Of a stretch of DNA of 64,000 bases, positions 1-64,000 are shown piece by piece. The first letter of the stretch is position 1, and each line of letters opens with the position of its first letter. The notes below the pieces were generated by a model. The model made no database searches. It worked only from the letters and a program-made list of their open reading frames with translations, and was not told where the DNA came from. This DNA is from a virus. Both the position numbers and the translations under genes were made by a program. Where the stretch lies: the IMG/VR virus record IMGVR_UViG_3300032897_000003, positions 1-64,000 of that record; one strand, given 5' to 3'.

Positions 1-312
1 CTCGGGGACCAGCTCAGGGGCCAGCTCTGGGACCAGCTCTGGGACCAGCTCAGGGGCCAGCTCTGGGGCCAGCTCAGGGGCCAGCTCGGGGGCCAGCTCG
101 GGGGCCAGCTCGGGGGCCAGCTCGGGGACCAGCTCAGGGGCCAGCTCTGGGACCAGCTCGGGGGCCAGCTCGGGGGCCAGCTCGGGGACCAGCTCTGGGA
201 CCAGCTCAGGGGCCAGCTCGGGGACCAGCTCAGGGGCCAGCTCTGGGACCAGCTCAGGGGCCAGCTCAGGGGCCAGCTCAGGGGCCAGCTCGGGGGCCAG
301 CTCAGGGACCAG
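1..312 (+). repeat. 26 x 12-bp coding tandem repeat CTC[G/A/T]GGG[A/G]CCAG
   Basis: Read directly; only two positions per unit vary. Confidence 0.95.
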
Positions 313-1011
313 CTCTGGTCAGAATTGGGGATCGAATGGTGGGGCCAACACGAAGCTTACTGGATTTCGTTCTACACATTTTGTCGCGAGATCGTCGGAG
401 CGAAATACGATGAGGTCGCGGATCGACGACTGAATATGTGGCGAGACATCGCGCAGTCGTGCTGCTGGTGGTGGTGTTACGAAAACTACGTCGTCATCAG
501 CGACAGACCAACTGTCTGCCGAATGACCGAGCAAGAGGGACGGCTGCATTGCTCGGACGGTCCAGCGCTCGCCTTCGCCGACGGGTATTCGCTCTGGCGC
601 TGGCACGGCGTCACTGTGCCCGAGGATGTGATCCTGCATCCTGAACAGATCATCGTTTCCCGCATCGACAGCGAAAGCAACGCCGAGGTTCGTCGGGTGC
701 TGATGGAGCGATACGGAGAAGCTCGATACCTGCAGGACAGCGGAGCGAAACCGATCCATCGCGACAAATACGGTGTGCTCTATCTCAAGGAAATACCCGA
801 CGACGAGCCGCTCGTCATGGTGCGGGTGGAGAACAGCACTCCCGAACCGGACGGCAGCACGAAAACCTACTTCCTGCGGGTAAACCCGGAATGCCGGCCG
901 TTGCTCGAAGATGGCACGATGGGAGAGCCACAGAAGCTGACAGCTCGAAACGCGGTGGCATCGGTGCATGGCCTGCGCGGAAAAGAATATGCACCAATGA
1001 TCGAGACCTAG
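1..1011 (+). CDS. DUF6745-like protein with N-terminal L[GRW][DG]Q repeat (5' truncated)
   Basis: Frame 1 is open from base 1 through the repeat into ORF 325..1011; motifs [69 protein letters not shown]. Confidence 0.8.
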
Positions 1012-1025
1012 GAGGAAGACCGACC

Positions 1026-1358
1026 ATGAGCACAAAGAAGAAGATGGACCAATTCCGTCAGGGCGACGTTATGCTGATTGCCTGCAATCGGCCGAGCAAT
1101 CCCGGCAAGGAGGTCGAGCGCGAGAACGGCCGCATCGTCCTGGCCCACGGCGAGGTCACTGGACACGCCCACGCCATCGCATCCATGGACGCCACGCTGT
1201 TCATGGACGAGGCGACCGTCAACCGCTACCTCGACGTGCGAGCTCCGGTTACGCTTGACCACGAAGAGCACGCGCGTATCGACCTGCCTACGGGCTTCTA
1301 CCGTGTCGTGCGCCAGCGCGAATACCATCCCGCTGGCCTTCGACAAGTGGCAGACTAG
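1026..1358 (+). CDS. Conserved hypothetical protein, usual neighbour of DUF6745 genes
   Basis: RBS GGAGGA, ATG 1026; motifs RQGDV, LAHGEVTGHAH, HEEH, RQREY. Confidence 0.8.
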   Translation: MSTKKKMDQFRQGDVMLIACNRPSNPGKEVERENGRIVLAHGEVTGHAHAIASMDATLFMDEATVNRYLDVRAPVTLDHEEHARIDLPTGFYRVVRQREYHPAGLRQVAD

Positions 1359-1366
1359 ATAGCACC

Positions 1367-1762
1367 ATGGGAACAGCAAGCGTCGCGTACGCGAAGTCAC
1401 GCCAGAAGCAGCACGAGCAACACGATCAGCCCAAGCTGTCCGGCGAGGAACGCAGGGCTCTGAAGAAGCTGCGCAGGGAGGCGAGGGCAGCCGGGGCGAC
1501 GCTCGCCACCGATGGCGAGGGCGGGCTTCCACCGTCCCTCGTTCTCGGGGTGATGAGACGGGACAAGTTCCACTGCAAGAAGTGCGGCGAGCAGAAGGAC
1601 CTGTCGCTGCACCACAAAGCCCACTTGGATCACCCTGGATCGAAGTGGCTGAAGAAGAAGTCCAAGATCAAGGGGCCCGACCGCAACGACCCCGAGCTGA
1701 TTGCCACCATCTGCAAGGACTGTCACGACGACATCCACGAGGAAGACCGAGAACGCGGATGA
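1367..1762 (+). CDS. HNH endonuclease
   Basis: RRDKFHCKKCG...LHH...N...ICKDCHDDIH. Confidence 0.85.
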   Translation: MGTASVAYAKSRQKQHEQHDQPKLSGEERRALKKLRREARAAGATLATDGEGGLPPSLVLGVMRRDKFHCKKCGEQKDLSLHHKAHLDHPGSKWLKKKSKIKGPDRNDPELIATICKDCHDDIHEEDRERG

Positions 1763-1962
1763 TCCACCATGTTTTCAACGCGTGATTGCGCCGCTTTGTA
1801 TCGCTCCGAAGTGGGAGCCCATGCCCATGACGGCGAGCGGATCATCATGCCGACCCTCGACCAGCTTGAGAAGTGGTCCGACTATGTGGTGGAGAAGGCG
1901 AGGAACCGAGGGCGACGGCCGTGGCTCGGTCGCGAGATCTCCTACGGAGCCAGCAGGCCCCA

Positions 1963-2901
1963 ATGGCCAGCCTCTACGACCAGGTAGTCTCAGCGCACCG
2001 GCGTACCCTTGATCGGCTGATCGACCGCGGGAGCGTGGAGAGGCTGAAGTACGTCTACGACAGAGCAACGGCCGATGTTGCGCGCAAGCTCGAGCAGCGG
2101 CTTGGGAAAGGATCGGTCGACTTCACCGCCCACCACCTGCAGCTGGTCATGGCGCAGTTGAAGAGCGGTCAGATGTACATCGACGAGCAGCTGCTTGGAG
2201 AGCTGGACGCGGCCACCAGGGAAGCGCAGGTGGAATCCCTCCGAGGGCTGGCCCGGGACTACAAGAAGCTGGAGAAACACTTCAGCGGGCAGGCACCTGT
2301 CTTGCCGATCGAGGAATCGGCGCGATTCGCCAAGGTGGTCGACAAGGGGAGAAGCTCTCTCTTGCGCCAGCACAAGACCAGCATCAAGCGCTACGGCATG
2401 CAGATGATCGGGTCAATGCAGGACGCGATGGCTATCAGCCTCGCATCGGGGGAAACGCTCGATGGGGCGGTCGGTCGGGTGCACGGGGTGATGCAGGACG
2501 AATGGTGGAGGGCCGAGAGGGTCGCGAGGACCGAGTCCTGCTACGCAGCAAATGTCACCCACAGCGACGGCATTGCTGAGATTGCGAAGGACGACCATGG
2601 TCTCATGCAGCAATGGATCGAGTTCTGCGATCCTGACGGCAAGCCCCTCGACGACCGAGTGGCGGTCGACAGCATCGCAATCCATGGGCAGGTGGTGGAG
2701 CCAGGAGGGCTCTTCGTCATGCCGAAGACAGCGCCGTACCCAGACGCGAAGGGGAGAACGGACGTTCCCGACGCGCTTGTGGGGCAATCCTGGTCAGTTC
2801 CGCCATGTCGGCCCAACGGTAGAGAGACAGTGCAGGCGTGGAAGAAGGAGTGGGGGCCCGGCTGGAAGTACGTCAATGGACGAAGGGTGTGGATCAAGTA
2901 G
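1963..2901 (+). CDS. Minor head morphogenesis protein (Mu gpF/SPP1 gp7-like)
   Basis: RAERVARTE, DDRV..DSIAIHGQ, PPCRPNGRET; position before the head genes. Confidence 0.8.
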   Translation: MASLYDQVVSAHRRTLDRLIDRGSVERLKYVYDRATADVARKLEQRLGKGSVDFTAHHLQLVMAQLKSGQMYIDEQLLGELDAATREAQVESLRGLARDYKKLEKHFSGQAPVLPIEESARFAKVVDKGRSSLLRQHKTSIKRYGMQMIGSMQDAMAISLASGETLDGAVGRVHGVMQDEWWRAERVARTESCYAANVTHSDGIAEIAKDDHGLMQQWIEFCDPDGKPLDDRVAVDSIAIHGQVVEPGGLFVMPKTAPYPDAKGRTDVPDALVGQSWSVPPCRPNGRETVQAWKKEWGPGWKYVNGRRVWIK

Positions 2902-2949
2902 CAGTTTCGATCTGCAGTCTGTTACCATGGCGAGCTTGGAGGTACCACT

Positions 2950-4026
2950 ATGGCTCAATTTCGTCCGCATCGTCTGGACCCGCAACAGGAATCAATTCGA
3001 GCTTGGTTTGTTTGTCGCGATTTCCTAGGAACTGGAGTCTCGCACATCGGTCTCTCAATAAGCGCGGACTACACAGCTAAGTCTCTACAGTCACATGGAA
3101 TTTGGGCGGAAGCAATGGCTGTAAAGGACGCCGGCTCGCTTGCCGCTCAATTGGATGCCGCAGTAAAGACGGCATTAGCAAACGGGGAAGTGCGGCCATC
3201 GCACGTCATCATCTCTGCCCCGTGGCTCGAGGCTGATGACGTGGTCAAGCTGGCGCGCAAGTACCACGAGATGCAGTGGTATGTCATCAGCCATTCGAAC
3301 GTCGGCTTTCTCCAGGCAGACCCACACGCGATCAAGATCATGCGCGACCTGACGAGCTACCAGATGCAGATGCCGAACCTGTACGTCGGGGGGAACTGCA
3401 AGACGTTCGTCGAATGGGCAACCGCCGCGTGGCGCGTGCCCGTGATGTGGGCCCCGAACATGTACAACATGGCCGAGGTCATGGAACAGCACCCGAGAAC
3501 GTGGACGCCGGGCGCTCCGCTGCGGATAGGCCTGTTCGGTGCCAACCGTCCGCTCAAGAACCACATCACCGCGGCTGCCGCTGTCGTGGAGCTCGCCACG
3601 CGCTACGGATCACCCGTCGAGTTGTTGATGTCGTCGGGCCGTAACGAGGGATCATCCCAGCAGGCCATCGACGAAATCACAGCTCGCATTCCCAACTTGA
3701 AGGTGACCAAGACAGGGTGGCTCGACTGGCCTAGTTTCCGGGCCCTGATCAGGTCAACGAACCTGATGTTGCAGACCTCATTCACCGAAAGCTTCAACGT
3801 GGTGACGGCTGACGCCATCGCCGAGGGCGTGCCCGTGGTTGTCGGCTCCGCCATCGATTGGGCGCCTACACACTGGCAAGCCGACCCGGACGATCCAATG
3901 GATGTCGCGGCGGTAGCCGACCGTCTCCTGCGTGACCCGCACGCGATGGCCAACGGGCGGAGGGCTCTTCAGCACTATGTAAGCCAAGCGTGGATCGGCT
4001 GGCAGCAGTTGTTCGGATTGGCGTAG
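2950..4026 (+). CDS. GT-B fold glycosyltransferase (GT4-like)
   Basis: GLFGANRPLKNH; QTSFTESFNVVTADAIAEGVPVV resembles the GT4 E-x7-E/D motif. Confidence 0.8.
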   Translation: MAQFRPHRLDPQQESIRAWFVCRDFLGTGVSHIGLSISADYTAKSLQSHGIWAEAMAVKDAGSLAAQLDAAVKTALANGEVRPSHVIISAPWLEADDVVKLARKYHEMQWYVISHSNVGFLQADPHAIKIMRDLTSYQMQMPNLYVGGNCKTFVEWATAAWRVPVMWAPNMYNMAEVMEQHPRTWTPGAPLRIGLFGANRPLKNHITAAAAVVELATRYGSPVELLMSSGRNEGSSQQAIDEITARIPNLKVTKTGWLDWPSFRALIRSTNLMLQTSFTESFNVVTADAIAEGVPVVVGSAIDWAPTHWQADPDDPMDVAAVADRLLRDPHAMANGRRALQHYVSQAWIGWQQLFGLA

Positions 4027-4796
4027 TTCGCAGGGCTTCCGGTGCTCTCTATCCCCGATTCTATGGGGTCACTCAACAGCATCTCCTGTCCACTTCTTCA
4101 GTCGCCACGGCCTTCTTCGAATTAGCTGTTGCACGCTCCAGAAATAGTGTCCACCATTACGTCAGCAGTGCTGACAATTAGATCCAGCCATCGGCCCCAG
4201 CCGGCCAGGACTAAAGGCAGCCCTGCTCCGGAGGACCAATGCTCAAGATCGCTCTGACCCTGTTCGTAATGGGCTCGCTCGCTTGGTGTGGGAATGCTGA
4301 GGCCAAGGGCAAGGCCGGCGTTAGCGGAGAATGCGTCGAGGTGCCGATTCCGTCCGACCGGCTCACCGGGTGGAGGGATGCTCGGTGAGCAAGGGCACGC
4401 GTATAGCCACGGTCATCGACCTGGCAGAGCTGGTGTTTCGCTGGAGGCGCCCCAACATCCCATGCTGAAGGCCTGCAGCACCTGCGGCTGGGTGATGAGA
4501 ACACCATCTGGTCGCAGGGTTTGCACCTGTTTCGATTCACAGGAATTGGTCGTGCACGCCTCGGGTTTGTGCCGACGCTGGTTTCACGTGTGGTTGTTGC
4601 GTGCGCTGTACGCGAGCACACATGACCATGCAAGAAAAACGACACCGTCACTGCTAGACACCTGTCCAGGTCTAGCGAACGTAACTATGGATAACTGTTG
4701 CTAGACACAGTGAAGCGATGTCGCTAACGTATTGTAATGACTGAAGAAAAAGCTTGACCTGCCACGCAAGGCGTGGACTCTATTGATCTAGAGACC

Positions 4797-5354
4797 ATGA
4801 GCAGCGTCGACCCTGGCAAGCTGAAGTCACTCGTCAAAAACTCTCAAACCGAGCTTCCCGATACGGAAGATGAAGAGGAAAGCGAGGATACAGACGAGGG
4901 AGACGAAGGCGCTGGGGATGATGAGACCGAAGACGAAGCCGATGGCGACGATGGTGACGAGGAGGAAGTAACGGTCGATTCATTGGCCGAGTCCTTCGCC
5001 CCTGCCGTAGCCTCCATCAACGAGATCATCGACGAGTTTCGGGGTGGCGGCGATGCCCAGCCGAAGGCCGGCGTCGAGCAGCTGGAAGAGGACGTAGACG
5101 CCGAGACGGTGCACGAGTTTTGTGCATGGACCGTCGACGCCGGTAAGAAGGACTTCCGGAAGCTCGGCGAGGCGCTCGACCTGGAAGACGTCGACGGGTT
5201 CGTCGGCTGGTGCCGTGCCGTTCGCAAGATGGAGGAAGATGGAGAGGGCGAGGGTGGCGGTGAGGATGGGAAAGAGGAGCAGGACGACGAGGGCGCCGGA
5301 GATGATGAGGCCATGGGCGAGGAAGAGACCGAAGACGAAGGCGACGAGGACTAA
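4797..5354 (+). CDS. Highly acidic hypothetical protein
   Basis: D/E-rich termini around a short folded core. Confidence 0.7.
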   Translation: MSSVDPGKLKSLVKNSQTELPDTEDEEESEDTDEGDEGAGDDETEDEADGDDGDEEEVTVDSLAESFAPAVASINEIIDEFRGGGDAQPKAGVEQLEEDVDAETVHEFCAWTVDAGKKDFRKLGEALDLEDVDGFVGWCRAVRKMEEDGEGEGGGEDGKEEQDDEGAGDDEAMGEEETEDEGDED

Positions 5355-5357
5355 CTC

Positions 5358-5624
5358 ATGCCGGGCAACCTCAAGAACAGAATGCGGATGCCGTCCGGCA
5401 ACGGTCTGGTCAATCGCGACTTGAGCCGCGTGGAAGGCGAGCGAGCGGCCGATCCTCAGTTCTACGAGCCCGACGTCAGCCACGTCGACACGGATACGGA
5501 CGACGGCCTCAAGGTGTCGGGAGGAAAGATTTCGGCGAGGCCGCGGAGCAAGTCGAGTGACCTGCCCGGCTATCCCGTCAACCGCAGCGCATTCGTGCGC
5601 ACCAATCCAAGGGGGACTCGATGA
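5358..5624 (+). CDS. Small hypothetical protein
   Basis: Tightly coupled to both neighbours. Confidence 0.6.
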   Translation: MPGNLKNRMRMPSGNGLVNRDLSRVEGERAADPQFYEPDVSHVDTDTDDGLKVSGGKISARPRSKSSDLPGYPVNRSAFVRTNPRGTR

Positions 5625-5848
5625 GCACAGAAGCTCTATCACCCGGGCGCCGCCGGGCCCTGCAGTTGTCCGGTGCGAAGATTCGATCGCCACAACAGCA
5701 CATGGCTCCTGATGGGAAACCTGTCGGAGCAGGCGCTGACGTGCTCGGTGGAGCGAAGCCGAGTGAACCTTTGCTCAACACTGCGAGCGTTTCGCCGCCC
5801 GCAGCCGGGCGCCGCCCGCTGCCGCTCAAGCGCCAGGCCGGTAAGTGA
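5621..5848 (+). CDS. Small hypothetical protein (C-terminal PLPLK)
   Basis: ATGA overlap with the upstream gene. Confidence 0.6.
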   Translation: MSTEALSPGRRRALQLSGAKIRSPQQHMAPDGKPVGAGADVLGGAKPSEPLLNTASVSPPAAGRRPLPLKRQAGK

Positions 5849-5868
5849 GCGGCTGAAGGAGAATTTTC

Positions 5869-6018
5869 ATGGCCGAGATCAAAGACACCAAGAAAGAGTA
5901 CGACGCTTCCCACGGGACGCCCAAGGGATGGGATCCGAAGGAGATCGACACCGCATCGACCGCGATGCCAAAGCGGCAGGGCCCGTTGCCGTTCAAGAAG
6001 ACGGGCGGCACCGTCTAA
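5869..6018 (+). CDS. 49-aa protein MAEIKDTKKE...GPLPFKKTGGTV (not in ORF track)
   Basis: Strong RBS AAGGAG; translated by hand. Confidence 0.7.
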   Translation: MAEIKDTKKEYDASHGTPKGWDPKEIDTASTAMPKRQGPLPFKKTGGTV

Positions 6019-6055
6019 CCCTTTTCACCGCCACAGGCAGAAAGACGATTTTTTG

Positions 6056-6808
6056 ATGACGACAACAACGGTTGTTCAAACGGTTCGCGACAAGCTGAAC
6101 AGCAACATTCTCGGCAAGGAGACCGACGTACACAGCCGAGCCCCGCTCGGTGACATCCTGTCGATCCTCCTCGACACGACCAACCCGACCACGGTCGTTG
6201 CGGCCACCACAGTGGGCGCTGCGGTGACTCCGACGTCGAGTGCACCGTCGGCGCAGACCGGCGCGACGGTGAGTACGACCAGCGCGGCGACGCAGACCGG
6301 GAGCTACGTCCAGGCCGACGTCCAGACGATCGCGACTTTGGCGAACGCGCTGAAGACCGACTACAACAAGACGATCACCGACGTGGGCGCGATCCTCACC
6401 ACGCTGGGCGCCGCGGTTACTGACGTGGGAACGCTGGCCACGCGGCTGAACCAAGCTCGCGTCGACATCCTTGCCTTGCGTGCCGAGCTGGCCGCGGTCG
6501 TTGGGAACGGCGTGATCGGTGGAGCGACCGAGACCGGGCTGACCCCGACGTCCAACGTGGTCACCCTGTCGGCCGCGCCGACCGAGCATGGCCTCATCAC
6601 CGTGCACGTCACCGCTGGTACGACGACGGGCGTGTTCAAGCTCGTTCGAGATCCCGACCACACCCTCGCCACCGGTGAGGTGTACTGGAACGGAAAGACG
6701 AAGCTCACGTTCGCCGCGATCGATGCCGTCAGCGCGGTGGATGTCATCTACGCGAAGGGCGACCTCTCGCAGAAGGTCTCCTGCCTGTTGCCGTCCGTAC
6801 CGACGTAA
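6056..6808 (+). CDS. Thr-rich putative virion (head decoration/fibre) protein
   Basis: Composition, coiled-coil segment, location in the head module. Confidence 0.55.
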   Translation: MTTTTVVQTVRDKLNSNILGKETDVHSRAPLGDILSILLDTTNPTTVVAATTVGAAVTPTSSAPSAQTGATVSTTSAATQTGSYVQADVQTIATLANALKTDYNKTITDVGAILTTLGAAVTDVGTLATRLNQARVDILALRAELAAVVGNGVIGGATETGLTPTSNVVTLSAAPTEHGLITVHVTAGTTTGVFKLVRDPDHTLATGEVYWNGKTKLTFAAIDAVSAVDVIYAKGDLSQKVSCLLPSVPT

Positions 6809-6998
6809 CCGTCGGCCACCAAATGTTCATCACCCGCGGGACATACGCCAACCTCGGATTCACCGGGGGCGCCTCTGTCCCGCGCCACGTGACTCGTAGA
6901 CTCGCGCAAGCCCGCTTGTCGAAGTCGTCACTCGTGACGACGGCGACGATACAGCCGGTAGACCGCGACAGAGACGAGTAGCTCACGAGGAGCGAGTC

Positions 6999-7883
6999 AT
7001 GCCAGACCCCATCATCCCACAGCCCGCAGAAAACCAACTCCCAGTCCCACAGCCACAGCCAATCACTCCGCCAGATCCGAACGCGCAACCGGCGCAGTCC
7101 CAGACCGTGCGATCCGAAGGCAGCCTCGTGCATCTGCCGAGCCGGGCGCTCAAAGAGCGCTTGGACAAAGCAGAGAAGCGAGGACGCAGTGCCATGTTGG
7201 CCGAGCTTGATACACAAGCCCAAGCACTTGGGTACGCGAATCACGCGGCCATGATGCAGCACCTGCAAGCCAGGAAGCCAACCGGCGCGGGACCGAAGCC
7301 GGCGCAAGCCCAGCCCCAACCAGGACAGACACCCAATTCCGAACCGACGCCACCCAGGGATCGCAACAACCGCCAGGCCATGCGGGAGTACGAGCGAGAC
7401 CACCGTAGGTGGCAAGAAACGCAAAAGGCGAAAGAGCGGGCCGAGCAAGCGGCAGCCGATGCGCGCAAAAAGCAGCGACGAGCCGAGCGACAAGTGCAAG
7501 CCATGCAGGCTCGCATGGAGCTCGAGCGGATCGCGTCCCACGTTGGGATCAAGGACACCGACTACGCAATCACCTTGTTCGAGCGAGCCCACGCCAATTT
7601 GAGCGAGGACGATCTCGGGAAGGTCGACGAGGCAAAATTCTTCGAAGGGCTTCGTCAAGGACATGCGTACCTGTTCGGTGAAGTCGTGGTACCCGCTACG
7701 ACTGGCACGACAGGAACGGTACCAGGGTCGAGTGGAGCGAGACCGCCACAGCCTTCGGCCACGTCGGTCAAGGCAGGCGATCAGGGCAAGGTCGATACCA
7801 TGAAGATGTCCAAGGAGGAGTACCAACGGTACAAGGCCAAGTTGGGCATCCGCGGGGCAGCGGCCGGAACCCGAATGTCGTAG
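6999..7883 (+). CDS. Capsid scaffolding protein
   Basis: Pro/Gln-rich with coiled coil, C-terminal MSKEEYQRYK helix, directly before the capsid gene. Confidence 0.75.
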   Translation: MPDPIIPQPAENQLPVPQPQPITPPDPNAQPAQSQTVRSEGSLVHLPSRALKERLDKAEKRGRSAMLAELDTQAQALGYANHAAMMQHLQARKPTGAGPKPAQAQPQPGQTPNSEPTPPRDRNNRQAMREYERDHRRWQETQKAKERAEQAAADARKKQRRAERQVQAMQARMELERIASHVGIKDTDYAITLFERAHANLSEDDLGKVDEAKFFEGLRQGHAYLFGEVVVPATTGTTGTVPGSSGARPPQPSATSVKAGDQGKVDTMKMSKEEYQRYKAKLGIRGAAAGTRMS

Positions 7884-7939
7884 TGAGGGGGCACGGGGGT
7901 CGAGAACCACAACAGCAGCAGAAGTAAAGGAAGGAAACC

Positions 7940-9352
7940 ATGGATTGGTCAGTCATTTCTCAAGACCCGCAAATTCGAGCCCTCGTGCAAGAGAACGCGC
8001 TCATCCGCGAGTTCAGGGATGCGCTCTTCCCCCGGATCTTGTTCCGCGGTGAAGCACAGGCGATTCACCAGCCCGGCGAAGCCGGCGACTCGTTTGTCTT
8101 CACCGGAAACGGCCTCATGACCCCGACCTCGGGCCCCATGAAGCCAGGCGAAGATCCCGAGCCGCAGGATTTCCAGAAGGAACAGTGGACGATGCAGTTC
8201 CACCAGTACGGCGATCGGGCGCCCGACACGCACATGCCGACCAGCATCCTCGCCATCGCAAGCTTGCTGGTGAACAACGTTCGCACGCTCGGTCTGCACG
8301 CGGCGCAGTCGCTGAACCGCGCCGTCCGCAACCGCCTGTACAACGCCGGCCTGTCCGGCAACACTGTGGGCACCGGCAACGCTGGCACGCATACACTGCC
8401 CGTCGCTCGCCTGAACGGATTCACCACCGCGCGACGGCCCGACCTCGCCAACGGCGAGCCGGTGAAGTACGCCGCGGTGTCGTCGAACAACCCGCTGATC
8501 GTGCACTACAAGCACAGCGGGACGGTCTACGACGCCACCGTGACCTCGTTCACGCCGGATAATTCCGGAGACGAGTGCGGGCCCGGCACGCTGACCGTGT
8601 CCGAGACGGTCACCGGCCAGTTCGTGTCACGCGATCCGATCTGGACCGATGACCACAGCGCCGTGCTGCGTCCTACGTCGCTGCTGTCGATCGACACCAT
8701 GGCGGCATCGACCACCTACGCGTTCACGTTCGACCTGTTCCGCCAGGCCATCGCGCAGCTGAGCGACAACAACGTGCCGAAGTGCCCGGATGGCTTCTAC
8801 CATTCGCACTTCAGCAACTACAGCAAGAACCAGCTGTACTCGAGCGACGAGGCCCAGCGGCTCCAGACGAGCTTGCCGGATTACTACTGGTACAAGGAGT
8901 TCACGATCGGCGACGTGCTCGGCACGCTGGTGTTCGAGGACACCGAGACGCCGAGGAAGGACACCTTGATCGGTGGCCAGACGAACACCTACACCGGGAA
9001 TCTGCGTCGGGGCGACCTGTTCGGCGGCGAGTCCTACAACGCCACCAGCGTCGAGATCCAGCGGCCCATCTTCTTGGGGGCCGAGGCCGTGTACGAATAC
9101 TACAACGACCTCAGCGGGATGATCACCGAGGCCGGCGTTGTCGGAGCCATCGGAGACTTCTCGAACCTCACGAACAGCGGCGTCGACGTCAACGTGGAAC
9201 GCGTGCAGTGCTACATCCGCGCGCCGGTGAACGTGATGGGCGACATCGTGACGGCCGTCTGGAAGATGATCGCAGACTGGCCGTGCAGGACCGACGGAGC
9301 CGTTGGCGGGAAGGCCCGCTACAAGAGAGTCGTCGTTGTTGAGCATGCATAG
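7940..9352 (+). CDS. Major capsid protein
   Basis: 470 aa after the scaffold; strong RBS and codon bias. Confidence 0.8.
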   Translation: MDWSVISQDPQIRALVQENALIREFRDALFPRILFRGEAQAIHQPGEAGDSFVFTGNGLMTPTSGPMKPGEDPEPQDFQKEQWTMQFHQYGDRAPDTHMPTSILAIASLLVNNVRTLGLHAAQSLNRAVRNRLYNAGLSGNTVGTGNAGTHTLPVARLNGFTTARRPDLANGEPVKYAAVSSNNPLIVHYKHSGTVYDATVTSFTPDNSGDECGPGTLTVSETVTGQFVSRDPIWTDDHSAVLRPTSLLSIDTMAASTTYAFTFDLFRQAIAQLSDNNVPKCPDGFYHSHFSNYSKNQLYSSDEAQRLQTSLPDYYWYKEFTIGDVLGTLVFEDTETPRKDTLIGGQTNTYTGNLRRGDLFGGESYNATSVEIQRPIFLGAEAVYEYYNDLSGMITEAGVVGAIGDFSNLTNSGVDVNVERVQCYIRAPVNVMGDIVTAVWKMIADWPCRTDGAVGGKARYKRVVVVEHA

Positions 9353-9875
9353 CCGGCATTTCGGAGCTAGTTTCACGTGAAACTCACGCAGAGCAGCCAC
9401 ATCACGAACCGGGCGACGAGCCCGGAGGGCTGCTCTGCGTTTGGTTTGCCCTTCGGGGCAATTAAGTGGCCTGGACCGTTCTACGGTCGTATGTCTCAGC
9501 GGTCGTGTCGCTGGACTCGGGCCCACCGGCGTGGTGGCTGCGTTTCGGCGCTGGCCTATACGAACATGCCGGGTAGCCACACTTACCGCCTGATGGTAGC
9601 GGCTCTGCGTGCAACTGGTATGGTCTCCGGTTTTGCGCATCCGCTTTTGGATGGCGGACTTGGACGAGCTTCGGCTTTGTCCGTGTTGTTGTGTGGCATT
9701 CGGGGAACGCAAACCCTAGCCTTTTTTGGCTATGGAACCGCGTGCCCCTTTGGTGGCCCCGATGCTAGTCGTCGGTCGGTGGCTTTTGCCATGACGTCGC
9801 ACTCTCGCCAGGAAAGTCCCCTCGCCCAGGGTTACAGGGCGTTACTTCCGTCGCTGGAGTGCGACGTCCCACCGC
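9353..9875 (+). ncRNA. Candidate large structured ncRNA (~520 nt)
   Basis: Many nested stems (13-bp 9386-9398/9428-9440; 12-bp 9793-9804/9857-9868), two cUUCGg loops, no convincing ORF. Confidence 0.65.
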
Positions 9876-9895
9876 TTTTCTCTTGAAAGGAAACC

Positions 9896-10312
9896 ATGTC
9901 AGCCTTCAGCGATCGTCCGAAGAAGCAGAAGCAGCCCGCGCCGGCCGATGCGGCAGTGCTGCCTACAGTAGAGCAGGTATCTCCGGCCGAGACGGTGACC
10001 GAGCAGGCCACGCCCGCTGCTGACAACGTGCAGGCTTCGGTGGTTTCCGAGGAACAGTTTCTTGCGGAACAGGCTGCGGCGGCAGCGCCGCCCCCCCCTC
10101 CCTTTTGCCCACCGCCGCAGCCTGAACCGCCGGTCAAGTCACCACGTGCGGTCAAGGTGATGGTGCGCGAGACAGGGAGAGTGATGATCGGTAGCAGCCG
10201 TTGCAAGATCGTGGCTGGCACCGTGCTCGACTCCAATCTGTACGACGACAACACCTGGCGAGCGATTCTGGCCCATCTCCACACCGATCCAGTGGAGGAC
10301 GAAGAGAAGTAA
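9896..10312 (+). CDS. Hypothetical head-associated protein
   Basis: RBS AAGGA; Pro/Ala-rich N-terminus plus a small domain. Confidence 0.65.
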   Translation: MSAFSDRPKKQKQPAPADAAVLPTVEQVSPAETVTEQATPAADNVQASVVSEEQFLAEQAAAAAPPPPPFCPPPQPEPPVKSPRAVKVMVRETGRVMIGSSRCKIVAGTVLDSNLYDDNTWRAILAHLHTDPVEDEEK

Positions 10313-10316
10313 GGCG

Positions 10317-10733
10317 ATGCCGCTGAGCGAGGATGAAAAGGTTCGCGTGCGATACCATCTGGGCTACCCGATGTTGTCGGCGAATCCGTCGCTGTCGTTG
10401 GGCGTCCCCATCGACACGCCGCTGATGACGTTGCTGCAGCGGGCGTTCGACATCATCCTGCCGCAGGCCGAGCCGATGATTCGACGGCTGATCGTCATCT
10501 GCGACCAGAAGGATCTTGAAGTGAGCGAGGCCAGCGACCGGCTGTCGGTGGCAAAGGCAGAGGGCGTGGAGATGCGAGTAGACGAGACGGACGCCAGGGA
10601 GCGCGAGTACATGCGCTGGGTGGCGCGGCTATCCGATGCACTGCACGCTCCAATCTATCCGTTTTCCGAGCGTTTTCAGGCGATGCCGTCGAAGCGCGGC
10701 CACACCGGCATGATTCCAGTGAGGGTGTCATGA
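10317..10733 (+). CDS. Head-tail adaptor (neck) protein
   Basis: MPLSEDEKVRVRYHLGYP, helical, position. Confidence 0.6.
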   Translation: MPLSEDEKVRVRYHLGYPMLSANPSLSLGVPIDTPLMTLLQRAFDIILPQAEPMIRRLIVICDQKDLEVSEASDRLSVAKAEGVEMRVDETDAREREYMRWVARLSDALHAPIYPFSERFQAMPSKRGHTGMIPVRVS

Positions 10734-11125
10734 GCATTCCGTCGGTCATCAATCACACGGGCGTCCTGGTGGCAAGGTCGAGCGCTGGCATGCCGTTTGG
10801 CGGAGAGCCATTCGACACGACCATTGCCGCGACGTACGCCGCGCACAAGAGCAGCGAGCTCGACGTCTCGGGCGCCACGGATGAAGCTCCGCTGGTCATT
10901 CCGCTCGAGAACGTGGCCAAGGTGCGAGTGCTAGCCCTGCGCGTGATTGGCAACACGGTCAAGCTGCTCCTCACGAGCGTCTCTGGGACCGATCAGGCCA
11001 TCCCGGCGAGCAGCGGGGGGCTCATCCTGATCCATGCCCCGGGGCTCGACGACCCGTTTACCGCGATCAAGGTGGTAGGCAGCGGCGCCACCGTGAGCTA
11101 CCTCATTGCGGGGGATCTCAGCTGA
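10730..11125 (+). CDS. Hypothetical virion protein
   Basis: Beta-rich; coupled ORF. Confidence 0.6.
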   Translation: MSIPSVINHTGVLVARSSAGMPFGGEPFDTTIAATYAAHKSSELDVSGATDEAPLVIPLENVAKVRVLALRVIGNTVKLLLTSVSGTDQAIPASSGGLILIHAPGLDDPFTAIKVVGSGATVSYLIAGDLS

Positions 11126-11721
11126 TGGAGCAGGACCGGACAAAACCGAGCGACGTTGACGCCGAAGTGCAGGCGGCCGGCGGCGCTCTTCGTCCGGAGC
11201 CACCGAGGAAGAAAAACCTCTGTCTGTCGTTGCTGCCCACGCTGGACAAGGCAAGGCAGCTCGTCGTTGACCTTGGCTTGCGGCCCTATCGGGTGTTCCT
11301 CATCCACTGGCGTTGGCCCAGGCAGAGGGGGATCGGAAAGCCGGTGGAGATCTCGAGACGCGAGATCAGGCCAGCGCCGCGAGTGATGAGCATGGACGGC
11401 ACGCTGCTGTCCGTGGCCGCCTTCGGGAACGTGGAGGGCGGTGGCATCAAGCTCGACCGGATCAGTGGCCGGTTCAGTGAGGACGACCTCATGGGGAGGA
11501 CGCCGGACCTGCGAGATCCGGTCAACCCGAACACCAACGCAAACAACGTGGAGTTTTTCTACGAGGTGGTTGAGAGTCGCGACACCGACCCTTCCCCGAA
11601 GCCGCGCCGATTCGCCCCGAGCGCCGTCCCCCATCTGTCGCGCGCCGGGATGAGTTGGACGGTCACGCTCACCAAGCAGGACAAGACGGCCAGCGGAATT
11701 ACGCCGGAGGTAGTCTCGTGA
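11125..11721 (+). CDS. Putative head closure protein
   Basis: Position in the neck module. Confidence 0.5.
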   Translation: MEQDRTKPSDVDAEVQAAGGALRPEPPRKKNLCLSLLPTLDKARQLVVDLGLRPYRVFLIHWRWPRQRGIGKPVEISRREIRPAPRVMSMDGTLLSVAAFGNVEGGGIKLDRISGRFSEDDLMGRTPDLRDPVNPNTNANNVEFFYEVVESRDTDPSPKPRRFAPSAVPHLSRAGMSWTVTLTKQDKTASGITPEVVS

Positions 11722-12263
11722 TCCGCACGGTCCATGTGAGGGACGTGGCCGGATACGTGCGCCGCCGTGCGAAGGGGAGCCACGCAGCTGCAGTGCGAGC
11801 AATCCGGGTCACGATGCGCGGGCAGGGGCCACGGATCGTGCGCGAGGAGATCAACGCCACGCAGCCGCACCCTCCTTTCGACAGGGGCGAGTACCTGCGG
11901 TCGTGGAGAGAGCTCGACATCGACGACGGCGGGCGATTCTTTTCGACGAGCAGTTACGCGTCGGTCATCGACCGAGGGCGCCGGCCGGGCACGTGGACCC
12001 CGATCGGGCCCCTGATCGGATGGGTGAAGCGCAAGGGCCTTAACCGGTGGGACAACAACCCTGGCATGCGGGGCAGGGTGAAGGGCAAGGCCAACCTGGA
12101 GTCGAACGCGCGCTCGATTGCCTTTGCCATTGCCGCAGCCATTAAGAAGCGCGGTCTCCCCCCCAAGAACGTCTTCGCCCGAGCGGCGAAGCGGATCATT
12201 GCTGCTTGTAAGCAGGCGGTTAACGCGGCCTGGGCCAAGGCCGAAGATAGGGCGGCTGGCTGA
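11718..12263 (+). CDS. Neck/tail completion protein (HK97 gp10-like)
   Basis: PFDRGEYLRSW, YASVIDRGRRPG, WVKRKG. Confidence 0.65.
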   Translation: MIRTVHVRDVAGYVRRRAKGSHAAAVRAIRVTMRGQGPRIVREEINATQPHPPFDRGEYLRSWRELDIDDGGRFFSTSSYASVIDRGRRPGTWTPIGPLIGWVKRKGLNRWDNNPGMRGRVKGKANLESNARSIAFAIAAAIKKRGLPPKNVFARAAKRIIAACKQAVNAAWAKAEDRAAG

Positions 12264-12958
12264 TGCGGGCGGAGCAGTATTCGCAGACGGCGGTCATGGA
12301 CGTGCGCGATGCGTGCGCGCTCGCCCTGCGCCGGGTGCTCGAAGGCATCGACAAGATGATTGGCGGGCAGCAGATCAAGTTCGTCCGGGTGTTCGACGAG
12401 TGGCCTACCTTCGACGATTACCAGGACACGCCGACAGCTTGCGTGGTGCCTCCGTCGGAGTGGACCTACGACGACAGCGGGTGCACACCGAAACTGATGG
12501 AGCAAACCATCGAGACGGCCGAGGATGCAGTCGAAGGCGAGCCGCCAAGCTTCGGTTTGTGGAAGACCGCCGAGATGGTGGACCAGTTCATGGTGCAGCT
12601 GAGAGTGGCCACGCCGGAGCTGCGCTCCATGTTCAAGCTGGCGGTCGAGGACGCATTCCAGGCCTTGAATCTCACGATGAATCCCAATGAACAGCGCTAC
12701 GGCCTGTTGCTCGACCTGCCCGAGTATTGGGGCTTGCAGGCGAGGGCCTCGTTGCTCAGCGGGATGAACATCGATGACGAAGATCAGGCCATGCGCAATC
12801 GCAGGGATGCCCGCTTCGTGGTGTCCATGCAGGCGACCAAAGTTCAGCTTGGCGCTGTCTATCCGCAGGCTCTGACGATCCGCAAGGAAGTACAGACCCA
12901 GGCGGGCGAGACCATCAGCGCCTTGACGATAACCCTTCCAACCCCACAGAGGAGCTAG
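12263..12958 (+). CDS. Putative tail terminator
   Basis: Directly before the sheath gene. Confidence 0.5.
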   Translation: MRAEQYSQTAVMDVRDACALALRRVLEGIDKMIGGQQIKFVRVFDEWPTFDDYQDTPTACVVPPSEWTYDDSGCTPKLMEQTIETAEDAVEGEPPSFGLWKTAEMVDQFMVQLRVATPELRSMFKLAVEDAFQALNLTMNPNEQRYGLLLDLPEYWGLQARASLLSGMNIDDEDQAMRNRRDARFVVSMQATKVQLGAVYPQALTIRKEVQTQAGETISALTITLPTPQRS

Positions 12959-12961
12959 CCC

Positions 12962-14788
12962 ATGTTCATTCTGCGCACAACGACCATGCCGACCCTGGCG
13001 AAGCTGATGGAGCTCGAGCGCATCATCGCGGTCGACAACGCGGGTCCAAACCAGCCGGTAGGTCCAGGACGGGGCTATGCCTGCGTGGTGGGGGAGACGA
13101 CGCAAGGACCGTTCGTCCCGACGATCGTGAACAGCCCGAGCGACATCTCTGGCTACTACACCAGCGCGGTGACCTCGCGGTTTTCTCTGCTCAGCCAGAG
13201 CGGATTCGACCCGTCCACGGCAATTCAGGACGGATCTGGCGTGGCCTACGACGGGAACCTCTTGGCCGAGCTCAAGGGCAAGAGCTTCACCGGATTGGTC
13301 ATCCAGCGTGTCGACTGCGACATGGTGGCGGCCGATTCGAGCAAGACGAAGGTGTTTGTCAAGTTCGACGTCGTCGTGGACTCCTCCGACGTCAGCTCAG
13401 GCGTGACCAACAAGGACATCATCATCCCGAGTGGCCAGCGCTTTGCCGACCAGGCCATCAGCACGGCGACCAAGGTCATCGCCACCAGCCAGCAGGTCAG
13501 GATACCGGCCGGGACCACGGTTACCGGTGGAGCGGTGACCTGCGGGGTGAATTTCACCCAGGACGCGAGCGGCCAGCTGAACTACGTCACCAGCGGAGCC
13601 ACAACCGGCGTGACGGCCTTTTTCGTGAAGGGCACGAAGGCTACCACGGCGGGAAGCGATCTGATCGACACTGCGGTGGACACTGCGATCCAGGGCGTGT
13701 CCTCGGTGGTGGGAGGAACCGTGTCGACCGTTGGGTCGAATGGGTCTGCGGCCGATGCGTACGCGGCAGCGGGTGGCGGTGCAGCTCCGACCAGCGACAC
13801 GCTGGCCAACCGAATTCTCGCCTGCTACGCCGAGGCGATCCTCAAGACCCTCCCGGGCGTCGATGCGACCAACGACATCATCGCGATCTGGTCAGCGCGC
13901 AACTACTTGGCCAGCACCACGGATGGTTTCAAGACGTTACGTGCGGCCCTCTGGACCAATGCCAAGGATTCCAGCAAGACCGGGCGCGGCCGAGTAGCCT
14001 GCGTGACAACGGCGCCGTCCCTCGGCCTGACGAGCTCGGCTGCTACCACGGCCAAGGCCGTCTATACCGGCCTGCGCAGCGCGGACGGCATCACGGGCGA
14101 CGACGCGGATCGGTTCTGGGCATCGGGCCCGTTCGTGCAGGTGTTCAGTAGCGAGCTGAATGCCGACATCACGATCAGCTCGTGCGGTTTCCGCGCGGCG
14201 ATGAAGGTGAACCTCTTCAACGACGGGAAGTCCGAGTACCAGACCGGAGTCGGAAACCCGGAGAATGACAGCATCCAGAACATCGATGCGCAGGAGGCAT
14301 GCTTCGCGGCCAATCCGCTTGGCGAGTCCGACTACGTAGCGATGCGGGCCGCCGGCATCGCATGGCTCGTGCGAGATCGCACGGCTGGGTGGTGGTTCTA
14401 CAGCTCGGTGACGATGGCCAACCAGTTGACCGCGGCCAACCGGGTGCAGGACAACCGCCGCAGCTTCGCCGACGAGATCCAGGACACGATCTTTGGTCTG
14501 GCCGCGCCGTATTCGAAGAAGCCAGGGACAAGCGAGCGAGCCGACGCGTTCACCTCGGACATGACGGCCTACCTCGACCTGATGAAGGATCCGCCCGTGG
14601 GCGACAAACGAGCCAAGGACTACAGCGTGCTTGATGGCTCCGCCGCGGGGAACAACGACACGCTGAACAGCCACGGCGCCTATCTATTCAGCGCGATCGT
14701 GCAGATGTTTGGCGACATGAACGACATCGTCATCAACACGATGATCGGCCCGACGGTCATCATCGCCCAGGTCGCGCCCGCGGCCTAA
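12962..14788 (+). CDS. Contractile tail sheath protein
   Basis: VVGETTQGPFVPT at the N-terminus, NRRSFADEIQD in the C-terminal domain; 608 aa. Confidence 0.85.
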   Translation: MFILRTTTMPTLAKLMELERIIAVDNAGPNQPVGPGRGYACVVGETTQGPFVPTIVNSPSDISGYYTSAVTSRFSLLSQSGFDPSTAIQDGSGVAYDGNLLAELKGKSFTGLVIQRVDCDMVAADSSKTKVFVKFDVVVDSSDVSSGVTNKDIIIPSGQRFADQAISTATKVIATSQQVRIPAGTTVTGGAVTCGVNFTQDASGQLNYVTSGATTGVTAFFVKGTKATTAGSDLIDTAVDTAIQGVSSVVGGTVSTVGSNGSAADAYAAAGGGAAPTSDTLANRILACYAEAILKTLPGVDATNDIIAIWSARNYLASTTDGFKTLRAALWTNAKDSSKTGRGRVACVTTAPSLGLTSSAATTAKAVYTGLRSADGITGDDADRFWASGPFVQVFSSELNADITISSCGFRAAMKVNLFNDGKSEYQTGVGNPENDSIQNIDAQEACFAANPLGESDYVAMRAAGIAWLVRDRTAGWWFYSSVTMANQLTAANRVQDNRRSFADEIQDTIFGLAAPYSKKPGTSERADAFTSDMTAYLDLMKDPPVGDKRAKDYSVLDGSAAGNNDTLNSHGAYLFSAIVQMFGDMNDIVINTMIGPTVIIAQVAPAA

Positions 14789-14800
14789 GAAGGAGATCCC

Positions 14801-15247
14801 ATGCCAGGTGCAGACTATCGTTTTCTCGGCCGAGACTCGGCCATGCGGCTGACCCAAGATGGGGTGCTGTTGGCTGAGACGACGGCGCTCAAGGACATCA
14901 ACATGAAGTTGGTGCAGACGCTGCTGTCCGAGGGTTTCCTTGGCGAGGCGGCGAAGCGGCACCGCGAAATCTTCGATGAAGTCGACATGGCGTGGAACGT
15001 GCAGCCCGAGGGGGCCGAGATCTTCCGCATGCAGAATGCGATCTACACGCGGGCTCGGCAGGTCATCACCAACCTGCAGATCAACCTGTCGCTGCGGATC
15101 CAGTTCCCCAGCGGCACAACCATCAGGCTCACGATTCCAGACCTGAAGTTCGGAACCAACGGCGACCTCAACGTGCCCGGGCGCGAGCAGTTCGGCACGA
15201 TGGCGTGGGCCGCGAAGTCCAATCGCTACATCCCCAATTTCACCTAA
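14801..15247 (+). CDS. Tail tube protein
   Basis: 148 aa, directly after the sheath. Confidence 0.75.
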   Translation: MPGADYRFLGRDSAMRLTQDGVLLAETTALKDINMKLVQTLLSEGFLGEAAKRHREIFDEVDMAWNVQPEGAEIFRMQNAIYTRARQVITNLQINLSLRIQFPSGTTIRLTIPDLKFGTNGDLNVPGREQFGTMAWAAKSNRYIPNFT

Positions 15248-15280
15248 CCCCCACCCATTCACCACGACAAGGAGGCCACC

Positions 15281-15834
15281 ATGTCGAATCTGTCGCACCT
15301 TGAAGGGCAAGCCGCCGCGGTCATCGCGTCGCTGCCTCGCACCACGTACACCATTCCCGAGTCGGCCAGGACGGCGACCGACCCGAAGACCGTCACCATT
15401 CGCCAGCTCACCAGCGGAGAGGAGGAGGCGGCCCTCGTCGCCTCCAATCGGAAGGGCACGAACTTCGAGTACGAGGGAGCGAAGCGCAGCATCTACGCGA
15501 TCGACGACAGGGTGTTGACCGACACCAACAACGAAAGGGAGGAGGCCTACTACGCTCTCTCGAACAAGGTGCGCGACCTCGTGATCCGAGGATTCACGAG
15601 GGTGGCCATGCCGACGAATGGCGAGGCGTCGGATTTTTTAACGAGTGGCAAGACCGAAGGGTAGTTGAGAAACAGCTGCTCGACGGCTTGTACGACACCA
15701 TAGCCTACGCTGCCCGATACGGACACCAGCCCCTCAGCGAGATATTCAGCCGACCAAGGTCACAGCTCAAACGGTTCGAGGATGCCCTCAGTCGGCTGGT
15801 AGAAAAAGAGAACGCCAAGCCACCGACGGAATGA
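15281..15834 (+). CDS. Tail assembly chaperone G (15281-15664) and GT via -1 frameshift (to 15834)
   Basis: In-frame T TTT TTA at 15634-15640; the -1 frame is open to TGA 15834, just before the tape measure gene. Confidence 0.8.
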
Positions 15835-15837
15835 CCG

Positions 15838-17658
15838 ATGTCAGAGCACACGACACAGGTTGAAGGTCTAGACTTCACGGTCAAGGACCACTCGTCGGAG
15901 CCAGCCGAAAGGATGGCCCATGCGTTCGAACGCGTGCATCACGCTGCCGAGCACAGCATGCACACGATGGAGCGCTGGGGCCATCACTCGGCCATGGCCG
16001 GGCTTGGCGCCCTTGGTATCGGCTGGGGCTTCCACGCGATGGGGGACCGGATCAAGGAGGTCAATGAGGAGCTCGAAGAGTCCGCCCAAAAGATCGCCGG
16101 CGTGCAGTACACGTTCGGGGGCTGGCAGAAGGGCACGACCGCACAACAGAAGTGGAACGAATCGCTCGAGCACGGAGAGGAGATCGTCAAAGATCTGGAG
16201 GCATCCGAGCGGAAGCTGAAGATGGGGAGGATGGAGCTGGCCGACGTCTACAAGTCGGCGTACGCAATTGGGCAACGGCACAACCTCAACCAAGAAGAGT
16301 TGATGGAGTTGACCGAGAAGCTCGGCGCTGCTCAGCGGGTGCTCGGGGTGAACGCGGACTTTGCCGGGATGCAGATCACCCGCATGGTGATGAGCGGGAA
16401 GGTGCGAGGGTTCGACGACTTTTCGAAGCAGATGCGGTTCGCTATCGGCGACATGAAGCACTTTGCCGCTCTCAGCGAGGCGAGGAGATTCGAGAAGGTG
16501 AAGACAGCCATGGGCGATCTGCTGCCAGCCGCCATCGGGATGGGGAAGACGCTGCACGGAGCCTTTTTCGACATGCGACAGTCGATCGAAGAGGCCACAC
16601 GCGATCTGTCCAAGCCGGTGTTCGAGGAGGTGACGAAGACGGTAGGGGAGTGGGCCGCCAAGCTGAACGAGGTACGGGAGAACGGGAAGTCGGTATCGGC
16701 GATCTACGGCGACAGGCTGGTGAGCGCGTTCCACTTCCTCAAAGATGCGACGGTGTTCATCGCTGACCACTGGCAGGCTATCGCCGCTGTGCTCGTCAGC
16801 AGCAAGATGGGCGCCTGGATGGAGGCCCTGTCAGGCGCGAAGCACGGTGCCGCTGCCGCAGGTGGAGCAGCGGGGGGGCTCGGCGGAGCCGTCGGCGCCA
16901 TGACCATAAAGGCGGGCGTAGTGAATCTGTCGTCCGGACCAGCGTCGGCTCTATCAGAGATGACCGCGTCCCAGATCCGATCGAAGCTGCAGCCTGGCCT
17001 GGACCACACGATGTCCAAGCTGTTCGGCATGGCCGGCAAAACCATGATGGTGACGGAAGCCCTGGGAGTTTTCTACGTCGGGCTGCAGGGGGTGGCCAAG
17101 GTCATCGACGAGCTGCAGACCAAGAGCATCGCCACGCAAGCGGCAGCACCGAGAACGCTGGACGCCCTCACGTCTGGCGCCAAGGCAATGTCGTCGGCCA
17201 TGCACGAACGGTCGGTCAAAGAGACCTTCAGCCATTTGCAGTCGGCATTCTCGGCCTATGGCCTGAAGCCAGGTCAGATGCTATCTGCGAAGACGATCGC
17301 CGATGAGCTTCGCACGCTCGAGCCCGGCCTGGCTGCAAAGCAGATCGGCATGTACGGGATCCGAGGGGCATCGGCGAAAAGCGTGCAGGGGTCGGGATTC
17401 ATCGACGAAGCCGCAGGACGCATCGCAGGACTGTTGAACAACTTTGCGTCGCAGATGCTGGCCGCCTATCCAGAGCTGGCCAAGTCTGAGTCTCACACGG
17501 CGAAGAAAGCGGACCACATCGTCAACATCGAGCACCAGTACATCACGCCGGAGTTTCGCGATCCGAACCCAGACCGCCTCTTCCACCGGATCGTCAATGA
17601 AGCTGTGCAGATGGCCAACTCGCCGTTGGGCAGCAACGCCAGAAGGGTGCCAGGCTGA
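15838..17658 (+). CDS. Tape measure protein
   Basis: Long, helical, Ala/Gly-rich; follows the chaperones. Confidence 0.8.
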   Translation: MSEHTTQVEGLDFTVKDHSSEPAERMAHAFERVHHAAEHSMHTMERWGHHSAMAGLGALGIGWGFHAMGDRIKEVNEELEESAQKIAGVQYTFGGWQKGTTAQQKWNESLEHGEEIVKDLEASERKLKMGRMELADVYKSAYAIGQRHNLNQEELMELTEKLGAAQRVLGVNADFAGMQITRMVMSGKVRGFDDFSKQMRFAIGDMKHFAALSEARRFEKVKTAMGDLLPAAIGMGKTLHGAFFDMRQSIEEATRDLSKPVFEEVTKTVGEWAAKLNEVRENGKSVSAIYGDRLVSAFHFLKDATVFIADHWQAIAAVLVSSKMGAWMEALSGAKHGAAAAGGAAGGLGGAVGAMTIKAGVVNLSSGPASALSEMTASQIRSKLQPGLDHTMSKLFGMAGKTMMVTEALGVFYVGLQGVAKVIDELQTKSIATQAAAPRTLDALTSGAKAMSSAMHERSVKETFSHLQSAFSAYGLKPGQMLSAKTIADELRTLEPGLAAKQIGMYGIRGASAKSVQGSGFIDEAAGRIAGLLNNFASQMLAAYPELAKSESHTAKKADHIVNIEHQYITPEFRDPNPDRLFHRIVNEAVQMANSPLGSNARRVPG

Positions 17659-18890
17659 TGGCGGACGACGAACAGGGATTGGTCGAAATCATCCCGCTCG
17701 AGGGCGACTATCCAACGATTCGGTTGACCGGGGATGCGCTGCCATTCCGCCCAGTGGAGTACCCGGGCGAGCAGCGGATAGCGACGAAATACTACCCCGG
17801 CAACCCGGTGGCTACGCAGCTGGTGGTTGGGCCGACGAAGCCGCCATCGACCTGGTCAGGGCGATGGATGGACGTCACGCTTGGCGAAGGCGGAGCCCGA
17901 TCGTTGGTCCTGCAGTTCGAGCTGTTGCGAGATCTGGCTATCCCGGTTGAGGTGAGGTGGGGGGGGCGGCAGCTCAGCACAGGCGTGGACCCGGCCATCG
18001 TGCGCCGCGGTCTGATCCGCAGATTCACGCCCAAGTATCACCTCGCCCAGCACGTCGAATGGACGTGCGAGTGGGAGTGGCGTGGCGAGAGCATCCAGAC
18101 GAAGGCCCCGACGTTCTCGACAGCGGTGCGTCCGAGTGATGACTTCTCGGCACTGGCGGACCAACTGCAGGAGACAGGAGATCAGACCTCATCCTGGAAG
18201 GATGTCGTGTTCGGGGCGATGAGCTCGGCTACCGGGTTCATGGGGCTGGTATCCGATGCAATCGACGACATTGGCAACTCGATCATCGATGCCATAAATA
18301 CCGTAGACGCGGCCACCTCGATGCTCGCCACCGCGGCCGAGCTGCCAAGCGAGCTGTCGGACAGGGTGCGAGCAGTCTGCATTCACACGGTCGACGTGTG
18401 CGCGAATAGCCGTGCGGCACTGGCGGACTTCTGCGGGTTGTGGCCCGGTTTGCCAGCCGTATTCGCGCCGGGATGGCAGGACACGGCCAACCAGATCGCC
18501 ACCGCAGCTTTGCAAGCGAAGCTCGCCATGTTCCCGACCGATGATCCGATCGACCGTCTGGATGGACAGACCGGAAGGGATGACCTGATTCAGTCCTGGG
18601 ACCTGCTGGCTGAGCAAGCAGCGGTGGCCGCTGCGACACTTGCCAGCCGGCAGGTCCCGGACGTTATCGCGATCGTGCGACTGCCGGCGGGCTCAGACCT
18701 GCGAGACGCGGCCGTGAAATACTACGGCGACCCCGATCTGTGGGTGCTGATCGCGGACTACAACGATCTCCCGAGCTCGGAGGTCCCTGCAACTCCCGTT
18801 GGCTTGAGCGACGATGGGGCCCCGCCGATCTACATCCCGAGGAAGACCGACTACACCACGGCGTTGACTCAGGTTTGGGGGGACTCGTGA
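17658..18890 (+). CDS. Tail tube initiator / LysM-like baseplate protein
   Basis: C-terminal LRDAAVKYYGDPDLWVLIADYN. Confidence 0.7.
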   Translation: MADDEQGLVEIIPLEGDYPTIRLTGDALPFRPVEYPGEQRIATKYYPGNPVATQLVVGPTKPPSTWSGRWMDVTLGEGGARSLVLQFELLRDLAIPVEVRWGGRQLSTGVDPAIVRRGLIRRFTPKYHLAQHVEWTCEWEWRGESIQTKAPTFSTAVRPSDDFSALADQLQETGDQTSSWKDVVFGAMSSATGFMGLVSDAIDDIGNSIIDAINTVDAATSMLATAAELPSELSDRVRAVCIHTVDVCANSRAALADFCGLWPGLPAVFAPGWQDTANQIATAALQAKLAMFPTDDPIDRLDGQTGRDDLIQSWDLLAEQAAVAAATLASRQVPDVIAIVRLPAGSDLRDAAVKYYGDPDLWVLIADYNDLPSSEVPATPVGLSDDGAPPIYIPRKTDYTTALTQVWGDS

Positions 18891-21043
18891 ACCAGCCACA
18901 GCCGAGGATGTATCGCCCAGCGTGGTTCGTGCGGTTGTACGTACGCCTGGAGGACTTCGGCCAGGCAGACGACTCGGACGCCCAGGACGAAGCCGTGCCG
19001 TACAAGCAAGCAGCTGTGCAGAAAGTCGTGCAGGCTGCGGTGGTAGAAGGGCAGATCGCGCAGGCAGCTGCCGGAGGCGACCGGTCGCGGGCTGCGATGA
19101 TTGGGCTGCAGACCACGGCAAAGGCGCTCTGGCGCGATGCCGGCAAGGTAGCGAAGATGTCGTCTGCCGGGCCCGCCGGGAAAGGAGACGAATTCTCGAT
19201 CGAGTTCGTGACGGCGCCGATGGTGCTCGACATCGAAGACAAGGGATTCCGCGAGGCCGAGACCATGGACGTGACGGTGCCGTTTCAGGACGTGCCTCTG
19301 CATCCACTCATTGTGCGCGAGATCAGGATCGAGGGTTGGGTGGGGACGGTCAAGCGGGAGGATTTCGCGACGCCGGAGCGATGGCATCTCGAACCGAAGA
19401 TGTCGAAGACGAGCGTGTTGCGGTTCAACGGCTACGTCGACTTGGCAGAGATGGAGTACGACGACTCGGCTGGGATGGTGCACCTCAAGTGCCGGTCCTA
19501 CATAGCCGTGCTGATCGACGGCAAGATCAACCCCCTGGCGAAGGCATACCGGATCGAGGGAGGGGAGGAGTACCTCACCAGCTACATCAACCGCATCCTG
19601 ACACAGTACCCGCCGACCTCGGGAGACACCGGCGGCTCTCCATTTCGCTGCTACTGGTACGCCAGCCCGTCAGATAAGGAGCCGAAGATCAGCAGGAAGC
19701 AGCTGTTGAGGTCGCTCCAGACGGCCAAGTCGCGGAACGCATCCGCCAACCAGTCGACCTCGAGCAATGTCAACGCGCAGCCAGATCCGACAGGGGAAGC
19801 TTCGGATGCGGCAGGCATGGGGGACGCGGCCCTAGCCGGAAACCCGATGATGCCCACCAAGGGAGTCACCGAGGACGGCATGTCGATCTGGGATCTCATC
19901 ACGCAGGCCTGCGAGCTTTGCGGCGTGATGCCCATGTACCGGCCGAGCTTGCCACCGTTCACCGGGAGCATTGGAGGCAAGGAGACGCAGATCGACCCGG
20001 CCAACTGCCTGCTCATCACGGCGCCAGAAGCGTTTCTGGACACCGTTTCGAACGCGACGCAGATCGCGGGAGGGGCCCGCGACGGTTTTCAGCGCGAGTT
20101 CTCGAACGGGTCGGCTGGCACCTTCCGCTCGGATGTTCGTTTCATGGTGTGGGGCCACCATGTCGGCAAGATGAAGCTGTCCCGTAAGATGGGGAAGCTT
20201 CGCCCCACCGGGGTAGAAGTGAGGGCGTACAACCCCGACGCGGACGATGCCCTGCGAGTGCTCTCATCGCGGTACCCTCGCCACGTGGCCAAGAAGAAGC
20301 ACGGCAAGTTCGGCCGGGCGGCCAAGAAGATGCACGAGAAGGGGGGCGGAAAGGTCGACACCATCAAGGTGTTCGTGCTGAAGGGCATCCGCGACCAGCA
20401 CGCGTTGGACATGGCCGCTGTGTCCCTCTACCATCAGCTGACCCGTCCCGAGATCAGCATGCAGATCGAGACGGACGACCTGTCGAGCTACATCGACCCG
20501 GTGGCCAGCCAGCAGGCCGGTGTGTTGGTCGAGAATCACAACGATAACCCAGACATCCTGAGGCTGTGCGCGGGGACGCCCGTCCACGTGACGGTAGCTC
20601 GCAAGTCAACCCAGGAAGGGAATCTCGTCATCTCGAGCCTGTCGGACTTCTACGATCTGGCCGGGAACAACATCGTCGACATCTTGCTGAAGCAAAACGA
20701 TCGCTGGGGAGCCTTTCGCTCGGACGGCTCCATGGACCAGACGCGCATCGAGGAAACGGCCAGAAAGATCCAGGCGGCGTACCGGGCGGCCAAGCTGCCG
20801 TCGGTCTACTACTGCAGGCTGGTGCGATTGCACTTCGCCGCGGAGGACGAGAGCTTCCACGCTAGCATGGAGTTGACCAACTACATGCCGAGCAATGATC
20901 CGAGCCAGTTCGACGACGAGACGGAGAAACTTAACGACGAGAGGAAGCGCCATCCGACAAGTGCGTCAGCAAAGAACGCCGCTGCAGAGAAGAAGCACAC
21001 CGACGAGATCGTCACCCGTGGCGCGAAAGCGGGGATTCAATGA
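18887..21043 (+). CDS. Baseplate hub protein
   Basis: Position; FNGYVD and SIWDLITQACELCG motifs. Confidence 0.65.
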   Translation: MNQPQPRMYRPAWFVRLYVRLEDFGQADDSDAQDEAVPYKQAAVQKVVQAAVVEGQIAQAAAGGDRSRAAMIGLQTTAKALWRDAGKVAKMSSAGPAGKGDEFSIEFVTAPMVLDIEDKGFREAETMDVTVPFQDVPLHPLIVREIRIEGWVGTVKREDFATPERWHLEPKMSKTSVLRFNGYVDLAEMEYDDSAGMVHLKCRSYIAVLIDGKINPLAKAYRIEGGEEYLTSYINRILTQYPPTSGDTGGSPFRCYWYASPSDKEPKISRKQLLRSLQTAKSRNASANQSTSSNVNAQPDPTGEASDAAGMGDAALAGNPMMPTKGVTEDGMSIWDLITQACELCGVMPMYRPSLPPFTGSIGGKETQIDPANCLLITAPEAFLDTVSNATQIAGGARDGFQREFSNGSAGTFRSDVRFMVWGHHVGKMKLSRKMGKLRPTGVEVRAYNPDADDALRVLSSRYPRHVAKKKHGKFGRAAKKMHEKGGGKVDTIKVFVLKGIRDQHALDMAAVSLYHQLTRPEISMQIETDDLSSYIDPVASQQAGVLVENHNDNPDILRLCAGTPVHVTVARKSTQEGNLVISSLSDFYDLAGNNIVDILLKQNDRWGAFRSDGSMDQTRIEETARKIQAAYRAAKLPSVYYCRLVRLHFAAEDESFHASMELTNYMPSNDPSQFDDETEKLNDERKRHPTSASAKNAAAEKKHTDEIVTRGAKAGIQ

Positions 21044-21813
21044 AATCGTCGCACGTGTTTGGCACGGACATCCGCACGAGCTTCGATGCCAAAACGCTTG
21101 GCAGCGCTCTGGCGGCCCCAGGGAATGACACCAGGTACTGGTGCAGCTTTGCGACGGTGTGCACGGTGGACCCAGAGTCGGGGAAGCCAAACTACGCCGA
21201 CAAGCACGCGATCTACAACGACTCTGCCGGGGTCGATGTCGATGTCCTCCTTGAACCGCTGAAGCAGCCCTGTACCTGCAAGTACGCAGGAGAATCGGCC
21301 GGCGAGGTCACGATCTGCACGCCGATTCGGCCGGGCGATATCGTGCTCGTCGAGTGCCCAGATGGCGACCTCACGACGCCTGTCATCACCCACATCCTGC
21401 ACACCCGCTCGAAGCGCCAGCCCACCGATGGCGGAAAACCGATCTTCGATAACAACCGCCTACTCATCTTCGCCAAGTCGGTGCCCATCGACATCCGCAC
21501 AGCGGGAAGCGATGGAAGTCCAGTCCAGATCCTTGTCGAGCAGGATGGGACTGCGACCATTACCGCGAAGCGGATCAATGAGGGCGATCACTCGGTCACC
21601 GAGCAAGCCGTTCTCGGTACGAGCTACCGCAATCGAGAAAACGCGATGCTGGATGCGCTCGAGGACGGCTTGTCTGCAATGGAATCAGCCGCGCAGGGAT
21701 CGAACGCTGGCTTCTTCCCTGGCCTGACGATGTGCGAACAGGCCATTGCGACGTTCCGGAAGGCATCGACCGCGAACAATGAGGATCTCTCGAACACGGT
21801 GTATCTGAAGTGA
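21040..21813 (+). CDS. Baseplate spike (gpV-like)
   Basis: OB-fold-like PIRPGDIVLV..PDGD; position after the hub. Confidence 0.65.
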   Translation: MKSSHVFGTDIRTSFDAKTLGSALAAPGNDTRYWCSFATVCTVDPESGKPNYADKHAIYNDSAGVDVDVLLEPLKQPCTCKYAGESAGEVTICTPIRPGDIVLVECPDGDLTTPVITHILHTRSKRQPTDGGKPIFDNNRLLIFAKSVPIDIRTAGSDGSPVQILVEQDGTATITAKRINEGDHSVTEQAVLGTSYRNRENAMLDALEDGLSAMESAAQGSNAGFFPGLTMCEQAIATFRKASTANNEDLSNTVYLK

Positions 21814-23327
21814 ACGACTCGGTCACAGGGCGAGCGATAGGAGACGATTGCTACTCTGCCCAGCAGGCGCGGGCGGCCACGTTCAAGGCTACCGACGCCC
21901 TGACTTTCCCCGGCCTCAATAAGAGTCAGCGAGATGCGCTGATCGCACAGCTCGAACAGGACATGGATCGCTTGTTCGGCAACGCGATCATCACCCATTG
22001 TCCAGGCTGGGACACCATCACGTATGCGCCTAATGTCTCTCCCGGGTTGGACCGACCGATTCCAGCCCTGGCAATGCAGTTGACCGCGGGTGGTGTTTTC
22101 GTAGGTCTATGGGTCAAGTTTGGACCGGCGGTGACCGATTGGACGATGCTGGGTGCAGGGGGGGCGGTATCTGGAGGCATCGAACTGGTGGCCACCGCCC
22201 CCGGCGTCCCGACCTGGACCGCAAACCTTGTTACGAATCCGAGTGCCGAGGACGGCAGTAGGACAGGCCCTACTGGATGGACCGGCACAGGCGGTGACGC
22301 ATACCGATTAGATGCAGCGACGGCTGCTACAATCGGGATTGGCGGAGATCCATTGCAATACCTCAGCAGTGAATTCTCCGTTCCGCGAGGAGGCGGCTCG
22401 TGGGTCTATTGTGGCGGTCCAGGTCCAGAGGCGTATACCTGGGATTTTTGGAGCACGACGAATGTTTCGAGCTACGCTACGGCCATCGATGGCGGCTCGG
22501 TGCAGGCCGCCATCGCGGCGTGGCTGTCGTCGAGTCTTGGTCCCGGTGGAGACATTCCGTCGTGGGATGACACCGTGGCATTCATCGTGCAATTCATCGC
22601 TGCCAACCAGAGCATGGTATTGGGCTCTACGCAGCTGGGACCCGCCGGTATGGCGCGGTCGGGAACGGGCGCCGCTGGCACTCACCAAACCACTGTCTCT
22701 GTGCCAGCGTCGACGCGATACCTAAAATTCATCCAACGCTATCTGATCAGCTCGCAAGATCAGGCTCACGGCGGTTTTTGTTTTGCCTATGCGGATCTAT
22801 TGAGCTGCAAACTACAGATCCCTTCGGCCGGGCTCGACCGCAAGGTTGGCACGATCGTCACCCAGGTGGACAACGTCTCGAATCCTACGACGCTCGTGCA
22901 GAATTGGCAGAAGTACGGCACCGATCCATCGGACTGGGAGCCGCTCAATCAGGTTGGCACCACGTCTCCAGACCTCGCGACGCCGGCCACGATTGCCGTG
23001 GACGCATACGGGCAGCTCACCCGCGGGAGCGCCAGGATCGTCATTGTTACCGGCTCCCCGCTGGTAGCAATCTCGACCGACGGGCTCAATGTCGGCGATT
23101 CAGTCGTCATCATCGCAGGCAACCCGATCCAGCTGCAGCGAAACAACGGCGCTACTCCGGGTTACGGTGATCTTCGCTTCGCACCTCTTGAGCCTGACGC
23201 CGGATTCGTCGATAGCCATTACAACGCCGATACGACGATCGTACTCAACCAGTACGACTCGAACACGTTCCGCTATTTCGTCGATTCGTGCGGCGCCGGA
23301 TTTTTTGTGCGCGTAGGAGGTCCGTGA
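21810..23327 (+). CDS. Putative tail fibre / carbohydrate-binding protein
   Basis: NLVTNPSAEDG CBM-like start, VPASTRYLKF. Confidence 0.55.
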   Translation: MNDSVTGRAIGDDCYSAQQARAATFKATDALTFPGLNKSQRDALIAQLEQDMDRLFGNAIITHCPGWDTITYAPNVSPGLDRPIPALAMQLTAGGVFVGLWVKFGPAVTDWTMLGAGGAVSGGIELVATAPGVPTWTANLVTNPSAEDGSRTGPTGWTGTGGDAYRLDAATAATIGIGGDPLQYLSSEFSVPRGGGSWVYCGGPGPEAYTWDFWSTTNVSSYATAIDGGSVQAAIAAWLSSSLGPGGDIPSWDDTVAFIVQFIAANQSMVLGSTQLGPAGMARSGTGAAGTHQTTVSVPASTRYLKFIQRYLISSQDQAHGGFCFAYADLLSCKLQIPSAGLDRKVGTIVTQVDNVSNPTTLVQNWQKYGTDPSDWEPLNQVGTTSPDLATPATIAVDAYGQLTRGSARIVIVTGSPLVAISTDGLNVGDSVVIIAGNPIQLQRNNGATPGYGDLRFAPLEPDAGFVDSHYNADTTIVLNQYDSNTFRYFVDSCGAGFFVRVGGP

Positions 23328-24916
23328 TGAGCAGGATTTCGCCCATTGCATTCTCGGTGGCATTCTTGGCGGCGACGCTGGTCCCCTTTCAGGCAGTGCA
23401 AGCCGACGACATCATAGGGACCGCGTACATCTATCAGCAGCAGGGTTGGATTCGCTCGCCCATTGTGCCACCGCTGGAGCTGCGATTTTTTCCCAATTCT
23501 ACCAGCACCAGTGTTCAAGAGGCCTGGTCAACCGCGACCTACACTGAGACGTACACCGGAACGCTCGTCTCGATATCGAGCGACGGAGTCAGGTCAACAT
23601 CTACCAGTACGACGACGATCACTCTGCGCGGGCTGGACATCCGCCCGAGCTTTCTGTGTAGCGTGACGCCAGCGGCGGGGGGGTGTCCGCTGACGGACTC
23701 CAACGGAAAAATAAGCACAACCATCCTGCCCAATTTTGCCAGCGCAACGCACACGCATACTGTGACGGATGTTTCGGGCGCCGTGAGCATAAATGCCATT
23801 GAAGGCACCGGCACGGCTACAAGCACGGCAACAGACAAATTGGTGCAAGCCAATGACGATCGCATGTCAAACGCTCGTGCTCCGATAGGCAATATCGTTT
23901 GTGGTTCCGGGTTGCAATGCACGAGCGGAACTAATACGTCTACGTCCACTTCGGTGGCTCTTTCTTCAACTCCCCAATTGACCGTCAATGGTGTGGTTGA
24001 ATCCATGATGTCGTTTTCGAACAACACGACCGGGGATTCGTCGGCGAGTAACCACGGCTTCTATCCGAAGTTGAGTGGCTCTGTGAATGACTGCGCTCGT
24101 GGCGATGGGACGTTTCGTGCCTGTACGGACATTGGGATGCCAACAGGTTGGACCACTCTCTACCAAGAAGACTTCGTTTCGCTAAACAATCAGACCATTT
24201 CGGCCAACGGGGCAGTTACAATTGGATCTGGCAGCTATTATGTAGTCAATTACGCCAATGCCACTACATTTGCTGTGCAGCAGAACGGCAATGGGTTATA
24301 TATTCGGTGGAAGGCTGCCAGCGGGAACACTAGCACGGCCGCCGGATGGTACCTCTTACTCGGGCAGTTTTCGACTGCTATTGACAAATACAATTGGACG
24401 CGCATTCGAGCGTACTTCAATTTTCGGCCTGTACTAGAAGACAGTGGTTCATCAGAGCAAGCGTTTTTCGGTCTTGGTTTGTCAAAGGCGTCAGGTATGG
24501 CGTACAATGTTAATCGCTTGGCCGGAGGTCTCAATACTTCTCAGGCATCCCCGTCAACCCTGTTCACATTCGGTGGAGCCGGGATGCAATACGACGGTAG
24601 CACGTCGTGGTCTAGCAGTTACGGTATAGGCTATTTGTCGTACACAGTTATGCCGTCGCCGGCTTCGTTTTGCATTATGGTCCAGTTAGAGAAAGGCGGT
24701 TTGACTGCTGTGGTCTACAGGATCCCAATGACTTGGGATGGCTCGTGGCCAGCGGATTCTGATTTGGTAGTTGCCGGGAAAGCCTACTTGGCCAATGCTC
24801 TATATGTTGACAATGCTGATACAGTCGTGCCCGCTATAGGCAGTTGGATCTACTCAGGAGGTTCGTCAGGCACTGCTGATATAGGACTCGCAAAGCTACT
24901 CGTACAGTACCAATAA
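23327..24916 (+). CDS. Fibre-like Ser/Thr-rich protein with predicted signal peptide
   Basis: MSRISPIAFSVAFLAATLVPFQAVQA|DD; NDDRMSNARAP; lower-GC 3' third. Confidence 0.6.
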   Translation: MSRISPIAFSVAFLAATLVPFQAVQADDIIGTAYIYQQQGWIRSPIVPPLELRFFPNSTSTSVQEAWSTATYTETYTGTLVSISSDGVRSTSTSTTTITLRGLDIRPSFLCSVTPAAGGCPLTDSNGKISTTILPNFASATHTHTVTDVSGAVSINAIEGTGTATSTATDKLVQANDDRMSNARAPIGNIVCGSGLQCTSGTNTSTSTSVALSSTPQLTVNGVVESMMSFSNNTTGDSSASNHGFYPKLSGSVNDCARGDGTFRACTDIGMPTGWTTLYQEDFVSLNNQTISANGAVTIGSGSYYVVNYANATTFAVQQNGNGLYIRWKAASGNTSTAAGWYLLLGQFSTAIDKYNWTRIRAYFNFRPVLEDSGSSEQAFFGLGLSKASGMAYNVNRLAGGLNTSQASPSTLFTFGGAGMQYDGSTSWSSSYGIGYLSYTVMPSPASFCIMVQLEKGGLTAVVYRIPMTWDGSWPADSDLVVAGKAYLANALYVDNADTVVPAIGSWIYSGGSSGTADIGLAKLLVQYQ

Positions 24917-24936
24917 CAACAAACGAAAGGAAAATC

Positions 24937-25275
24937 ATGGTAACTCGAACCGATATCGAAAATGCACGCGCTCAGCTCGATCTATTGTACGCGGCCGTGA
25001 AGGCCGCCGTCGCCGGCAAGCCAACAGGCGCGCAGGTGGCTACTGCGCGCGCGGATTGGGGGCAGGCGAAGACCGACCTGCAAAACGCGATGAACACCCA
25101 ACAGCCTGACAGCACGATCCAGACTATGGAAGCGACGATGGTCACGAAACAGAACGCATACCTCGATCTGGTGGACGCTCAGGCTGGGAGTCAGGTGAAC
25201 CAGGCGCTCGCCGCTCTCACGACGGGATTCACGACCTATTACAACACGGTAGGGGCCTACACGCCTCCGACGTAA
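24937..25275 (+). CDS. Helical hypothetical protein
   Basis: RBS AAGGA. Confidence 0.7.
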   Translation: MVTRTDIENARAQLDLLYAAVKAAVAGKPTGAQVATARADWGQAKTDLQNAMNTQQPDSTIQTMEATMVTKQNAYLDLVDAQAGSQVNQALAALTTGFTTYYNTVGAYTPPT

Positions 25276-25424
25276 GCCACCGACCTGCAGTACCAGCAAC
25301 ACCTGACAACTTAGACGAGGGACACCATGAGCAATGGCCGCCAATCTGACTCTGAAGTTTCGAGCGAGATGCGGCCTGCCCATGGTGTCTGCTGCCCGGA
25401 CTCTAGACTCAAGGAAGCCCTGGC

Positions 25425-25838
25425 GTGCAGATAACTTTCCAACGAAGGATGAATCGGTCGGGAATTGCGACGATCATCTTCGATGGGGACTTGAGCACGT
25501 TTCGTCGATCCAAATGGATAGACAATGGGTATTCCCTCGTCGGACTTGGTATCGGCTGGCCGACCGGCATAGTCGGGACCATCGCGATCGAGCTGTCGAA
25601 TCATGGGATCGACGGTGTCCCGGGCGCTGTCTACGACGTCAACGGATCGCTCGCCATCGACCCCACGAAGCAACCCAACGGCACGGCTGGCGTGCTCATC
25701 ATCAATGGCATCACGACATCGTTGGCTGCGATCTGCGTGACTTTCACGCTGGGCTCTGGCAATGATGGCGCTGGGAAGTATTTTACCGACGACTCGCACA
25801 TCGATGGCCATCCTCCCACGCTGAGCATGAAGCTTTGA
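25425..25838 (+). CDS. Hypothetical beta-rich protein
   Basis: GTG start with AAGGA upstream; overlaps the next gene. Confidence 0.55.
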   Translation: MQITFQRRMNRSGIATIIFDGDLSTFRRSKWIDNGYSLVGLGIGWPTGIVGTIAIELSNHGIDGVPGAVYDVNGSLAIDPTKQPNGTAGVLIINGITTSLAAICVTFTLGSGNDGAGKYFTDDSHIDGHPPTLSMKL

Positions 25839-26245
25839 AGACGCTGGCCATTCTCCTAATTCTCGCAGCCGGTAGCTCCGGCGGATCAATGGGCGCTGGC
25901 GGGGCCGGCACGGGCGGCGTGAAGAACACGGGCGGAAGCGTGACCGGAGGGACGCGCGGGACGGGCGGTAGGACAGGAAGCGGCGGTGGAACTGGTGGGT
26001 TTAGTACAGGCGGCCATGGAGTGTCGATTGACGCTGGAAGTGGTGGCAGCCCTGGAACCGGTGGTCGAACGGGAACAGGCGGCAGCCCAGGCGCGGGCGG
26101 GCGACCCGGCACCGGAGGGAGTGCAGGCACGGGCGGCACTCCAGGCACGGGTGGCATCCCTGGAACCGGTGGTCGACCAGGGACCGGCGGGGCCGGAGGG
26201 TATGGTATTTACTACCAGGACGCGAGACTGCGGAGGACGCAGTGA
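25835..26245 (+). CDS. Gly-rich (GGxxGT)n protein with hydrophobic N-terminus
   Basis: MKTLAILLILAA followed by GTGG repeats. Confidence 0.6.
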   Translation: MKTLAILLILAAGSSGGSMGAGGAGTGGVKNTGGSVTGGTRGTGGRTGSGGGTGGFSTGGHGVSIDAGSGGSPGTGGRTGTGGSPGAGGRPGTGGSAGTGGTPGTGGIPGTGGRPGTGGAGGYGIYYQDARLRRTQ

Positions 26246-26315
26246 TGTGTGATGATTTCGTCGTTTCGAGTTTCAAAATTGCGGGCACCACTGTCTACGG
26301 TGGTAGGATCTCTCC

Positions 26316-27095
26316 ATGTCCATCCTAGTTCGTCGAGCTATAGCGGTTGGCGGTCAACTGGTCCGTGTGGTCTTTTCATCCGAGCCCCGACACAGGAGCA
26401 GTGCTGGGCTGGACGACGCGAGAAATGCGGCCAACTATACCGTGACGATTCTATCCGGTACCGGCCAACCCTTGCGGTGCGTTGGCGTGCAGGCAGATGT
26501 CGTGCCCTTTCCGGCATTTGGGGTCACGACAAGTGGGGAAGTTGGTGTTGATGTCCAACTCGATCGCCAGATGGTAGTCGGGATGTCATACCGAGTGACC
26601 GTCAGCTCGTCGCTCAAGTCGGCGGCTGGCGAGCTGATCAGTACGACGTTCGCCGCTGACTTTGCCGGGGCAGCCAGGCCCAAGCGAAGTGGGCAACTGC
26701 GCAGAAACATTGGCCTCGTGGATCTGGCAAGCAGTCCGTTCGCCGGAGGGATCCTCGTGGATAGCGCAGGGGACTGGGCTCACCACGAAGGGATCGATGG
26801 CACGCACAAGCGCGTGTGGAGAATCGCCCTGACGGGCAAGGGGGCATTCGCTTGGATGCCCAACTTTGGCATAAGCCATAGGCTGAAGACCCCAGCGACC
26901 CTAAGCATGCTCGCGAACCTGCGCACCGATTTGAGAGAGCAGATCATTCGCCAGCCTGACGTGGTAGACTCATCGACGCGGGTGATGATGGACCAACGAG
27001 GTTTGCTGGAAATCACCATTACGGTGAAGACGAGCGGGGGTGAGCAACTCTCGACGTCGGCCCATGCTACGCAAGACGGAGATTTTGTCCCATGA
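26316..27095 (+). CDS. Baseplate wedge (gp25-like) with N-terminal Ig-like domain
   Basis: TGKGAFAWMPNFG; position before the J-like gene. Confidence 0.6.
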   Translation: MSILVRRAIAVGGQLVRVVFSSEPRHRSSAGLDDARNAANYTVTILSGTGQPLRCVGVQADVVPFPAFGVTTSGEVGVDVQLDRQMVVGMSYRVTVSSSLKSAAGELISTTFAADFAGAARPKRSGQLRRNIGLVDLASSPFAGGILVDSAGDWAHHEGIDGTHKRVWRIALTGKGAFAWMPNFGISHRLKTPATLSMLANLRTDLREQIIRQPDVVDSSTRVMMDQRGLLEITITVKTSGGEQLSTSAHATQDGDFVP

Positions 27096-28228
27096 CGATG
27101 TTCGTGAGCCGACAGGATCTATTCGCAGTAGGTAGGCGGGCCCTGGCTGCGACGCCGGGGATCCGGCTGAACCCAGCTGTGGCCGACATTCCAGGGAGCG
27201 ACCTGAACGTGGTCCTAGGTATGATGGCGGTGATTGGAGAGACGATTTCTGCAAGGGGAGCACGAGGGATGCGCGGCTGTTTCGCCGAGCTGGCCCGGGG
27301 CTCTCAGCAGGACAGGCTGTTCTACGACCGGGCGGGTCTGACGAGGTTCGGCACGAACCAAGCCACGGTCGACCTCGAGCTGTTCCGGTCCACGCCGAGC
27401 GTGGCGACTCCTGGAACGGTCCACGCCGGAGACGTCGTGCAGACCCCCAGCGGGGTCCAGTTCGGGTTGAGCAGGGACGCTGTGTTCGGAGACTACGACA
27501 CCCTCGTTGCTGTCCCAGCCCAGGCATTGGTGGCAGGCCCAGACGGCAACGTGCCACCGACAGATCTTTCTACTGGCATGGGCGTCAGCTCATTTTCCTC
27601 GACACCATTCGATCCCACGCTCCAGGTGCGAAACACCAGCAGTGCGGCCGGCGGTACCGATGTCGAGGACGATATTCCGTATCTCGGCAGGTACAGGTCC
27701 TTTTTCCCGACTCTGAGCAAGGGCGTGATGGGGGCCATCGAGTACGGAGCGCTGCAAGTCCCAGGGGTTGCGGTGGCCACGGCGACAGAGATTGCCAATC
27801 CCGTGGGTGGTTATCCGGTGGCATTCATCCAGCTGGTGATCGGTGATCGCAATGGGAACGCGACCAGCACGATGGTGCAGAAGGTGTCCGATATTCTCCT
27901 CGACTATCGAGCCTTCGGCATGCCGGTGGAGGTGCTCATCGGGAGCGTTGTCTACCAGACGGTGCAGTGGAAGCTTGCTTTCCAGGTAGGGGTGGACGAA
28001 CAGCTTGCGATAGAACGAGTTCGAGCCGTGACCGTAGCGGTGTCGCAATTCTTGCCCCCGGGCCCCGACCGCGGTGTGCTCTATCGAGCTAACCTGATGG
28101 CGGCTGCCAAGCAGGTCCCTGGCGTCGTGATCAGGGATGACAGTTTGGTCGACCCGGCGGGAGACATAATCCCGGTGACGACGCAGCAGATGATCCGTGT
28201 GTTGCCCACGCAGGTGACTTTTGTCTGA
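27092..28228 (+). CDS. Baseplate J-like protein
   Basis: ALVAGPDGNV, AAGGTDVEDD, AIEYGALQVPGV. Confidence 0.85.
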   Translation: MTMFVSRQDLFAVGRRALAATPGIRLNPAVADIPGSDLNVVLGMMAVIGETISARGARGMRGCFAELARGSQQDRLFYDRAGLTRFGTNQATVDLELFRSTPSVATPGTVHAGDVVQTPSGVQFGLSRDAVFGDYDTLVAVPAQALVAGPDGNVPPTDLSTGMGVSSFSSTPFDPTLQVRNTSSAAGGTDVEDDIPYLGRYRSFFPTLSKGVMGAIEYGALQVPGVAVATATEIANPVGGYPVAFIQLVIGDRNGNATSTMVQKVSDILLDYRAFGMPVEVLIGSVVYQTVQWKLAFQVGVDEQLAIERVRAVTVAVSQFLPPGPDRGVLYRANLMAAAKQVPGVVIRDDSLVDPAGDIIPVTTQQMIRVLPTQVTFV

Positions 28229-29708
28229 TCGAGATCCTGACATCGCCCTGACGTCTGACGAGGTGCTCGACGTCATCAAGCGCACGTGCGATACCGATTG
28301 GGTGGCAGGGATGCTCGCCAGCCCGGACGGTCAGGCCATCCTAGCTGCTGCTCAAGCGATTGGGGCCAAGGTGAGCGAGGCTCTAGATGAGCAGGTAGGG
28401 GCCTGCCAGATCGGGCGGGCTCCAACGGGATCGCCCGGGACCTGCAATCTGGTGATCTCGCGGTCGAGCACCACTCCCACAGGGACGATCCCCAATGGAT
28501 TCAAGTTCGTCACCAAGCTCGGTGTCGAGCTGTTGGTAAGCGGCGACGTCGCGGTTGCGAATGGACAGGCGAACGTGACGCTGCCACTGCAAAGCCTCCG
28601 ACAGATCGACCTCGTGAACACGGTAATTGGCGCCTTCGACGACCAGCTGAAGGCGGGTGACCTCCTGGACAGCATCATCTCCTACGATAGCCCAGCGGTG
28701 GTGGACGACAGCGGGAACCCTCTGCTAGGTTTCGGGGCGGACGTCTTTGGCTACGTGTCCAGCACTCCGATTGACGGCGCGACGATGAATTGGCTCGCCG
28801 AGCACGGGAAGGAGCGTGGCTGCCTGCAGCAACCCGGAGAGGATGGTGAGGCCTACCGGGCGCGAGTGCGCCAGATTCCGGACGCGGTGACTCCGATCGC
28901 GGTGCAGACAGCTGTGCTCGGTGCGAAGTCGCAGGGACAGCTCCGGGAGCTATACGCAGTCGAGCCGATGCCTGACCAATCGAGTGTCACCGCTAGGTCG
29001 GTCATCAATTTGGTTTTCGCCGATGCTCCCTACTGTGACGACTCCTACTGCGACGATCCATTCGGAGCCGACCTGGCAGCGAAAGGTCCCTTCCGCACGA
29101 TTGAGATGCCGGATATGCGGGGCAGTCGGGCATACTTTCGCGAATCGGTCTACGGCAACCCCATCGAGACCGATGGCCTCGTGTTTTATGCCGACGAGTC
29201 CTACTGCGACGATCCGATGTGGGGCTATGCGGATGTTGGCCAGCATCCCAGTATCACGGCTGCCTTGCGCGCGATCCAGGAGGAGGCGCGATCCAAGCGA
29301 GCCGGCGGGGTGCAATTCGACCTCACGATCGAAAATGCAACGATCGCCCATGGGCAGACAGCCGCAGCCAACCCCCCCGGCTCGGCCGCCGTGATCTGGT
29401 CGCTAGAGGCTCCCAGTGGAAAGGCATGGTACATCCGCGAGGGTCTGGTCAGCTGCAACATCGACGGGGCAGGGGCCATTGACCCGGCCACCGACGAATT
29501 CCGCATTGTGATTACGCAGGTTGGCGGAGGCGTTCTCCAGTCCGACTGGTGGCACTCCATTTCTAGTCTGCCTATTCGCCGCAGCCAGCTTGAGAAAATG
29601 GGGTACTACGGGACGATCGTGGCGAAGATCGAAGGGTTGATTTACAGCTCGGTTCCCAATACCCTCAACCTCGTCGGGACATTTTGGGTTACAGAAGTGA
29701 CCCTCTGA
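28221..29708 (+). CDS. Baseplate wedge protein
   Basis: GEDGEAYRARV...AVTP motif; follows the J-like gene. Confidence 0.6.
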   Translation: MSDRDPDIALTSDEVLDVIKRTCDTDWVAGMLASPDGQAILAAAQAIGAKVSEALDEQVGACQIGRAPTGSPGTCNLVISRSSTTPTGTIPNGFKFVTKLGVELLVSGDVAVANGQANVTLPLQSLRQIDLVNTVIGAFDDQLKAGDLLDSIISYDSPAVVDDSGNPLLGFGADVFGYVSSTPIDGATMNWLAEHGKERGCLQQPGEDGEAYRARVRQIPDAVTPIAVQTAVLGAKSQGQLRELYAVEPMPDQSSVTARSVINLVFADAPYCDDSYCDDPFGADLAAKGPFRTIEMPDMRGSRAYFRESVYGNPIETDGLVFYADESYCDDPMWGYADVGQHPSITAALRAIQEEARSKRAGGVQFDLTIENATIAHGQTAAANPPGSAAVIWSLEAPSGKAWYIREGLVSCNIDGAGAIDPATDEFRIVITQVGGGVLQSDWWHSISSLPIRRSQLEKMGYYGTIVAKIEGLIYSSVPNTLNLVGTFWVTEVTL

Positions 29709-29717
29709 AAGGAACAC

Positions 29718-31187
29718 ATGCCAGGTCAAAGAACGCGAGAACAGTGGGTCAGTCGAGAGCTCGTAGTCTCAAGTGACCTGGTCCGCATCGGCCAACTCTC
29801 AGCCATGGAAGCACAGAATGCCGACGCGCTGAAGTCGATACGAAACGATGGCTACAACCCAGAGACCAACACGTTCGACGATCTCAGCGCTGCTGCTAAG
29901 GCCGCGAATTCTGGCGATCCGATGTTCGGTTTGAACCTTGCTCCGTCGCTGGACGGGATAGTCGGATCATTCGATATGACGATCGGTACCGGCGAAGGGT
30001 ATGTCGTCGGCTCCGGGACGATTCCAGGGGACGAGTCGGCGTACCAGATATGTCGTTGGGATGGACAGCGAATAGCCTGGCCAGCCGATGGCGTCCCGGA
30101 TCCGAGCCATCGCAGAATCTGTACGATCTATGCGACGCCGGGAGACGGAGCGGCGGATCCGCAGAGCCGCAATATCCTCGTCAACCCGTCGACTCGCGAG
30201 GTTGCTCCTGTTACATCGTACAAGACCAGCAAGCCCGTCGCTACGATCGCGGTAGTCGTAGGGTCGCCATCGTCGGCGCCAGTGCCTCCGACCGTGCCTG
30301 ATGGCTCGCTGCCACTTTTTGACGTCAGCGTGGAGGCTGGAGCCACAGATTCGACGGGGTTCGTCGCTGTCAGGCGTGCGTGGCGTCGGATTGAATTCCC
30401 AGGCTCCGCCATGCACGGGATCGTAGATGGCTGCGTGCCAGACCTGACGTCAGTGATGACACCGCATCTCAAGCTGAGCGCCCATCGTTTGGTCATCGAT
30501 GGCGAGATGCTCGCCTTTGCTACGGCAATCTCCGTCTTTTTCAGCACGGACACGGCGAATAATCCCGGCGCCGCGCCGGCTGGGAATGACCTACCGACGT
30601 ATCTCTACCTTTGCGGTGGCAGGCATCAGCCGGTCACAGTGATGGGTATTCCGGTGGCGATCATCGAAAGCGCGACGCCTCCAGACCAGTTCGGCTATCC
30701 CACGGCAGATCTCGGTATGGCTGGAAACCTGTACTTCCACGCAGTGACCTTCCCGCGGGCTGCCTGTTGTTTCATCGGGGTGAAGTTCCGCGGAGCTGGC
30801 AGCTCCAACGGAGTTCCCTGTTATTACTCAGGAGATTGGATCTATCCGACCCGCTTGAGCTCATTTGTACAGCCAGTGGTCAGCACTGACTCGTCGTCTG
30901 GATACCAGGCTGTTACGATGCCGACCATACCGGCATGCTCGACAGATATGCTGTTGCGATTGTTTTTCACAGGAACGGCGAGCCCGTACGTATCGGTGGC
31001 GACCGCCACGTCCGACACAGACATTGTGCTGCTGGCTGTGAAGTATGGCGGAGCCACGGTGGGGGTAAGTACGATCACGGGTCACTGCCTTGCGCTGGGC
31101 ACGCTTTACCACAAGGGACTCACGAGTCCTGACAGTATCTACATCAAGGCCGCCGGCTTCAACATGAATGTGCCCAGACTGAAGTAG
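29718..31187 (+). CDS. Putative tail fibre / baseplate protein
   Basis: Position; APVPPTVPDGSLPL motif. Confidence 0.55.
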   Translation: MPGQRTREQWVSRELVVSSDLVRIGQLSAMEAQNADALKSIRNDGYNPETNTFDDLSAAAKAANSGDPMFGLNLAPSLDGIVGSFDMTIGTGEGYVVGSGTIPGDESAYQICRWDGQRIAWPADGVPDPSHRRICTIYATPGDGAADPQSRNILVNPSTREVAPVTSYKTSKPVATIAVVVGSPSSAPVPPTVPDGSLPLFDVSVEAGATDSTGFVAVRRAWRRIEFPGSAMHGIVDGCVPDLTSVMTPHLKLSAHRLVIDGEMLAFATAISVFFSTDTANNPGAAPAGNDLPTYLYLCGGRHQPVTVMGIPVAIIESATPPDQFGYPTADLGMAGNLYFHAVTFPRAACCFIGVKFRGAGSSNGVPCYYSGDWIYPTRLSSFVQPVVSTDSSSGYQAVTMPTIPACSTDMLLRLFFTGTASPYVSVATATSDTDIVLLAVKYGGATVGVSTITGHCLALGTLYHKGLTSPDSIYIKAAGFNMNVPRLK

Positions 31188-31242
31188 TTCCCAGCGCTTG
31201 AAGCGCAGTAGTTGCAGTAGTCCCTGAAAATTGAGGTTGTTG

Positions 31243-31608
31243 ATGTCCCACAAGAAATTGAGCGATACCGACGAGAATGAAGCGGTACCAGAATCCGTTG
31301 GTGCGGTGGCGCAGGTGCCAGTTGGGATTGAAGACCTCATTGACATGAGATCGGGGGCGAAGGTGTCCAGGCACGCCTCGACCTGTCCGGCGGCTAAGGC
31401 CTACCAGAAGATGCTTGGGGTGGCCGCCGTTGCAGTGCTCGTCATCGGCATGATCGTGTGGCTTGGGCAGAGCGCAACCGAGAAGAAGATCGACGACGCC
31501 GTCGAATCCGCATTTCAGAAGAGGATGCCGTACATCCAATTGCTGATCAAGCAGGAGCGGGCCGGTATGTCGCTCGTGCCGAGCGCTGCTGCCGCCACAT
31601 CAAAATAG
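31243..31608 (+). CDS. Single-TM membrane protein (possible holin)
   Basis: One hydrophobic helix; directly before the amidase. Confidence 0.45.
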   Translation: MSHKKLSDTDENEAVPESVGAVAQVPVGIEDLIDMRSGAKVSRHASTCPAAKAYQKMLGVAAVAVLVIGMIVWLGQSATEKKIDDAVESAFQKRMPYIQLLIKQERAGMSLVPSAAAATSK

Positions 31609-31616
31609 GAGGGACC

Positions 31617-32195
31617 ATGCTGGACCAGATTCCGTTTGTGCAGGCTCGTTATTGGAAGGCAGCTGACCGTGCCGACGTGAAGTACGTCGTGATCCACACG
31701 ATGGAGTTGCCCTGCCAGGTTGGCATCGCCGAGCGGCTCGCCGATCGCATGGCTGCGCTTCCGGCGGGGCTGCCAAAAGAAAAACAGAAGTCGGCTCACT
31801 ACTACATCGACCCGGACGAGATCTACCAGGGCGTGATCGAGAAGCATGTCGCCTTCCACTGCCGCAAGGCCAATCGCGAAGGTATCGGGATCGAGCACTC
31901 GGCTTACGCGTACGACGTGTTCGCAGAGGGCAAGATGATTGCGCGCGCGACCGACTTTGCCAGTCCGGAGGCGCTAGCCATGCTCGAGCGCTCCGCCGAG
32001 CTCGTGGCGAGTATTTGCAAGCGGTGGAGCATTCCGGTCGTGCGGTTGATGCCGGGCCAGATTGCCAGCGGACGAGGCATCGTTGGCCACGTCGACGTGA
32101 TGACCGAGTTCCCCGGGTCTGGCACCCATCGCGATCCGGGCCCGCGGTGGCCATGGTCCATGTACCTGCAGTTGGTGAAGCAGGCGATGGCGTAA
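31617..32195 (+). CDS. N-acetylmuramoyl-L-alanine amidase (endolysin)
   Basis: VVIHTME, SAHYYI, AFH, N..GIGIEH, GH, HRDPG. Confidence 0.9.
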   Translation: MLDQIPFVQARYWKAADRADVKYVVIHTMELPCQVGIAERLADRMAALPAGLPKEKQKSAHYYIDPDEIYQGVIEKHVAFHCRKANREGIGIEHSAYAYDVFAEGKMIARATDFASPEALAMLERSAELVASICKRWSIPVVRLMPGQIASGRGIVGHVDVMTEFPGSGTHRDPGPRWPWSMYLQLVKQAMA

Positions 32196-32226
32196 GCCGC
32201 AAGCTCATCGACAATAATCACGATGC

Positions 32227-32613
32227 ATGGAAGCTCCAGTGCGTGAGAGACTGCCCTCAGAGCGAAGTGGGGTGACGAAGAAGATCCACCTGCACTACAC
32301 CGTCGAACAGCAGCTACGCGAACTGAAGCTGTATATCACGATCGGTGAGTACCCAGATGGCCGGCCGGGCGAGGTGTTCCTCAAGGTCGACAAGATGGGC
32401 TCGACGATCAGCGGCTTGATGGATGCTCTGTCGATCACGCTGTCGATCGGGCTGCAGCACGGGGTGCCGCTCGCCGAGTACCTCGACAAGCTCGTGAATA
32501 TGCGGTTTGAACCGATGGGGACGACCGAGGACGCGGACCTGCCCAGGGTGACCTCAATCGTCGATGCGGTGGCGCGGTACCTCTCCAGACGCTACCCTAA
32601 GCCTGGGGCGTGA
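32227..32613 (+). CDS. Stand-alone class II RNR C-terminal (TSCPD/NrdJb-like) domain
   Basis: RERLP, YITIGEYPDGRPGEVF, SIGLQHGVPL, RFEP.G, TSIVD. Confidence 0.8.
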   Translation: MEAPVRERLPSERSGVTKKIHLHYTVEQQLRELKLYITIGEYPDGRPGEVFLKVDKMGSTISGLMDALSITLSIGLQHGVPLAEYLDKLVNMRFEPMGTTEDADLPRVTSIVDAVARYLSRRYPKPGA

Positions 32614-32683
32614 TTCCTGACGTCCTCGCACAGAGGCGTAACTATTCACGAATTGGTTCGTGCGTTTTCTTGTCGAATTTTAC

Positions 32684-32712
32684 TTGCGAACCTAACGAAT
32701 CTAGCGTATCTT
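32684..32712 (+). promoter_or_regulatory. sigma70-type promoter TTGCGA-N17-TATCTT
   Basis: AT-rich gap at a module boundary; a probable leaderless ATG follows at 32719. Confidence 0.55.
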
Positions 32713-32718
32713 ATGATC

Positions 32719-32994
32719 ATGATGATCAACACACGGACACAGGAGACGACGGCGACCCTCTCCTTCTTCCGCACCTTCGGCGCGACGGGACGGATTGATA
32801 CCATCGAGTTTGCTACCGGAGACGAGCTGGCGCGTTATATCGAATCCGAGCAGGGAATGGGCGAGTGGATCTACGTCACAATGGCGCGTGCTGATGCTGA
32901 GCGCCTGGGCCTGTTCCAGCATGAACTCGGGTTTTTGGCCATCCCGGCACCAGCGGCGGTCTGGGGTTGCGTGTCCATTCAGCATCTCAACTAG
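32719..32994 (+). CDS. Hypothetical early protein
   Basis: ORF directly after the promoter. Confidence 0.55.
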   Translation: MMINTRTQETTATLSFFRTFGATGRIDTIEFATGDELARYIESEQGMGEWIYVTMARADAERLGLFQHELGFLAIPAPAAVWGCVSIQHLN

Positions 32995-33096
32995 TAGGCT
33001 CCCGCGTCCCTGCCCCTCTCCGAGCCACCTCGGAGACGGACAGAGGCGAGGAGCCCCGAGCCGGCCGGTTGCCGGCGAATCCACGGAGAAAATCAC

Positions 33097-33480
33097 ATGA
33101 CCACTACCACCACTACCATCACCCACGAAGGCACCCAAATCACTGCGTCCGAGGCATCCTGGCGCGCTCTCGGATTCCAGCTGTTGCTCGATGGCAATAG
33201 CGATAGATTGATGCTAGGCGCTGGCCCGCATGGAATCGAGGCTCTGCTGTATTTTGGCATCCAACAGGCGGGCACTCGCGACGAGCGCGCCGTAATCGCC
33301 GCCATCGTCGAGCGTGATCGACGAGCCGAAGAGCGCACGAAAGCAACGGCCCAAGCCCGTCTCGCGGAATCTCTCGGAGCCCTAGCACGAGAATTCCACG
33401 CCGAGACGGCCGAACAGCTCGTAGCGCGACTGCCCGACAAGATCAGGCCGTACGTCGCAAAGATCATGCAGCAGCGATAG
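33097..33480 (+). CDS. Hypothetical early protein
   Basis: RBS GGAG. Confidence 0.65.
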   Translation: MTTTTTTITHEGTQITASEASWRALGFQLLLDGNSDRLMLGAGPHGIEALLYFGIQQAGTRDERAVIAAIVERDRRAEERTKATAQARLAESLGALAREFHAETAEQLVARLPDKIRPYVAKIMQQR

Positions 33481-33483
33481 CTT

Positions 33484-33537
33484 CCCGCGCGCTTCGGCGC
33501 GCTCTGCTCACGATCGTCGCGGGCAGAGCGGACTGAA
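33484..33537 (+). repeat. 54-nt structured intergenic repeat, copy 1
   Basis: Near-identical to 33871-33924. Confidence 0.9.
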
Positions 33538-33555
33538 GAACGGAGGGGGGTGGCC

Positions 33556-33867
33556 ATGACGACGCAAACGACGGAGACGAAGAAGATGGATTGGAACGCC
33601 ACGCGCAATTATGTCAAGAAATACTGGATTGTCGCCGAGTTGGCAGACAAGAACCTCCTGCCTAAAGACGCCGAGGCGATCGTCGCGGAATACGCGGGAA
33701 AGCTCTCGGTCAAGCAAATTGGCATCGTGTGCGGCTCGCTCGGCACCATCTGGATCGAAATCTATGTGTCAGCGTCTGACAAGGACGCTCTCTTCGTAGC
33801 GTTCGAGGCCGACGACCGGATCGCGGAGTATCACCAGAGCGGACCCGGATCCGTGTCGCCTCTGTAG
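33556..33867 (+). CDS. Hypothetical early protein
   Basis: RBS GGAGG; flanked by the two repeats. Confidence 0.7.
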   Translation: MTTQTTETKKMDWNATRNYVKKYWIVAELADKNLLPKDAEAIVAEYAGKLSVKQIGIVCGSLGTIWIEIYVSASDKDALFVAFEADDRIAEYHQSGPGSVSPL

Positions 33868-33870
33868 CAC

Positions 33871-33924
33871 CCCGCGCGCTTCGGCGCGCTCTGCCCACGA
33901 GCCTCGCGGGTGGAGCGGACCGAA
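33871..33924 (+). repeat. 54-nt structured intergenic repeat, copy 2
   Basis: Near-identical to 33484-33537. Confidence 0.9.
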
Positions 33925-33940
33925 ACACAGGAGGGGACCA

Positions 33941-34132
33941 GTGGACCAGGTACACCACACGAACGGCTCGAGAGCGCTTGCGCGGCAGCCACAGGAGCAC
34001 CTAATCGCGATGATCAGAGCGATACCGGCGAAGTACCGCCGGGCCTCCCTACGCAGGCTGCTCCGGCTGGGGAACATCAGCGAGGCTACCTACCACTCCC
34101 GAATGCGGGAGATCATGACCATCGGACTCTAG
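33941..34132 (+). CDS. Small hypothetical protein
   Basis: RBS GGAGG, GTG start. Confidence 0.55.
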   Translation: MDQVHHTNGSRALARQPQEHLIAMIRAIPAKYRRASLRRLLRLGNISEATYHSRMREIMTIGL

Positions 34133-34142
34133 GAGGACCACC

Positions 34143-34331
34143 ATGTTGCAGTTGCGCGTTGTGAAAGTGGAACGGCCAATCGGATCCATGGCATGTGCTG
34201 TCGGCGTGGACAAGAAGGGGCGCAAGGTGCGCTTCCTTGGCGACGCCCGGATGATGGTGGACGTCTCCGAGGCCCTGCGCTCCAGACGTCGGCCACGGGT
34301 GACAGTCGAGTTTTGGCAGGTCGTAGCCTAG
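34143..34331 (+). CDS. Small hypothetical protein
   Basis: RBS AGGAGG. Confidence 0.65.
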   Translation: MLQLRVVKVERPIGSMACAVGVDKKGRKVRFLGDARMMVDVSEALRSRRRPRVTVEFWQVVA

Positions 34332-34337
34332 AAGGGC

Positions 34338-34366
34338 TTGCAAGAAGACATCACGTAACTTACACT
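34338..34366 (+). promoter_or_regulatory. sigma70-type promoter TTGCAA-N17-TACACT
   Basis: Good consensus match in an intergenic gap. Confidence 0.6.
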
Positions 34367-34393
34367 ACTGAAACATCTGACGGAGGTAGGACC

Positions 34394-34588
34394 ATGCACG
34401 AGGGACCAAGTGCACTCCAGCATCGGCATCATTGCCCGCATTGCCACAGGGTGACCATCGATTCTAACCGCGACGTCGTCACTTGCAGCAACCCAGCTTG
34501 CGGCAAGCTGATCGAAACGCCACCGCAGGCGACCATGCTGCTCAGTAAGGCAGCGTTTGGGTCTCTGGTGGAGGAGTCTCAGCGATGA
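34394..34588 (+). CDS. Small Zn-ribbon protein
   Basis: CPHC...CSNPAC; RBS GGAGG. Confidence 0.6.
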   Translation: MHEGPSALQHRHHCPHCHRVTIDSNRDVVTCSNPACGKLIETPPQATMLLSKAAFGSLVEESQR

Positions 34589-34794
34589 CCGGGCGCCATT
34601 TGACAGTGAAGCTCCACGGCGGTGGAGAGGCCGAGTCGATCGATTTGGCTTACACCGGCGGTCCGGAGGGGAAGCTGCAGCTCGACATCTGGGCCCGCGG
34701 TGGCCGGCAGGATGGCGTACCTGCGATCCAGATCCTTGCGACGGGGCAGGATGTCTCCAACGTGCTGAAGGCCATCAAGTCGGTGATGCCGTGA
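34585..34794 (+). CDS. Small hypothetical protein
   Basis: Coupled overlaps at both ends. Confidence 0.55.
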   Translation: MTGRHLTVKLHGGGEAESIDLAYTGGPEGKLQLDIWARGGRQDGVPAIQILATGQDVSNVLKAIKSVMP

Positions 34795-35333
34795 GATCTG
34801 CCTACCTCACAATGCCCACGGCAGTCCGAGCTGTGGTGAACAACTACAGCGCGCGGGCCCCGTGGCTGCGAGACGACCTCGAACAGGAGGCCATCATTGC
34901 GATGATGGTCGCGAAGAAGGCGTGGAAACCCGGTCTCGCGCCGCTCGACCTGTTCCAGGCCAAGATCGTGGCGCGCGAGCTGCGCTTCTTCATCGCCCGA
35001 TCGTCGAGCCCTGTGTCGGCGACCAGGGAGGTGTTCCTCAAGCGGCAGTTTCAGACAGAGACGCTCGACCCGAGCAATGAGCTTGGGCGGGCTGTCCATC
35101 CAGCGATGGAATTCGAGATGGACCTGAAGCGGGCTGTGGCCGAGGTCGTGCGAATCCTCGACGGGGTCGACTCCGGGACTGCCGACGTCATCCTTGGCGA
35201 GTCCCCGTCCCGCGAGGTGGCGAAGTCGGCGCGACTGCCCATTCGCACGGTCTACAAGCGCGTCTGGAAGGCTCGTCAACAGCTGCACCGAAACCCGCGC
35301 CTCAAGGCGTATCTGGAAGGAGAATCCTCGTGA
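34791..35333 (+). CDS. Sigma-70/ECF-like factor
   Basis: DDLEQEA (region 2); REVAK...TVYKRVWKARQQL (region 4 HTH). Confidence 0.7.
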   Translation: MRSAYLTMPTAVRAVVNNYSARAPWLRDDLEQEAIIAMMVAKKAWKPGLAPLDLFQAKIVARELRFFIARSSSPVSATREVFLKRQFQTETLDPSNELGRAVHPAMEFEMDLKRAVAEVVRILDGVDSGTADVILGESPSREVAKSARLPIRTVYKRVWKARQQLHRNPRLKAYLEGESS

Positions 35334-35713
35334 GCACACCGATCAACGACGTCTCGATATTTGGCCAGTTTCCAGCGCCGGGGCCGCAGCCGCCCGACCC
35401 AGGATCTCCCCCACAGGTCGACACCGGCAACGGCGAAAAGGAAGCGTGGATGCGAGCCTTCCACGAGCTGGAGGAATGGCGGAGAAAGGCACGGGCACAT
35501 CTGCTCGCGGCCGAGTTGGCGCGTCTGCAGGAAGCGCGATTGCGCGAGCTCGACGGGGCCAAGGATGGTCATGTGCTCGGGCAGACCTTCGACATCGTGA
35601 CCACGCTGCTGCTCATCGGCAGCATGCTGCTCGAGAAGGAGCTCAGCCGGTCGCACGCCGCGGAAGCCTTCCAAGGCACCGAGATCGGCAAAATCCTGCA
35701 GGCGTTGGCGTAG
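35330..35713 (+). CDS. Hypothetical protein
   Basis: Coupled ORF. Confidence 0.6.
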   Translation: MSTPINDVSIFGQFPAPGPQPPDPGSPPQVDTGNGEKEAWMRAFHELEEWRRKARAHLLAAELARLQEARLRELDGAKDGHVLGQTFDIVTTLLLIGSMLLEKELSRSHAAEAFQGTEIGKILQALA

Positions 35714-35715
35714 CC

Positions 35716-35964
35716 ATGAAGACGCGCGAACGACAGCGCACGCTGATGGCAGAGAAAGGCTACCTCACGATGGATGAGGCGGCGGAGTTGGTCGGTCTCA
35801 CCCGGACTGCCATCAGTCTGTGGTGCTCGGATGGCAAGATCGAATCCACGAAGTTGGGGAAGCACCGCTACATCAAGCGGGACAGCCTCATGAGGCACTT
35901 GGGAGCCGATGCCACGCAGGCGCTCGGCCTCGTGGAAGCGAAGCCCGCCCGGGGAAAATCCTAG
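35716..35964 (+). CDS. Excisionase-like HTH protein
   Basis: YLTMDEAAELVG...WCSDGKI...GKHRYI. Confidence 0.8.
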   Translation: MKTRERQRTLMAEKGYLTMDEAAELVGLTRTAISLWCSDGKIESTKLGKHRYIKRDSLMRHLGADATQALGLVEAKPARGKS

Positions 35965-35998
35965 CGACTCCGACAATGATACTGGCCAGGAGGGATCG

Positions 35999-36985
35999 AT
36001 GAGCGACAAGACACTTGCGACCACCGCGACCCAAGAGGTGGCGAAACCAGCAGCATTCTCGTTCGATGTCGATGTCCAACGCGTGATCGCTATTCGTCGA
36101 GCCGTCGAGGAGATCATCGAGAAGGTGCTCGTGGAGGGCGAGCATTATGGGGTGATCCCAGGAACGAGCCAGCCCGACAAGAAGCCCAAGAAGGCTCTGT
36201 TGCAGCCGGGCGCAGAGGTGCTGTGCCAGGTGTTCCGCTTTCGTCCGAAGTACGTTGTCGAGACGAAGGAGGAGCGCCCGGACTTCATCCTGCGCGAGTA
36301 CCGGTGCGAGCTATACAACGTGGTGACTGGCGAGCTGGTCGGAGAGGCAATCGGCTCCGCCAATTCCCGCGAGGAGAAGTACCTCGTGCAGACGGCGGCG
36401 CGCCTCTGCCCGGTGTGTAACAAGCCGACGATCATCAAGGGCAAGGACGAGTTCGGGGGCGGGTGGCTCTGTTTCGCGAAGAAGGGCGGGTGCGGGGCCA
36501 AGTTTGTCGACGAAGACAAGAAGATCCTCGACCAGACCGGCGCCGTCAGCTCGGACAAGGTGCAGAACCTGCACAACACCATCATCTCGATTGCGCAGAA
36601 GCGCGCGTTCGTGAAGGCCACCAGGACCGCGACGGCGACGTCGAACATCTTCACCGACGAGCCAGATGATGTTCACGGAGATGACAAGGACGCTGGCGGC
36701 AAGGGGTCCGGCCAACCGCAATCAGGGAAGCCTGCCACGTCGATCAAGGCTGACGCGACGAAGATCCGCGACCTGAACTTCGCCCTGCGAGACGCCGGGA
36801 TCGGTCTCGCCGGCACGGAGAACATGGCCAAGGGGGAGAGGGATCCGGCCATCCTCAAGAACCGCCTGGAATGGATCAACGCCCGCCTGGAAGAGGCAGG
36901 CCAGACCAAGGTGTCCAGCCTGATGGACCTCACGCCAGACCAGGCCGACATGCTCATGGGCGAAGTGAAGAAGGGCGGCAAGTAG
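35999..36985 (+). CDS. Putative ssDNA-annealing recombination protein with Zn ribbon
   Basis: HYGVIPG...LLQPGAE, NTIISIAQKRAFV, CPVC...CFAKKGGC; adjacent to a nuclease. Confidence 0.55.
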   Translation: MSDKTLATTATQEVAKPAAFSFDVDVQRVIAIRRAVEEIIEKVLVEGEHYGVIPGTSQPDKKPKKALLQPGAEVLCQVFRFRPKYVVETKEERPDFILREYRCELYNVVTGELVGEAIGSANSREEKYLVQTAARLCPVCNKPTIIKGKDEFGGGWLCFAKKGGCGAKFVDEDKKILDQTGAVSSDKVQNLHNTIISIAQKRAFVKATRTATATSNIFTDEPDDVHGDDKDAGGKGSGQPQSGKPATSIKADATKIRDLNFALRDAGIGLAGTENMAKGERDPAILKNRLEWINARLEEAGQTKVSSLMDLTPDQADMLMGEVKKGGK

Positions 36986-36988
36986 TCC

Positions 36989-38044
36989 ATGGCGAAGAAA
37001 CGAACGCGCCCGAGCAGCCTGCAAATGGCCGAGAGCTGCGCCCGAGCTCCGTACCTCTCGGCGAAGTACAACCAGTCGATGGAGAACACACGGTTCGGGG
37101 GCGACGTCGACCGTCAGGTGAGCACCCTGCTGAAGGGGAATCTGGACGACCTGCCGGAGGACCAGCCGATCCACCCGGAGACTCAGATCATCCTCAACTG
37201 GCTGGCGGAGAACTATCCTGCCTCCGACTGGGAGTACCACGTGCAGGAGAAGGTCACGCTGTTAGACCCGATGTCCAGCGCTGACCCGCCGGACGAGCTT
37301 ACCAACGGCACGCCAGACCTGATCTGCGTGCACCGGACGGAGCCGATCTTCGTCGATATCGACTGGAAGTCGATCGGTCAGATGTGGGCCGCCCACCTGG
37401 CACCGCCAGACGAGAACCTGCAGCAGCTCTCCTATGTCGCCGGTTTCTGGCTAGCGTCGAGTCGCAAGTTCGAGTCGGCGAGGATCGTGCTCGCGTGCTG
37501 GGATGCCCGCGGTGTGAAGCCGCTTGAGTCGCAGCCGATCTTGGCCGACCAGCTCGGCGACATCGTGAGGAGAATCGCCGCAGTCCCCGGCATCGACCTG
37601 GAGGAAGTCCAGCCGGAGGCATCCGTGGGGGATCACTGCGACCACTGCTACCAGCGCATGCATTGCGATGCCCACCTGCTGCCGGCCGGCGCACTGGTGA
37701 AGGCTGGGCTGACGAGCGGAGAGGCTGCCGTCGCAGGATTCGAGGAAGCTTCTGGCCAACTCGACGCTGAGAGCGCTGTGCGTGCCCTGGCCTGGATGGA
37801 ACAGGCGAAGCGCGTGCTCAAATCGGCCCAGGGGATGGTCGATATCGTCGAGGCGAACGTCAACGCCTATTCCGTGCGTGAGGGACCAATCGTTGCCGGG
37901 GAGATGGCTTATGGACCATGCCTGTCAGCTGGGAAACGCATGGGGGCTACCGTGGCCACGCTCGAGAAGGAGGGTCTGCAGCGGCTTATCCGGCCGGGCA
38001 AGCCTGGCGTGCGGTACAAATGGTTCCGGAAGTCCGATCTGTGA
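36989..38044 (+). CDS. Cas4-like PD-(D/E)XK exonuclease
   Basis: GTPD, DIDWKS, QQLSY, CDHCYQRMHC. Confidence 0.75.
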   Translation: MAKKRTRPSSLQMAESCARAPYLSAKYNQSMENTRFGGDVDRQVSTLLKGNLDDLPEDQPIHPETQIILNWLAENYPASDWEYHVQEKVTLLDPMSSADPPDELTNGTPDLICVHRTEPIFVDIDWKSIGQMWAAHLAPPDENLQQLSYVAGFWLASSRKFESARIVLACWDARGVKPLESQPILADQLGDIVRRIAAVPGIDLEEVQPEASVGDHCDHCYQRMHCDAHLLPAGALVKAGLTSGEAAVAGFEEASGQLDAESAVRALAWMEQAKRVLKSAQGMVDIVEANVNAYSVREGPIVAGEMAYGPCLSAGKRMGATVATLEKEGLQRLIRPGKPGVRYKWFRKSDL

Positions 38045-38094
38045 CGTCGGGCAAACCTGACCGCAGACGACAATAATCCAGATCGAGGACACAC

Positions 38095-38385
38095 ATGCCA
38101 CAGCAAGGTTCACTTTTCGAAGCTGAGTTCGTCAGTCAGAACCCAGCTCGCAACGAACAGACCAGGTCGGCGATTGTCGAAGTGCAGAACTACATCGTCG
38201 AGAAGGTTGCGGAGCGACATGGGGGGTACGCGCCGGTGCCGAACGATCCGGTGTTCACGGCCGTCGAGTGCCTGACCCATCTGGTTGGTGGGCTGATCGC
38301 CGAGAACCGCTCGCTCCACGAGAAGATCGCCAACATGGACTTGCGTCTGCGCGGGCTCGATAACAAGCGACCAGCGACATCGTAG
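38095..38385 (+). CDS. Hypothetical protein
   Basis: RBS GAGG. Confidence 0.6.
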   Translation: MPQQGSLFEAEFVSQNPARNEQTRSAIVEVQNYIVEKVAERHGGYAPVPNDPVFTAVECLTHLVGGLIAENRSLHEKIANMDLRLRGLDNKRPATS

Positions 38386-38387
38386 CA

Positions 38388-39995
38388 ATGAAGATCATCT
38401 ACAACGACCGCCAAATCACCCTTGCCGAGTTTTCTAACCTGCCGCCCGAACCGATGGAGACCACCATGCCCAACGACCCCGATATCAAAGTGACCCACCT
38501 GCGCTTCCGCGACTTTCGCGGCATCAGCGCTCTTGACCTGGACATCCCTCCGAGCGGCGTGGTGTTCAGCGGCACAAATGCCGCCGGGAAGACCAGCGCC
38601 CTCATGGGGCTGCGAGCCGCGTTCGAAGCGATTGGCATTGGCCCGGACGCAATCCGGTTCGACGCTGACAAGTTCGAGCTGGTCGTCGACACGAACCGAT
38701 TCCAGGTGCGGCGGGTGACGACTCGCAAGAGCACGAGCAGCGAGATGCTCGGCTCGGACGGCGTGCCCATCCCGCGGGCGAAAGAGCAGATGCGCCAGAT
38801 GCTCGGAGAGGACAGCCTCGACCCTCTGAAGCTGTACCTGTCAGACGCCAAGGATCGGCGGAAGCTGATTCTATCCGCGTGTCCAGTGCAGATCACGGTC
38901 GAAGATCTGAACGGCTGGTGCGAAACACAGCAGGAGTGGAACACCGATGGCCACGGGCAAGAGGTGTTGTCCCGCGTGCGGCAGATGTTCTTCGACAAGC
39001 GCACGAACGCCGGGCGAACGGTGGACCAGGCGAAGGCCGTGATGGAAGTAAAGCAGCGTGATGCAGACGCGATCCGCGTGACCGAGAAGGTCGACCCTCC
39101 GGAAGTGGTTCGCACGCACGTCGCCGCGATCGAGCGTGATCTGGCGGTGCTCAGCGAGCGCAAGCGGGCGGCGCTCGAGCAGGAGGAGGCCCTCGCATCT
39201 ACCAAGGTCAGGATTACCGAGATTCGAACGGCGATCGAAACGCGGATCCTCTCTCAAGAGAGGAAGCCAACCAGTGACGAGGTGGCCGAGGTCGATGCCA
39301 GGGTTAATGCGGCGGCCAAGCGTTTCGAGGAGGCGACCAGGGAGCTCGAGGAGGCAAGGAAGGCGCAAGCTTCGCTAGACGACCGACTGAAGATCGCAGA
39401 GGATCAGCAGAAGGACATCGACAGCCTCATGTCGCAGGCCAAGGATCTCGAAGCATCAGTCGTCAACGTGCAGTCGGAGTGGAACCCGGAGTTTCACGCT
39501 CACGTCGTCGCGGACAAGGAAAAGGATCTGGAGCAGGCGAAGGCCAACGTCCAGATGGCAGAGAAAGCTCAGCGCCACAAAGCAGCGCAGGCAGAGGTAG
39601 AGGAAGCCGAGCGCACATACCGGGAAGCTGAGTCGGCCTGGGCGAAGCTCGACCGCATCGTCAAACGCCTGACCGAGGAAGCGCCTGCCGTGCTGGCCAA
39701 ACGGTCGAACCAGATTCCAGGCCTGGAGGTCACGCCTACCGCCATCTTGCTCGACGGCAAGAACATCGACCTGCTCAGCGGGGCAGAACGCATGCGGCTG
39801 GCCGTGGAGGTGGCCAAGCGAGCAGCACGCAAGGCGAAGATTCTCACCATCGACGGTCTCGAGCAGCTCGCCCCGTCGAACCAACCCGAGTTTGTGCGGA
39901 TGTGCCTCGAAGGTGGGTACCAGCTGTTCGCGACTCGGGTCGCTGACGGAGCCCTCGACATCGTCGATTGCTACCAGCTGGCGCACAAGGAGTAG
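38388..39995 (+). CDS. SMC/SbcC-like ABC ATPase
   Basis: GTNAAGKTS, long coiled coil, LSGAE signature, ILTIDGLE. Confidence 0.85.
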   Translation: MKIIYNDRQITLAEFSNLPPEPMETTMPNDPDIKVTHLRFRDFRGISALDLDIPPSGVVFSGTNAAGKTSALMGLRAAFEAIGIGPDAIRFDADKFELVVDTNRFQVRRVTTRKSTSSEMLGSDGVPIPRAKEQMRQMLGEDSLDPLKLYLSDAKDRRKLILSACPVQITVEDLNGWCETQQEWNTDGHGQEVLSRVRQMFFDKRTNAGRTVDQAKAVMEVKQRDADAIRVTEKVDPPEVVRTHVAAIERDLAVLSERKRAALEQEEALASTKVRITEIRTAIETRILSQERKPTSDEVAEVDARVNAAAKRFEEATRELEEARKAQASLDDRLKIAEDQQKDIDSLMSQAKDLEASVVNVQSEWNPEFHAHVVADKEKDLEQAKANVQMAEKAQRHKAAQAEVEEAERTYREAESAWAKLDRIVKRLTEEAPAVLAKRSNQIPGLEVTPTAILLDGKNIDLLSGAERMRLAVEVAKRAARKAKILTIDGLEQLAPSNQPEFVRMCLEGGYQLFATRVADGALDIVDCYQLAHKE

Positions 39996-40012
39996 GAGAC
40001 CAACACGGGCTG

Positions 40013-40424
40013 ATGCTCAGCCGTCGCAGCACCCTCAAACGGTACACCACACTTAGGCGAGCTCGCCCCATCAAGCGAGTCTCGCCTAAGCCTCGTTCTG
40101 GTGGAGAGCCCGAGCGCCGCGCCTGGATTCGGTCCCTCCCATGCTGCGCCCCTGGCGCCCCTTGTGGCTGCTACGGGGCATCCGACCCGCACCATGCCGG
40201 CAGGAAGCCAGGCATGCGCCTGAAGGCCCCAGACGATACGGTAATCCCGCTGTGCCGGCAGCCTGTGCCGGCAGCACCACACCGACGTTGATGCCTTCTC
40301 GGGTCCCTTCCGCGGCTGGACCGGGGAGCAGTTGCGGGCCTGGCAGGACGAAAGGATAGCGGAGTACCAAGAGCGATTTCAGCGTAGGAAAACCGTGACG
40401 TTCCCGACAATAATCCCGGTATGA
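40013..40424 (+). pseudogene. DUF968/Ref-like HNH protein frameshifted by a 13-bp duplication
   Basis: WIRSLPCC...DPHH...IPLCRQ; removing one CTGTGCCGGCAGC restores PLCRQHH and a frame ending at 40424. Confidence 0.75.
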
Positions 40425-40648
40425 AACGCACGCGACACTTCGAACCTCCAGTCCGCCACATCTACACGCCACCCAAGACGGTAAGCCAGCGCCAACTGCT
40501 ACTCGATAGGAAGGCAGGGCTCGAGCTGGGTATTCGAGCAGCAAAGAAAGCCGCCAAGACCGCCGGTACGGTGGCCGACGTGCGTGTGATGAATGACACA
40601 CTTCGGTCAGTGAAGGAAAAGCTCGCCAAGCTCGGCCCAGTCTCTTGA
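40421..40648 (+). CDS. Small basic protein
   Basis: ORF track; ATGA overlap with the restored upstream gene. Confidence 0.55.
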   Translation: MKRTRHFEPPVRHIYTPPKTVSQRQLLLDRKAGLELGIRAAKKAAKTAGTVADVRVMNDTLRSVKEKLAKLGPVS

Positions 40649-41088
40649 CCGTCGTCAACCAATAGAAGTATCCGTAGCCATTGACAATTTGCGAACCGTG
40701 GATCCCGGGTATTGACTGCCTACGTGCAGTTACAGTACCGTAACGAATGCTCTCACGTGATGAACCAGGACCAGATAGTTTTTGCTCGTGCCCTCAGTGC
40801 TGCGCCTCCGCCGCTTGTCCTGGTACGTGTGAGCAGCGATCGTTCAGGCGTCGACGGCGTGGCCTTGAGGGCACGAGCTAGCGGCGGCTCGTCACCCGCC
40901 GGTCGGGCCGCCGCTGGCACGGAGGGGCGCCGAAATCGTAAAGTGGTACCGAGGGCGTGTCCGCTACGGTACAGGAAAATACAGGCCCGACGGCACCGAA
41001 TGGAAGGCCTCGGGTTTCTTCCCGTCGGTCTCGGTCCTGTGGAAAGTGAGCGACTATAAGTGACCTCGCTCTGTTGGAGGTACACACA

Positions 41089-42075
41089 ATGACTGGCGAG
41101 CGACCACACGCCCCAGACGTGTCGATCAGCATGTCTCTGCACCTCGGGGACAGCATGCGCGAGACAGCGCATCTCTCGCCCGCCGAGATGGGGGCCCACA
41201 TGCGCCTGACCATGGCGTCGTGGTCGCACGGAGGATACCTACCGGCGGAGCCCGACCGCCTGAGGAGGCTGGCAGGAGTCGATGTCGATGATTGGCCCTC
41301 GATTTGGTCCGTGGTGCAGGAGCTGTGGACAGTATCCGATGACGCAAGAATCTACCACCAGAGGACCCTGGAGGAGATTGAACGCGCTAGGGCAAAGAAA
41401 GCTAGCCACCAAGCTAGGGGAAAGCTGGGAGGACGGCCAGCTAAAGCTCAGCTTAAGTTGGAGGAAAGCTCAGCTTTAGCTGAAGGTAAAGCTAACAGCA
41501 AACCTAACGGTAACCTGTCGGCTAGCAGATCAGCTCGTCCTGATGTGTCTCAGGATCGCGGCAATCCGGTAAGTAGTGAATATTCCACAGCCGAGGAAAG
41601 CTCAGCTTTAGCTGAAGGTAAAGCTGGAGGAAAGACGCCTCCGCCTCCGCCTCCGCCTCCGCCAGATCTTCAGAAAAGGGGATCCGGATCCCCTACGGTA
41701 GTGGTAGGTGATGGCAGTAGTACACAGCACGTAGTACCAGCTGGGAAGTTGCGTCCATCGAACGCAGCCGATTTGCTTTGGTGTCTCCGGATCGCAATGG
41801 AGCAGCATAGGCCTGAGCTCGGGATGTGGTCTGGAGGCAAGTTCGCGCAGAAGGATGCCCGCGAGTTTCTCGAAGGCTTTGGAGGCAAGCTGGATCTCGA
41901 CGAAATCGAACGGAGGATCGAGCTGTTCGCGAAAAACGACGACATGAAGCCGTGGACGATGGACAAATTTGTCAGGTGCTACAATGCCTTGGGGTCGACG
42001 GGAGGGACAGGCTGGTCATCGCGATCCAAGCCCGGCGTGAGCGACGCCATGAAACGGGAGTTTGGCCTTGAGTGA
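41089..42075 (+). CDS. Replication initiator (DUF1376/YdaU-like)
   Basis: HLGD...TAHLSPAEMGAHMRL; internal direct repeats; upstream of the helicase genes. Confidence 0.75.
   Translation: MTGERPHAPDVSISMSLHLGDSMRETAHLSPAEMGAHMRLTMASWSHGGYLPAEPDRLRRLAGVDVDDWPSIWSVVQELWTVSDDARIYHQRTLEEIERARAKKASHQARGKLGGRPAKAQLKLEESSALAEGKANSKPNGNLSASRSARPDVSQDRGNPVSSEYSTAEESSALAEGKAGGKTPPPPPPPPPDLQKRGSGSPTVVVGDGSSTQHVVPAGKLRPSNAADLLWCLRIAMEQHRPELGMWSGGKFAQKDAREFLEGFGGKLDLDEIERRIELFAKNDDMKPWTMDKFVRCYNALGSTGGTGWSSRSKPGVSDAMKREFGLE
41461..41625 (+). repeat. 33-bp direct repeat pair, probable origin iterons
   Basis: GAGGAAAGCTCAGCTTTAGCTGAAGGTAAAGCT at 41461-41493 and 41593-41625. Confidence 0.75.
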
Positions 42076-42331
42076 CTTGGTTGAGCGGAAGAGGCTGTTC
42101 ATCGCTGGCATGGCAGCCTTGGCCGATGCATTCGATATCTCGCTGAGGGATGCGCGGGTCGCCGTCTACTGGTCAGTCCTTGGCCGATACGAGACCAGTG
42201 CGCTGAAGAAAGCCCTGCAGGAAGCGCTTGAGAACGAAAGCAGGTTCCCTTCTGTCGCCGACATCCGGAAGTACATCGAGCCGCTGCTCGACCCTCGGCA
42301 TCCTCCGACCTCGTACAAAGTCCTCGGGTAA
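42068..42331 (+). CDS. Helicase loader/inhibitor-like protein
   Basis: YW..L...RFPSVADIR; between the initiator and DnaB. Confidence 0.6.
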   Translation: MSDLVERKRLFIAGMAALADAFDISLRDARVAVYWSVLGRYETSALKKALQEALENESRFPSVADIRKYIEPLLDPRHPPTSYKVLG

Positions 42332-42371
42332 ACAGGAGAGTATTCGCCAATAATCGCAATTCAGGACCGCC

Positions 42372-45050
42372 GTGCAGTACCAAGCAGATCTTGACAAGAC
42401 CCCACCGCATGACCGAGCCGCAGAGCTCGCCGTGATCGGGTGCGCTCTGGTCACGCCAGAGGCTATCGTAGAGGTCGGAGAGCTGTACCCGACCGACTTT
42501 TTCTCGCAGGAATGTCAGGAGGCTTGGGGGGCGATCCAAGGCCTCGTCGGTGAAAGCTTGGCAGTAGATATCGTGACCGTTGGACAGCGGCTGAAGGACT
42601 CCGGGTGCGCGGATCGGTTTGAGGGCGGTTGGGCAACCTGGGCGGTTTCGGCGAGCTCGAATGTTCCAACCGTGCACAACGTGAAGCATTACGCAGACAT
42701 CGTCCGTAACAAGGCTATCTTGCGCAAGCTGATCGCAGTGGCCATCGAGACGATGTCGAGAAGCTATTCAGGGGCGAAGGCCGAGGACGTGTTGCTCGAC
42801 CTCACTTCAGCCGTGTCGGAGCTTCAAACCAGGGCCACGAGCAAAGAGCCTGCGCTGCTGAAAGACGCCATTCCAGTCGCCATCGAAACCATCAGCATGA
42901 AGTGCGACCCGAGAAATCACAACGTGCTGGTGCGGACAGGAATAGCCCCCTTGGACGCACACATCGGAGGGTTGGCACCGGAGGAAATGGTTGTTGTCGC
43001 GGCCAGGCCTGGAGTCGGGAAAACGAGCTGGGCGAATGGAGTGGCTGAGTACGCGGCTGGAGTTTGCGGGATACCGACTCTGTACATCTCCGTCGAGATG
43101 TCCCAGCAGCAGCAAATCGAGAGGTTCATTTCGATGGAGAGCGGGATCCCTGCGACGGCATTCCGCTCGGGAAGAATCGACGGGAAGACGCTGACCCTGG
43201 ACCATCACAAGAAGGTCCTGCAAGTAGGCGAGCGGCTGATGAAGATGCCGCTCTGGATAGACGCCGAGTCGATGACCCTCGGGCGTATCTTGAGCACCTC
43301 TCGACGGTGGCACGCAAAGCACGCGGTTGCCTCCGGCATGAAGATTTGTCTCATCGTCATCGACTACCTGCAGCTCATAGCAATGCAGGCGCAGGAGAAG
43401 CCTATCCCACGCGAGCAGCAGGTAGCGATGATTTCGAAGTCCTGCAAGTGGCTGGCGAAGACTCTGAAGTGCCCGGTGCTCGTGTGCAGCCAGCTCAATC
43501 GCAAGGTGGAGGAGCGAGGTGGGGAGCCAGTGTTGTCGGACTTGAGGGAGTGCCTTACCGGCGAAACGCGCATCTGGGACGCAGCTACGGGAGGGACGGT
43601 CTCCGTGCGCGATTTGTCAGCCGGCGGAAATGCTCTCGTGTGGGGTATTCGCGACCGGTACCAGATCGGATCCGCAATGGTGAGTAAGGCCTGGTCGACA
43701 GGCGTAAAGCCGGTGTACCGAGTGCAAACCGCCAGTGGCCGGGTGATACGAGCAACCGGGAATCATCCGTTCCTGACGGTTAGTGGATGGACGAAACTTG
43801 CCGAGGTGGCGCTCGGAGAGCGTATCGCTGTACCACGCTTCATCCCGCAGCATGCGTGTAAGTATAACCCGCACACCGTCGACCAGCTTCGTCTGCTCGG
43901 GTTCCTGATTTCCGACGGACACTATGGAAAGAACAGGTCGGTCGGATACGTGAAGGGAGACCACGTCCTTGTCGACGAGGTCCGGAGGATAGCGAAGTCC
44001 TCCTTTGGTATCGACGCCAAAGATCATCCCTGCCATGGAATCGCACAGCAGATCGAGCTCACCACGAAGCAAGCTGGCCCGGGGTGCAATCCGGTGATCA
44101 ACTGGCTGAAGGCGCTTGGCGTTCACGGTCAGTTGGGTCCGAAAAAGCGGATACCAGAATCGGTGTTTACCTGCGACAATGACCATGTTGCGGAATTTCT
44201 GGGTGCACTTTGGTCAGGCGATGGCTCTGTGGTTCAGAGGAAGACGGGGGGATGGGTACTCAAGTTCGCATCGACCAGCAGAGGACTCCTGCAAGACATC
44301 CAGCGCATGCTGTTGCGCTTCGGAATCGTGAGCGTGTTGGGTAATCCAAGACGCAACAGCAAGTCGACGATGGACATAGCCACTGTCACGATCGGAGATG
44401 GGGATGCAATTGCCGCATTTGCAAGGCAGATTAGGCTCCATGGTGAGAAGCAGCGAAAACTGGAGATTGCTGCCCAATGGGTTGCCAGCGAGCGCGAGCA
44501 TGAAAATGCCAGGGCAGATCGCATGCCAATCGAAATCACTGCTCATGTTTCGGCATTGAAAGAGAAGCGTGGATGGTCATGGGAAGAACTAGGATATCGC
44601 TGTCAGAAAAAGGAGATGAGCCGCGCTTCTCTGGGCAAAGTCGCTCGTAAGCTCGACGACGACAAACTGCTTGCCCTTTCCGATAGCGACATCCTGTGGG
44701 ATCAGGTCGTGGCAATTTCCCCGGACGGCAACGAAGAAGTGTTCGATGTCTCAGTGCCAGCCATGGGGAACTTTGTCGCCGATGGCTTTTTTGTCCATAA
44801 CAGCGGCGCCATAGAGCAAGATGCAGACATCGTGTTCTTTCTGCACCGGTCGGAGGATGAACAGAGCACCGTCGAAGGCGAAGTCATCTCGTGGCTCATC
44901 GCCGGAAAGAACCGCAACGGCCCGGTCGGAAAGTACAAGATGAAATTCGTTGGCGGGCGGACGAAGTTCTTCGGTGCCGAGCAGGATGACGACGGGGCCC
45001 GGGACGCCATGGGCGATCCTGCCGATGATCCACATTGGAGCGACAGATGA
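42372..45050 (+). CDS. dnaB: Replicative helicase DnaB with intein
   Basis: AARPGVGKT, IVIDYLQL, SQLNR, SDLRE|intein|SGAIEQDAD, KNRNGP. Confidence 0.95.
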   Translation: MQYQADLDKTPPHDRAAELAVIGCALVTPEAIVEVGELYPTDFFSQECQEAWGAIQGLVGESLAVDIVTVGQRLKDSGCADRFEGGWATWAVSASSNVPTVHNVKHYADIVRNKAILRKLIAVAIETMSRSYSGAKAEDVLLDLTSAVSELQTRATSKEPALLKDAIPVAIETISMKCDPRNHNVLVRTGIAPLDAHIGGLAPEEMVVVAARPGVGKTSWANGVAEYAAGVCGIPTLYISVEMSQQQQIERFISMESGIPATAFRSGRIDGKTLTLDHHKKVLQVGERLMKMPLWIDAESMTLGRILSTSRRWHAKHAVASGMKICLIVIDYLQLIAMQAQEKPIPREQQVAMISKSCKWLAKTLKCPVLVCSQLNRKVEERGGEPVLSDLRECLTGETRIWDAATGGTVSVRDLSAGGNALVWGIRDRYQIGSAMVSKAWSTGVKPVYRVQTASGRVIRATGNHPFLTVSGWTKLAEVALGERIAVPRFIPQHACKYNPHTVDQLRLLGFLISDGHYGKNRSVGYVKGDHVLVDEVRRIAKSSFGIDAKDHPCHGIAQQIELTTKQAGPGCNPVINWLKALGVHGQLGPKKRIPESVFTCDNDHVAEFLGALWSGDGSVVQRKTGGWVLKFASTSRGLLQDIQRMLLRFGIVSVLGNPRRNSKSTMDIATVTIGDGDAIAAFARQIRLHGEKQRKLEIAAQWVASEREHENARADRMPIEITAHVSALKEKRGWSWEELGYRCQKKEMSRASLGKVARKLDDDKLLALSDSDILWDQVVAISPDGNEEVFDVSVPAMGNFVADGFFVHNSGAIEQDADIVFFLHRSEDEQSTVEGEVISWLIAGKNRNGPVGKYKMKFVGGRTKFFGAEQDDDGARDAMGDPADDPHWSDR
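43551..44801 (+). mobile_element. Intein with LAGLIDADG homing endonuclease (417 aa)
   Basis: CLTGET...ATGNHPF...LLGFLISDG...FLGALWSGDG...FFVHN|S. Confidence 0.95.
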
Positions 45051-45250
45051 CGCCACAAAGCCGCAAGCTCTGGAGGATCCACGACAAGGCCTTCCGCCAA
45101 GCCAAGGCAGATGGGGCATGCTTCGACTGCGCAACTGACGCCGGGTTCGCTGCGACGGATACCGTCGCCGGACAAACGAGGGTGGCCAAGCTTTGCCCGA
45201 AGTGCACACGCAACACGAAGGAAAGGACGACACCATCATGGCCATGCTGA
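45047..45250 (+). CDS. Small CxxC Zn-finger protein
   Basis: CFDC...CPKC. Confidence 0.5.
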   Translation: MTPQSRKLWRIHDKAFRQAKADGACFDCATDAGFAATDTVAGQTRVAKLCPKCTRNTKERTTPSWPC

Positions 45251-45657
45251 GACGACTGCCCGTAAAGCTCACCAACGAGGAGTTGCTTGACCGGAGCAAG
45301 TCCCTAACCACGGAGCTCGACAAGAAGGACGCCCTAACTGCCAAGAAGAAAAGCGAGGCGGAGAAGATCGCGGGCGACATCGCCCTAGTCGAGGAAGGAA
45401 TCCAAGCCCTGCGAAAAGCGCTCCGTGACGGAGAAGAAGAGCGCGATGTCGAGTGCCACGTGCACAGGGACTTCGACAACCACACGGTGGTGACGATCCG
45501 TAACGACACCGGCGAAATCATCGAGGAGCGGCCCATGACCCAAGCCGAGCTGCAGACGTCACTGCTCGACCGTGGCGCCGAGCAACACGGGAAGCTTCTC
45601 GCAATCAACGGCGACAAGCCGAAGGGAGACGAAGAGAAGGACAAGCCGAAGAACTGA
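45238..45657 (+). CDS. Hypothetical coiled-coil protein
   Basis: RBS AAGGA. Confidence 0.7.
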   Translation: MAMLRRLPVKLTNEELLDRSKSLTTELDKKDALTAKKKSEAEKIAGDIALVEEGIQALRKALRDGEEERDVECHVHRDFDNHTVVTIRNDTGEIIEERPMTQAELQTSLLDRGAEQHGKLLAINGDKPKGDEEKDKPKN

Positions 45658-45698
45658 ACCGACACACGAGGCTGGACCACCATTCGAAAGGAGACCAT

Positions 45699-46361
45699 AT
45701 GCGACGACCGAAACCACCTACGAGCATCAACAACGTCAACGTCAGCCCGACAGCACCAGCGGACAAGCCCGGCGGAGAAAACCCGATCGAGGTTACGATC
45801 CGTCCGCTGAACCTGCAGCGCACGACCATCAAGATCCGCGGCATCAGCACGCTGATCATGCACGCCTGGAGTCAGAAGGCCATCAAGATGATCGAGGACA
45901 AGCAGCAGAAGAAAGCCACGGGGCCGCGGAAGGCGAAGGACCCGCAGGCCGACTTCGAGAGCGCGCGATATCGCATCGACAAGAACACGGACGGGATCCC
46001 GGCCATCGCGCTGAAAGCGTGCGCTGTCGAGGCCGGCGTGTTGCTCGGGCTGAAGAAGACGAACTTGCGTAAGTCCTTCTTCGTTGGGCCCGACGGCGAG
46101 GAGCTCATCCCCATCATCGTGGCCGAAGAGCCAGCGATGAGGCGGGACATGGTGCGAGTCGGGATGGGCACCAGCGACGTGCGGTACCGACCGGAGTACA
46201 AGGACTGGAGCTGCGAGATTCCGATCGAGTTCAACGCCGACGCGATCTCGGCCGACCAGCTCGTCAACCTGTTCGACCAGGGCGGGTACTCCGTCGGGGT
46301 CGGCGAGTGGCGGCCCGAAAAGGACGGGACGCACGGAAGATTCAGGGTGGTAAGCGAATAG
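45699..46361 (+). CDS. Stand-alone RAMP/Cas7-like protein
   Basis: Beta1 IKIRGISTLIMH, GIPAIALK (RAMP IP..SLK-like), C-terminal Gly-rich loop GGYSVGVGEWRPEKDGTHGRF. Confidence 0.7.
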   Translation: MRRPKPPTSINNVNVSPTAPADKPGGENPIEVTIRPLNLQRTTIKIRGISTLIMHAWSQKAIKMIEDKQQKKATGPRKAKDPQADFESARYRIDKNTDGIPAIALKACAVEAGVLLGLKKTNLRKSFFVGPDGEELIPIIVAEEPAMRRDMVRVGMGTSDVRYRPEYKDWSCEIPIEFNADAISADQLVNLFDQGGYSVGVGEWRPEKDGTHGRFRVVSE

Positions 46362-46367
46362 CTGCCC

Positions 46368-46982
46368 ATGCTGAACCACCTGGCACAGTTGCCGCGCCCT
46401 TCCCTCGACCTGACAGAAGGAGACTGTGAGATCGTCCGCAAGACGCTCGAGCAGTTGAAGTCGGAAGGGCGTGCGACACCAGATGCATTCCTCACCGCAG
46501 CGGAGCCGGAGGACAGTCCGCTCCATAAGTTTTTCGAGTGGGACAACGACCGGGCTGCGCACGAGCACCGCCTACTGCAGGCGCGCCAGCTCGTTCGCAC
46601 GGTTGTTCTTCGTCCCGTCCGCGTGGAGACGACCAGGAAAACCATCAGCGTTCGCATAAATCCAAGCGTGCGAGAGGAGGATGAGGACGACGAGCGACCG
46701 GAGCCAAGACTGCCTCTTCCGACCCCGATACCAGAAACGCAGGTGACAAGAGGGAAAATCAAGGAGCTGGCGGATCGAATCGAGGATGCGCTCAAAGATG
46801 CCCGTGGAACCATGGACATCTTCGACGAGATGAGAACGCTGCGCGAGATCTTGGCAGACCTACGGCAAAAAGCACCCTGGGAGGGAAAGCGTTGCCCGAA
46901 GTGCAGCTTGCTCGGGCATGCTCCAGGCTCACGCTTCTGCACCCCGGTGAACCAGTGTCTAGGAAGAAAGGCGATCGACTGA
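46368..46982 (+). CDS. Accessory protein between the RAMP-like gene and the array
   Basis: TPDAFL..A...SPLHKFFEWD..AA..HRL.QARQL; C-terminal CPKC...C. Confidence 0.7.
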   Translation: MLNHLAQLPRPSLDLTEGDCEIVRKTLEQLKSEGRATPDAFLTAAEPEDSPLHKFFEWDNDRAAHEHRLLQARQLVRTVVLRPVRVETTRKTISVRINPSVREEDEDDERPEPRLPLPTPIPETQVTRGKIKELADRIEDALKDARGTMDIFDEMRTLREILADLRQKAPWEGKRCPKCSLLGHAPGSRFCTPVNQCLGRKAID

Positions 46983-46985
46983 CAT

Positions 46986-47499
46986 GGCAGTAAGGGTTGG
47001 CTGGGCTTGTCTTGGATCGGCCGTCAGGTACTGGCTAGTCTGGTCGTGGCTGCGCAGGCAGTCATGGCTGGTCGGGGCGTCGATTGGCGTGGCCGTCGGG
47101 TTTGGGAGCGGCCAGGAAAGGCGGGTCCAGGCCAGGCAGTATGGGCTGGTCATGGTCGGGACATGAAGGCTTGGCTAGGCAGGCAAGGCGAGGTACGTCG
47201 GATCATGGGTAGGAACGGCAGGCGTCGAATGGCAAGGATGGGCCTCGGTGGCAAGGCCTGGCAGTCAGGGCTTGTCTGCGCCAGGAAGGGAATGGTTTGG
47301 ACAGGCAGGGCATGGATCGGCAGGAGCGGCCAGGATTTGTTGGGACAGGCGGGTCAAGTCGTGGAGTGGCAGGCATGGCTAGTCTCGGCGACGACAGGAG
47401 GGGATGGGCAGGAAGTGCTAGGCTTGGTTTGTACCGGATCGGAGGGGCAGGCGGGGCTAGTTGTGGCCCGGAACGAAGCGGAAAGGCAGGGCAGGCATG
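46986..47499 (+). ncRNA. Array of 12 putative guide units: GGC(A/C) + (G[G/T]H-NN)6-11
   Basis: Hand-parsed 5-nt periodicity; unit starts 46986, 47019, 47057, 47091, 47135, 47178, 47217, 47260, 47319, 47368, 47407, 47446. Confidence 0.8.
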
Positions 47500-47904
47500 G
47501 ACGTAGAGCAAATTGACTTGAACCACATCAAGAGAGCGGTGTTCGAGCTCGTCTGGAAGGAAGATGGGCGAGTCACGCTGTTCATCAACAAACACGACAG
47601 CCGCGTGTTCCCTCAACCGGGACCGGGGATTCTTTCTTCAGGCAGCAAGAATGATCGGCATCTCAAGGCCGAAAGAGATGGGATTTCAGGAACGATATCC
47701 GTCCGTTGGAGAAGTGAGAGTGGTGGAATCTCAAGCACGGCCAGCGAAGGGATCCCGCCAGTCGAGGTATTTCTTCCGTGGGAGTGCTTGGCCGGCATCT
47801 CGCTGGGCAATCCGAATGCTCCAGTGTTCGCTGGCGTTTGGGCTCTGTGGGAGGGCTTCACCTCGGACAATGACGTCGAGGTCCCGACGAAACAGATGTG
47901 CTGA
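47497..47904 (+). CDS. Possible SspB-like (ClpXP adaptor) protein
   Basis: DGISGTIS...VEVFLPWECLAGI resembles the SspB core. Confidence 0.4.
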   Translation: MDVEQIDLNHIKRAVFELVWKEDGRVTLFINKHDSRVFPQPGPGILSSGSKNDRHLKAERDGISGTISVRWRSESGGISSTASEGIPPVEVFLPWECLAGISLGNPNAPVFAGVWALWEGFTSDNDVEVPTKQMC

Positions 47905-48084
47905 CGACTATGATGTTCACGGCGAAGATAGGCGACATCCTCCGCTGGGACGCACAGTCGTGCTCGGTTCTTCTCGTGCATGCAGGCGACAATGCGGAGG
48001 CGGTGGCATTTCTGCGCAAGAACCGAGACGCCATTGTGCAGGTGACCGTCGAACTGGCCAAAACGAAGGAGGTGAAATAGCCAG

Positions 48085-48588
48085 ATGCCACAGGCGCAGC
48101 TCTTTGCCGAGGAGCCCAGAGCGGTGTTCAGTGACGACCGTCGCTACCGGTATCGACTTTGGCGAACCGTCGAGGACGTTGCGATCCTGAAGCGCAAGGC
48201 GGTGATGATCGGGCTCAACCCGAGCATTGCCGACGAACACGTGTTGGACCCGACTCTGAAGAGGTTCTTGTCCTTCTGCCGACTCTGGGGCTGCTCGCGT
48301 ATGGAGGTGGTCAACCTGTTCGCGCTCGTCAGCACTGATCCGTCCGGGCTGTACACGTGCGCTGATCCGGTCGGACCTGGGAACGACTTGGCCATCGACG
48401 TAGCTGTGGTCGATGCAGACGTCATTGTCGCATGCTGGGGAGCCCATCCAATGGCTGCGAAGCGGGCATCCGACGTGCTCAGTATGCTCGGTACCAGGCA
48501 GCTGATGTGCTTCGGGCGCAACCACGACGGCTCTCCCAAGCATCCGCTCTACCTGCCGAAGACGGCCGAGCTGTCGGTGTATGCATGA
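48085..48588 (+). CDS. DUF1643 family protein
   Basis: YRYRLWR, IGLNPS.AD, DPT, NLFA..STDP, ACWG, PKHPLY. Confidence 0.85.
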   Translation: MPQAQLFAEEPRAVFSDDRRYRYRLWRTVEDVAILKRKAVMIGLNPSIADEHVLDPTLKRFLSFCRLWGCSRMEVVNLFALVSTDPSGLYTCADPVGPGNDLAIDVAVVDADVIVACWGAHPMAAKRASDVLSMLGTRQLMCFGRNHDGSPKHPLYLPKTAELSVYA

Positions 48589-48944
48589 CCACGCTAGATT
48601 CGGTACTGGAAGTGCTGCGCGGGATGCGCATCATGTTCTCGGACGAGAAGGAGCTACAGGACGCGGTCGAGAAGGCGATGACGACCGCGAGTATCCCTCA
48701 CCAGCGAGAGGCTATCCTCGGGCCTCGCGACCGGATCGACTTCATGGCGGACGGGGGGATCGGAATCGAGTGCAAGATCGACCACAGCCGGGCGGACTTG
48801 CTGAGACAGCTGTTCCGCTACAGCAAACAGCCACAGGTGCGCGTCTTGGTTGTGGTGCTAGGGAAGCTGCGACTGTCCGCGCTCCCTACCGAGATGAACA
48901 ACATCCCCATCCACGTGGTCAACCTCGTGAGGGCCTTCGTTTGA
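48585..48944 (+). CDS. PD-(D/E)XK-like small nuclease
   Basis: RIDF....IGIECK, QLFRY. Confidence 0.6.
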   Translation: MTTLDSVLEVLRGMRIMFSDEKELQDAVEKAMTTASIPHQREAILGPRDRIDFMADGGIGIECKIDHSRADLLRQLFRYSKQPQVRVLVVVLGKLRLSALPTEMNNIPIHVVNLVRAFV

Positions 48945-51880
48945 GCGGGCAAGTCTCTCTATTCTCGAAAGTAGCCGAACCTGCGGCTAAGTCTGCACAT
49001 GCTGGGGTGGTCAGAGCGGTACGAATCTACGGGAAGGTGATCTACAACGTGGCCAAGCGGGCCTGGGAGATCGACTGCGAGCCGCAGGTAAGGCAGCGTC
49101 TGAAACGGGTGTTTCCGCGGATCAAGGCGGGAGCGGTCGACCTTTGCCTCGAGGACAACATCGACGCCGGGCGGGACCTGGCGTGGTTTCTCGATCGCTA
49201 TCCAATGGAGATCTCACCGGCAGACATGCGGCTCTTGCGCGAGCGAGAGACCGAGCACCGCGTGCTGGTTGAGGACATCGGACGGATCATGCAGTCGGAC
49301 TATGTGCCGACGGACATCACGTTGGCAATACCGCTGCGCAACTACCAGGCGCAGGCAGTCGATCTGACGAAGCGGGTGTTCGGGCTGCTCGATGCGGATG
49401 ATCTCGGAGTCGGGAAGACAGCCATTGGAATCGGATTGCTGGCCGATCCAAGGGCGCGTCCGGCGCTGGTCGTTACGTTGACCCACCTACCCGGGCAGTG
49501 GAAGCGCGAGATCGAACGGTTCGCCCCCGGACTCAACGTGCACATCCTGAAGAAGGGAACACCGTACAAGTTCGAGATCCGCGGCGGGCAGGAGTATTTC
49601 CCCGACGTCATCGTGACCAACTACCACAAGCTGGTCGGGTGGGCCGAAGAGCTACACGGCAAAGTCCAGACGGTGATCTTCGACGAGGCGCACGAGCTGA
49701 GGCGCAGCACGAGTGAGAAATACAGCGCTGCCAAGCGGGTCGCAGCAAAGTCGCGGTATAGGCTTGGGCTCACGGCAACCCCGATCTTCAACTTCGGTGG
49801 CGAGTTCTTCAATATCGCGGACGTGCTCCGCCCAGGAGATCTCGGAACGTGGGAGGAATTCTGCACGGAGTGGTGCAGTGGCTTCGCCGACAAGACGAAG
49901 GCCACCATTACGAAGCCGAAGGAGTTCGGGGCATACGTGCGCGAAGCTGGTTTGATGATCCGGCGTACGCGCAAAGAGGTTGGGCGCGAGCTGCCGCCGC
50001 TTACCATCTGCCCGCAGCTCGTCGATGCCGACCTGTTCTACTTGGACGAGATCGAGACCGAGGCCACCGCGCTGGCCAAGATCGTCTTGTCGGGAGGGGC
50101 TAACCCGTTCGAACAGCTGCGAGCAAGCCAGGAGCTGTCATGGAAGCTGCGCCAGGCCACTGGCGTCGCGAAGGCTCCTGCAGTAGCCGAGTTCACCCGC
50201 ATGCTTGTGGAGGGGGAAGAATCGGTCGTGCTGTTCGGATGGCACCGTGAGGTGTACCGCATCTGGGCGGAGCGGCTGGCCGACCTCGAACCGGTGTTTT
50301 TCACGGGAGAGGAGACTCCAGGGCAGAAGGAGGCAGCCGCGCAGGCCTTCATCGGTAAGAAAACCAAGTTGCTCATCATGAGCCTGCGGGCCGGGGCAGG
50401 CATCGATGGCCTGCAGAAAGCCTGCAGGACAGCCGTGTACGGTGAGATGGACTGGTCCCCGGCCGTGCACGAGCAGTGCCTCTCGAGCGATACCGAGATA
50501 TTGACGCCAGCCGGATTTCTCGGGGTTGACGCCGTAAAAGAGGGTGATGAGGTGGCTGCGTTCGACGCTGCGACCGGAGAGATTCGATGGGTTGCCGCGA
50601 CGAGCAAGGTGGATCGAACTCTCGGCGACGACGAACGGATGTACAGGTGCTACTCGAAGAAGGTCGATTTCCTGGTGACCGGGGATCACCGAATGGTCGT
50701 GAGGCGAAAAACCAGAACGACGGCAGGGGTTGGCAGGTCCCAGTGGGAGTTCGACATCGCTAGAAACATCGCGGGGTCGGCAAGACGCTTCATCCCTACG
50801 AGCGGGGTTCAGTCATCCGACGGTGTTCCTCTGAGTGACTATGAGCTAAGGCTGCTGGGATGGTTTGTGACCGACGGACATTTCAGTGGGCATCAATTGA
50901 TCTTCTATCAGGCTGAACAACAGCCGTGGAATGAAGACCTCGTCGAGGTGCTCAACGGATGCGGCATCGGGTGGACGCTCTTTAAGCGACGAGTCGTGCG
51001 GCCAAGCGGGGTCACAGTGATGAACTGGTACCACGTACCAAAGGGTAATTGCCCTCGGTGGTCAGAAGAGGAGCTAGACCAACTTCTGGCGGTGACAGGA
51101 CTCCCCGAGAGACTGGCTCTGGCGAAGAAGATGGGCAGAACAGAGTATGCGCTATACAAAAAACAGAGAAAGTGGGCACAAGGAGAACGCCCGGTCCCGG
51201 TCAAAAAGCGAGCTGGGCGTGGATATGAAACCTTGGAAAAATACCTCGATAAGAACCTCAGTCCACACCTCGACTCGATGACGAGAGAGCAATTGCGGGC
51301 TTTCCTTCGCGGAGTCAATATGGGCGATGGTGCGAAAGCGATGAAACTCAGCTACAAGATAACGAGCACGAACCGCTTGTTCTTCGACCGCCTCCAATCG
51401 CTCTGTGTGCGCCGTGGATTCTCTGCCAATTTGTCGACGCGCAACGCAGTCACCAAAGCAGGGAAGCCGATTTATGATCTGTGGATTGCCGACAAGGCAG
51501 AGGCGTCAGTCGCGCGATCAGGTAAACCCGGAGGTTTCGCGGAATGTGCGACCGAGTCTAAAGTTAGGGTGTGGTGCCTCAGCAATGAGCTCGGCACTCT
51601 AGTCACGCGCAGGAATGGGAAGGTCGCGATCGTCGGCAATTGCACTGGTCGTCTGTTGCGTGACGGACAACCGGATCCGGTGTTTGCCTATTACCTGCTG
51701 GCAGACTGTGGGAGCGACCCGGTCATCTCGGACGTGCTCGGGGTGAAGAGGGCGCAGCTGGAGGGGATTCGCGACCCGAGCGGAAATCTCATCGAGATGG
51801 CCCAAACTGATCCGGAACGGGTGAAGCGCTTGGCGGAGGCCTACTTAAGGCAGAGAAAAACGGCACCAGAGCGACAATAA
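48941..51880 (+). CDS. SNF2-family helicase with intein
   Basis: LRNYQ, ADDLGVGKT, FDEAH, LTATP, GAGIDGLQ, HEQ|intein|CTGRLLRDGQ. Confidence 0.9.
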   Translation: MSGQVSLFSKVAEPAAKSAHAGVVRAVRIYGKVIYNVAKRAWEIDCEPQVRQRLKRVFPRIKAGAVDLCLEDNIDAGRDLAWFLDRYPMEISPADMRLLRERETEHRVLVEDIGRIMQSDYVPTDITLAIPLRNYQAQAVDLTKRVFGLLDADDLGVGKTAIGIGLLADPRARPALVVTLTHLPGQWKREIERFAPGLNVHILKKGTPYKFEIRGGQEYFPDVIVTNYHKLVGWAEELHGKVQTVIFDEAHELRRSTSEKYSAAKRVAAKSRYRLGLTATPIFNFGGEFFNIADVLRPGDLGTWEEFCTEWCSGFADKTKATITKPKEFGAYVREAGLMIRRTRKEVGRELPPLTICPQLVDADLFYLDEIETEATALAKIVLSGGANPFEQLRASQELSWKLRQATGVAKAPAVAEFTRMLVEGEESVVLFGWHREVYRIWAERLADLEPVFFTGEETPGQKEAAAQAFIGKKTKLLIMSLRAGAGIDGLQKACRTAVYGEMDWSPAVHEQCLSSDTEILTPAGFLGVDAVKEGDEVAAFDAATGEIRWVAATSKVDRTLGDDERMYRCYSKKVDFLVTGDHRMVVRRKTRTTAGVGRSQWEFDIARNIAGSARRFIPTSGVQSSDGVPLSDYELRLLGWFVTDGHFSGHQLIFYQAEQQPWNEDLVEVLNGCGIGWTLFKRRVVRPSGVTVMNWYHVPKGNCPRWSEEELDQLLAVTGLPERLALAKKMGRTEYALYKKQRKWAQGERPVPVKKRAGRGYETLEKYLDKNLSPHLDSMTREQLRAFLRGVNMGDGAKAMKLSYKITSTNRLFFDRLQSLCVRRGFSANLSTRNAVTKAGKPIYDLWIADKAEASVARSGKPGGFAECATESKVRVWCLSNELGTLVTRRNGKVAIVGNCTGRLLRDGQPDPVFAYYLLADCGSDPVISDVLGVKRAQLEGIRDPSGNLIEMAQTDPERVKRLAEAYLRQRKTAPERQ
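50477..51640 (+). mobile_element. Intein with LAGLIDADG endonuclease (388 aa)
   Basis: CLSSDTEILT...VTGDH...LLGWFVTDG...FLRGVNMGDG...AIVGN|C. Confidence 0.9.
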
Positions 51881-51921
51881 TACCGGTGAGCGATGAGCAA
51901 GCCTTTTCGCGGGAGACGCGT

Positions 51922-52917
51922 ATGAACAAGACTTCGATCTCGTGGTGCATGAACCCCGACGGAACGCCGGGATTCACGTGGAATCCAGCAGTGGGCTGCT
52001 CTCCTGTGTCCAGCGGTTGCGCGAACTGCTGGGCAGCCGCGCTTGCTTCCACCCGGCTCGAACATCTCGCGGCGTACTCTGGTCTCACGAAGAACGGCCG
52101 CTGGACCGGATCCGTCCGCTTCTTCCCCGAGAAGCTGGCCGAGCCGCTGCGCCGTCGCAAGCCGGCCGGAATCTTCGTGATAGACATGGGCGACATCGCA
52201 ATGCTGCCACGCGAGCAGATAGCGGCCATCTTCGGCGTGATGGCGGCGACGCCGCAGCATTGCTATTTCATGCTGACGAAGCGGCCGGGCCTGCTGCGCG
52301 AGTGGTTCCGGTGGTGCGGAGATCCCGCGAGCTGGTATCCGTTCGCGGTCGAGCTGGCGAAGCATGGGATCGGATGCAACGAAGAGCTGAGGCAGACCGT
52401 CGCGAGTCATCCGTTGCATTTGCCACGTGAAAAGCGCTGGCCGCTACCGAACGTCGTGATCGGCGCCTCGGTCTGCACAAAGGCCGACCTATCCAAGCTC
52501 GACGAGCTTCACGAGATTCCGGCGGCCATTCGATTCGTGAGCTTCGAGCCGCTGCTGGAGGACCTGGGCAAGTTGGACCTGCGGGGAATAGGGTGGGCAA
52601 TACCTGGAGGCGAATCCGGCCCCCACGCCCGCCCATGCCATGTCGGGTGGATTCGCTCCATCGTCGAGCAATGCAAGCAGGCCGGCACGCGGGTGCACGT
52701 CAAGCAGCTGGGGACGAATGCGCGCGCTGTCTACAGCAAAGAATCGTTTCGCGAATGGGAGCCGATCGTCGGCCGTAAACGCATTCTGGTCTGGTCCGAG
52801 CGCGGACAGGACGACGAGTTCGAAATCCAATTCCGTGACCGTGCCGGCTCCGACCCGTCCGAATGGCCCGAGGACCTGCGAATCAGGCAACCGATTTTCG
52901 AGAGGAGCGCGCGATGA
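51922..52917 (+). CDS. DUF5131 (phage Gp37/Gp68, radical-SAM-like) protein
   Basis: TWNP.VGCSPVSSGCANCWA, LTKRP, FVSFEPLL, GGESG. Confidence 0.9.
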   Translation: MNKTSISWCMNPDGTPGFTWNPAVGCSPVSSGCANCWAAALASTRLEHLAAYSGLTKNGRWTGSVRFFPEKLAEPLRRRKPAGIFVIDMGDIAMLPREQIAAIFGVMAATPQHCYFMLTKRPGLLREWFRWCGDPASWYPFAVELAKHGIGCNEELRQTVASHPLHLPREKRWPLPNVVIGASVCTKADLSKLDELHEIPAAIRFVSFEPLLEDLGKLDLRGIGWAIPGGESGPHARPCHVGWIRSIVEQCKQAGTRVHVKQLGTNARAVYSKESFREWEPIVGRKRILVWSERGQDDEFEIQFRDRAGSDPSEWPEDLRIRQPIFERSAR

Positions 52918-53369
52918 AGACCAAACAGCAACCCGCCGAGTGGGTGAGACCGACGAAGGCGGAGAGACGCGATTGGGTTTGCAACCTTCGGTCATGTGGC
53001 CGCCGACCAGTCGTGGCGGTCAGAAACGCGACGGGAGGCGCCCGCTGCTCCTACTGTGCGAAACTCGACGGCATCAGGCTGCCGCCCGTGCGCAAGGCGA
53101 AGAAGCGCAAGCCCGCGGCGAAGGTCACGACGTGGAGCGGGTGGGGGATTCGCTGCCACTTTGAATTGACCTCATACGCGTCTGAAGAGACGGCTAGAGC
53201 TGCGCTTCGGTTGGCCGCGCCAGGGTGCAAGCTCGTCGCCCACGCCCCGAACCAGGTTTGGATCCGCGTGCGTCTGCTCGTCGGCGCCGGCTGCGACCTC
53301 GTGCTGGGCCGCGTGTCGTGTGCTCGGCTGGGGTTCGCGCTCGTCAAGTACAAGGGGATTTTGGTGTAG
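52914..53369 (+). CDS. Hypothetical protein
   Basis: Coupled ORF with Cys pairs. Confidence 0.5.
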   Translation: MKTKQQPAEWVRPTKAERRDWVCNLRSCGRRPVVAVRNATGGARCSYCAKLDGIRLPPVRKAKKRKPAAKVTTWSGWGIRCHFELTSYASEETARAALRLAAPGCKLVAHAPNQVWIRVRLLVGAGCDLVLGRVSCARLGFALVKYKGILV

Positions 53370-53371
53370 CC

Positions 53372-53728
53372 ATGACCACTCTGTCCTGCGACTGCTCGTG
53401 CGGCGATTACGATAGTTACCGCTGCTACTCCGAGATCATCCGCAAGGCCCGCAAGCCGCACACGTGCTGTGAGTGTGGAGAGGTCATCCAGACGGGAAAG
53501 TGCTACCAAGAAGCCACCGGCATCGACTGCGAGGGGACAGCATTTCGCTATCGCACATGTATCGGCTGCGCGAACATCCGCGCGAAGTATTGTCCAGGGG
53601 GCTTCCTCTTCGGCGATCTGGCCGAGCAAATCATGGACTGCCTCGGATGGGACTACCGCGACTCGCCCGAGGAAATCGTGTGCGACGAAGATGACGGGCC
53701 GTCACTGTATGGAGAACAGCAATCATGA
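53372..53728 (+). CDS. Cys-rich hypothetical protein
   Basis: RKARKPHTCCECG...TCIGC. Confidence 0.7.
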   Translation: MTTLSCDCSCGDYDSYRCYSEIIRKARKPHTCCECGEVIQTGKCYQEATGIDCEGTAFRYRTCIGCANIRAKYCPGGFLFGDLAEQIMDCLGWDYRDSPEEIVCDEDDGPSLYGEQQS

Positions 53729-54435
53729 ACACTGCAACCCCCGACCTTATCGCTACCTGTGGCGGTGGCATCATCTTCACCGCCGACAGCATCCGCGGCA
53801 TTCGCGAGGGGAGGAAGACGCGGACGACGCGGCTGATGAAGCCGCAGCCGCCCGAATGGTGCGATCGATGTGGACACACCTATTTTACTCCGAAGGGGAA
53901 AATCAGTTTTCGCGGAATCCACCAGGAACACGGTCCAGCTGAGAAGTTCATGCCGGGACCACGCTACCTTCCCGGCAAGCGCTACTACTGCAAGGAGACA
54001 TGGGGAGACGCCGATCATTACTACCAGGGCCACGTGAACGATTGTCCAAGCGTAGTTGCCTACGGCACACGCGAAGCCATTCGCTTCAATGCTGAGGAGC
54101 CTCACGAGATAGAAGCTCGCGATATCGAGAGTTGGAATTGGAACAAGATGAAGTGGCGCTCGTCAATGTCCATGCCCCGCTGGGCCGCCCGCTACGTAAT
54201 CGAGATCGACGACGTCAAGCCAATCCGCCTGCAGGAGATGACGGAGGAGATGGCATTCGAAGAGGGCTGCGATGGACCGCACGCAACCGTCATCGCTGGA
54301 GACATCAGCGAGGTGGGTCCAGATTCTCCTGTCCACGATTTGATGGATCGATGGGACGCGCTGAACGGCAAGAAAGCACCTTGGGCGAGCAATCCATGGT
54401 GTTTCAGCTATCGATTCCACTTGGTGCAGCCATGA
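53725..54435 (+). CDS. ASCH/PUA-like phage protein
   Basis: GRKTRTTR..KPQP, MPRWAAR, RLQEMTEE.A..EG, WASNPW. Confidence 0.75.
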   Translation: MNTATPDLIATCGGGIIFTADSIRGIREGRKTRTTRLMKPQPPEWCDRCGHTYFTPKGKISFRGIHQEHGPAEKFMPGPRYLPGKRYYCKETWGDADHYYQGHVNDCPSVVAYGTREAIRFNAEEPHEIEARDIESWNWNKMKWRSSMSMPRWAARYVIEIDDVKPIRLQEMTEEMAFEEGCDGPHATVIAGDISEVGPDSPVHDLMDRWDALNGKKAPWASNPWCFSYRFHLVQP

Positions 54436-54902
54436 CCCGCTACCTCATCCCCCTCGCTCTCGCCTGGGCCATCCTGCTGTCCGGCGTGTGCCGAGCCGAC
54501 GCTGCCCGCGCAGTCTCGCTCCTCTGCCCGCCCGGCAGCGCCTACCTCGCGCCGTTGGTCGATTCGGCCGCTCGGCTGTACTTGCTCCATCCCCACTTGC
54601 TGGTAGCCGTGGTCGCGCACGAGAGCCGATGCGACCCCTGGGCGGCGAGTGGCCGCGGAGACTTCGGCCTCGGCCAGATTCGCATCGGCGGGTCGGCGGC
54701 CCTGGGCGCGGCCGCGCTTGAGCTGCAGGGCCCCGCCCTCAACCTCGCCCTGACCGCTCGCCACCTTGCCCGATGCCTCGTGCTCTGCGGGGCGCTCGGG
54801 CCGGCGCTGTCGGTGTACTCGGGACATCGGCGGTGCCGAGCAAGCAGGTACAGTCGCGCGGTGGTCGCGCTGCTGAGGATGACGTTTCGGGAAAGGAGCT
54901 GA
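54432..54902 (+). CDS. SLT lytic transglycosylase with signal peptide
   Basis: AVVAHESR, GDFGLGQI, YSG; hydrophobic N-terminus. Confidence 0.75.
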   Translation: MTRYLIPLALAWAILLSGVCRADAARAVSLLCPPGSAYLAPLVDSAARLYLLHPHLLVAVVAHESRCDPWAASGRGDFGLGQIRIGGSAALGAAALELQGPALNLALTARHLARCLVLCGALGPALSVYSGHRRCRASRYSRAVVALLRMTFRERS

Positions 54903-55108
54903 CCCATGTTGACCAGGAAACGAATCGCGGAGCTGGGATCCGAGGTAGAAGAGGGCCTGGGAGGCAGGATATCCGACGACGACCTTTTTGACCTGCTGGC
55001 CATGGCCGACCCGGCCGAGCGAGAGAAGGACCGCGAGAGATGCCGCCGAAAGGCCGAGGCCGAGAGACGATTCAAGCAGACGTTGCCATTTGCAAGGGAG
55101 AGGTGACC

Positions 55109-55543
55109 ATGGAAGCGCAGAAGATGATGACCGAAGAAGAGATGGCGCTGGAGATTGCGAACGCGTGGCGAAAAGGAAAAGCTGCTCCGCCGATTCCAAG
55201 ATCGGAATGGGGAATGGACAGCTGGCCTGGCAGCTGGGAATGTGCTCACGTAGCCCTCGCCAAAGCACGCGAGATGCTCTGCCCTCCGCTGGAGGCGCGG
55301 ATCAAAGAGCTGGAGGAGATGCTACAGGCGCAGGGCCGGGCGGTGCAACCGGCAGCGCCCCAATCAGCGCCGACGGTGGTCTCAAACACCGCAACAAGGA
55401 CGGTGAATTTTGGACCCCAGCCCACGCCGTTCCGCTGGTCGCCGGAGACGGTTGAGGCGTGCAGGGCAGCTCAAGAAAATGGTCAACGAGGGCTGGCTAC
55501 CATGCTGATGATCGCCGACATCGCCAGGGGAGGTGCAGAGTGA
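55109..55543 (+). CDS. Hypothetical protein
   Basis: RBS GAGGTG. Confidence 0.6.
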   Translation: MEAQKMMTEEEMALEIANAWRKGKAAPPIPRSEWGMDSWPGSWECAHVALAKAREMLCPPLEARIKELEEMLQAQGRAVQPAAPQSAPTVVSNTATRTVNFGPQPTPFRWSPETVEACRAAQENGQRGLATMLMIADIARGGAE

Positions 55544-55812
55544 CCCAAGACGCAAGCGTGCTACAACAGGAATTCAACGCAGCGGTGGTACTCACCGAGG
55601 CTAGGTTGCAGGAATTGGACAACGCTCGTGATGCGGCCAGGCCATCTATGCGATTGCGTCCTCAACTAAGCATCGACGGCAATCAATGGTGCGCGCTGTT
55701 CGGGCAGTCTTTGCAAGACGGCGTGGCTGGATTCGGGGAATCTCCAGACGCTGCCTACAAGGATTTCGACCGAGCGTGGATGGAATCTCTGAAGGACAGA
55801 GGTGCAAAGTGA
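55540..55812 (+). CDS. Hypothetical protein
   Basis: DGNQWCALFG..LQDGVAGFGESP; coupled ORF. Confidence 0.65.
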   Translation: MTQDASVLQQEFNAAVVLTEARLQELDNARDAARPSMRLRPQLSIDGNQWCALFGQSLQDGVAGFGESPDAAYKDFDRAWMESLKDRGAK

Positions 55813-56120
55813 GCTTCCCGACGATCGGCGAGCATGTCTTGATTTACTCGGAGCTGGACGGATGGGTGGACGACGTGGTGATCACAGAAGTTGACCGGCG
55901 CGGTCCAGGTTTTCGTGTTCGACGTCGATGGCGTGGTGACGTATTGGCACAACGGAGGCCGGTCACTCTCGGTGCGAGAGGTGATCGTCGAGGCTGCCAG
56001 GTGTCAGCGCGCGAAGATGAAGCTCGCGGAGCTGGAGCGCTTCGCCGAGCGGGTGATTCCGAGGAATGGGTGAGGGCAGCGTAGTCCTGGAGCTCGGTGG
56101 CTTGATGTAGCAACAATGAG

Positions 56121-56408
56121 GTGATGACCATGGACCGACCACGCTCAGAATGGGACAAAATCGCCTTGAGTGCTGGGCAAGTGTGGAAACTGGACAACAG
56201 CGGAGATGTGTTCAGGTTGGAAGAAATCGACGGGCAGAGTGACCGAGGCGATACCTGGAGGGTGAGCTTCTTGAACCGGCAAACTCGGCTACCGGATGGA
56301 GAGGTGAGCTTTCTGTTCGCCGAGACCATCAAGCGTAGGTGCAACTACCTAGGAATGGACAGCGTCATTGTCGGCGATGGGGTGGCTCATGCCAGCGCAG
56401 CAGGGTGA
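56121..56408 (+). CDS. Hypothetical protein
   Basis: RBS GAGGTG. Confidence 0.5.
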   Translation: MMTMDRPRSEWDKIALSAGQVWKLDNSGDVFRLEEIDGQSDRGDTWRVSFLNRQTRLPDGEVSFLFAETIKRRCNYLGMDSVIVGDGVAHASAAG

Positions 56409-56453
56409 GGATTTGAGAAAACTTTTTTACACAGACGTGGTAGACTCTTCCGC

Positions 56454-57293
56454 ATGAAGACCAGGCTCATGCATATTGGACTCGTGTTTCTCGGTCTGGG
56501 ATTGGTTGGAGTTCCGGTTGGGCAGGCGTGGTTTGGAGGAGCGAACATTGGGGCGTCGGTCAGCGTCGGCCTTGTGTTGGCGGTGTTGTACGCCGCGATC
56601 GTGAGGGTTGCGAACGTCTGGGCTGATGGCATTTCCAACATGCGGAGGACATTTGCTGTCGTTGGGACTGTCGCTGGAATTGCCGGACCCGTGATCACTG
56701 CTTTGTCCACCAATCTACCGGCAGGGTCGAAGGGAGCAATCGCAGCAGGATTCGCCACAGCGCTACTGGCTTCGTGGAAAGCAGCATTCGGTAGTGGAGG
56801 GACGGTAGCGATTCCGTCGAGCGAATCTGTGACTGTCCCACTCGACCAGAAGAAGGGAGCGGGAGCCGCGGTCGTGTTGGTGCTAGCTGGTCTGCTGTCA
56901 GGAAGCGCCCAGGCGGCCGGTCCGCAGCTCGGCACGTGTGTGGATGCCGGAAACACCTGGTGCGTTCAGCCAGCCACGGCGCTGGGTTGGCAGCTCAACC
57001 TAAAGACCGGCGACGTCCGCAACGCGGCTGTGATGGTTGGCTACTCGCTCGTGCACCAGACCGGCTTCGCGATCGGCGCCGGGCTGTATGGAGGAATGGG
57101 ACTCGCGGCGAGCGGGCCGAATGCGCCCCAGCTGAGTCTCGGGGTGAGCCTGACCAACTTCGGCGCGATTCTGATCGGAGCCCAGAGGGCGAAATTCGCT
57201 GACGGGACATCGGCCTACCAGGGCGTGGTCACGCTGGCCGGGACGCTGCAATTTGGCGGGACGCCGGCCTACGCGGGAAAGGCGGTGCAGTGA
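56454..57293 (+). CDS. Multi-TM membrane protein with C-terminal beta-rich domain
   Basis: About 4 TM segments, then signal-like VVLVLAGLLSGSAQA and amphipathic strands. Confidence 0.65.
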   Translation: MKTRLMHIGLVFLGLGLVGVPVGQAWFGGANIGASVSVGLVLAVLYAAIVRVANVWADGISNMRRTFAVVGTVAGIAGPVITALSTNLPAGSKGAIAAGFATALLASWKAAFGSGGTVAIPSSESVTVPLDQKKGAGAAVVLVLAGLLSGSAQAAGPQLGTCVDAGNTWCVQPATALGWQLNLKTGDVRNAAVMVGYSLVHQTGFAIGAGLYGGMGLAASGPNAPQLSLGVSLTNFGAILIGAQRAKFADGTSAYQGVVTLAGTLQFGGTPAYAGKAVQ

Positions 57294-57688
57294 TGCGTTT
57301 GTCTCTGTTTTTCTGCGCGGCCGCGCTTTTCCTCGCGTGCGCCACTCCTCAGCCGACGCCCATCCCCGCGCCGACGCCTGCCCCCGCCCCAGACGCCGCC
57401 CCGGATCCGTTCTCGGGCGCCCTGTCCGACTGCCACAGCCTGGCAGTCACGTCCGTGCGCTCTTTGGCGGTGGCCGCTACGCGAGCATGCTTGGCGGGCC
57501 CGCTCTTTGATAGCTGCCTGGTCGGGCTCTTCCCGAGCTACACGATCGACAGCGTGGTCTGCGGTGTCGTGGAAAACGGCGAAATCACCAATGTGGCGAG
57601 GCTCAAGGGGACGGCCACGCCAGAAGATGTGCAGGTCAGCGATGCTGCCGGCACATGGTTGACAGCAAGAAAGGTAGGACTCCGATGA
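57290..57688 (+). CDS. Lipoprotein
   Basis: Lipobox LFLAC, Pro-rich linker. Confidence 0.7.
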   Translation: MMRLSLFFCAAALFLACATPQPTPIPAPTPAPAPDAAPDPFSGALSDCHSLAVTSVRSLAVAATRACLAGPLFDSCLVGLFPSYTIDSVVCGVVENGEITNVARLKGTATPEDVQVSDAAGTWLTARKVGLR

Positions 57689-58389
57689 GAATGCTTGGCA
57701 AGCTGCCCGCGCGGCGTGACCCACGCACGCTCAAGCTCGAGAAGTACCTTACGGGTGAAGCCCCACACATCCCAGCGGCGCGCGACTGGACTCGCGACAC
57801 CACGCCGGACACGGATCCGCTTGGCAACACGACCTACGGAGATTGCGCCTATGCGGACATCGGGCACCTCATCACTCTGCTCTTCGCGCTCCAGGGTAAG
57901 CCGAGCCCGGTGACCACCGCCGGCATCCTGTCCGCCTACTCTGCGGGCACCGGATTCGACCCGGCGAAGCCGGACACGGACAACGGCGCGAGCATGCTCG
58001 ACGTGGCCAACCAGTTCCGGCAGGATGGCATCTGCGGCGTGAAGTGCGAGGCTTTCGTCAAGGTGGAGCCCCAGAATCTTGCCTTGGCCATCGAGCTATT
58101 CGGCGCGGTGACGATTGGCTTCCGCTTGCCCAACTCGGCCATGAGCCAGGACATCTGGGACGTGGTCCCGAACGACGGCGGCGAGGCGGGCGGCCACGCG
58201 GTCTGCGTGGCGGCGCAATCTCCGCTGCTCTTGCCCTGCATCTCGTGGGGCGAGCGGCACCCGATCACTTACCCGTTCCTCGGTCGCTATTACGACGAGA
58301 TCTACGCCTACCTGGTGCCCGACCTGCTGGTTCCGAACGGGCTCGACCTGGCAGCGTTGCGGGCGGATCTGGCGCTGGTCACAGGGTGA
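57685..58389 (+). CDS. Papain-like cysteine peptidase
   Basis: GN..YGDC, DNG, GGHAV, SWG. Confidence 0.7.
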   Translation: MRMLGKLPARRDPRTLKLEKYLTGEAPHIPAARDWTRDTTPDTDPLGNTTYGDCAYADIGHLITLLFALQGKPSPVTTAGILSAYSAGTGFDPAKPDTDNGASMLDVANQFRQDGICGVKCEAFVKVEPQNLALAIELFGAVTIGFRLPNSAMSQDIWDVVPNDGGEAGGHAVCVAAQSPLLLPCISWGERHPITYPFLGRYYDEIYAYLVPDLLVPNGLDLAALRADLALVTG

Positions 58390-58958
58390 AGTACGTCGGC
58401 ATCGACGCCGGCAAGCACGGAGCTATCGCCAAGATCGACGATGCGCATGCCGTGCTTGCTATGTGCGACTGTCCCTTGGATGCGCATGGGGAGATAGACA
58501 GGTTTGGCATCCTGAAGATGGTAGGTGAGTTGATCGGGCGCGAGCAGGACATGTGCCGGGTTGTGATTGAGCGGGTGCGCGCTATGCCTTACGCGGGGAA
58601 GGTGGCGTATGTGCCAGGGAAGCGCCGGGCCTGCCAAGGGACTGAGGCGGCATTCGAGCTCGGCCGGTCGTACGAAGACTGGATGATGGCCTTGGCAGCT
58701 TACGGGGTGGCACCGCTCGAGGTGCCCCCTCAGAGCTGGCAGAGCATGATGATCGGGCGCGAGCTGATGCGTCTGCAGAAGGGGAAGGCACCGTCTGCCA
58801 CGGTGGCATGCAACCGGTTCCCGTCGGCAAGACCGCTACTGTATGGCCCACGCGGAGGAATCATCGACGGCAGGGCGGACGCATTGCTGATAGCCGCCTA
58901 TGGGGCTGCAACCCTGAAGTCTGGTCATCGGTCCATGTCAGCTAATCCTAGTGCTTGA
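58386..58958 (+). CDS. RuvC-like Holliday junction resolvase
   Basis: VGIDAGKHG, VIE, PQSWQ, DGRADALLIA. Confidence 0.8.
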   Translation: MKYVGIDAGKHGAIAKIDDAHAVLAMCDCPLDAHGEIDRFGILKMVGELIGREQDMCRVVIERVRAMPYAGKVAYVPGKRRACQGTEAAFELGRSYEDWMMALAAYGVAPLEVPPQSWQSMMIGRELMRLQKGKAPSATVACNRFPSARPLLYGPRGGIIDGRADALLIAAYGAATLKSGHRSMSANPSA

Positions 58959-58982
58959 CATCTGTCCAGTAGTGGTTATGCT
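58955..58982 (+). promoter_or_regulatory. sigma70-type promoter TTGACA-N16-TATGCT
   Basis: Consensus match. Confidence 0.55.
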
Positions 58983-59295
58983 TCCGGTCATGAGGTCGCA
59001 AGATGGGAACCGCGAGGAACATAACGAGCTGGAGTCTGGTACTGGATAGGCGTTGTGCCTGCGGGCACTCCGCCTGCATTGCTGCACAGAAAGCGGCAAC
59101 CGAGCGTCGCCTGGCAATCCTGCGAGCCCAAGAGCATCTGTTCGACGATTCGAGCAGGCCATCGACAGCGCCGAACCGTCGGCTTGCTCTACCAGCGTTG
59201 GCAGCCTAACCAGTTTGCGCTTGACGACAGTGTGTCTGTCGTCGCACAGTAGTGCTTTGAGAGCCGAGGTGGTCCAACCTCCTGCAGAGCATCTA

Positions 59296-59334
59296 GGCCC
59301 CTTCCAGTTGGTCCCTGGGAGGGGCCACTTTTTT
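59296..59334 (+). terminator. Intrinsic terminator
   Basis: GGCCCCTTCCAG/CTGGGAGGGGCC stem followed by a T-tract. Confidence 0.7.
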
Positions 59335-59371
59335 GTGCTGGACAGCTTCCGTCGGTGTTACCATGCCATGC

Positions 59372-60088
59372 ATGGCTAAGCGTAAGGACCAAGCCGACGG
59401 CCACTCGGCTGTAGCCATCGGCAAGATCAGAGATCGAATCAAAGAGTTTCGTCGGGTGCCAGCGGAGTTACTGCGACCGAGCAGGTTGAACTTCCGTCGA
59501 CATCCGGAAGAGCAGCGGGCGGCGATGCGGGCTATCCTGACAGAGATTGGATACGCCGGAGCAGCCTTGGCCAGGGAACTGCCAGACGGCTCACTGGAGC
59601 TCATCGACGGGCATCTGCGAAGCGAAGAGAGCAGCGGGCAGATGGTGCCGACGTTGATCCTTGATGTGACAGCGGAGGAAGCGGCAACCCTCGTGGCCTT
59701 GTACGATCCGATCGGCGATCTAGCGAAGATCGACCAGGCCGCGGTCAATATCGCTCTCGAAAACGTGCAGGTGGACGCGGATCCACTGCAGGTCGTCCTG
59801 CTCGAGTTGAGCGGATCAGGGCAACTGGTTCCGAAGGATGACGGTGGCACGAAGGGCGGTAAGGAATCGGTGCCAGAAATGGACCTGCGTCCGTACGAGC
59901 ACTACGATTACGTGCTGGTCCTGGCCCGGACGACCATGGACTGGCAGGCCTTGGCAACGCTGTTAGGACTGGAGAAGATCGACGCGAGTCCGACGGCGAA
60001 GGTGAAGAAGATCGGGCTTGGCCACTGCATCGACGCCAAGGTGTTGTTGCAGAAGCTGCAGGGAATCGCCAATGCTCCAGCGCAGTGA
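59372..60088 (+). CDS. ParB-N-like protein
   Basis: NFRRHP, EIGY, LIDGHLR. Confidence 0.75.
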   Translation: MAKRKDQADGHSAVAIGKIRDRIKEFRRVPAELLRPSRLNFRRHPEEQRAAMRAILTEIGYAGAALARELPDGSLELIDGHLRSEESSGQMVPTLILDVTAEEAATLVALYDPIGDLAKIDQAAVNIALENVQVDADPLQVVLLELSGSGQLVPKDDGGTKGGKESVPEMDLRPYEHYDYVLVLARTTMDWQALATLLGLEKIDASPTAKVKKIGLGHCIDAKVLLQKLQGIANAPAQ

Positions 60089-60824
60089 CCTCGAAGTGGC
60101 CATCCCATCAAGCGGAAGGGCCAAGAGATGCTGGCAGACCATGCGCACTCTCTTGCCGATGGCCAATGTCTACGTTGCCGAACGAGAGGTGGACGACTAT
60201 CGATCTGCCGGGATCCCTGCCGAGCGCATTCGGACGCATCCGAACCTTGAAGGGATGGGAGCCATCCGGAACCACCTCGTGCAAGACGCGCGCAAGTCTG
60301 CCCTGGTCTGTATCGATGACGATCTGCGCTTCATCCTTTGCCGTGTGGGGCGCAAGCCGAGGAAGATAGCGGAGCCGGAGCGGATCTTCGACATCATGTA
60401 CGGGTCCGCTCTAGTTGCATCCGAGATTCCCGTAGCGATGTTCGGATGGGGCGTGCAAGCCATGCCCTGGTTCTACCGAGATAGCGATCCGATGACGTTG
60501 TGTGGGGCGTTCGGAGGAGCGGTTGGATTCATCGGGAAGACGGCACGATACGACGACCGGTTGAAGGTTGGCGAAGACGTCGACGTCATCTTGCGGGAAT
60601 TGCGAGAGCGGAGGATCGTGTTCTCGGACAAGCGCTACTACTGGAATTTCGGCAAGGTGATGGGTGGAGCTGGCGGGCTCCAAGCCGTGCGAAGTGAGGA
60701 GCGATGCCGATTGGACCGAGAGCTGCTGAAAGCAAAGTGGGGAGAGTCACTCCATTTGCTCGAAGATCGGCCGGGGGTCCACTGCCGACTGAGGGTCAAG
60801 CGCCGACAAGCGTGGACCGAGTGA
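60072..60824 (+). CDS. GT-A fold glycosyltransferase (TAGT/GREB1-like)
   Basis: IPSSGRA, RN, IDDD, EDVD, GG, KW. Confidence 0.65.
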   Translation: MLQRSDLEVAIPSSGRAKRCWQTMRTLLPMANVYVAEREVDDYRSAGIPAERIRTHPNLEGMGAIRNHLVQDARKSALVCIDDDLRFILCRVGRKPRKIAEPERIFDIMYGSALVASEIPVAMFGWGVQAMPWFYRDSDPMTLCGAFGGAVGFIGKTARYDDRLKVGEDVDVILRELRERRIVFSDKRYYWNFGKVMGGAGGLQAVRSEERCRLDRELLKAKWGESLHLLEDRPGVHCRLRVKRRQAWTE

Positions 60825-60905
60825 GATTATAGCGTCAGACGAATTGTTATTGCGGATGGCGCTACTGTCTGGTAGCATGTTGGTACCACTCACAGGAGGA
60901 CCACC

Positions 60906-61511
60906 ATGCTACTGTTCACGAAGAAGCATTATCCGCTCCCGTCCGTTGTCTCGGCACTGCAAAAGTCCATCCGGCGCGGCGACGTCAAGATGGCTGGCTA
61001 TTGGGCATGCGAGATGTGGCAATCTGGATTTGACGCCTACTTTTGGCGACGGATCCTCATCATCTCGGCCGAGGATGTCGCCGGGATCGTCACGCTCGAG
61101 GTGCTGGCGCTCCACGATGCCTATTGCATCATCAACAAGCACCGCAAGGGGGACGGGGGCGGCCAGCTGTTTGTCTGCAAGGCAGCGTACTTGCTCGCCA
61201 AGGCTCAGAAATCGCGCGACGTCGACAATCTGATCAACCTGGTCTGCATGGACGGGCTCGGCATCTCGAACGAGGAGATCCAGCATGACCTGGAGGCGGC
61301 CGGCCAGGCAACGATGGACGACTTCCCGATCCCGCAGGAGGCGTGGGACTACCATACGCCCAAGGGGAAGAAGAACGGCGAAACCCGGGAAACGTTCATC
61401 GTGCGCGAGCACGAGGCCTTGCGTCCGCGGGTGCCGGGCATTTACGACGATCTCGTCGAGCAGGTGAAAGACAAGCTCGCGCCGGCAAAGAAAGAGCTCG
61501 TGCTCAAGTAG
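60906..61511 (+). CDS. MgsA/RarA C-terminal-like protein lacking the ATPase domain
   Basis: SALQKSIRRGD, WRRILIISAEDV, KS, D.HT..G. Confidence 0.7.
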   Translation: MLLFTKKHYPLPSVVSALQKSIRRGDVKMAGYWACEMWQSGFDAYFWRRILIISAEDVAGIVTLEVLALHDAYCIINKHRKGDGGGQLFVCKAAYLLAKAQKSRDVDNLINLVCMDGLGISNEEIQHDLEAAGQATMDDFPIPQEAWDYHTPKGKKNGETRETFIVREHEALRPRVPGIYDDLVEQVKDKLAPAKKELVLK

Positions 61512-61533
61512 ACGTCACGCGGCAAACATGAAG

Positions 61534-61567
61534 AAACGCCGGTCCCAGCGACCGGCGTTTATTTTAT
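61534..61567. terminator. Hairpin terminator, possibly bidirectional
   Basis: AAACGCCGGTC-ccagc-GACCGGCGTTT followed by ATTTTAT. Confidence 0.7.
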
Positions 61568-61658
61568 CGTGGTATGCTGTTTTTTCTTGTCTGCACCGCC
61601 ATGGTATGTCACTATTAATTGGTACGATACGACGGACCACAACAAGGAGCATTGGACC

Positions 61659-62726
61659 ATGGCACACGAGCTTGAGATGAAGAACGGCAAGGCAGCAATG
61701 ATCTACGTCGGCGAGACGCCCTGGCACGGCCTGGGAAAGAAGCTCGAGGTTGCTCCGGCGACCACCGAGGAAGCGATCAAGCTCGCCGGGCTCGACTGGC
61801 AGATCGCGCTGGAAGAGATGAAGCTTGACGATGGTACGGTGGTCGACTGCTCGAAAGCGGTCGTCCGCCAGAGCGACCGATCGATCCTCGGCGTCGTGGG
61901 GAACGGGTGGGAGCCGGTGCAGAACGCGAAGGCATTCCAGCCGTTCGAGCCGTTTTTGAAGGCCGGCGTCGCGACCATCGAAACTGCGGGCAGCCTGCGG
62001 GATGGCAAGCGGGTGTGGATGCTCGCCAAGGTGAACCGACCGGACAGCGTGATCGTCCCGAGCGCAGACGATCGGGTCGCCAAGTACCTGATGGCGGCAG
62101 TCGGCCACGATGGGACGTTGGCTTTCCGGATCGGCTACACTCCGATCCGGGTCGTCTGCCAGAACACGCTCTCTGTTGCTATCGACCGAGGTCAGTCGAC
62201 GCACGTGCGCCTGTCGCACGTGTCGGGCGTCAACAAGGCCATCGACGAAATCACGCGGATGATCGAGGGCATCGATGCGCGCTTCGAGGAAAGTGCCAAG
62301 GTGTTTCGCGAGCTGGCTGCCCGCAAGGTGCGCAACGACGCTCAGCTGCGCGAGTACGTGGACGCGGTCTACAGCGTGAAGAAGCCCGAGTCCTCCGCCA
62401 CTGGAGCTGCCATCCTGAACGAGCTTCTCGCGAAGCCGCACAAGTCGAGCCAGCCGTCCCCATTCTCCCCCGAAGGCGGCAACATGCTTGCCGAGACCAA
62501 GTCGAAGGTGTTCGAGGAGATTGCGCGCCTGTTCGAGTTCGGCAAGGGGAACACGAACCCGGCGGTAGCGGGTACCGCGTGGGCGGCCTACAACGCCGTG
62601 ACCGAGCACCTGACCTGGCACCGCGGTCGCAGCCAGGACGCTCGTCTCGAGAACCTGTGGATGAAGGTCGAAGGGCCGAGCTCGAAGGCGTTGCCGGCAG
62701 CGGTCGACACGTTCCTTCGCAACTAG
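61659..62726 (+). CDS. DUF932 family protein
   Basis: TPWHGLG, AGLDW, ETAGSL..G, HDG, TPIRVVCQNTL, GTAWAAYNAVTE. Confidence 0.9.
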   Translation: MAHELEMKNGKAAMIYVGETPWHGLGKKLEVAPATTEEAIKLAGLDWQIALEEMKLDDGTVVDCSKAVVRQSDRSILGVVGNGWEPVQNAKAFQPFEPFLKAGVATIETAGSLRDGKRVWMLAKVNRPDSVIVPSADDRVAKYLMAAVGHDGTLAFRIGYTPIRVVCQNTLSVAIDRGQSTHVRLSHVSGVNKAIDEITRMIEGIDARFEESAKVFRELAARKVRNDAQLREYVDAVYSVKKPESSATGAAILNELLAKPHKSSQPSPFSPEGGNMLAETKSKVFEEIARLFEFGKGNTNPAVAGTAWAAYNAVTEHLTWHRGRSQDARLENLWMKVEGPSSKALPAAVDTFLRN

Positions 62727-62804
62727 AAGCGAGTCGACGGTGCGGGCGGAGAGCGCTCCGCCCAATCCGCCGGGCCGTTTCCCGGGAATGCAAAGGAGTC
62801 TCGC

Positions 62805-63398
62805 ATGCGCCTAAACCGAAGGTTCTCGCCTTGGAAAGTCGCCAGCAAGGACATAACCCGCCAGCACCTGACCCACTGCTATCTCGACGTGGAGAAGCAG
62901 AAGCTGGTCGCGACCAACGGCAACGCCATGGCGGTGGTGCCGGTCGATGAGCTGTCGCAATCTCCGGGCCCCTGCCCCAACGATGAGAGCGGGTTCGTTT
63001 CGGTCGCGGCGCTCGAGCAAGCGAAGAAGCTGACGCCGAAGTCGCTAGACGGCGTGATCCTGTCGGCCAACGGACAGCACGTGTTCCTTGGTGGAGCGAC
63101 CATGCCAAGGGCCAAGGCCGAGCCGCTGGAGTTTCCACCCTGGGAGCGAGTTGTGCCGTCCTACCGGCGCGGTTCGGCTGGAACAGTGACCATCGGGGTA
63201 GACCCGACCATGCTCGCCACGCTGGCGAAGGCCATCGGCGAGGAAAGGGCGGTGTCGTTGACATTCCCCAGCCCGAGCTCGTGCCCGAATTGCGACCACT
63301 ACTCAGAGCAGCTCGGACACGTCGAGATGCTGGATCCGATTCGTGTTGAAGGTTCGAGCGGGGAGGCATTCGGACTGCTGATGCCGGTGCGGCTATGA
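62805..63398 (+). CDS. Partial beta-sliding-clamp-like protein
   Basis: VASKD.TR..L, LVATNG, FPPWERVVP, GLLMPVRL. Confidence 0.7.
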   Translation: MRLNRRFSPWKVASKDITRQHLTHCYLDVEKQKLVATNGNAMAVVPVDELSQSPGPCPNDESGFVSVAALEQAKKLTPKSLDGVILSANGQHVFLGGATMPRAKAEPLEFPPWERVVPSYRRGSAGTVTIGVDPTMLATLAKAIGEERAVSLTFPSPSSCPNCDHYSEQLGHVEMLDPIRVEGSSGEAFGLLMPVRL

Positions 63399-63486
63399 CG
63401 TTGGATCGAGACTTCTTCCGCACCCCACCTCGCCACAACCCGAGGAAGGCGTCGGCGATCCGGGATGCCCTTCAGGTAACGCAGAT

Positions 63487-64000
63487 ATGAGCATCCCAGA
63501 GTACGAAGCCCTGACCGAACACACGACGATCGCCGACATGGTGCGCGTCTATCAGGAGGCAGAGGCGGATATCCGGGCTGGATTCGGTTTGGTCAAGCGA
63601 GGGATGGAGCGAGTGAACGAGAGTACCAGGCTGCGCGACGTCGATGTTGACAACCCGGACGAAACCGCATCCGAGCTTAGACGAGCTTTTTGGAGATCCA
63701 TGGTGACAAAGCTCCAAATGGAGCGAGCCATGTCGGTCAAGCAATGGAACGAATTCGACCAGAAGCTTAGGCACGATGCCCCGCCGCCGGTCACGGTTGA
63801 GATCGTTGAAGGCATGGTGAGGCAGTTCCGTGCCGACCTGCCTGAGATGCTGCAGAGATCGGTCAAAGAGATGTTCGAGTGGCTGCGCCCGAGGGACTCA
63901 GAGTACAAGACGAACAGCGAGTACGAGATCGGGAAGCGGGTGGTATTGAACGGAGTGATCAGGCGTGGCTACCTCGATCATTGGGACGTGAACTACCACT
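63487..64000 (+). CDS. DUF4942-like protein (3' truncated)
   Basis: Open to the window end; FW...M...F...YKTN..EIGKRVVL. Confidence 0.6.
   Translation, partial: MSIPEYEALTEHTTIADMVRVYQEAEADIRAGFGLVKRGMERVNESTRLRDVDVDNPDETASELRRAFWRSMVTKLQMERAMSVKQWNEFDQKLRHDAPPPVTVEIVEGMVRQFRADLPEMLQRSVKEMFEWLRPRDSEYKTNSEYEIGKRVVLNGVIRRGYLDHWDVNYH

Follow-up and report, generated by a model that had tools for sequence, protein, structure and literature searches.

The window, which is the whole 64-kb stretch of viral DNA analyzed here (64,000 nucleotides), carries a late operon in which a scaffold gene, the major head (capsid) gene, and a small late gene lie one behind the other (Table 1). The stop codon of the capsid gene (TAG, 9350–9352) and the start codon of the next gene (ATG, 9896) are separated by a gap of 543 nt (9353–9895), which is the longest in this stretch of the operon; the original prediction had called it unusually long. 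The capsid protein has more than 320 homologues, one of which was labeled "N4-gp56 family major capsid protein" by JGI. The N4-like identity suggested by this name was rejected, the longest ORF of the window having ≤1,099 amino acids. The nearest capsids from isolate phages are only 24–28% identical, which accounts for the absence of an annotated relative, and blastn with the gap as query found no match among 50,697 records of isolate phages. The protein encoded downstream of the gap consists of a variable, Pro/Ala-rich N terminus and a conserved C-terminal domain of ∼55 amino acids that is found in all relatives (tblastn). It has no match in Pfam, PHROG, or NCBIfam, and its gene also occurs in phages that lack the element described below.

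Table 1. Genes flanking the gap and parts of the predicted RNA, in window coordinates
Feature	Position	Strand	Remarks
Scaffold gene	6999–7883		5′ of the capsid gene; Pfam Phage_scaffold
Major head (capsid) gene	7940–9352	+	Directly 5′ of the RNA; phrog_1357 major head protein (E = 3e-5)
Linker after capsid stop	9353–9385	+	Non-conserved; length and sequence vary in alignments A1 and A2
P1	9386–9440	+	13-bp stem 9386–9398/9428–9440
P2–P4	9446–9572	+	Helices 97.7–100% paired; 17 of 39 pairs with two-sided changes; model R1 built here
P5 multi-branch domain	9576–9697	+	Closing helix 9576–9582/9691–9697, 5 of 7 pairs covary
Core hairpin	9702–9748	+	Most widely conserved module; outer helix 9702–9710/9740–9748
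3′ domain	9752–9873	+	Three-way junction closed by GGUGG/CCACC (9752–9756/9869–9873)
U-tract region	9874–9895	+	GC, then UUUUCUCUU (9876–9884), then Shine–Dalgarno AAGGA (9887–9891) of the next gene
Small late gene	9896–10312	+	138 aa; directly 3′ of the RNA

The gap contains an element that is common to ten diverged lineages, and all loci are viral or metagenome contigs that share the capsid synteny. Every instance lies directly behind the major capsid gene and on the capsid strand, with a single copy per genome. One relative (L183) has an HNH gene inserted near the element, and in another (L168) an additional ORF separates the capsid gene from the RNA. The 3′ third of the element, which comprises a 46-nt core hairpin, a three-way domain tipped by a candidate pseudoknot, and a U-tract just 5′ of the next ribosome site, occurs also behind capsid genes of merely 37–50% identity. 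Judged from these contigs, the RNA family spans dozens of related phages from uncultivated lineages. RNA identity follows capsid identity across the relatives, which fits vertical descent. In the capsid tree, RNAs with the core hairpin occur on either side of the midpoint root and loci with a short gap are nested in at least four groups, so that the RNA looks ancestral and repeatedly lost. A scan of viral contigs with the 15-mer GCGRTCGTGTCGCTG returned at least 119 loci, among which nhmmer confirmed homology for already known relatives only; a 15-mer is thus too short for GC-rich phage DNA. The single match from a scan of genome contigs, in a Terriglobia MAG, and the metagenome locus L164 were also rejected as chance matches within coding DNA, and they give no clue to the host.

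The + strand of the gap folds at −261 kcal/mol, well below dinucleotide-shuffled controls (−216.8 ± 6.6; z = −6.67; 0 of 100 shuffles as good). The − strand folds well, too (z = −6.5), and the energy of folding alone therefore cannot assign the strand. The gap is composed of 15% A, 25% T, 31% G, and 29% C, with an AT skew as low as −0.36. In the alignment of the relatives, the predicted pairs contain 125 G-U cells versus 13 A-C cells, which identifies the RNA as the + strand.

The structure predicted from the ten-lineage alignment comprises 21 helices over about 500 nt, with 95.4% of the cells paired. Compensatory (two-sided) changes are plentiful. They occur in 72 of the 123 predicted pairs, compared with 28.5 ± 3.5 in shuffled alignments (0 of 500 reach 72; as the sequences are related, these counts are no probabilities) and 16–21 in slid alignments, the two controls being used here rather than R-scape. 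MAFFT misregistered the P1 stem and the pseudoknot, and when the 3′ module was aligned globally, distant lineages could not be matched past the core hairpin. Per-sequence folds and a controlled pattern-enrichment test were used instead.

The same stretch holds an ORF (9377–9886, 169 amino acids) that is open in all close relatives; in five diverged lineages, one frame runs for ∼480 nt without a stop. Such a long open frame is not very improbable, because stops are rare in A-poor sequence; the other frames contain 3–5 stops each, as expected. Substitutions are spread evenly over the codon phases (36/34/37, 46/50/46, and similar), whereas the adjacent capsid gene shows a clear third-position excess (117/89/198). 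Indels within the ORF shift the frame, with phases disagreeing in 160 of 468 columns. Counted from the capsid gene, the ORF lies in frame 0, +1, −1, −1, and +1 in five lineages. The element thus shows no coding signature. Read-through or frameshifting at the capsid stop codon into the ORF was rejected as well: the two are in-frame in the window, but their frame relation differs among lineages.

The RNA, which we place from the sequence between 9386 and 9884, is preceded by a linker (9353–9385) in which neither a conserved promoter-like block nor a sigma-70-like site was found. The palindrome AGTTTCACGTGAAACT (9369–9384), to which the original prediction had drawn attention, is present in the window but conserved in no relative. 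The proposed 13-bp stem of P1 is borne out, as its shape is independently predicted by per-sequence folds in all ten lineages with differing stem sequences. The 5′ internal loop of P1 holds an invariant CACGA (9403–9407), and an upper hairpin is formed by 9409–9414/9420–9425. P2 is a hairpin (9446–9451/9456–9461) with a UUCG loop. P3 (9467–9475/9517–9524) encloses helix 9493–9502/9508–9516 with the invariant loop UCGUG (9503–9507), and P4 (9526–9533/9565–9572) encloses helix 9536–9543/9548–9556 and the invariant internal loop UAUACGAA (9557–9564). The arms of P5 are 9586–9590/9653–9657, 9606–9619/9626–9639 with an invariant UGGUC loop, and 9659–9662/9682–9685 together with 9666–9669/9674–9677, which carries a UUCG loop. 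One P5 arm is missing entirely in relative L157. Both cUUCGg loops that had been pointed out (9451–9456 and 9669–9674) are indeed in the sequence.

The core hairpin exhibits 15 invariant and 10 nearly invariant columns over its 46 nt in alignment A6, which covers 22 lineages with capsids 37–68% identical. Its internal loop, AAA (9711–9713) opposite AACC (9736–9739), is invariant, the inner helix (CCCUAG.../...CUAUGG, 9714–9721/9728–9735) features a conserved pyrimidine–pyrimidine mismatch, and 7 of 9 pairs of the outer helix covary in this alignment. Model R3 detects the core hairpin at E < 0.01 in 34 of 75 sources, without exception on the capsid strand, and the exact core motif is found in 29 viral contigs, with identical synteny wherever flanks are present. 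The close relatives L137 and L157 lack this module, the most conserved one elsewhere.

The 3′ domain consists of the hairpins 9759–9764/9770–9775 (loop CUAGU) and 9779–9783/9788–9792 and a long arm (9795–9808/9853–9866 plus 9813–9816/9845–9848). The 12-bp stem originally proposed at 9793–9804/9857–9868 lies within helix 9795–9808/9853–9866 of this arm, in which 8 of 12 pairs show compensatory changes. A candidate H-type pseudoknot tips the arm, with S1 formed by CCC (9818–9820) and GGG (9830–9832) and S2 by 9823–9828/9836–9841. Five of the six S2 pairs covary, and other sublineages have CGC/GCG, CGCG/CGCG, or CGAGC/GCUCG as S1. Of 73 regions downstream of a capsid gene, 33 contain the pseudoknot pattern, whereas it is found in 3 of 68 controls taken from capsid coding sequence and in 7 of 73 reverse complements.

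Three of the four domain-closing stems of the original prediction were mis-assigned, the exception being the closing helix of P5. Stem 9353–9363/9561–9572 is part of the minimum free energy (MFE) fold of the window, yet its 5′ arm is non-conserved, and the consensus pairs 9565–9572 within P4. Stem 9696–9705/9757–9765 could pair in the window but is used neither by the MFE fold nor by the relatives, in which the outer helix of the core hairpin is conserved. For stem 9777–9782/9869–9874, the wrong copy of GGUGG had been chosen: covariation (U-A to C-G) pairs 9869–9873 with 9752–9756, whereas 9779–9783 belongs to a hairpin of its own.

The probable 3′ end of the RNA is terminator-like. The family consensus at this end is CCCRCCnCUUUUC, and in the window CCACC (9869–9873), predicted to stack on the 14-bp arm, is followed 2 nt further 3′ by the U-tract, which lies 12–20 nt 5′ of the next start codon. 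In short-gap relatives (13 loci, gaps of 53–149 nt), the gap mostly holds a strong GC hairpin and a U-run before the Shine–Dalgarno sequence of the next gene. The distance of these plain terminators to that sequence equals the distance of the U-tract of the RNA, and the long RNAs end in GCCACC or CCCRCC plus a U-run at the very same spot. The U-tract is short and interrupted, and of 38 long-gap relatives only 13 fitted the strict pattern of a GC-rich arm plus a U-run. The helix beside the U-tract closes a 120-nt three-way junction and is no simple hairpin, which explains why a terminator scan of the window did not flag 9869–9884. Because the element ends at the position of the intrinsic terminators of its relatives, it most likely lies in the 3′ untranslated region of the capsid mRNA and is not a gene of its own.

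Neither in the 64-kb window nor in 20 related loci did a search against Rfam 15 give a match that reached the gathering score. At E ≤ 10, region 9200–10000 was without a match on both strands, including GOLLD, ROOL, OLE, HEARO, raiA, Phage_pRNA, RNase P, tmRNA, riboswitches, and self-cleaving ribozymes. Intron_gpI, Intron_gpII, and group-II-D1D4 had no match in this region at E ≤ 10 either, and ARAGORN found no tRNA or tmRNA gene in the window, in agreement with the earlier failure to recognize such motifs. Also speaking against an intron, the capsid gene ends at the same conserved C terminus whether or not the element is present, and the gene after the gap is equipped with a separate Shine–Dalgarno sequence and ATG. 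Folding energy, covariation, non-coding nature, and absence from Rfam thus all agree with the proposal of a new large multi-domain phage ncRNA. By its sequence characteristics (>300 nt, many covarying helices, conserved loops, and no coding signature), the element belongs to the descriptive class of large ornate phage ncRNAs, and as a conserved and heavily folded RNA it represents a class new to Rfam.

Like ROOL and GOLLD, the element is phage-encoded, several hundred nucleotides long, and multi-domain, with a predicted pseudoknot and many conserved loops, but neither Rfam model matches at E ≤ 10, by sequence or structure. ROOL and GOLLD usually lie near tRNA islands, whereas the present RNA always lies directly behind the major capsid gene and ends at the terminator position of the operon. 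Intrinsic terminators behind a phage major capsid gene are known, as exemplified by T-phi after gene 10 of T7. The element resembles this type in its location after the capsid gene and before less-expressed structural genes, and in its G+C-rich helix followed by a U-run. However, plain terminators comprise 30–50 nt compared with ∼500 nt here, and they possess neither a three-way junction with a candidate pseudoknot at the U-tract helix nor the long conserved single-stranded stretches, which have no part in termination. The packaging RNA (pRNA) of phi29 is likewise a structured RNA that is encoded by a phage and linked to head morphogenesis. It comprises ∼170 nt, is transcribed early from a promoter near one end of the genome in phages with protein-primed replication, and multimerizes via loop–loop contacts. 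A palindromic loop of our element could, going by sequence alone, do the same, but Rfam Phage_pRNA does not match. In the lytic phage ICP1, a large ORF-less region gives rise to an abundant non-coding transcript of ∼800 nt (Barth et al. 2020, PMC7567579). The ICP1 RNA adjoins the lysis cluster and was defined by RNA-seq, with no covariation-supported structure reported (PMC7567579), whereas the present element is defined by covariation and lies behind the capsid gene; no relation between the two was found by sequence in the phage collection. Literature searches returned no account of a large RNA downstream of a capsid gene. As far as its motifs of 29–151 nt go, a study of 10,006 csRNAs (PMC10690425) does not describe the whole RNA and could include fragments of it.

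Taken together, we favor, with a probability of roughly 0.6, that 9386–9884 (+) is a ∼500-nt structured, untranslated 3′ tail of the scaffold–capsid late mRNA that unites an operon-internal terminator end with a partner-binding role. The RNA is probably co-transcribed with the capsid gene. RNA polymerase would pass from the end of this gene into the element, which would fold co-transcriptionally as a row of domains, from P1–P5 through the core hairpin to the three-way 3′ domain. Some transcripts would then end at the U-tract after the GGUGG/CCACC helix stacked on the 14-bp arm, before the start of the next gene. The element would thus stand where an operon-internal terminator sets the excess of capsid message over the downstream neck and tail message. 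A role as terminator or stabilizer leaves the near-invariant core hairpin, the pseudoknot, and the invariant loops unexplained. Most likely, the core hairpin and the apical pseudoknot are bound by a specific partner from the phage or the host, or by a second molecule of the RNA. This accessory function is probably not essential, because several lineages lost the element.

A free-standing, trans-acting large ncRNA, either processed out of the late mRNA or transcribed from a separate promoter, is a tentative alternative that overlaps with the favored RNA tail instead of excluding it. It would act as an RNP, homo-oligomer, decoy, or anti-defense RNA, similar to ROOL, GOLLD, or the phi29 packaging RNA. 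Its terminator-like end would just mark the 3′ end, and its abundance would follow from the site behind the most highly expressed late gene. The 15 invariant and 10 nearly invariant core columns across such diverged capsids are consistent with this role, as are the invariant loops with complementary pentamers (CACGA/UCGUG and UACGA/UCGUA) and the palindromic CUAG loop, which is present in 8 of the 10 close lineages and could form a kissing contact with itself. Moreover, a conserved 3′ and a variable 5′ region were also described for GOLLD (10.1101/2024.12.08.627333). On the other hand, neither a conserved promoter nor a processing site was found, and the element was lost at least four times, a terminator being its sole visible replacement. 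The candidate tertiary or intermolecular contacts are invariant and hence beyond covariation. More speculatively still, the RNA might be a functional macromolecule that is released from the capsid transcript, assembles with itself or with head or host proteins, and serves head assembly, packaging, or anti-defense. Its amounts would then match those of the capsid protein late in infection. Self-assembly would proceed via the CUAG loop and the pentamers, and protein contacts via the core hairpin and the pseudoknot; an anti-defense target would be a host system that senses capsid production. With its defined genomic logic, such an RNA would constitute a new class of large RNA machine in phages.

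We regard it as improbable that the element is a cis-acting sensor, i.e. a giant attenuator or riboswitch-like leader in which a ligand or phage protein on the core hairpin or pseudoknot sets read-through into the neck and tail genes. The spacing of the U-tract to the next start (12–20 nt) resembles terminator-type leaders. Only 3–4 nt lie between the core hairpin and the 5′ strand of the helix that closes the terminator, and the pseudoknot sits at the tip of the terminator arm, so that binding at either site could alter the stability of the terminator. However, no covarying alternative (antiterminator) pairing was found, the pseudoknot sits within the terminator helix and does not compete with it, ∼500 nt far exceeds known leaders, and relatives manage with a constitutive terminator instead.

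Very little speaks for a sequence that acts as DNA (as a packaging site, an origin, or a site of recombination) or that is left over from an intron or a mobile element. Presence and absence do differ among related phages, endonuclease-type freestanding genes lie nearby in some of them (the HNH gene of L183 and the extra ORF of L168), and the − strand folds well, too. Yet the bias of G-U over A-C (125 to 13) is specific to one transcribed strand, no group I/II intron or other Rfam family matches at E ≤ 10, the conserved C terminus at which the capsid gene ends is the same in phages with and without the element, the divergence of the RNA tracks that of the capsid, and each genome has one copy. 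Least credible is a protein encoded by ORF 9377–9886, because, apart from its even substitution phases and shifting frame, its start codon is not conserved, compensatory changes affect the first position of codons (in the P2 stem, as Pro/Ala swaps), entire hairpins are deleted in L137 and L157, and its product has no credible match in Pfam or PHROG.

To our knowledge, fewer than about a dozen classes of large (>300 nt) structured RNAs from bacteria and phages have been described, and we know of no function for GOLLD, ROOL, OLE, or raiA. The candidate class differs by a fixed and interpretable address: it always follows the major capsid gene, lies on the transcribed strand, and ends at the terminator position. 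It also offers natural controls, as a plain terminator has taken the place of the RNA in sister phages on at least four occasions, and the core hairpin is missing from two close relatives. Address and controls make questions about a large phage RNA directly testable, such as what the ∼450 extra nucleotides add to a terminator and which partner the near-invariant AAA/AACC hairpin has. As it occurs in dozens of lineages of uncultivated phages, the predicted RNA would be no oddity of a single genome but an overlooked common feature of this group of environmental phages.

The source viral contig, of which the window forms the first 64 kb, measures 78.9 kb and is rated 99% complete; the G+C content of the window is ∼62%. 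In the late module, neighboring genes overlap or are separated by a few bases, so the 543-nt gap behind the major head gene is exceptional. The phage is uncultivated and not N4-like, because capsids of isolate phages are at most 28% identical to that of the window and its ORFs are no longer than 1,099 aa; the latter led us to reject an N4-like identity despite the JGI name "N4-gp56 family" on one capsid homologue. For the major capsid protein, Pfam and NCBIfam gave no match and PHROG gave a weak one, yet its more than 320 metagenome homologues define a large, uncultivated capsid family.

A search with the capsid protein led to 13 viral contigs whose capsids are 58–67% identical. All 13 possess a ∼500-nt gap behind the capsid gene that is 69–74% identical to the window's gap, so that its conservation equals or exceeds that of the capsid gene (66–71% nucleotide identity). 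Further members came from two motif scans, one of viral and one of metagenome contigs, giving a total of ten distinct lineages with pairwise identities of 60–79%. Two matches inside coding DNA, one from a Terriglobia MAG and the other from a metagenome, were dismissed as chance.

The + strand of the gap folds with −261 kcal/mol, well below dinucleotide-shuffled controls (−216.8 ± 6.6; z = −6.67). The − strand folds comparably (z = −6.5), so folding energy alone does not identify the strand. The gap is poor in A (15%) and rich in T (25%), and consensus pairs contain 125 G-U cells versus 13 A-C cells, with invariant G-U pairs among them. This excess, which is biased by predicting the structure on the + strand, though not tenfold, indicates that the + strand, that of the late genes, is the RNA.

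Covariation was assessed on an alignment of 11 sequences (A2), for which RNAalifold predicted 123 consensus pairs. Paired cells amount to 95.4%, versus 83.6% in shuffled and 35–43% in slid controls. Two-sided changes occur in 72 of the pairs, versus 28.5 ± 3.5 in shuffled (none of 500 as high) and 16–21 in slid alignments, as expected for the structured RNA originally proposed. Because MAFFT misregistered P1, each lineage was folded alone; all ten assume the same shape despite quite different stem sequences: a lower stem of roughly 9–14 bp carries an upper hairpin, with CACGR in the internal loop on the 5′ side.

Features of the late-gene neighborhood and modules of the RNA (window coordinates)
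Feature	Position	Strand	Remarks
Scaffold-like gene	6999-7883	+	Pfam Phage_scaffold, E = 3e-8
Major head gene	7940-9352	+	phrog_1357
Gap with RNA	9353-9895	+	543 nt
P1	9386-9440	+	
P2	9446-9461	+	UUCG loop
P3	9467-9524	+	Invariant loop UCGUG, 9503-9507
P4	9526-9572	+	Invariant internal loop UAUACGAA
P5	9576-9697	+	Multi-branch domain
Core hairpin	9702-9748	+	
3′ three-way domain	9752-9873	+	Long arm capped by candidate pseudoknot
Tail	9874-9895	+	GC, UUUUCUCUU 9876-9884, SD AAGGA 9887-9891; next ATG 9896
Small late gene	9896-10312	+	Directly 3′ of gap
Gene 10317-10733	10317-10733	+	Nearest named protein-atlas cluster: phage head-tail adaptor (score 0.90, lead only)

The conserved architecture retains both stems that the original prediction had called perfect, as well as its closure 9576-9582/9691-9697. 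In the remaining three closures it differs: 9353-9363/9561-9572 is not conserved, and 9696-9705/9757-9765 and 9777-9782/9869-9874 join wrong partners. The partner of 9869-9873 is 9752-9756, as GG[U/C]GG covaries with CC[A/G]CC; in the related locus L008, the second GGUGG copy is altered, which leaves only the local hairpin of that copy. A perfect 16-bp palindrome with a CACGTG core (AGTTTCACGTGAAACT, 9369-9384) lies 17 nt past the capsid stop. It was found in none of the related phages and therefore does not belong to the conserved RNA; it might serve as a binding site for a protein or be a mere local hairpin.

The tip of the long 3′ arm reads CCC-(1–4 nt)-S2-GGG-(2–6 nt)-S2′ in most members, an H-type topology. 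Stem S2 covaries freely, with two-sided changes in five of its six pairs within the close family. Of 73 non-redundant capsid-downstream regions, 33 contain the complete pattern; in the controls, it turns up in 3 of 68 regions within capsid genes and in 7 of the 73 reverse complements. Stem S1 is an invariant CCC/GGG in most members, and the variants, read directly from the sequences (CGC/GCG in L180, CGCG/CGCG in L204, and CGAG[C/U]/[G/A]CUCG in the L192 group), are compensatory and thus support S1.

One frame through the gap remains open in every close relative. A protein-conserved ORF had been named at the outset as an observation that would speak against an RNA, and the frame was hence tested in several ways. 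A coding frame on either strand would single out one phase in substitution counts. Substitutions between lineages are even over the three codon phases of the gap (36/34/37, 46/50/46, 45/54/47, and so on), whereas the same script yields 117/89/198 for the capsid gene. Through 1-nt indels, phases differ between lineages in 160 of 468 columns, and the start codon of the ORF is not conserved. In five lineages, the ORF stands in frame 0, +1, −1, −1, and +1 to the capsid gene, which excludes that the capsid protein is extended by read-through or frameshifting. Changes that compensate each other in stems hit first codon positions; UUUGCCC-UUCG-GGGCAA to UUUGGCC-UUCG-GGCCAA would, if translated, swap Pro/Ala for Ala/Pro. 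Entire hairpins are absent from two loci (L137 and L157). A single open frame is unremarkable, because at ∼15% A stop codons are rare (3–5 per frame).

We also collected 80 loci with more distant capsids, 41–55% identical to that of the window except for a few re-fetched close relatives. Here, the spacings between capsid stop and next small gene fall into two classes, ∼53–150 nt in some 14 loci and ∼390–670 nt in most others. The long gaps are A-poor, like that of the window, and blastn ties them to the window's family via one block, the core hairpin. Its outer helix is variable in sequence with strong covariation (7 of 9 pairs in 22 lineages), followed by an invariant G-C/C-G closure, an internal loop with invariant AAA opposite AACC, and an inner helix, CC(C)UGG/CCA(U)GG, with a conserved pyrimidine–pyrimidine mismatch. 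Among 46 model positions, 15 columns are invariant and 10 nearly so across these lineages.

The covariance model of the core hairpin (R3) matches 34 of 75 representative sources at E < 0.01, and every match lies 3′ of the capsid gene on its strand. Five loci missed by R3 (L192, L237, L230, L222, and L219) have the same GCAAACC...GGAACCGC frame with a longer inner helix. The exact core motif occurs in 29 viral contigs, with a capsid homologue (identity down to 37.5%) 180–800 nt upstream in all but one, which is cut at its end, and an adaptor-like gene downstream wherever the flank is present. Beyond the close family, only weak matches were obtained with the corresponding models R1 (5′ part) and R2 (3′ domain), all of them on the + strand immediately behind a capsid gene. 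The shared module is therefore the 3′ third, and P1–P5 appear specific to the window's clade. A weak R2 match at 33250-33366 of the window (+ strand, 15.6 bits, E = 0.08) is probably chance.

The genes that follow the RNA have features of their own. The small gene 9896-10312 and its homologues combine a hypervariable, Pro/Ala-rich N-terminal half with a conserved C-terminal domain of ∼55 aa; distant homologues frequently begin M..K..DPLEAAK. The small gene, which occurs also in phages without the RNA, matches no family, and the fold predicted for its product is poor (pLDDT 0.61). The 138-aa product of 10317-10733 is kept in all relatives, and the PhiTE head-tail adaptor family (PF26075) to which its lead points would fit the "neck gene" label of the original prediction. 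In some distant relatives, the small post-capsid gene and the adaptor-like gene are separated by a freestanding HNH endonuclease gene (in L183, 4722-5495; Pfam HNH, E = 2e-11), and L234 and L181 carry similar Cys-rich ORFs; this part of the head module looks like a landing site for homing-type genes. L168 (same contig as L162) has an additional 178-aa ORF between the capsid gene and the RNA (3908-4444) that overlaps the 5′ end of the RNA. This ORF, Cys-rich with a ...GYQNGCRCDECRR... motif and devoid of Pfam matches, may be a mobile gene.

Rfam 15 contains no family matching the window or 20 related loci at gathering score, nor 9200-10000 even at E ≤ 10, and ARAGORN finds no tRNA or tmRNA, in line with the lack of such motifs noted initially. 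A full-text literature search returned no description of a large capsid-downstream RNA, and a large IMG/VR structured-RNA survey reports motifs of 29–151 nt only (PMC10690425). Among the other sequence windows indexed for comparison, none contains a similar stretch. The RNA resembles ROOL and GOLLD in size, ornateness, phage origin, and lack of assigned function, and GOLLD likewise combines a conserved 3′ region with a variable 5′ region. However, it is a member of neither family, and it resides behind a capsid gene at a putative terminator, whereas ROOL and GOLLD usually lie near tRNA islands. We put the probability that the element is a structured non-coding RNA at about 95%. This real, conserved, covarying RNA of ∼500 nt is, by every test applied, a new class, as the proposal of a new large, multi-domain phage RNA had anticipated.

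In many phages, capsid genes are followed by a terminator, and in position the RNA resembles these. In the short-gap relatives (13 loci, gaps of 53–149 nt), mostly a strong GC hairpin and U-run sit a few bases 5′ of the next gene's Shine-Dalgarno. At the same place, the long RNAs feature a G+C-rich 3′ arm (CCCRCC or GCCACC) and a short U-run; a strict pattern for such an end occurs in 13 of 38 long-gap relatives, with hardly any matches within the RNA body. No sequence is conserved between the capsid stop and P1, and no sigma-70-like promoter was seen for the RNA. The simplest reading would be that the RNA is the transcribed tail of the capsid message, ending at the operon's internal terminator, and we hold such a terminator-ended 3′ tail to be moderately probable. 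Yet the RNA is ten times larger than a capsid-gene terminator, and termination alone would not require its conserved motifs. CACGA/UCGUG and UACGA/UCGUA never vary and are candidate tertiary or intermolecular contacts, as is a palindromic CUAG loop present in eight of the ten close lineages. Most probably, the RNA has an additional, putative partner-binding role.

In a quick FastTree of 66 capsid proteins with an arbitrary root, core-bearing RNAs fall on both sides of the midpoint root, and short-gap loci form at least four nested, well-supported groups. Because RNA divergence also tracks capsid divergence, the element looks ancestral to the phage clade, inherited vertically, and lost several times, leaving a plain terminator each time. 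This history suggests that, beyond termination, the RNA has a function that is useful without being essential.

What the first reader, a model, noticed from the sequence alone, without database searches (positions are those of the whole stretch)
45699..47499. Candidate phage RNA-guided system: solo RAMP/Cas7-like gene, accessory gene and dinucleotide-coded array
Seen: a 220-aa ORF with RAMP-like motifs (IKIRGISTLIMH, GIPAIALK, C-terminal GVGEWRPEKDGTHGRF), a coupled second ORF, then immediately a ~510-nt tract with 5-nt periodicity. No cas1, cas2, cas3 or CRISPR repeats were recognised in the window. Established: RAMP/Cas7 proteins polymerise along guide RNA at a fixed number of nucleotides per subunit. 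Inference: each subunit binds one constant G(G/T)H triplet and displays the variable NN, so the target is read non-contiguously, for example to silence competing phages or host genes without a nuclease. From memory this resembles recently reported viral 'VIPR'-type RAMP systems; I could not verify that here.
Basis: partly seen in the sequence, partly recalled or inferred. Interest (0 to 1): 0.97.

Follow-up and report, generated by a model that had tools for sequence, protein, structure and literature searches.

The report
Phage VIPR locus targeting a defence gene
This wetland phage carries a VIPR system, a kind of RNA-guided gene silencer first described in 2026, and one of its guides spells out the invariant catalytic motif of a bacterial anti-phage dCTP deaminase, so the phage may use it to switch off a host defence gene.

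Summary
ORF 45699-46361 is a Vipr homologue. It matches the solved SUSP1 Vipr protein (PDB 36pp, E 2e-7; profile 2.5e-12). Its AlphaFold model (pLDDT 88) has a Csm3/Cas7 RAMP fold, and the His, thumb Arg and G-loop (E/D)-W-R RNA contacts are conserved. ORF 46368-46982 is a conserved accessory gene (vap) of unknown fold. The tract 46984-47499 holds about 90 G-(G/T)-(C/A)-N-N pentamers, broken by ten or eleven 4-nt GGCA phase shifts. The same grammar occurs beside vipr homologues in about 95% of 240 related loci and fits the published "staggered vrRNA array". VIPR was described in three 2026 preprints, so this is a new member of a known kind.

One result is new. Read by the published 1-nt-skip rule, the nine-unit guide at 47323-47367 gives 13 exact hits in IMG/VR and 4 in 401 bacterial genomes. 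All 17 lie in frame on the TTFPCHNCA zinc motif of anti-phage dCTP deaminase genes. Control patterns gave either no hits or scattered ones. This points to a counter-defence use of VIPR that the held preprints do not mention. There is no expression or binding evidence.

The parts
45699..46361 (+). vipr: 220-aa RAMP protein (Vipr homologue). The N-terminal ~35 residues are low-confidence. RRM core, thumb hairpin at about 146-167 (R162, R164), G-loop G200-V-G-E203-W204-R205-P206.
   Evidence: phmmer against PDB 36pp 'SUSP1 Vipr protein' E 2.3e-7; profile E 2.5e-12; AF2 pLDDT 87.9; Foldseek top hits Csm3/Cas7 with probability 1.0; phrog_4652 E 1e-29; 1306 homologues.
46368..46982 (+). vap: 204-aa accessory protein. 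The N-terminal helical domain (residues ~17-81, motif SPLH..FEWD..AA..RL.QAR) is conserved next to vipr. The C-terminal half is specific to this phage and ends in a Cys-rich CPKC...C...C stretch.
   Evidence: tblastn finds the N-domain directly after vipr in 131 of 243 related loci, including Mycobacterium phage Brocalys gp46. phrog_15946 E 6e-14. AF2 pLDDT 72, with the N-domain above 90, all helical. No Pfam, PDB or Foldseek match.
46984..47499 (+). vrRNA array: about 90 pentamers G-(G/T)-(C/A/T)-N-N in modules of 39-78 nt, separated by 4-nt GGCA phase breaks (the published 'staggered' architecture). It ends at the ATG of the next ORF (47497).
   Evidence: Autocorrelation and segmentation. 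The same grammar is seen in 232 related arrays with 1217 GGCA breaks.
47319..47322 (+). GGCA phase break, the 5' boundary of guide S11. Others start at 46986, 47057, 47135, 47178, 47217, 47260, 47368, 47407, 47446 and 47490.
   Evidence: Viterbi segmentation. Family-wide junction consensus GGYNN|GGCA|GGC.
47323..47367 (+). Guide S11: nine units with NN string GC CA TT TG CA GG AA GT GT. Its reverse complement reads ACx ACx TTx CCx TGx CAx AAx TGx GCx, which encodes T-T-F-P-C-H-N-C-A, the zinc-binding motif of anti-phage dCTP deaminases.
   Evidence: 13 of 13 exact IMG/VR hits and 4 of 4 hits in 401 bacterial genomes lie in dCTPase genes, in frame with skip base = wobble base. The motif is present in 117 of 120 family representatives. 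Controls.
47264..47318 (+). Guide S10: 11 units, GGCA to GGCA. No target identified.
   Evidence: 0 exact IMG/VR hits. Sub-windows and searches with up to 2 mismatches gave only scattered, out-of-frame hits.
47095..47134 (+). Guide segment S4: 8 units. No target identified.
   Evidence: 13 scattered IMG/VR hits with in-frame stops, at chance level.
47372..47406 (+). Guide S12: 7 units, GGCA to GGCA. No target identified.
   Evidence: 92 scattered IMG/VR hits, at chance level for 14 specified bases.
47182..47216 (+). Guide S7: 7 units, GGCA to GGCA. Not searched outside the phage's own genome.
   Evidence: Segmentation. No self-target.
47411..47445 (+). Guide S13: 7 units, GGCA to GGCA. Not searched outside the phage's own genome.
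   Evidence: Segmentation. No self-target.

Best explanation
The locus is a VIPR (Viral Interference Programmable Repeat) system carried by an uncultured, probably virulent, wetland phage. It consists of vipr (45699-46361), vap (46368-46982) and a 'staggered' vrRNA array (46984-47499). By homology with the characterised SUSP1 system, the inferred mechanism is as follows. The array is transcribed with the operon and cut or trimmed into about 10-12 vrRNAs of 7-15 pentamers. One Vipr protomer binds each constant triplet (here relaxed to G-G/T-C/A) through the beta-1 His55, the thumb Arg164 and the G-loop E203-W204-R205. The filament displays the NN dinucleotides, which pair with double-stranded DNA that carries NNxNNx..., and so blocks transcription without cutting. 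Shown here by computation: the complete nine-unit guide at 47323-47367 reads, codon by codon with the skipped base at the wobble position, the invariant TTFPCHNCA catalytic motif of anti-phage dCTP deaminase genes. Inferred: the phage uses this guide to silence that defence gene, whether chromosomal or prophage-borne, in its host. Because all nine residues have a single NNx codon family, synonymous changes cannot give escape. The targets of the other guides are unknown.
For: Protein. Sequence homology to the solved SUSP1 Vipr (PDB 36pp, E 2.3e-7; profile E 2.5e-12). AF2 model pLDDT 87.9, with Csm3/Cas7 top Foldseek hits at probability 1.0 and E 7e-6. The SUSP1 RNA-contact residues described in 10.64898/2026.04.26.720927 align to invariant or near-invariant residues: H17-H55, R138-R164, D177/W178/R179-E203/W204/R205, K33-K71.

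Array. It is the strongest period-5 signal in the 64 kb window. Same-strand G-rich period-5 tracts lie next to vipr homologues in 76/80 IMG/VR loci, 11/11 metagenome loci of at least 6 kb and 49/50 genome loci of at least 6 kb. GGCA is the dominant 4-nt break (515 in 89 arrays; 1217 in 232 arrays), with spacing peaks at 44, 49, 54 and 59 nt. This matches the legend of the paper's fig. S18 on 1-nt-overlapping staggered vrRNAs.

Context. The record is a virus record of 78.9 kb, 99% complete, with no Cas1 and no CRISPR-like array. No guide matches the phage's own genome above the shuffled-guide level, as the paper also reports for its systems.

Target. The S11 pattern gives 13 exact IMG/VR hits in 11 distinct genes from contigs of GC 0.47-0.65. 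All lie antisense on TTFPCHNCA, with skip base = wobble base. The genes are 500-650-aa PADLOC 'dCTPase' proteins (E 2e-152; 1e-135 to 1e-166), and four of the five records checked are proviruses. NCBI names relatives 'anti-phage dCTP deaminase'. 117 of 120 family representatives carry the motif. In 401 Pseudomonadota genomes there were 4 exact hits, all in dCTPase ORFs in frame, against 0 for the backwards control.

Controls. The same dinucleotides in reversed order gave 0 IMG/VR hits. Guides with 14 or 16 specified bases gave 92 and 13 scattered hits with stops in frame. Of 1150 guides from 232 related arrays tested in both orientations against 30 dCTPases, only S11 matches 9/9; the next best nine-unit guide matches 7/9.
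Against: No RNA data exist for this phage, so transcription, processing sites and Vipr binding are inferred from homologues only. The array is degenerate: only 42% of units are canonical GGY, against a median of 64% in related arrays, which puts it at the 7th percentile. 31% of third positions are A, a purine that the SUSP1 Y-pocket excludes. Only one of about twelve guide segments has an identifiable target. The other four guides searched outside the genome gave chance-level results. No other VIPR array in the sample carries a dCTPase guide. The host is unknown, so it is not shown that it carries a dCTPase gene. dCTP deaminase defence proteins are thought to be pre-made and activated on infection (my own knowledge of Tal et al. 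2022 and Hsueh et al. 2022, not checked here). It is therefore unclear how transcriptional repression by an incoming, apparently integrase-less phage would act in time. The vap function is unknown, and the VIPR type (I-VII) could not be assigned.
Confidence: 0.85

Rival explanations
1. The locus is a genuine VIPR system, but it works only in phage-against-phage competition, as published. The dCTPase site is then just a conserved handle that marks rival prophages. It could be used to repress or mark them, or the hit could be a relic. On this reading relief of host defence is not the selected function.
For: Four of the five checked records with S11 hits are classed as proviruses by IMG/VR. The published natural targets are satellites, prophage regulators and other VIPR loci. 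None of the other guides points to a defence gene.
Against: dCTPase is not essential to a prophage, so repressing it harms a rival only through loss of its defence function. The gene sits near the record ends and may be cargo or flanking host DNA. The same pattern also hits dCTPase genes in bacterial genome assemblies not selected for prophages. No other guide matches the dCTPase genes of those records.
Confidence: 0.2
2. The vipr gene is real, but the array is a decaying, non-functional remnant, and the S11 match is a coincidence.
For: Low share of canonical GGY units (42%, 7th percentile). Many irregular units and extra 4-nt breaks (GGCC, CGCA, TGAA, CGGT). Four of the five guides searched have no target.
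Against: S11 itself is made mostly of non-canonical units (GGA, GTC, TGT), yet it keeps perfect register and reads 18 of 18 specified bases of an invariant protein motif. Its closest IMG/VR relative, L001, shows the same GTC/GGA units, so the relaxed triplet is a trait of the clade. Vipr keeps all invariant family residues. Control patterns give 0 hits or scattered hits, and 0 of 2300 other guide orientations match.
Confidence: 0.08
3. The tract is not a guide array. It is a G-quadruplex-prone DNA element, an origin or packaging signal, or the 169-aa ORF 47007-47516 is a real gene.
For: GG runs every 5 nt could form two-tetrad quadruplexes. An open frame runs through the tract.
Against: The period is 5, not 3, and frequent 4-nt phase breaks are incompatible with a conserved reading frame. 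The tract is strand-locked to vipr in about 95% of related loci across many phyla. The NN positions are unbiased while the triplet is constant. Homologous tracts are experimentally shown to be Vipr-bound RNAs.
Confidence: 0.02
4. It is a minimal or degenerate CRISPR-Cas system (type III or IV-like) with a lone Cas7.
For: The best structural matches are Csm3/Cas7.
Against: No CRISPR repeat-spacer array and no Cas1. Sequence similarity is to Vipr, not to any Cas7 family, and there is no Pfam Cas hit. The adjacent RNA is pentameric, not repeat-spacer.
Confidence: 0.01

Closest known systems
VIPR systems (Vipr + Vap + vrRNA), type II of Escherichia phage SUSP1 and the Pseudomonas fulva prophage (bioRxiv 10.64898/2026.04.26.720920, .720927 and 2026.10.15.759431)
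   Same: A homologous RAMP protein with the same G-loop and thumb contacts. The same two-gene operon followed by pentameric GGY/NN RNA genes. Viral context. The 1-nt-skip code, with the skip base on the wobble position of a conserved coding target. No self-targeting.
   Different: Only about 26% identity to the SUSP2 orthologue, and the local alignment to SUSP1 covers the C-terminal third only. The vap is unrelated in sequence to anything solved. The array is continuous and 'staggered', broken by GGCA, with no recognisable invariant 3' tail or pseudoknot between guides. The constant triplet is relaxed (G-G/T-C/A), and the Y-pocket residues differ (E71/M72 become I103/A104; C173/T175 become V199/V201). 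The one identified target is a bacterial defence gene, not a satellite or a phage regulator.
VIPR 'staggered vrRNA arrays' (fig. S18 of 10.64898/2026.04.26.720920)
   Same: Consecutive guides overlap by one nucleotide, so one pentamer appears as a 4-nt unit. Here and in 232 related arrays this is GGCA followed by G.
   Different: The figure and supplementary data are not held, so I cannot say which VIPR type uses this architecture, or whether the published examples belong to this clade.
Cas7 / Csm3 backbone subunits of class 1 CRISPR-Cas effectors
   Same: RRM/RAMP fold with thumb and glycine-rich loop. One subunit binds per fixed number of guide nucleotides. The thumb interrupts guide-target pairing periodically.
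   Different: 5-nt rather than 6-nt periodicity. Three guide bases are sequestered per unit. No repeat-derived handle, no Cas5, Cas6, Cas10 or Cas11 partners, and no adaptation genes.
Phage counter-defence by nucleic-acid-guided or RNA-based means (phage-encoded CRISPR-Cas against PLE satellites, RNA anti-CRISPRs); from my own knowledge, not checked here
   Same: A phage carries a programmable nucleic-acid-guided device aimed at a host-resident anti-phage element.
   Different: Here the device would repress rather than cleave, and it would read a protein motif at codon resolution, so one guide covers a whole diverged gene family.

Membership tests
VIPR system | Vipr protein: homologue of the characterised Vipr RAMP family | tested here: met
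   PDB 36pp 'SUSP1 Vipr protein' E 2.3e-7 with the single sequence and 2.5e-12 with the profile. tblastn hits SUSP2 and other Felixounavirus vipr genes.
VIPR system | Single-RRM RAMP fold with thumb and glycine-rich loop | tested here: met
   AF2 pLDDT 87.9, with a beta-hairpin at 146-167 and the loop GVGEWRP at 200-206. Foldseek finds Csm3/Cas7 at probability 1.0.
VIPR system | Residues that hold the GG of each repeat (SUSP1 H17, R138, D177, W178, R179) | tested here: met
   They align to H55, R164, E203, W204 and R205. H55, R164 and R205 are invariant in 32 homologues, and E203 and W204 are at least 90% conserved. D to E is a conservative change.
VIPR system | Pyrimidine-only pocket for the third repeat base (SUSP1 E71, M72, C173, T175) | tested here: not met
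   The aligned residues are I103, A104, V199 and V201. The array has A at 31% of third positions. The paper itself lists NNNGG-type variants, so this does not exclude membership.
VIPR system | Adjacent tandem pentamer (GGY/NN or related) RNA genes on the vipr strand | tested here: met
   90 pentamers directly after vap. The same arrangement is seen in about 95% of related loci with enough flank.
VIPR system | vap accessory gene in the operon | tested here: met
   A 204-aa ORF 6 nt after vipr. Its N-domain is conserved after vipr in 131 of 243 loci. Which of vap1-6 it is could not be determined.
VIPR system | No CRISPR array or cas adaptation genes; mostly viral context | tested here: met
   Virus record, 99% complete. 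No Cas1. No repeat-spacer array. Cas2 and Cas3 were not searched separately.
VIPR system | Natural targets found by the 1-nt-skip rule, with the skip base on the wobble position and no self-target | tested here: met
   Guide S11 gives 17 of 17 exact hits in frame on dCTPase genes. No self-target. The other guides are unresolved.
VIPR system | vrRNAs are expressed, processed and bound by Vipr; the complex binds double-stranded DNA and represses transcription | not testable with these tools
   Only the source DNA metagenome holds the sequence.
VIPR type II (SUSP1-like) | Separate vrRNAs of about 100 nt, each with an invariant 3' tail or pseudoknot; vap1 | tested here: not met
   The array is continuous, with GGCA breaks and no repeated tail element. 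The Vap profile, including this phage's Vap, finds no solved structure and no Pfam family. Its similarity to SUSP vap1 was not tested directly.
CRISPR-Cas class 1 (Cas7) | Repeat-spacer array plus partner cas genes | tested here: not met
   No Pfam Cas family matches the ORF.

The most novel reading that the evidence does not exclude
A phage uses a VIPR guide as a counter-defence weapon. The nine-unit vrRNA at 47323-47367 reads the invariant zinc-binding motif (TTFPCHNCA) of anti-phage dCTP deaminases at codon resolution. A single guide could therefore silence almost any member of this diverged defence family (117 of 120 representatives), whatever its codon usage. This would extend VIPR from warfare between mobile elements to direct RNA-guided repression of bacterial immune genes.
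Probability: 0.45. Interest if true: 0.8.

Novelty: new member of a known kind. Interest (0 to 1): 0.6.

Why it matters
VIPR was described only in 2026, and its natural roles have been worked out for one E. coli phage-satellite pair. This locus belongs to a large and widespread clade: about 1300 protein clusters, prophages in many phyla, and cultured Mycobacterium and Gordonia phages. It has the continuous 'staggered' array grammar.

The target found here gives a concrete, testable case in which the wobble-skipping code addresses a protein motif rather than a DNA sequence, and in which the addressed gene is a bacterial anti-phage enzyme. If confirmed, it would add RNA-guided transcriptional silencing to the known phage counter-defence strategies. 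It would also suggest mining VIPR arrays as a catalogue of the defence genes that phages need to switch off.

Tried and rejected
- Tandem Repeats Finder on the tract found nothing. A global period-5 Fourier test was not significant. Both fail because of the phase breaks, so autocorrelation and a phase-tracking segmentation were used instead.
- Rfam gave no family at E up to 1.
- The promoter and terminator scan found no sigma-70-like promoter and no + strand terminator in 45000-48200.
- Pfam found nothing for Vipr or Vap.
- For Vap, the PDB profile search, Foldseek and the ESM Atlas gave only viral hypothetical proteins or noise.
- The word-based Vap homologue search gave only 4 weak hits.
- Guide S10 (11 units) gave 0 exact IMG/VR hits. 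Its two 9-unit sub-windows gave 3 and 16 hits that are AT-rich, duplicated or interrupted by stops. With up to 2 mismatches in 301 genomes there were 2 hits, neither in an ORF.
- Guides S4 and S12 gave scattered chance hits.
- Searches for further guides against dCTPase genes, both in this array and in 232 related arrays, found nothing. Three apparent hits were out of frame and in single genes.
- Sequencing runs: no RNA holder is listed; the only holder is the likely source wetland DNA metagenome.
- The preprint's supplementary tables are not held, so the VIPR type and vap class could not be assigned.
Full report
**Observation.**
ORF1 is 45699-46361 (220 aa). ORF2 is 46368-46982 (204 aa) and starts 6 nt after ORF1. 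The G-rich tract starts 2 nt after the ORF2 stop and runs to the ATG of the next ORF at 47497.

The tract is 44% G. Its base autocorrelation is strongly positive at lags 5 and 10 (z 8.6 and 6.7), then at lags 24 and 29 rather than 25 and 30. This means a 5-nt period that loses one base every few dozen nucleotides. That explains why a whole-tract Fourier test and Tandem Repeats Finder see nothing. A local lag-5 score reaches 0.26 against 0.0007 +/- 0.037 for the rest of the 64 kb, and the twelve top-scoring windows all lie here.

A phase-tracking segmentation gives 90 pentamers. Position 1 is G (91%), position 2 is G or T (76% / 23%), position 3 is C, A or T (58% / 31% / 9%), and positions 4-5 are unbiased. 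The pentamers are interrupted by 4-nt units, most of them GGCA, at 46986, 47057, 47135, 47178, 47217, 47260, 47319, 47368, 47407, 47446 and 47490.

**What the protein is.**
Pfam has no match, and PHROGs places ORF1 in phrog_4652 of unknown function. Against PDB sequences, ORF1 hits one entry, 36pp 'SUSP1 Vipr protein', at E 2.3e-7. A 32-sequence profile raises this to 2.5e-12.

The AlphaFold model built with that alignment has pLDDT 87.9. Its best Foldseek matches in the PDB are Csm3/Cas7 subunits of type III and type VII effectors, with probability 1.0 and E down to 7e-6.

Three 2026 bioRxiv preprints describe Viral Interference Programmable Repeat systems. In these systems a lone RAMP protein (Vipr) polymerises on vrRNAs made of GGY/NN pentamers, with one protomer per repeat. 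[quoted passage not shown] The residues reported to hold the two guanines in SUSP1 are H17, R138, D177, W178 and R179. They align to H55, R164, E203, W204 and R205 here, and these are invariant or nearly so in the family. SUSP2 numbering was checked against the PDB chain alignment. The residues of the pyrimidine pocket differ: E71/M72/C173/T175 align to I103/A104/V199/V201. This may go with the frequent A at the third repeat position, but that link is inference only.

**Conservation of the arrangement.**
The family is large, with 1306 clusters at E <= 1e-3. A same-strand, G-rich period-5 tract lies within about 1 kb of the vipr homologue in:
- 76 of 80 IMG/VR loci; three of the four exceptions are cut off soon after the gene;
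- 11 of 11 metagenome loci of at least 6 kb;
- 49 of 50 bacterial-genome loci of at least 6 kb.

It usually follows a short second gene. The 80 IMG/VR loci hold 89 arrays with 6144 pentamers, whose profile is G 88% / G 81% / Y 88% / N / N. In these arrays the 4-nt units are GGCA 515 times, with every other type at 17 or fewer, and they are spaced 44, 49, 54 or 59 nt apart. Over all 232 distinct arrays there are 1217 GGCA breaks with the context GGYNN|GGCA|GGC.

This is what the legend of the paper's fig. S18 calls staggered arrays, in which neighbouring vrRNAs overlap by one nucleotide. The window's array has the same punctuation but is more degenerate. Only 42% of its units are canonical GGY, against a median of 64%, which puts it at the 7th percentile. 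Its nearest IMG/VR relative, L001, shows the same GTC and GGA units.

The accessory protein's N-terminal helical domain is found directly after vipr in 131 of 243 loci, and in Mycobacterium phage Brocalys gp46. Its fold and function remain unknown.

The genome is a 78.9-kb IMG/VR virus record, 99% complete, from a wetland metagenome. It has no Cas1, no tyrosine integrase, no cytidine deaminase and no CRISPR-like array.

**Targets.**
I cut the array at every phase break and turned each in-phase run into an NNx pattern, as the paper does. No guide matches the phage's own genome better than shuffled guides do.

The complete GGCA-to-GGCA module at 47323-47367 has nine units with NN = GC CA TT TG CA GG AA GT GT. 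It gave 13 exact matches in IMG/VR. All 13, in 11 distinct genes from contigs of GC 0.47-0.65 with different wobble bases and flanks, lie on the antisense strand of the same peptide, TTFPCHNCA. The skipped base falls at the wobble position each time.

The genes encode 500-650-aa two-domain proteins. They match the PADLOC 'dCTPase' model at E 2e-152 (1e-135 to 1e-166 in five records, four of which are classed as proviruses) and Pfam dCMP_cyt_deam_1. NCBI names their relatives 'anti-phage dCTP deaminase'. The motif is present in 117 of 120 family representatives at 47-90% identity. All nine residues have a single NNx codon family, so the guide matches whatever the codon usage.

In an independent collection of 401 Pseudomonadota genomes, the pattern hit four times, each time in frame in a 520-590-aa dCTPase ORF. 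The built-in backwards control hit none.

**Controls.**
- The same dinucleotides in reversed order gave 0 IMG/VR hits.
- Guides with 16 and 14 specified bases gave 13 and 92 hits, scattered and with stop codons in frame. This implies fewer than about one chance hit for 18 specified bases.
- Two AT-rich 18-base sub-patterns of S10 gave 3 and 16 hits, with duplicates or stops and no shared motif.
- Of 1150 guides from 232 related arrays tested in both orientations against 30 dCTPases at codon-family level, only this guide reaches 9/9. The next best nine-unit guide reaches 7/9.
- Seven of the nine units of this guide are non-canonical (GGA, GTC, TGT), yet the register is perfect. This argues that the relaxed triplet is functional rather than decay.

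**Limits.**
Nothing here shows that the array is transcribed, where it is cut, or that the protein binds it. Only the source DNA run holds the sequence.

Only one guide has a target. The other four guides searched outside the genome (S4, S10, S12 and the S10 sub-windows) gave chance-level results, and S7, S13 and S14 were searched only against the phage's own genome and the dCTPase genes.

The host is unknown. How repression of a defence gene whose product may already be present would help an incoming phage is unresolved. The vrRNA is also complementary to the sense (mRNA-like) strand of the target, so an effect on RNA cannot be excluded.

None of the three VIPR preprints mentions deaminases or host defence genes as targets, but their supplementary target tables are not held.

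**Verdict.**
The finding is a correctly recognised VIPR locus, a new member of a kind that has been known since April 2026. Its array has the staggered architecture and a relaxed constant triplet. The added value of this analysis is the family-wide array grammar and, above all, one guide whose only exact matches in two databases are the catalytic motif of anti-phage dCTP deaminase genes. That is a specific and testable hint that VIPR can serve as phage counter-defence.

Noticed in passing
window 1-315: 26 head-to-tail copies of the 12-nt unit CTCAGGGGCCAG (89% matches) lie at the very start of the virus record. They could be a terminal or packaging-related repeat, or an assembly edge.
   Followed up: no
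window 42372-45050 and 48581-51880: The 892-aa DnaB-like helicase ORF and the 1099-aa SNF2-like helicase ORF both look interrupted by inteins. This is judged from their translations (a Cys-start insertion with homing-endonuclease-like middle parts) and was not verified with a family search.
   Followed up: no
L083 (Mycobacterium phage Brocalys NC_031262) about 1670-1900: A clean GGC-NN array with GGCA breaks lies upstream of the vipr homologue gp45. The annotated gp45 start (locus 1896) falls inside the array, so the gene start is probably mis-called. Cultured Mycobacterium and Gordonia phages carry this clade of Vipr at 35-39% identity and could serve as laboratory models.
   Followed up: partly
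window 47007-47516: A 169-aa open frame runs through the array only because the G-rich sequence lacks stop codons. Gene callers are likely to annotate it as a hypothetical protein.
   Followed up: partly
G001, G003-G005 (IMG/VR proviruses behind L249, L256, L252, L255): In four proviruses the anti-phage dCTP deaminase gene sits within a few kb of a record end in three and about 19 kb from the end in the fourth (G003). This suggests prophage cargo or flanking host DNA.
   Followed up: no
window 26042-26190: A Gly/Pro-rich tandem repeat with periods of 18, 36 and 54 nt lies inside a coding region and may be a collagen-like stretch of a structural protein.
   Followed up: no
window 47497-47904: The 135-aa ORF that starts at the last bases of the array has no Pfam or PHROG match. 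Its ribosome-binding region would lie inside the final array units.
   Followed up: no

What the first reader, a model, noticed from the sequence alone, without database searches (positions are those of the whole stretch)
46986..47499. Array grammar: 12 units of 33-59 nt delimited by a 4-nt GGC(A/C) phase break
Hand parse. U3 ggca gtcat ggctg gtcgg ggcgt cgatt ggcgt; U4 ggcc gtcgg gtttg ggagc ggcca ggaaa ggcgg gtcca ggcca; U8 ggca gtcag ggctt gtctg cgcca ggaag ggaat ggttt ggaca ggcag ggcat ggatc; U10 ggca ggcat ggcta gtctc ggcga cgaca ggagg ggatg; U12 ggca ggcgg ggcta gttgt ggccc ggaac gaagc ggaaa ggcag. Lengths are 33, 38, 34, 44, 43, 39, 43, 59, 49, 39, 39, 44, i.e. 4+5n, with four units one base short. 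The first three bases of each pentamer are mostly GGH or GTH (occasionally CGH/TGH), while the last two vary freely and no two units match. This is unlike a slippage microsatellite. The tetramer may mark processing sites that release individual guides (inference).
Basis: seen in the sequence. Interest (0 to 1): 0.9.

Follow-up and report, generated by a model that had tools for sequence, protein, structure and literature searches.

The report
Phage VIPR guide-RNA array, staggered type
The five-base repeat tract is real and is the guide-RNA array of a VIPR system, a CRISPR-related phage silencer first described in 2026; two of its guides spell conserved motifs of a bacterial anti-phage enzyme gene and of a transposase gene.

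Summary
Window 46983-47496 is a non-coding, G-rich tract with a 4.85-nt period, about ten times the window's background. It consists of G-G/T-H triplets alternating with free dinucleotides.

It is not new. It is the 'staggered' guide (vrRNA) array of a VIPR system, described in 2026 bioRxiv preprints, and this scan has already reported such arrays on many other genomes.

Evidence gathered here:
- The gene two places upstream (45699-46361) is a Vipr protein. It matches the solved SUSP1 Vipr, aligns to SUSP2 Vipr at 98% profile probability, and has a Cas7/Csm3 fold.
- A conserved accessory gene (46368-46982) lies between it and the array.
- About 70 of 80 related phage loci carry the same kind of array.

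- Read with the published one-base-skip code, the guide at 47323-47371 exactly spells TTFPCHNCA, the zinc-site motif of AvcD-type anti-phage dCTP deaminases (13 of 13 database hits).
- The guide at 47264-47322 spells EILCKILCHNL in an IS5-like DDE transposase family (34 of 37 hits).
- In both, the match stops at the GGCA step, so the tetramer is punctuation and not code.

Verdict: a new member of a known kind.

The parts
45699..46361 (+). vipr gene: 220-aa Cas7-like RAMP protein that coats the guide RNA, one protomer per 5-nt repeat
   Evidence: phmmer hit to PDB 36pp_D 'SUSP1 Vipr protein', E 2.3e-7, over the G-loop (GVGEWRP here, GVGDWRP in SUSP1). hhalign of the family profile A2 against SUSP2 Vipr: probability 98%, E 2.8e-13, 166 aligned columns; SUSP His17 aligns with H55; SUSP1 Arg138 and Asp177/Trp178/Arg179 align with R164 and E203/W204/R205. 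AlphaFold2 mean pLDDT 87.5. Best Foldseek PDB matches are Csm3/Cas7 chains, 8do6_E at E 1.1e-5. PHROG phrog_4652.
46368..46982 (+). vipr-accessory (vap-like) gene, 204 aa, with a lineage-specific C-terminal Cys/His tail
   Evidence: Homologues sit directly downstream of vipr in 90 of 108 related loci. Conserved core SPLH..FEWDD..AA..YRL.QAR (alignment A3). PHROG phrog_15946. Not related to SUSP2 vap1 (hhalign probability 0.1%). No PDB fold match. Atlas neighbours are viral hypothetical proteins.
46983..47496 (+). staggered vrRNA array: about 108 G-K-H/NN pentamers cut into guides by 4-nt steps (mostly GGCA)
   Evidence: The same kind of array lies next to vipr in about 70 of 80 related IMG/VR loci, always G-rich on the gene strand.
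47264..47322 (+). guide of 11 coding repeats plus terminal GGCA; NN = AG TT TG CA AG AT TT CA AG AT TC; its antisense reading spells EILCKILCHNL
   Evidence: The one-skip pattern of 10 NN gave 37 metagenome hits. 34 lie in one family, in frame, with the skipped base at the wobble position, as 25 distinct target sequences. 21 of the 34 also match the first NN. The proteins are DDE_Tnp_1 transposases (Pfam E 1e-18 to 1e-25), three of the six tested with an N-terminal SWIM finger; the nearest NCBIfam model is IS5 family, below its cut-off.
47323..47371 (+). guide of 9 coding repeats plus terminal GGCA; NN = GC CA TT TG CA GG AA GT GT; its antisense reading spells TTFPCHNCA
   Evidence: The one-skip pattern gave 13 IMG/VR hits, all in frame in the PCxxC zinc motif of long deaminase proteins, 500-634 aa (ORF calls) or 501-650 codons (open frames) where complete, as 11 distinct target sequences. 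Two proteins tested hit PADLOC PDLC02373 'dCTPase' at E 4.7e-169 and 2e-152, and Pfam dCMP_cyt_deam_1.
47095..47138 (+). guide of 8 coding repeats plus GGCA; NN = GG TG GC CA AA GG CA CA; target not found
   Evidence: Parse. The 13 IMG/VR hits are heterogeneous and share no gene or frame.
47450..47493 (+). guide of 8 coding repeats plus GGCA; NN = GG TA GT CC AC GC AA AG; target not found
   Evidence: Parse. One IMG/VR hit without the terminal AG and none with it.
47182..47220 (+). guide of 7 coding repeats plus GGCA; NN = AA GA AC GG AT TA AC; not searched in public collections (too few specified bases)
47372..47449 (+). two guides of 7 coding repeats each plus GGCA (47372-47410 and 47411-47449); not searched in public collections
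46986..47094 (+). leading, more degenerate units (short units at 46986-47022; 7-repeat units at 47023-47056 and 47061-47094, ending in CGCA and GGCC)

Best explanation
The tract is the guide-RNA (vrRNA) array of a VIPR system carried by a 78.9-kb phage that is probably virulent. The module is vipr (45699-46361), then a vap-like accessory gene (46368-46982), then the array (46983-47496).

Mechanism, taken from the published SUSP1 and P. fulva work and inferred here by homology:
- The array is transcribed with or just after the two genes.
- Vipr protomers polymerise along the RNA, one per five bases. Each hides one G-G-Y-like triplet and exposes the two variable bases.
- The exposed dinucleotides pair with double-stranded DNA while skipping every third target base, and the bound filament blocks transcription.

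Shown here from sequence:
- The array is cut into about 11 guides of 5-11 coding repeats by a 4-nt step, mostly GGCA. The step shifts the repeat register by one base.
- For two guides the decoded target match runs over every full pentamer from one step to the next, and the dinucleotide of the step repeat is not part of it. The step therefore acts as punctuation. It probably works by breaking the Vipr filament register, so that each guide becomes a separate particle (inferred).
- One guide is aimed at the DNA encoding the zinc-binding PCHNC motif of AvcD-type anti-phage dCTP deaminases. Another is aimed at a conserved C-terminal helix of an IS5-like DDE transposase. Neither gene family is present in the phage itself.
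For: Periodicity, entropy and parse.

Vipr identity: PDB sequence hit to SUSP1 Vipr; profile match to SUSP2 Vipr at 98% with the RNA-contact residues His, Arg and (D/E)-W-R aligned; Cas7/Csm3 fold.

Conserved module: the vap-like gene follows vipr in 90 of 108 loci. A 4.9-nt periodic, G-skewed array lies next to vipr in about 70 of 80 IMG/VR loci; most of the loci with no clear array end close downstream of vipr. In those relatives the triplet is G 87%, G 78%, C/T 86%, the NN entropies are 1.94 and 1.99 bits, GGCA makes up 442 of 789 four-base steps, and units most often hold 10-11 repeats.

Published system: GGY/NN vrRNAs, one-base skip, staggered arrays with 1-nt overlap.

Targets: 13 of 13 hits in AvcD-type deaminases and 34 of 37 in one transposase family. 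All are in frame, with variable bases at the skipped (wobble) positions.

No self-target: guide matches in the phage's own 78.9 kb do not exceed shuffled guides. The genome holds no deaminase or DDE_Tnp_1 gene.
Against: No RNA or protein data exist for this phage, so transcription, processing at GGCA and RNP formation are inferred.

Only 6 of the 20 triplets in the two target-matched guides are canonical GGY (8 GGA, 4 GTC, 1 TGT, 1 CGC). In SUSP1 the Y pocket is described as excluding purines. This Vipr must therefore tolerate a looser triplet, or those repeats bind weakly.

Two other long guides gave no recognisable target, and the 7-repeat guides could not be searched.

The accessory gene is unrelated to SUSP2 vap1, and its equivalence to any published vap2-6 could not be checked.

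AvcD is reported to be activated after translation, when its RNA antitoxin decays (PMC10511110 abstract). Transcriptional silencing by a virulent phage would not remove enzyme that is already made.
Confidence: 0.93

Rival explanations
1. The tract is protein-coding: either the 169-aa ORF 47007-47516 or a stop-codon read-through extension of the upstream gene. The ORF is in the upstream gene's frame, right after that gene's TGA.
For: One frame is open across the whole tract and is in phase with gene 46368-46982.
Against: Period-3 power is among the lowest in the window. The ORF has no Pfam or PHROG family. Arrays rebuilt by shuffling the same pentamers are open as far or further in 11% of trials (median 126 codons). 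23 of 81 relatives' arrays are also more than 90% open, while others such as L002 have stops in all frames. A 5-nt repeat cycles through all three frames, so it cannot conserve a protein.
Confidence: 0.02
2. The tract is a DNA-level element of the replication module. It would be a G-rich, strand-asymmetric (GGNNN)n tract that forms G-quadruplexes or R-loops, serving as an origin or recombination hot spot, like immunoglobulin switch-region pentamers.
For: It lies among replication genes (DnaB, SNF2 helicase), has strong GC skew and has GG every 5 nt.
Against: It does not explain why the two spacer bases are near-random while the triplet is fixed. It does not explain why the array always travels with a Cas7-like gene across phyla, whatever the neighbouring genes. 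It does not explain why two units decode in frame to conserved motifs of foreign genes.
Confidence: 0.03
3. The tract is an RNA decoy or regulatory leader that wraps a ring-shaped RNA-binding protein reading spaced triplets, as TRAP reads 11 (G/U)AG triplets in the trp leader. This was my reading before the literature check.
For: Triplet plus 2-nt spacer. In clean relatives there are about 11 triplets per 54-59 nt between GGCAGGC junctions.
Against: The neighbouring protein is a Cas7-like RAMP that matches a solved Vipr. Vipr forms an open helical filament with 5-6 subunits per turn, not an 11-mer ring. Unit length varies from 5 to 12 repeats in this window. The spacers carry target information.
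Confidence: 0.02

Closest known systems
VIPR systems with 'staggered' vrRNA arrays (bioRxiv 10.64898/2026.04.26.720920, Results and fig. S18 legend)
   Same: A Vipr gene, an adjacent accessory gene and a long tail-less array of GGY-like/NN pentamers, in which neighbouring guides overlap by one base (here the G of GGCA|G). Phage-borne, with no self-targets.
   Different: The triplet is looser here (G, then G or T, then C, A or T; A in 33% against 10% in relatives). Guides are shorter and more uneven (5-11 coding repeats, against a mode of 10-11). The accessory protein carries an extra Cys/His tail. The paper did not confirm staggered arrays by RNA sequencing. In the text held here it gives no targets for staggered arrays. 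I could not assign one of its seven types because the figures and data files are not held.
Type II VIPR of Escherichia phages SUSP1/SUSP2 and the Pseudomonas fulva prophage (same paper; structures in bioRxiv 10.64898/2026.04.26.720927; PDB 36pp)
   Same: Homologous Vipr with the same RNA-contact residues. The 5-nt repeat code and the one-base skip aligned to codon wobble positions also fit here.
   Different: SUSP vrRNAs are separate RNAs of about 100 nt, each with an invariant 3' tail and pseudoknot. Here there are no tails, only GGCA steps. SUSP2 vap1 is unrelated to this accessory gene. The published natural targets are satellites, prophage regulators and other VIPR loci. A defence-enzyme gene or an IS transposase is not mentioned in the three papers' text.
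Class 1 CRISPR effectors (Cas7/Csm3 filaments on crRNA)
   Same: RAMP fold, one protomer per fixed number of guide bases, thumb-induced periodic base flipping.
   Different: No CRISPR repeats or spacers and no other cas genes. The guide information is non-contiguous (2 of every 5 bases). No adaptation module.
TRAP-trp leader RNA (Bacillus; from my own knowledge)
   Same: A protein multimer reading triplets separated by 2-3 free bases.
   Different: Unrelated protein, ring and not filament, spacers carry no information. Rejected as an explanation.

Membership tests
VIPR system | A Vipr protein: minimal RAMP with RRM core, glycine-rich loop and thumb | tested here: met
   PDB 36pp_D 'SUSP1 Vipr protein', E 2.3e-7. 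hhalign against SUSP2 Vipr: 98%, E 2.8e-13 over 166 columns. AlphaFold2 pLDDT 87.5 with best fold matches Csm3/Cas7.
VIPR system | Residues that hold the GG of each repeat (SUSP1 H17, R138, D177, W178) and R179 of the Y pocket | tested here: met
   They align with H55, R164, E203 (a conservative D-to-E change), W204 and R205. All are invariant or nearly so in 27 family members. The DNA-contact residues K33, R39, K82 and K88 were not examined.
VIPR system | vrRNA made of tandem pentamers with a conserved GGY triplet and hypervariable NN, at least four repeats, typically 9-16 per guide | tested here: met
   108 pentamers with entropies 0.53/1.07/1.38 against 1.95/1.93 bits. The triplet is relaxed to G-K-H. 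The first paper itself lists relaxed repeat forms.
VIPR system | An adjacent vipr-accessory (vap) gene | tested here: inconclusive
   A conserved gene follows vipr in 90 of 108 loci, but it is unrelated to SUSP2 vap1. Sequences of vap2-6 are not available here.
VIPR system | Non-contiguous recognition: NN pairs with the target, one base skipped, usually the codon wobble base | tested here: met
   Two guides give 13 of 13 and 34 of 37 exact one-skip matches, in frame in single protein families, with variable bases at every skipped position. Other skip lengths were tested only on the phage's own genome and the fetched loci, where none stood out.
VIPR system | Guides do not target their own genome | tested here: met
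   Best matches in the 78.9-kb genome are no better than for shuffled guides.
VIPR system | vrRNAs are expressed, processed and co-purify with Vipr; the complex represses transcription | not testable with these tools
   No RNA run was listed for this sequence.
Staggered vrRNA array (fig. S18 of the first VIPR paper) | Consecutive guides share one base, so the end of one marks the start of the next; no tails or ribozymes between them | tested here: met
   GGCA followed by G of the next triplet at 11 of 17 steps here, and at 442 of 789 steps in relatives. No Rfam family, including hammerhead, in the region. Processing itself is untested.
CRISPR-Cas | Direct repeats of 20-40 nt with unique spacers, plus cas genes | tested here: not met
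   No tandem repeats by TRF. No cas families beside the Cas7-like fold.

The most novel reading that the evidence does not exclude
The most novel reading has two parts.

First, this apparently virulent phage uses VIPR partly as an RNA-guided anti-defence weapon. One guide would silence AvcD-type anti-phage dCTP deaminase genes, in the host or in resident prophages, by binding the DNA that encodes the enzyme's zinc site. Another guide would immobilise an IS5-like transposon. Neither target class is mentioned in the VIPR papers held here.

Second, in staggered arrays the GGCA repeat is pure punctuation: it ends the Vipr filament and contributes nothing to target choice. The Vipr of this clade would also accept G-K-H triplets and not strictly GGY.
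Probability: 0.4. Interest if true: 0.6.

Novelty: new member of a known kind. Interest (0 to 1): 0.4.

Why it matters
The kind of system is already published, so this locus matters mainly as a well-documented example of the least-studied array type. That type, the staggered array, was not confirmed by RNA sequencing in the original paper.

Three points from this locus could guide experiments:
- The target match of two guides begins right after one GGCA step and stops right before the next. This gives a sequence-based definition of guide boundaries in staggered arrays.
- Guides whose triplets are mostly GGA or GTC still encode perfect targets. The triplet requirement of this Vipr clade is therefore probably looser than in SUSP1.
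- One guide points at a bacterial immune gene (AvcD-type dCTP deaminase). If it is functional, VIPR would be used for counter-defence as well as for conflicts between mobile elements.

Tried and rejected
- Tandem Repeats Finder found nothing.
- Rfam at a permissive threshold gave only chance-level hits outside the tract.
- blastn of 6 kb against the phage collection gave only a weak helicase match to a Tunturiibacter phage, so there is no close isolate.
- The downstream 135-aa gene has no relatives in IMG/VR or in the fetched loci.
- My first readings, held before the literature check, are now rivals or rejected: TRAP-like ring binding, a G-quadruplex/R-loop origin, and primase sites.
- The coding reading of the 169-aa ORF is rejected.
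- Target searches that found nothing: the phage's own genome under skip 0-3; 381 relatives' guides against 775 kb of related loci under skip 0-3, where no rule beat shuffled guides; relatives' guides against the 13 deaminase loci; shared guides between this phage and its relatives.
- IMG/VR pattern scans without a target: the 12-repeat guide with 18 specified bases gave 3 chance-like hits; guide 47095 gave 13 heterogeneous hits; guide 47450 gave 0 hits with the terminal AG and 1 without.
- RNA evidence: none was listed by the look-up of sequencing runs.
- The genome search does not draw 'relatives' for a virus record.
- In a sample of 401 genomes of the phylum of locus L088 (an Acidobacteriaceae MAG), 2 matched the transposase guide with one mismatch. 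This is too few to name a host.
- Host assignment from Vipr homologues failed. The best genomic hits are 35-45% identical and spread over Rhizobium, Planctomycetota, Acidobacteriaceae and Clostridia.
- The accessory protein has no Pfam family, no PDB fold match and only viral hypothetical neighbours in the Atlas.
- The E. coli-type promoter and terminator scan gave nothing useful.
- No terminal inverted repeats were found around four of the target transposase genes.
- The RNA fold of the array is only marginally more stable than shuffles (z -2.5).
- Supplementary files of the VIPR paper are not held, so no type I-VII assignment was possible.
- Complex prediction was not used because no protein-protein binding claim is made.

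Full report
**What is there**

The window is the first 64 kb of a 78.9-kb IMG/VR virus record rated 99% complete. The listed ORFs that match known families all lie on the + strand. The finding lies in the replication module:
- DnaB helicase with an intein, 42372-45050
- two small genes
- a 220-aa gene, 45699-46361 (PHROG phrog_4652)
- a 204-aa gene, 46368-46982 (phrog_15946)
- the tract
- a 135-aa orphan gene starting at 47497
- a DUF1643 gene
- an SNF2 helicase with an intein

The tract fills the 514-nt gap 46983-47496 exactly.

**Check of the observation**

The periodicity is real and strong.
- Summed spectral power in 300-nt windows peaks at period 4.85 nt with a value of 16. The window median is 1.6 and the best value elsewhere is 4.1. 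Period-3 power, the mark of coding sequence, is near its minimum.
- Autocorrelation peaks at lags 5 and 10, then drifts to 24, 29, 34 and 39. This is what a 5-nt repeat does when it drops one base every few repeats.
- A dynamic-programming parse gives 108 triplets and 17 four-base steps, 11 of them GGCA.
- Entropy per pentamer position is 0.53, 1.07 and 1.38 bits for the triplet and 1.95 and 1.93 bits for the last two bases.
- Tandem Repeats Finder and Rfam find nothing.

The open 169-aa frame across the tract is a by-product of G-richness. Arrays rebuilt from the same pentamers in random order are open as far or further in 11% of trials. 23 of 81 relatives' arrays are likewise open, while others are full of stops.

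**Relatives**

A 33%-identical homologue of the 204-aa protein led to locus L002. There a 235-nt tract of the same kind lies between the homologues of the two upstream genes and has stops in all frames.

A search with the 220-aa protein returned 80 IMG/VR loci. About 70 have a 4.9-nt periodic tract within about 1 kb of that gene, always G-rich on the gene strand. Most of the loci with no clear tract end close downstream of the gene.

In the cleaner relatives the tract is almost pure GGC-NN with GGCAGGC junctions every 54-59 nt. Across all relatives:
- the triplet is G 87%, G 78%, C/T 86%
- the NN entropies are 1.94 and 1.99 bits
- GGCA makes up 442 of 789 steps
- units most often hold 10-11 repeats
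- the two repeats after a junction have the best-kept GGC, and the first free base after the junction is A or G in 86%

**Identification**

Before the literature check I read this as an RNA wrapping a multimeric protein that reads spaced triplets. A note search and an independent full-text search both pointed to VIPR systems. I then checked the claim myself.

The first paper (10.64898/2026.04.26.720920) describes:
- Vipr, a minimal Cas7-like RAMP
- vrRNAs of 9-16 GGY/NN repeats
- recognition of double-stranded DNA by the NN bases with one target base skipped, usually the codon wobble base
- transcriptional silencing of competing mobile elements
- several array architectures, including 'staggered arrays' whose guides overlap by one base

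The structure paper (10.64898/2026.04.26.720927) shows one protomer per repeat in a helical filament and names the residues that hold G1, G2 and Y3.

The 220-aa protein matches the PDB chain 'SUSP1 Vipr protein' at E 2.3e-7. Its family profile aligns to SUSP2 Vipr at 98% probability over 166 columns. SUSP His17 aligns with H55. SUSP1 Arg138 and Asp177/Trp178/Arg179 align with R164 and E203/W204/R205. All are invariant or nearly so in 27 homologues. Its AlphaFold2 model (pLDDT 87.5) matches Csm3/Cas7 chains best.

The 204-aa gene is a conserved partner, directly after vipr in 90 of 108 loci. It is unrelated to SUSP2 vap1 and has no recognisable fold.

The SUSP2 locus has separate vrRNAs with tails. 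This locus has none. It is therefore not the characterised type II but the staggered-array kind. I could not assign a numbered type because the figures and data files are not held.

**What the guides say**

Decoding each unit as NN-x-NN-x... gave no better-than-chance match in the phage's own genome. This agrees with the published absence of self-targets.

Public collections could be scanned only for exact patterns, so only the longer guides were informative.

*Guide 47323-47371* (nine coding repeats)
- It gave 13 IMG/VR hits, against 3, 0, 13 heterogeneous and 1 for the other patterns tried there.
- All 13 lie in one gene family. Read on the opposite strand they spell TTFPCHNCA, with the skipped base at every wobble position. 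There are 11 distinct target sequences.
- The genes encode 500-634-aa proteins (ORF calls; open frames 501-650 codons) where complete. Two of them match the PADLOC defence model PDLC02373 ('dCTPase') at E 4.7e-169 and 2e-152 and contain the Pfam deaminase zinc-binding domain. This is the AvcD-type anti-phage dCTP deaminase; PMC10511110 describes AvcD.

*Guide 47264-47322* (eleven coding repeats)
- It gave 37 metagenome hits. 34 are in one family spelling EILCKILCHNL, again in frame, as 25 distinct sequences. 21 of the 34 also match the first dinucleotide, which was left out of the pattern.
- These are 340-460-aa DDE_Tnp_1 transposases, three of the six tested with an N-terminal SWIM finger, nearest to IS5-family models.

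The phage has neither gene family. It also has no tyrosine or serine recombinase, so it is probably virulent.

*Guide boundaries.* In both families the dinucleotide of the terminal GGCA(G) repeat never matches (0 of 13 and 0 of 34). The code therefore runs from the first pentamer after one step to the last full pentamer before the next.

*Loose triplets.* Only 6 of the 20 triplets in these two guides are GGY. The rest are 8 GGA, 4 GTC, 1 TGT and 1 CGC. Loose triplets thus occur in guides that still carry intact target information.

**How it most likely works**

Shown: the sequence grammar, the homology of the protein, the conserved module, and the decoded matches.

Inferred from the published systems: transcription of the array, coating by Vipr with one protomer per pentamer, DNA binding with one skipped base, and silencing.

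My own inference: the 4-nt step shifts the register by one base, so a filament cannot run on from one guide into the next. This would define separate particles and leave the junction open to trimming.

The biological reading is plausible but untested: one guide against a defence enzyme gene and one against a transposon. One caveat applies. AvcD is activated after translation when its RNA antitoxin decays, so silencing during a lytic infection might come too late.

**Novelty and score**

The three VIPR papers held here do not mention deaminase or anti-defence targets. Earlier notes of this scan report similar readings on other genomes, and the system itself is published. This is a new member of a known kind. 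I score interest at 0.4 for the boundary rule, the loose triplet and the defence-gene target.

Noticed in passing
window 42372-45050 and 48581-51880: Both the DnaB-like helicase and the SNF2-family helicase carry inteins with LAGLIDADG homing-endonuclease domains (Pfam Intein_splicing, LAGLIDADG_3, Hint_2).
   Followed up: no
window 46368-46982, residues about 170-204: The accessory protein has a C-terminal extension with a Cys-x2-Cys...His...Cys pattern, like a zinc knuckle. It is absent from all 26 aligned homologues.
   Followed up: partly
window 47057-47075, 47135-47155, 47260-47278, 47368-47386, 47446-47464: About half of the units start alike (GGCA, G-G/T-C-A-T/G, GGCT-N, GTC/GTT). Within-array identity of the first free base is 0.50 and 0.44 in the first two repeats, against about 0.25 later. 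Relatives show a weaker bias. This could be a 5' handle or a trace of unit duplication.
   Followed up: partly
window 47497-47904: The 135-aa gene that starts inside the last array unit has no relative in IMG/VR or in 108 related loci, and no family.
   Followed up: partly
L004, L005, L009, L010, L012, L018, L042, L066: Several related phages carry two or three separate periodic arrays, on both sides of vipr. In L012 the upstream array ends in a strong hairpin that looks like a terminator.
   Followed up: no
L162:2731-4005, L171:3907-5289, L172:11487-12722: The transposase family hit by the 12-repeat guide combines an N-terminal SWIM zinc finger with a DDE_Tnp_1 domain and scores below the cut-off of every NCBIfam IS model. 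No terminal inverted repeats were found around four copies.
   Followed up: partly
window 48085-48588: A DUF1643 gene (E 3.6e-35) sits just downstream of the VIPR module.
   Followed up: no
L083-L110: Vipr homologues of this clade, 32-45% identical, occur in genomes of Rhizobium, Martelella, Planctomycetota, Acidobacteriaceae, Desulfosporosinus and many gut Clostridia. This is a very wide host range for one protein family.
   Followed up: no
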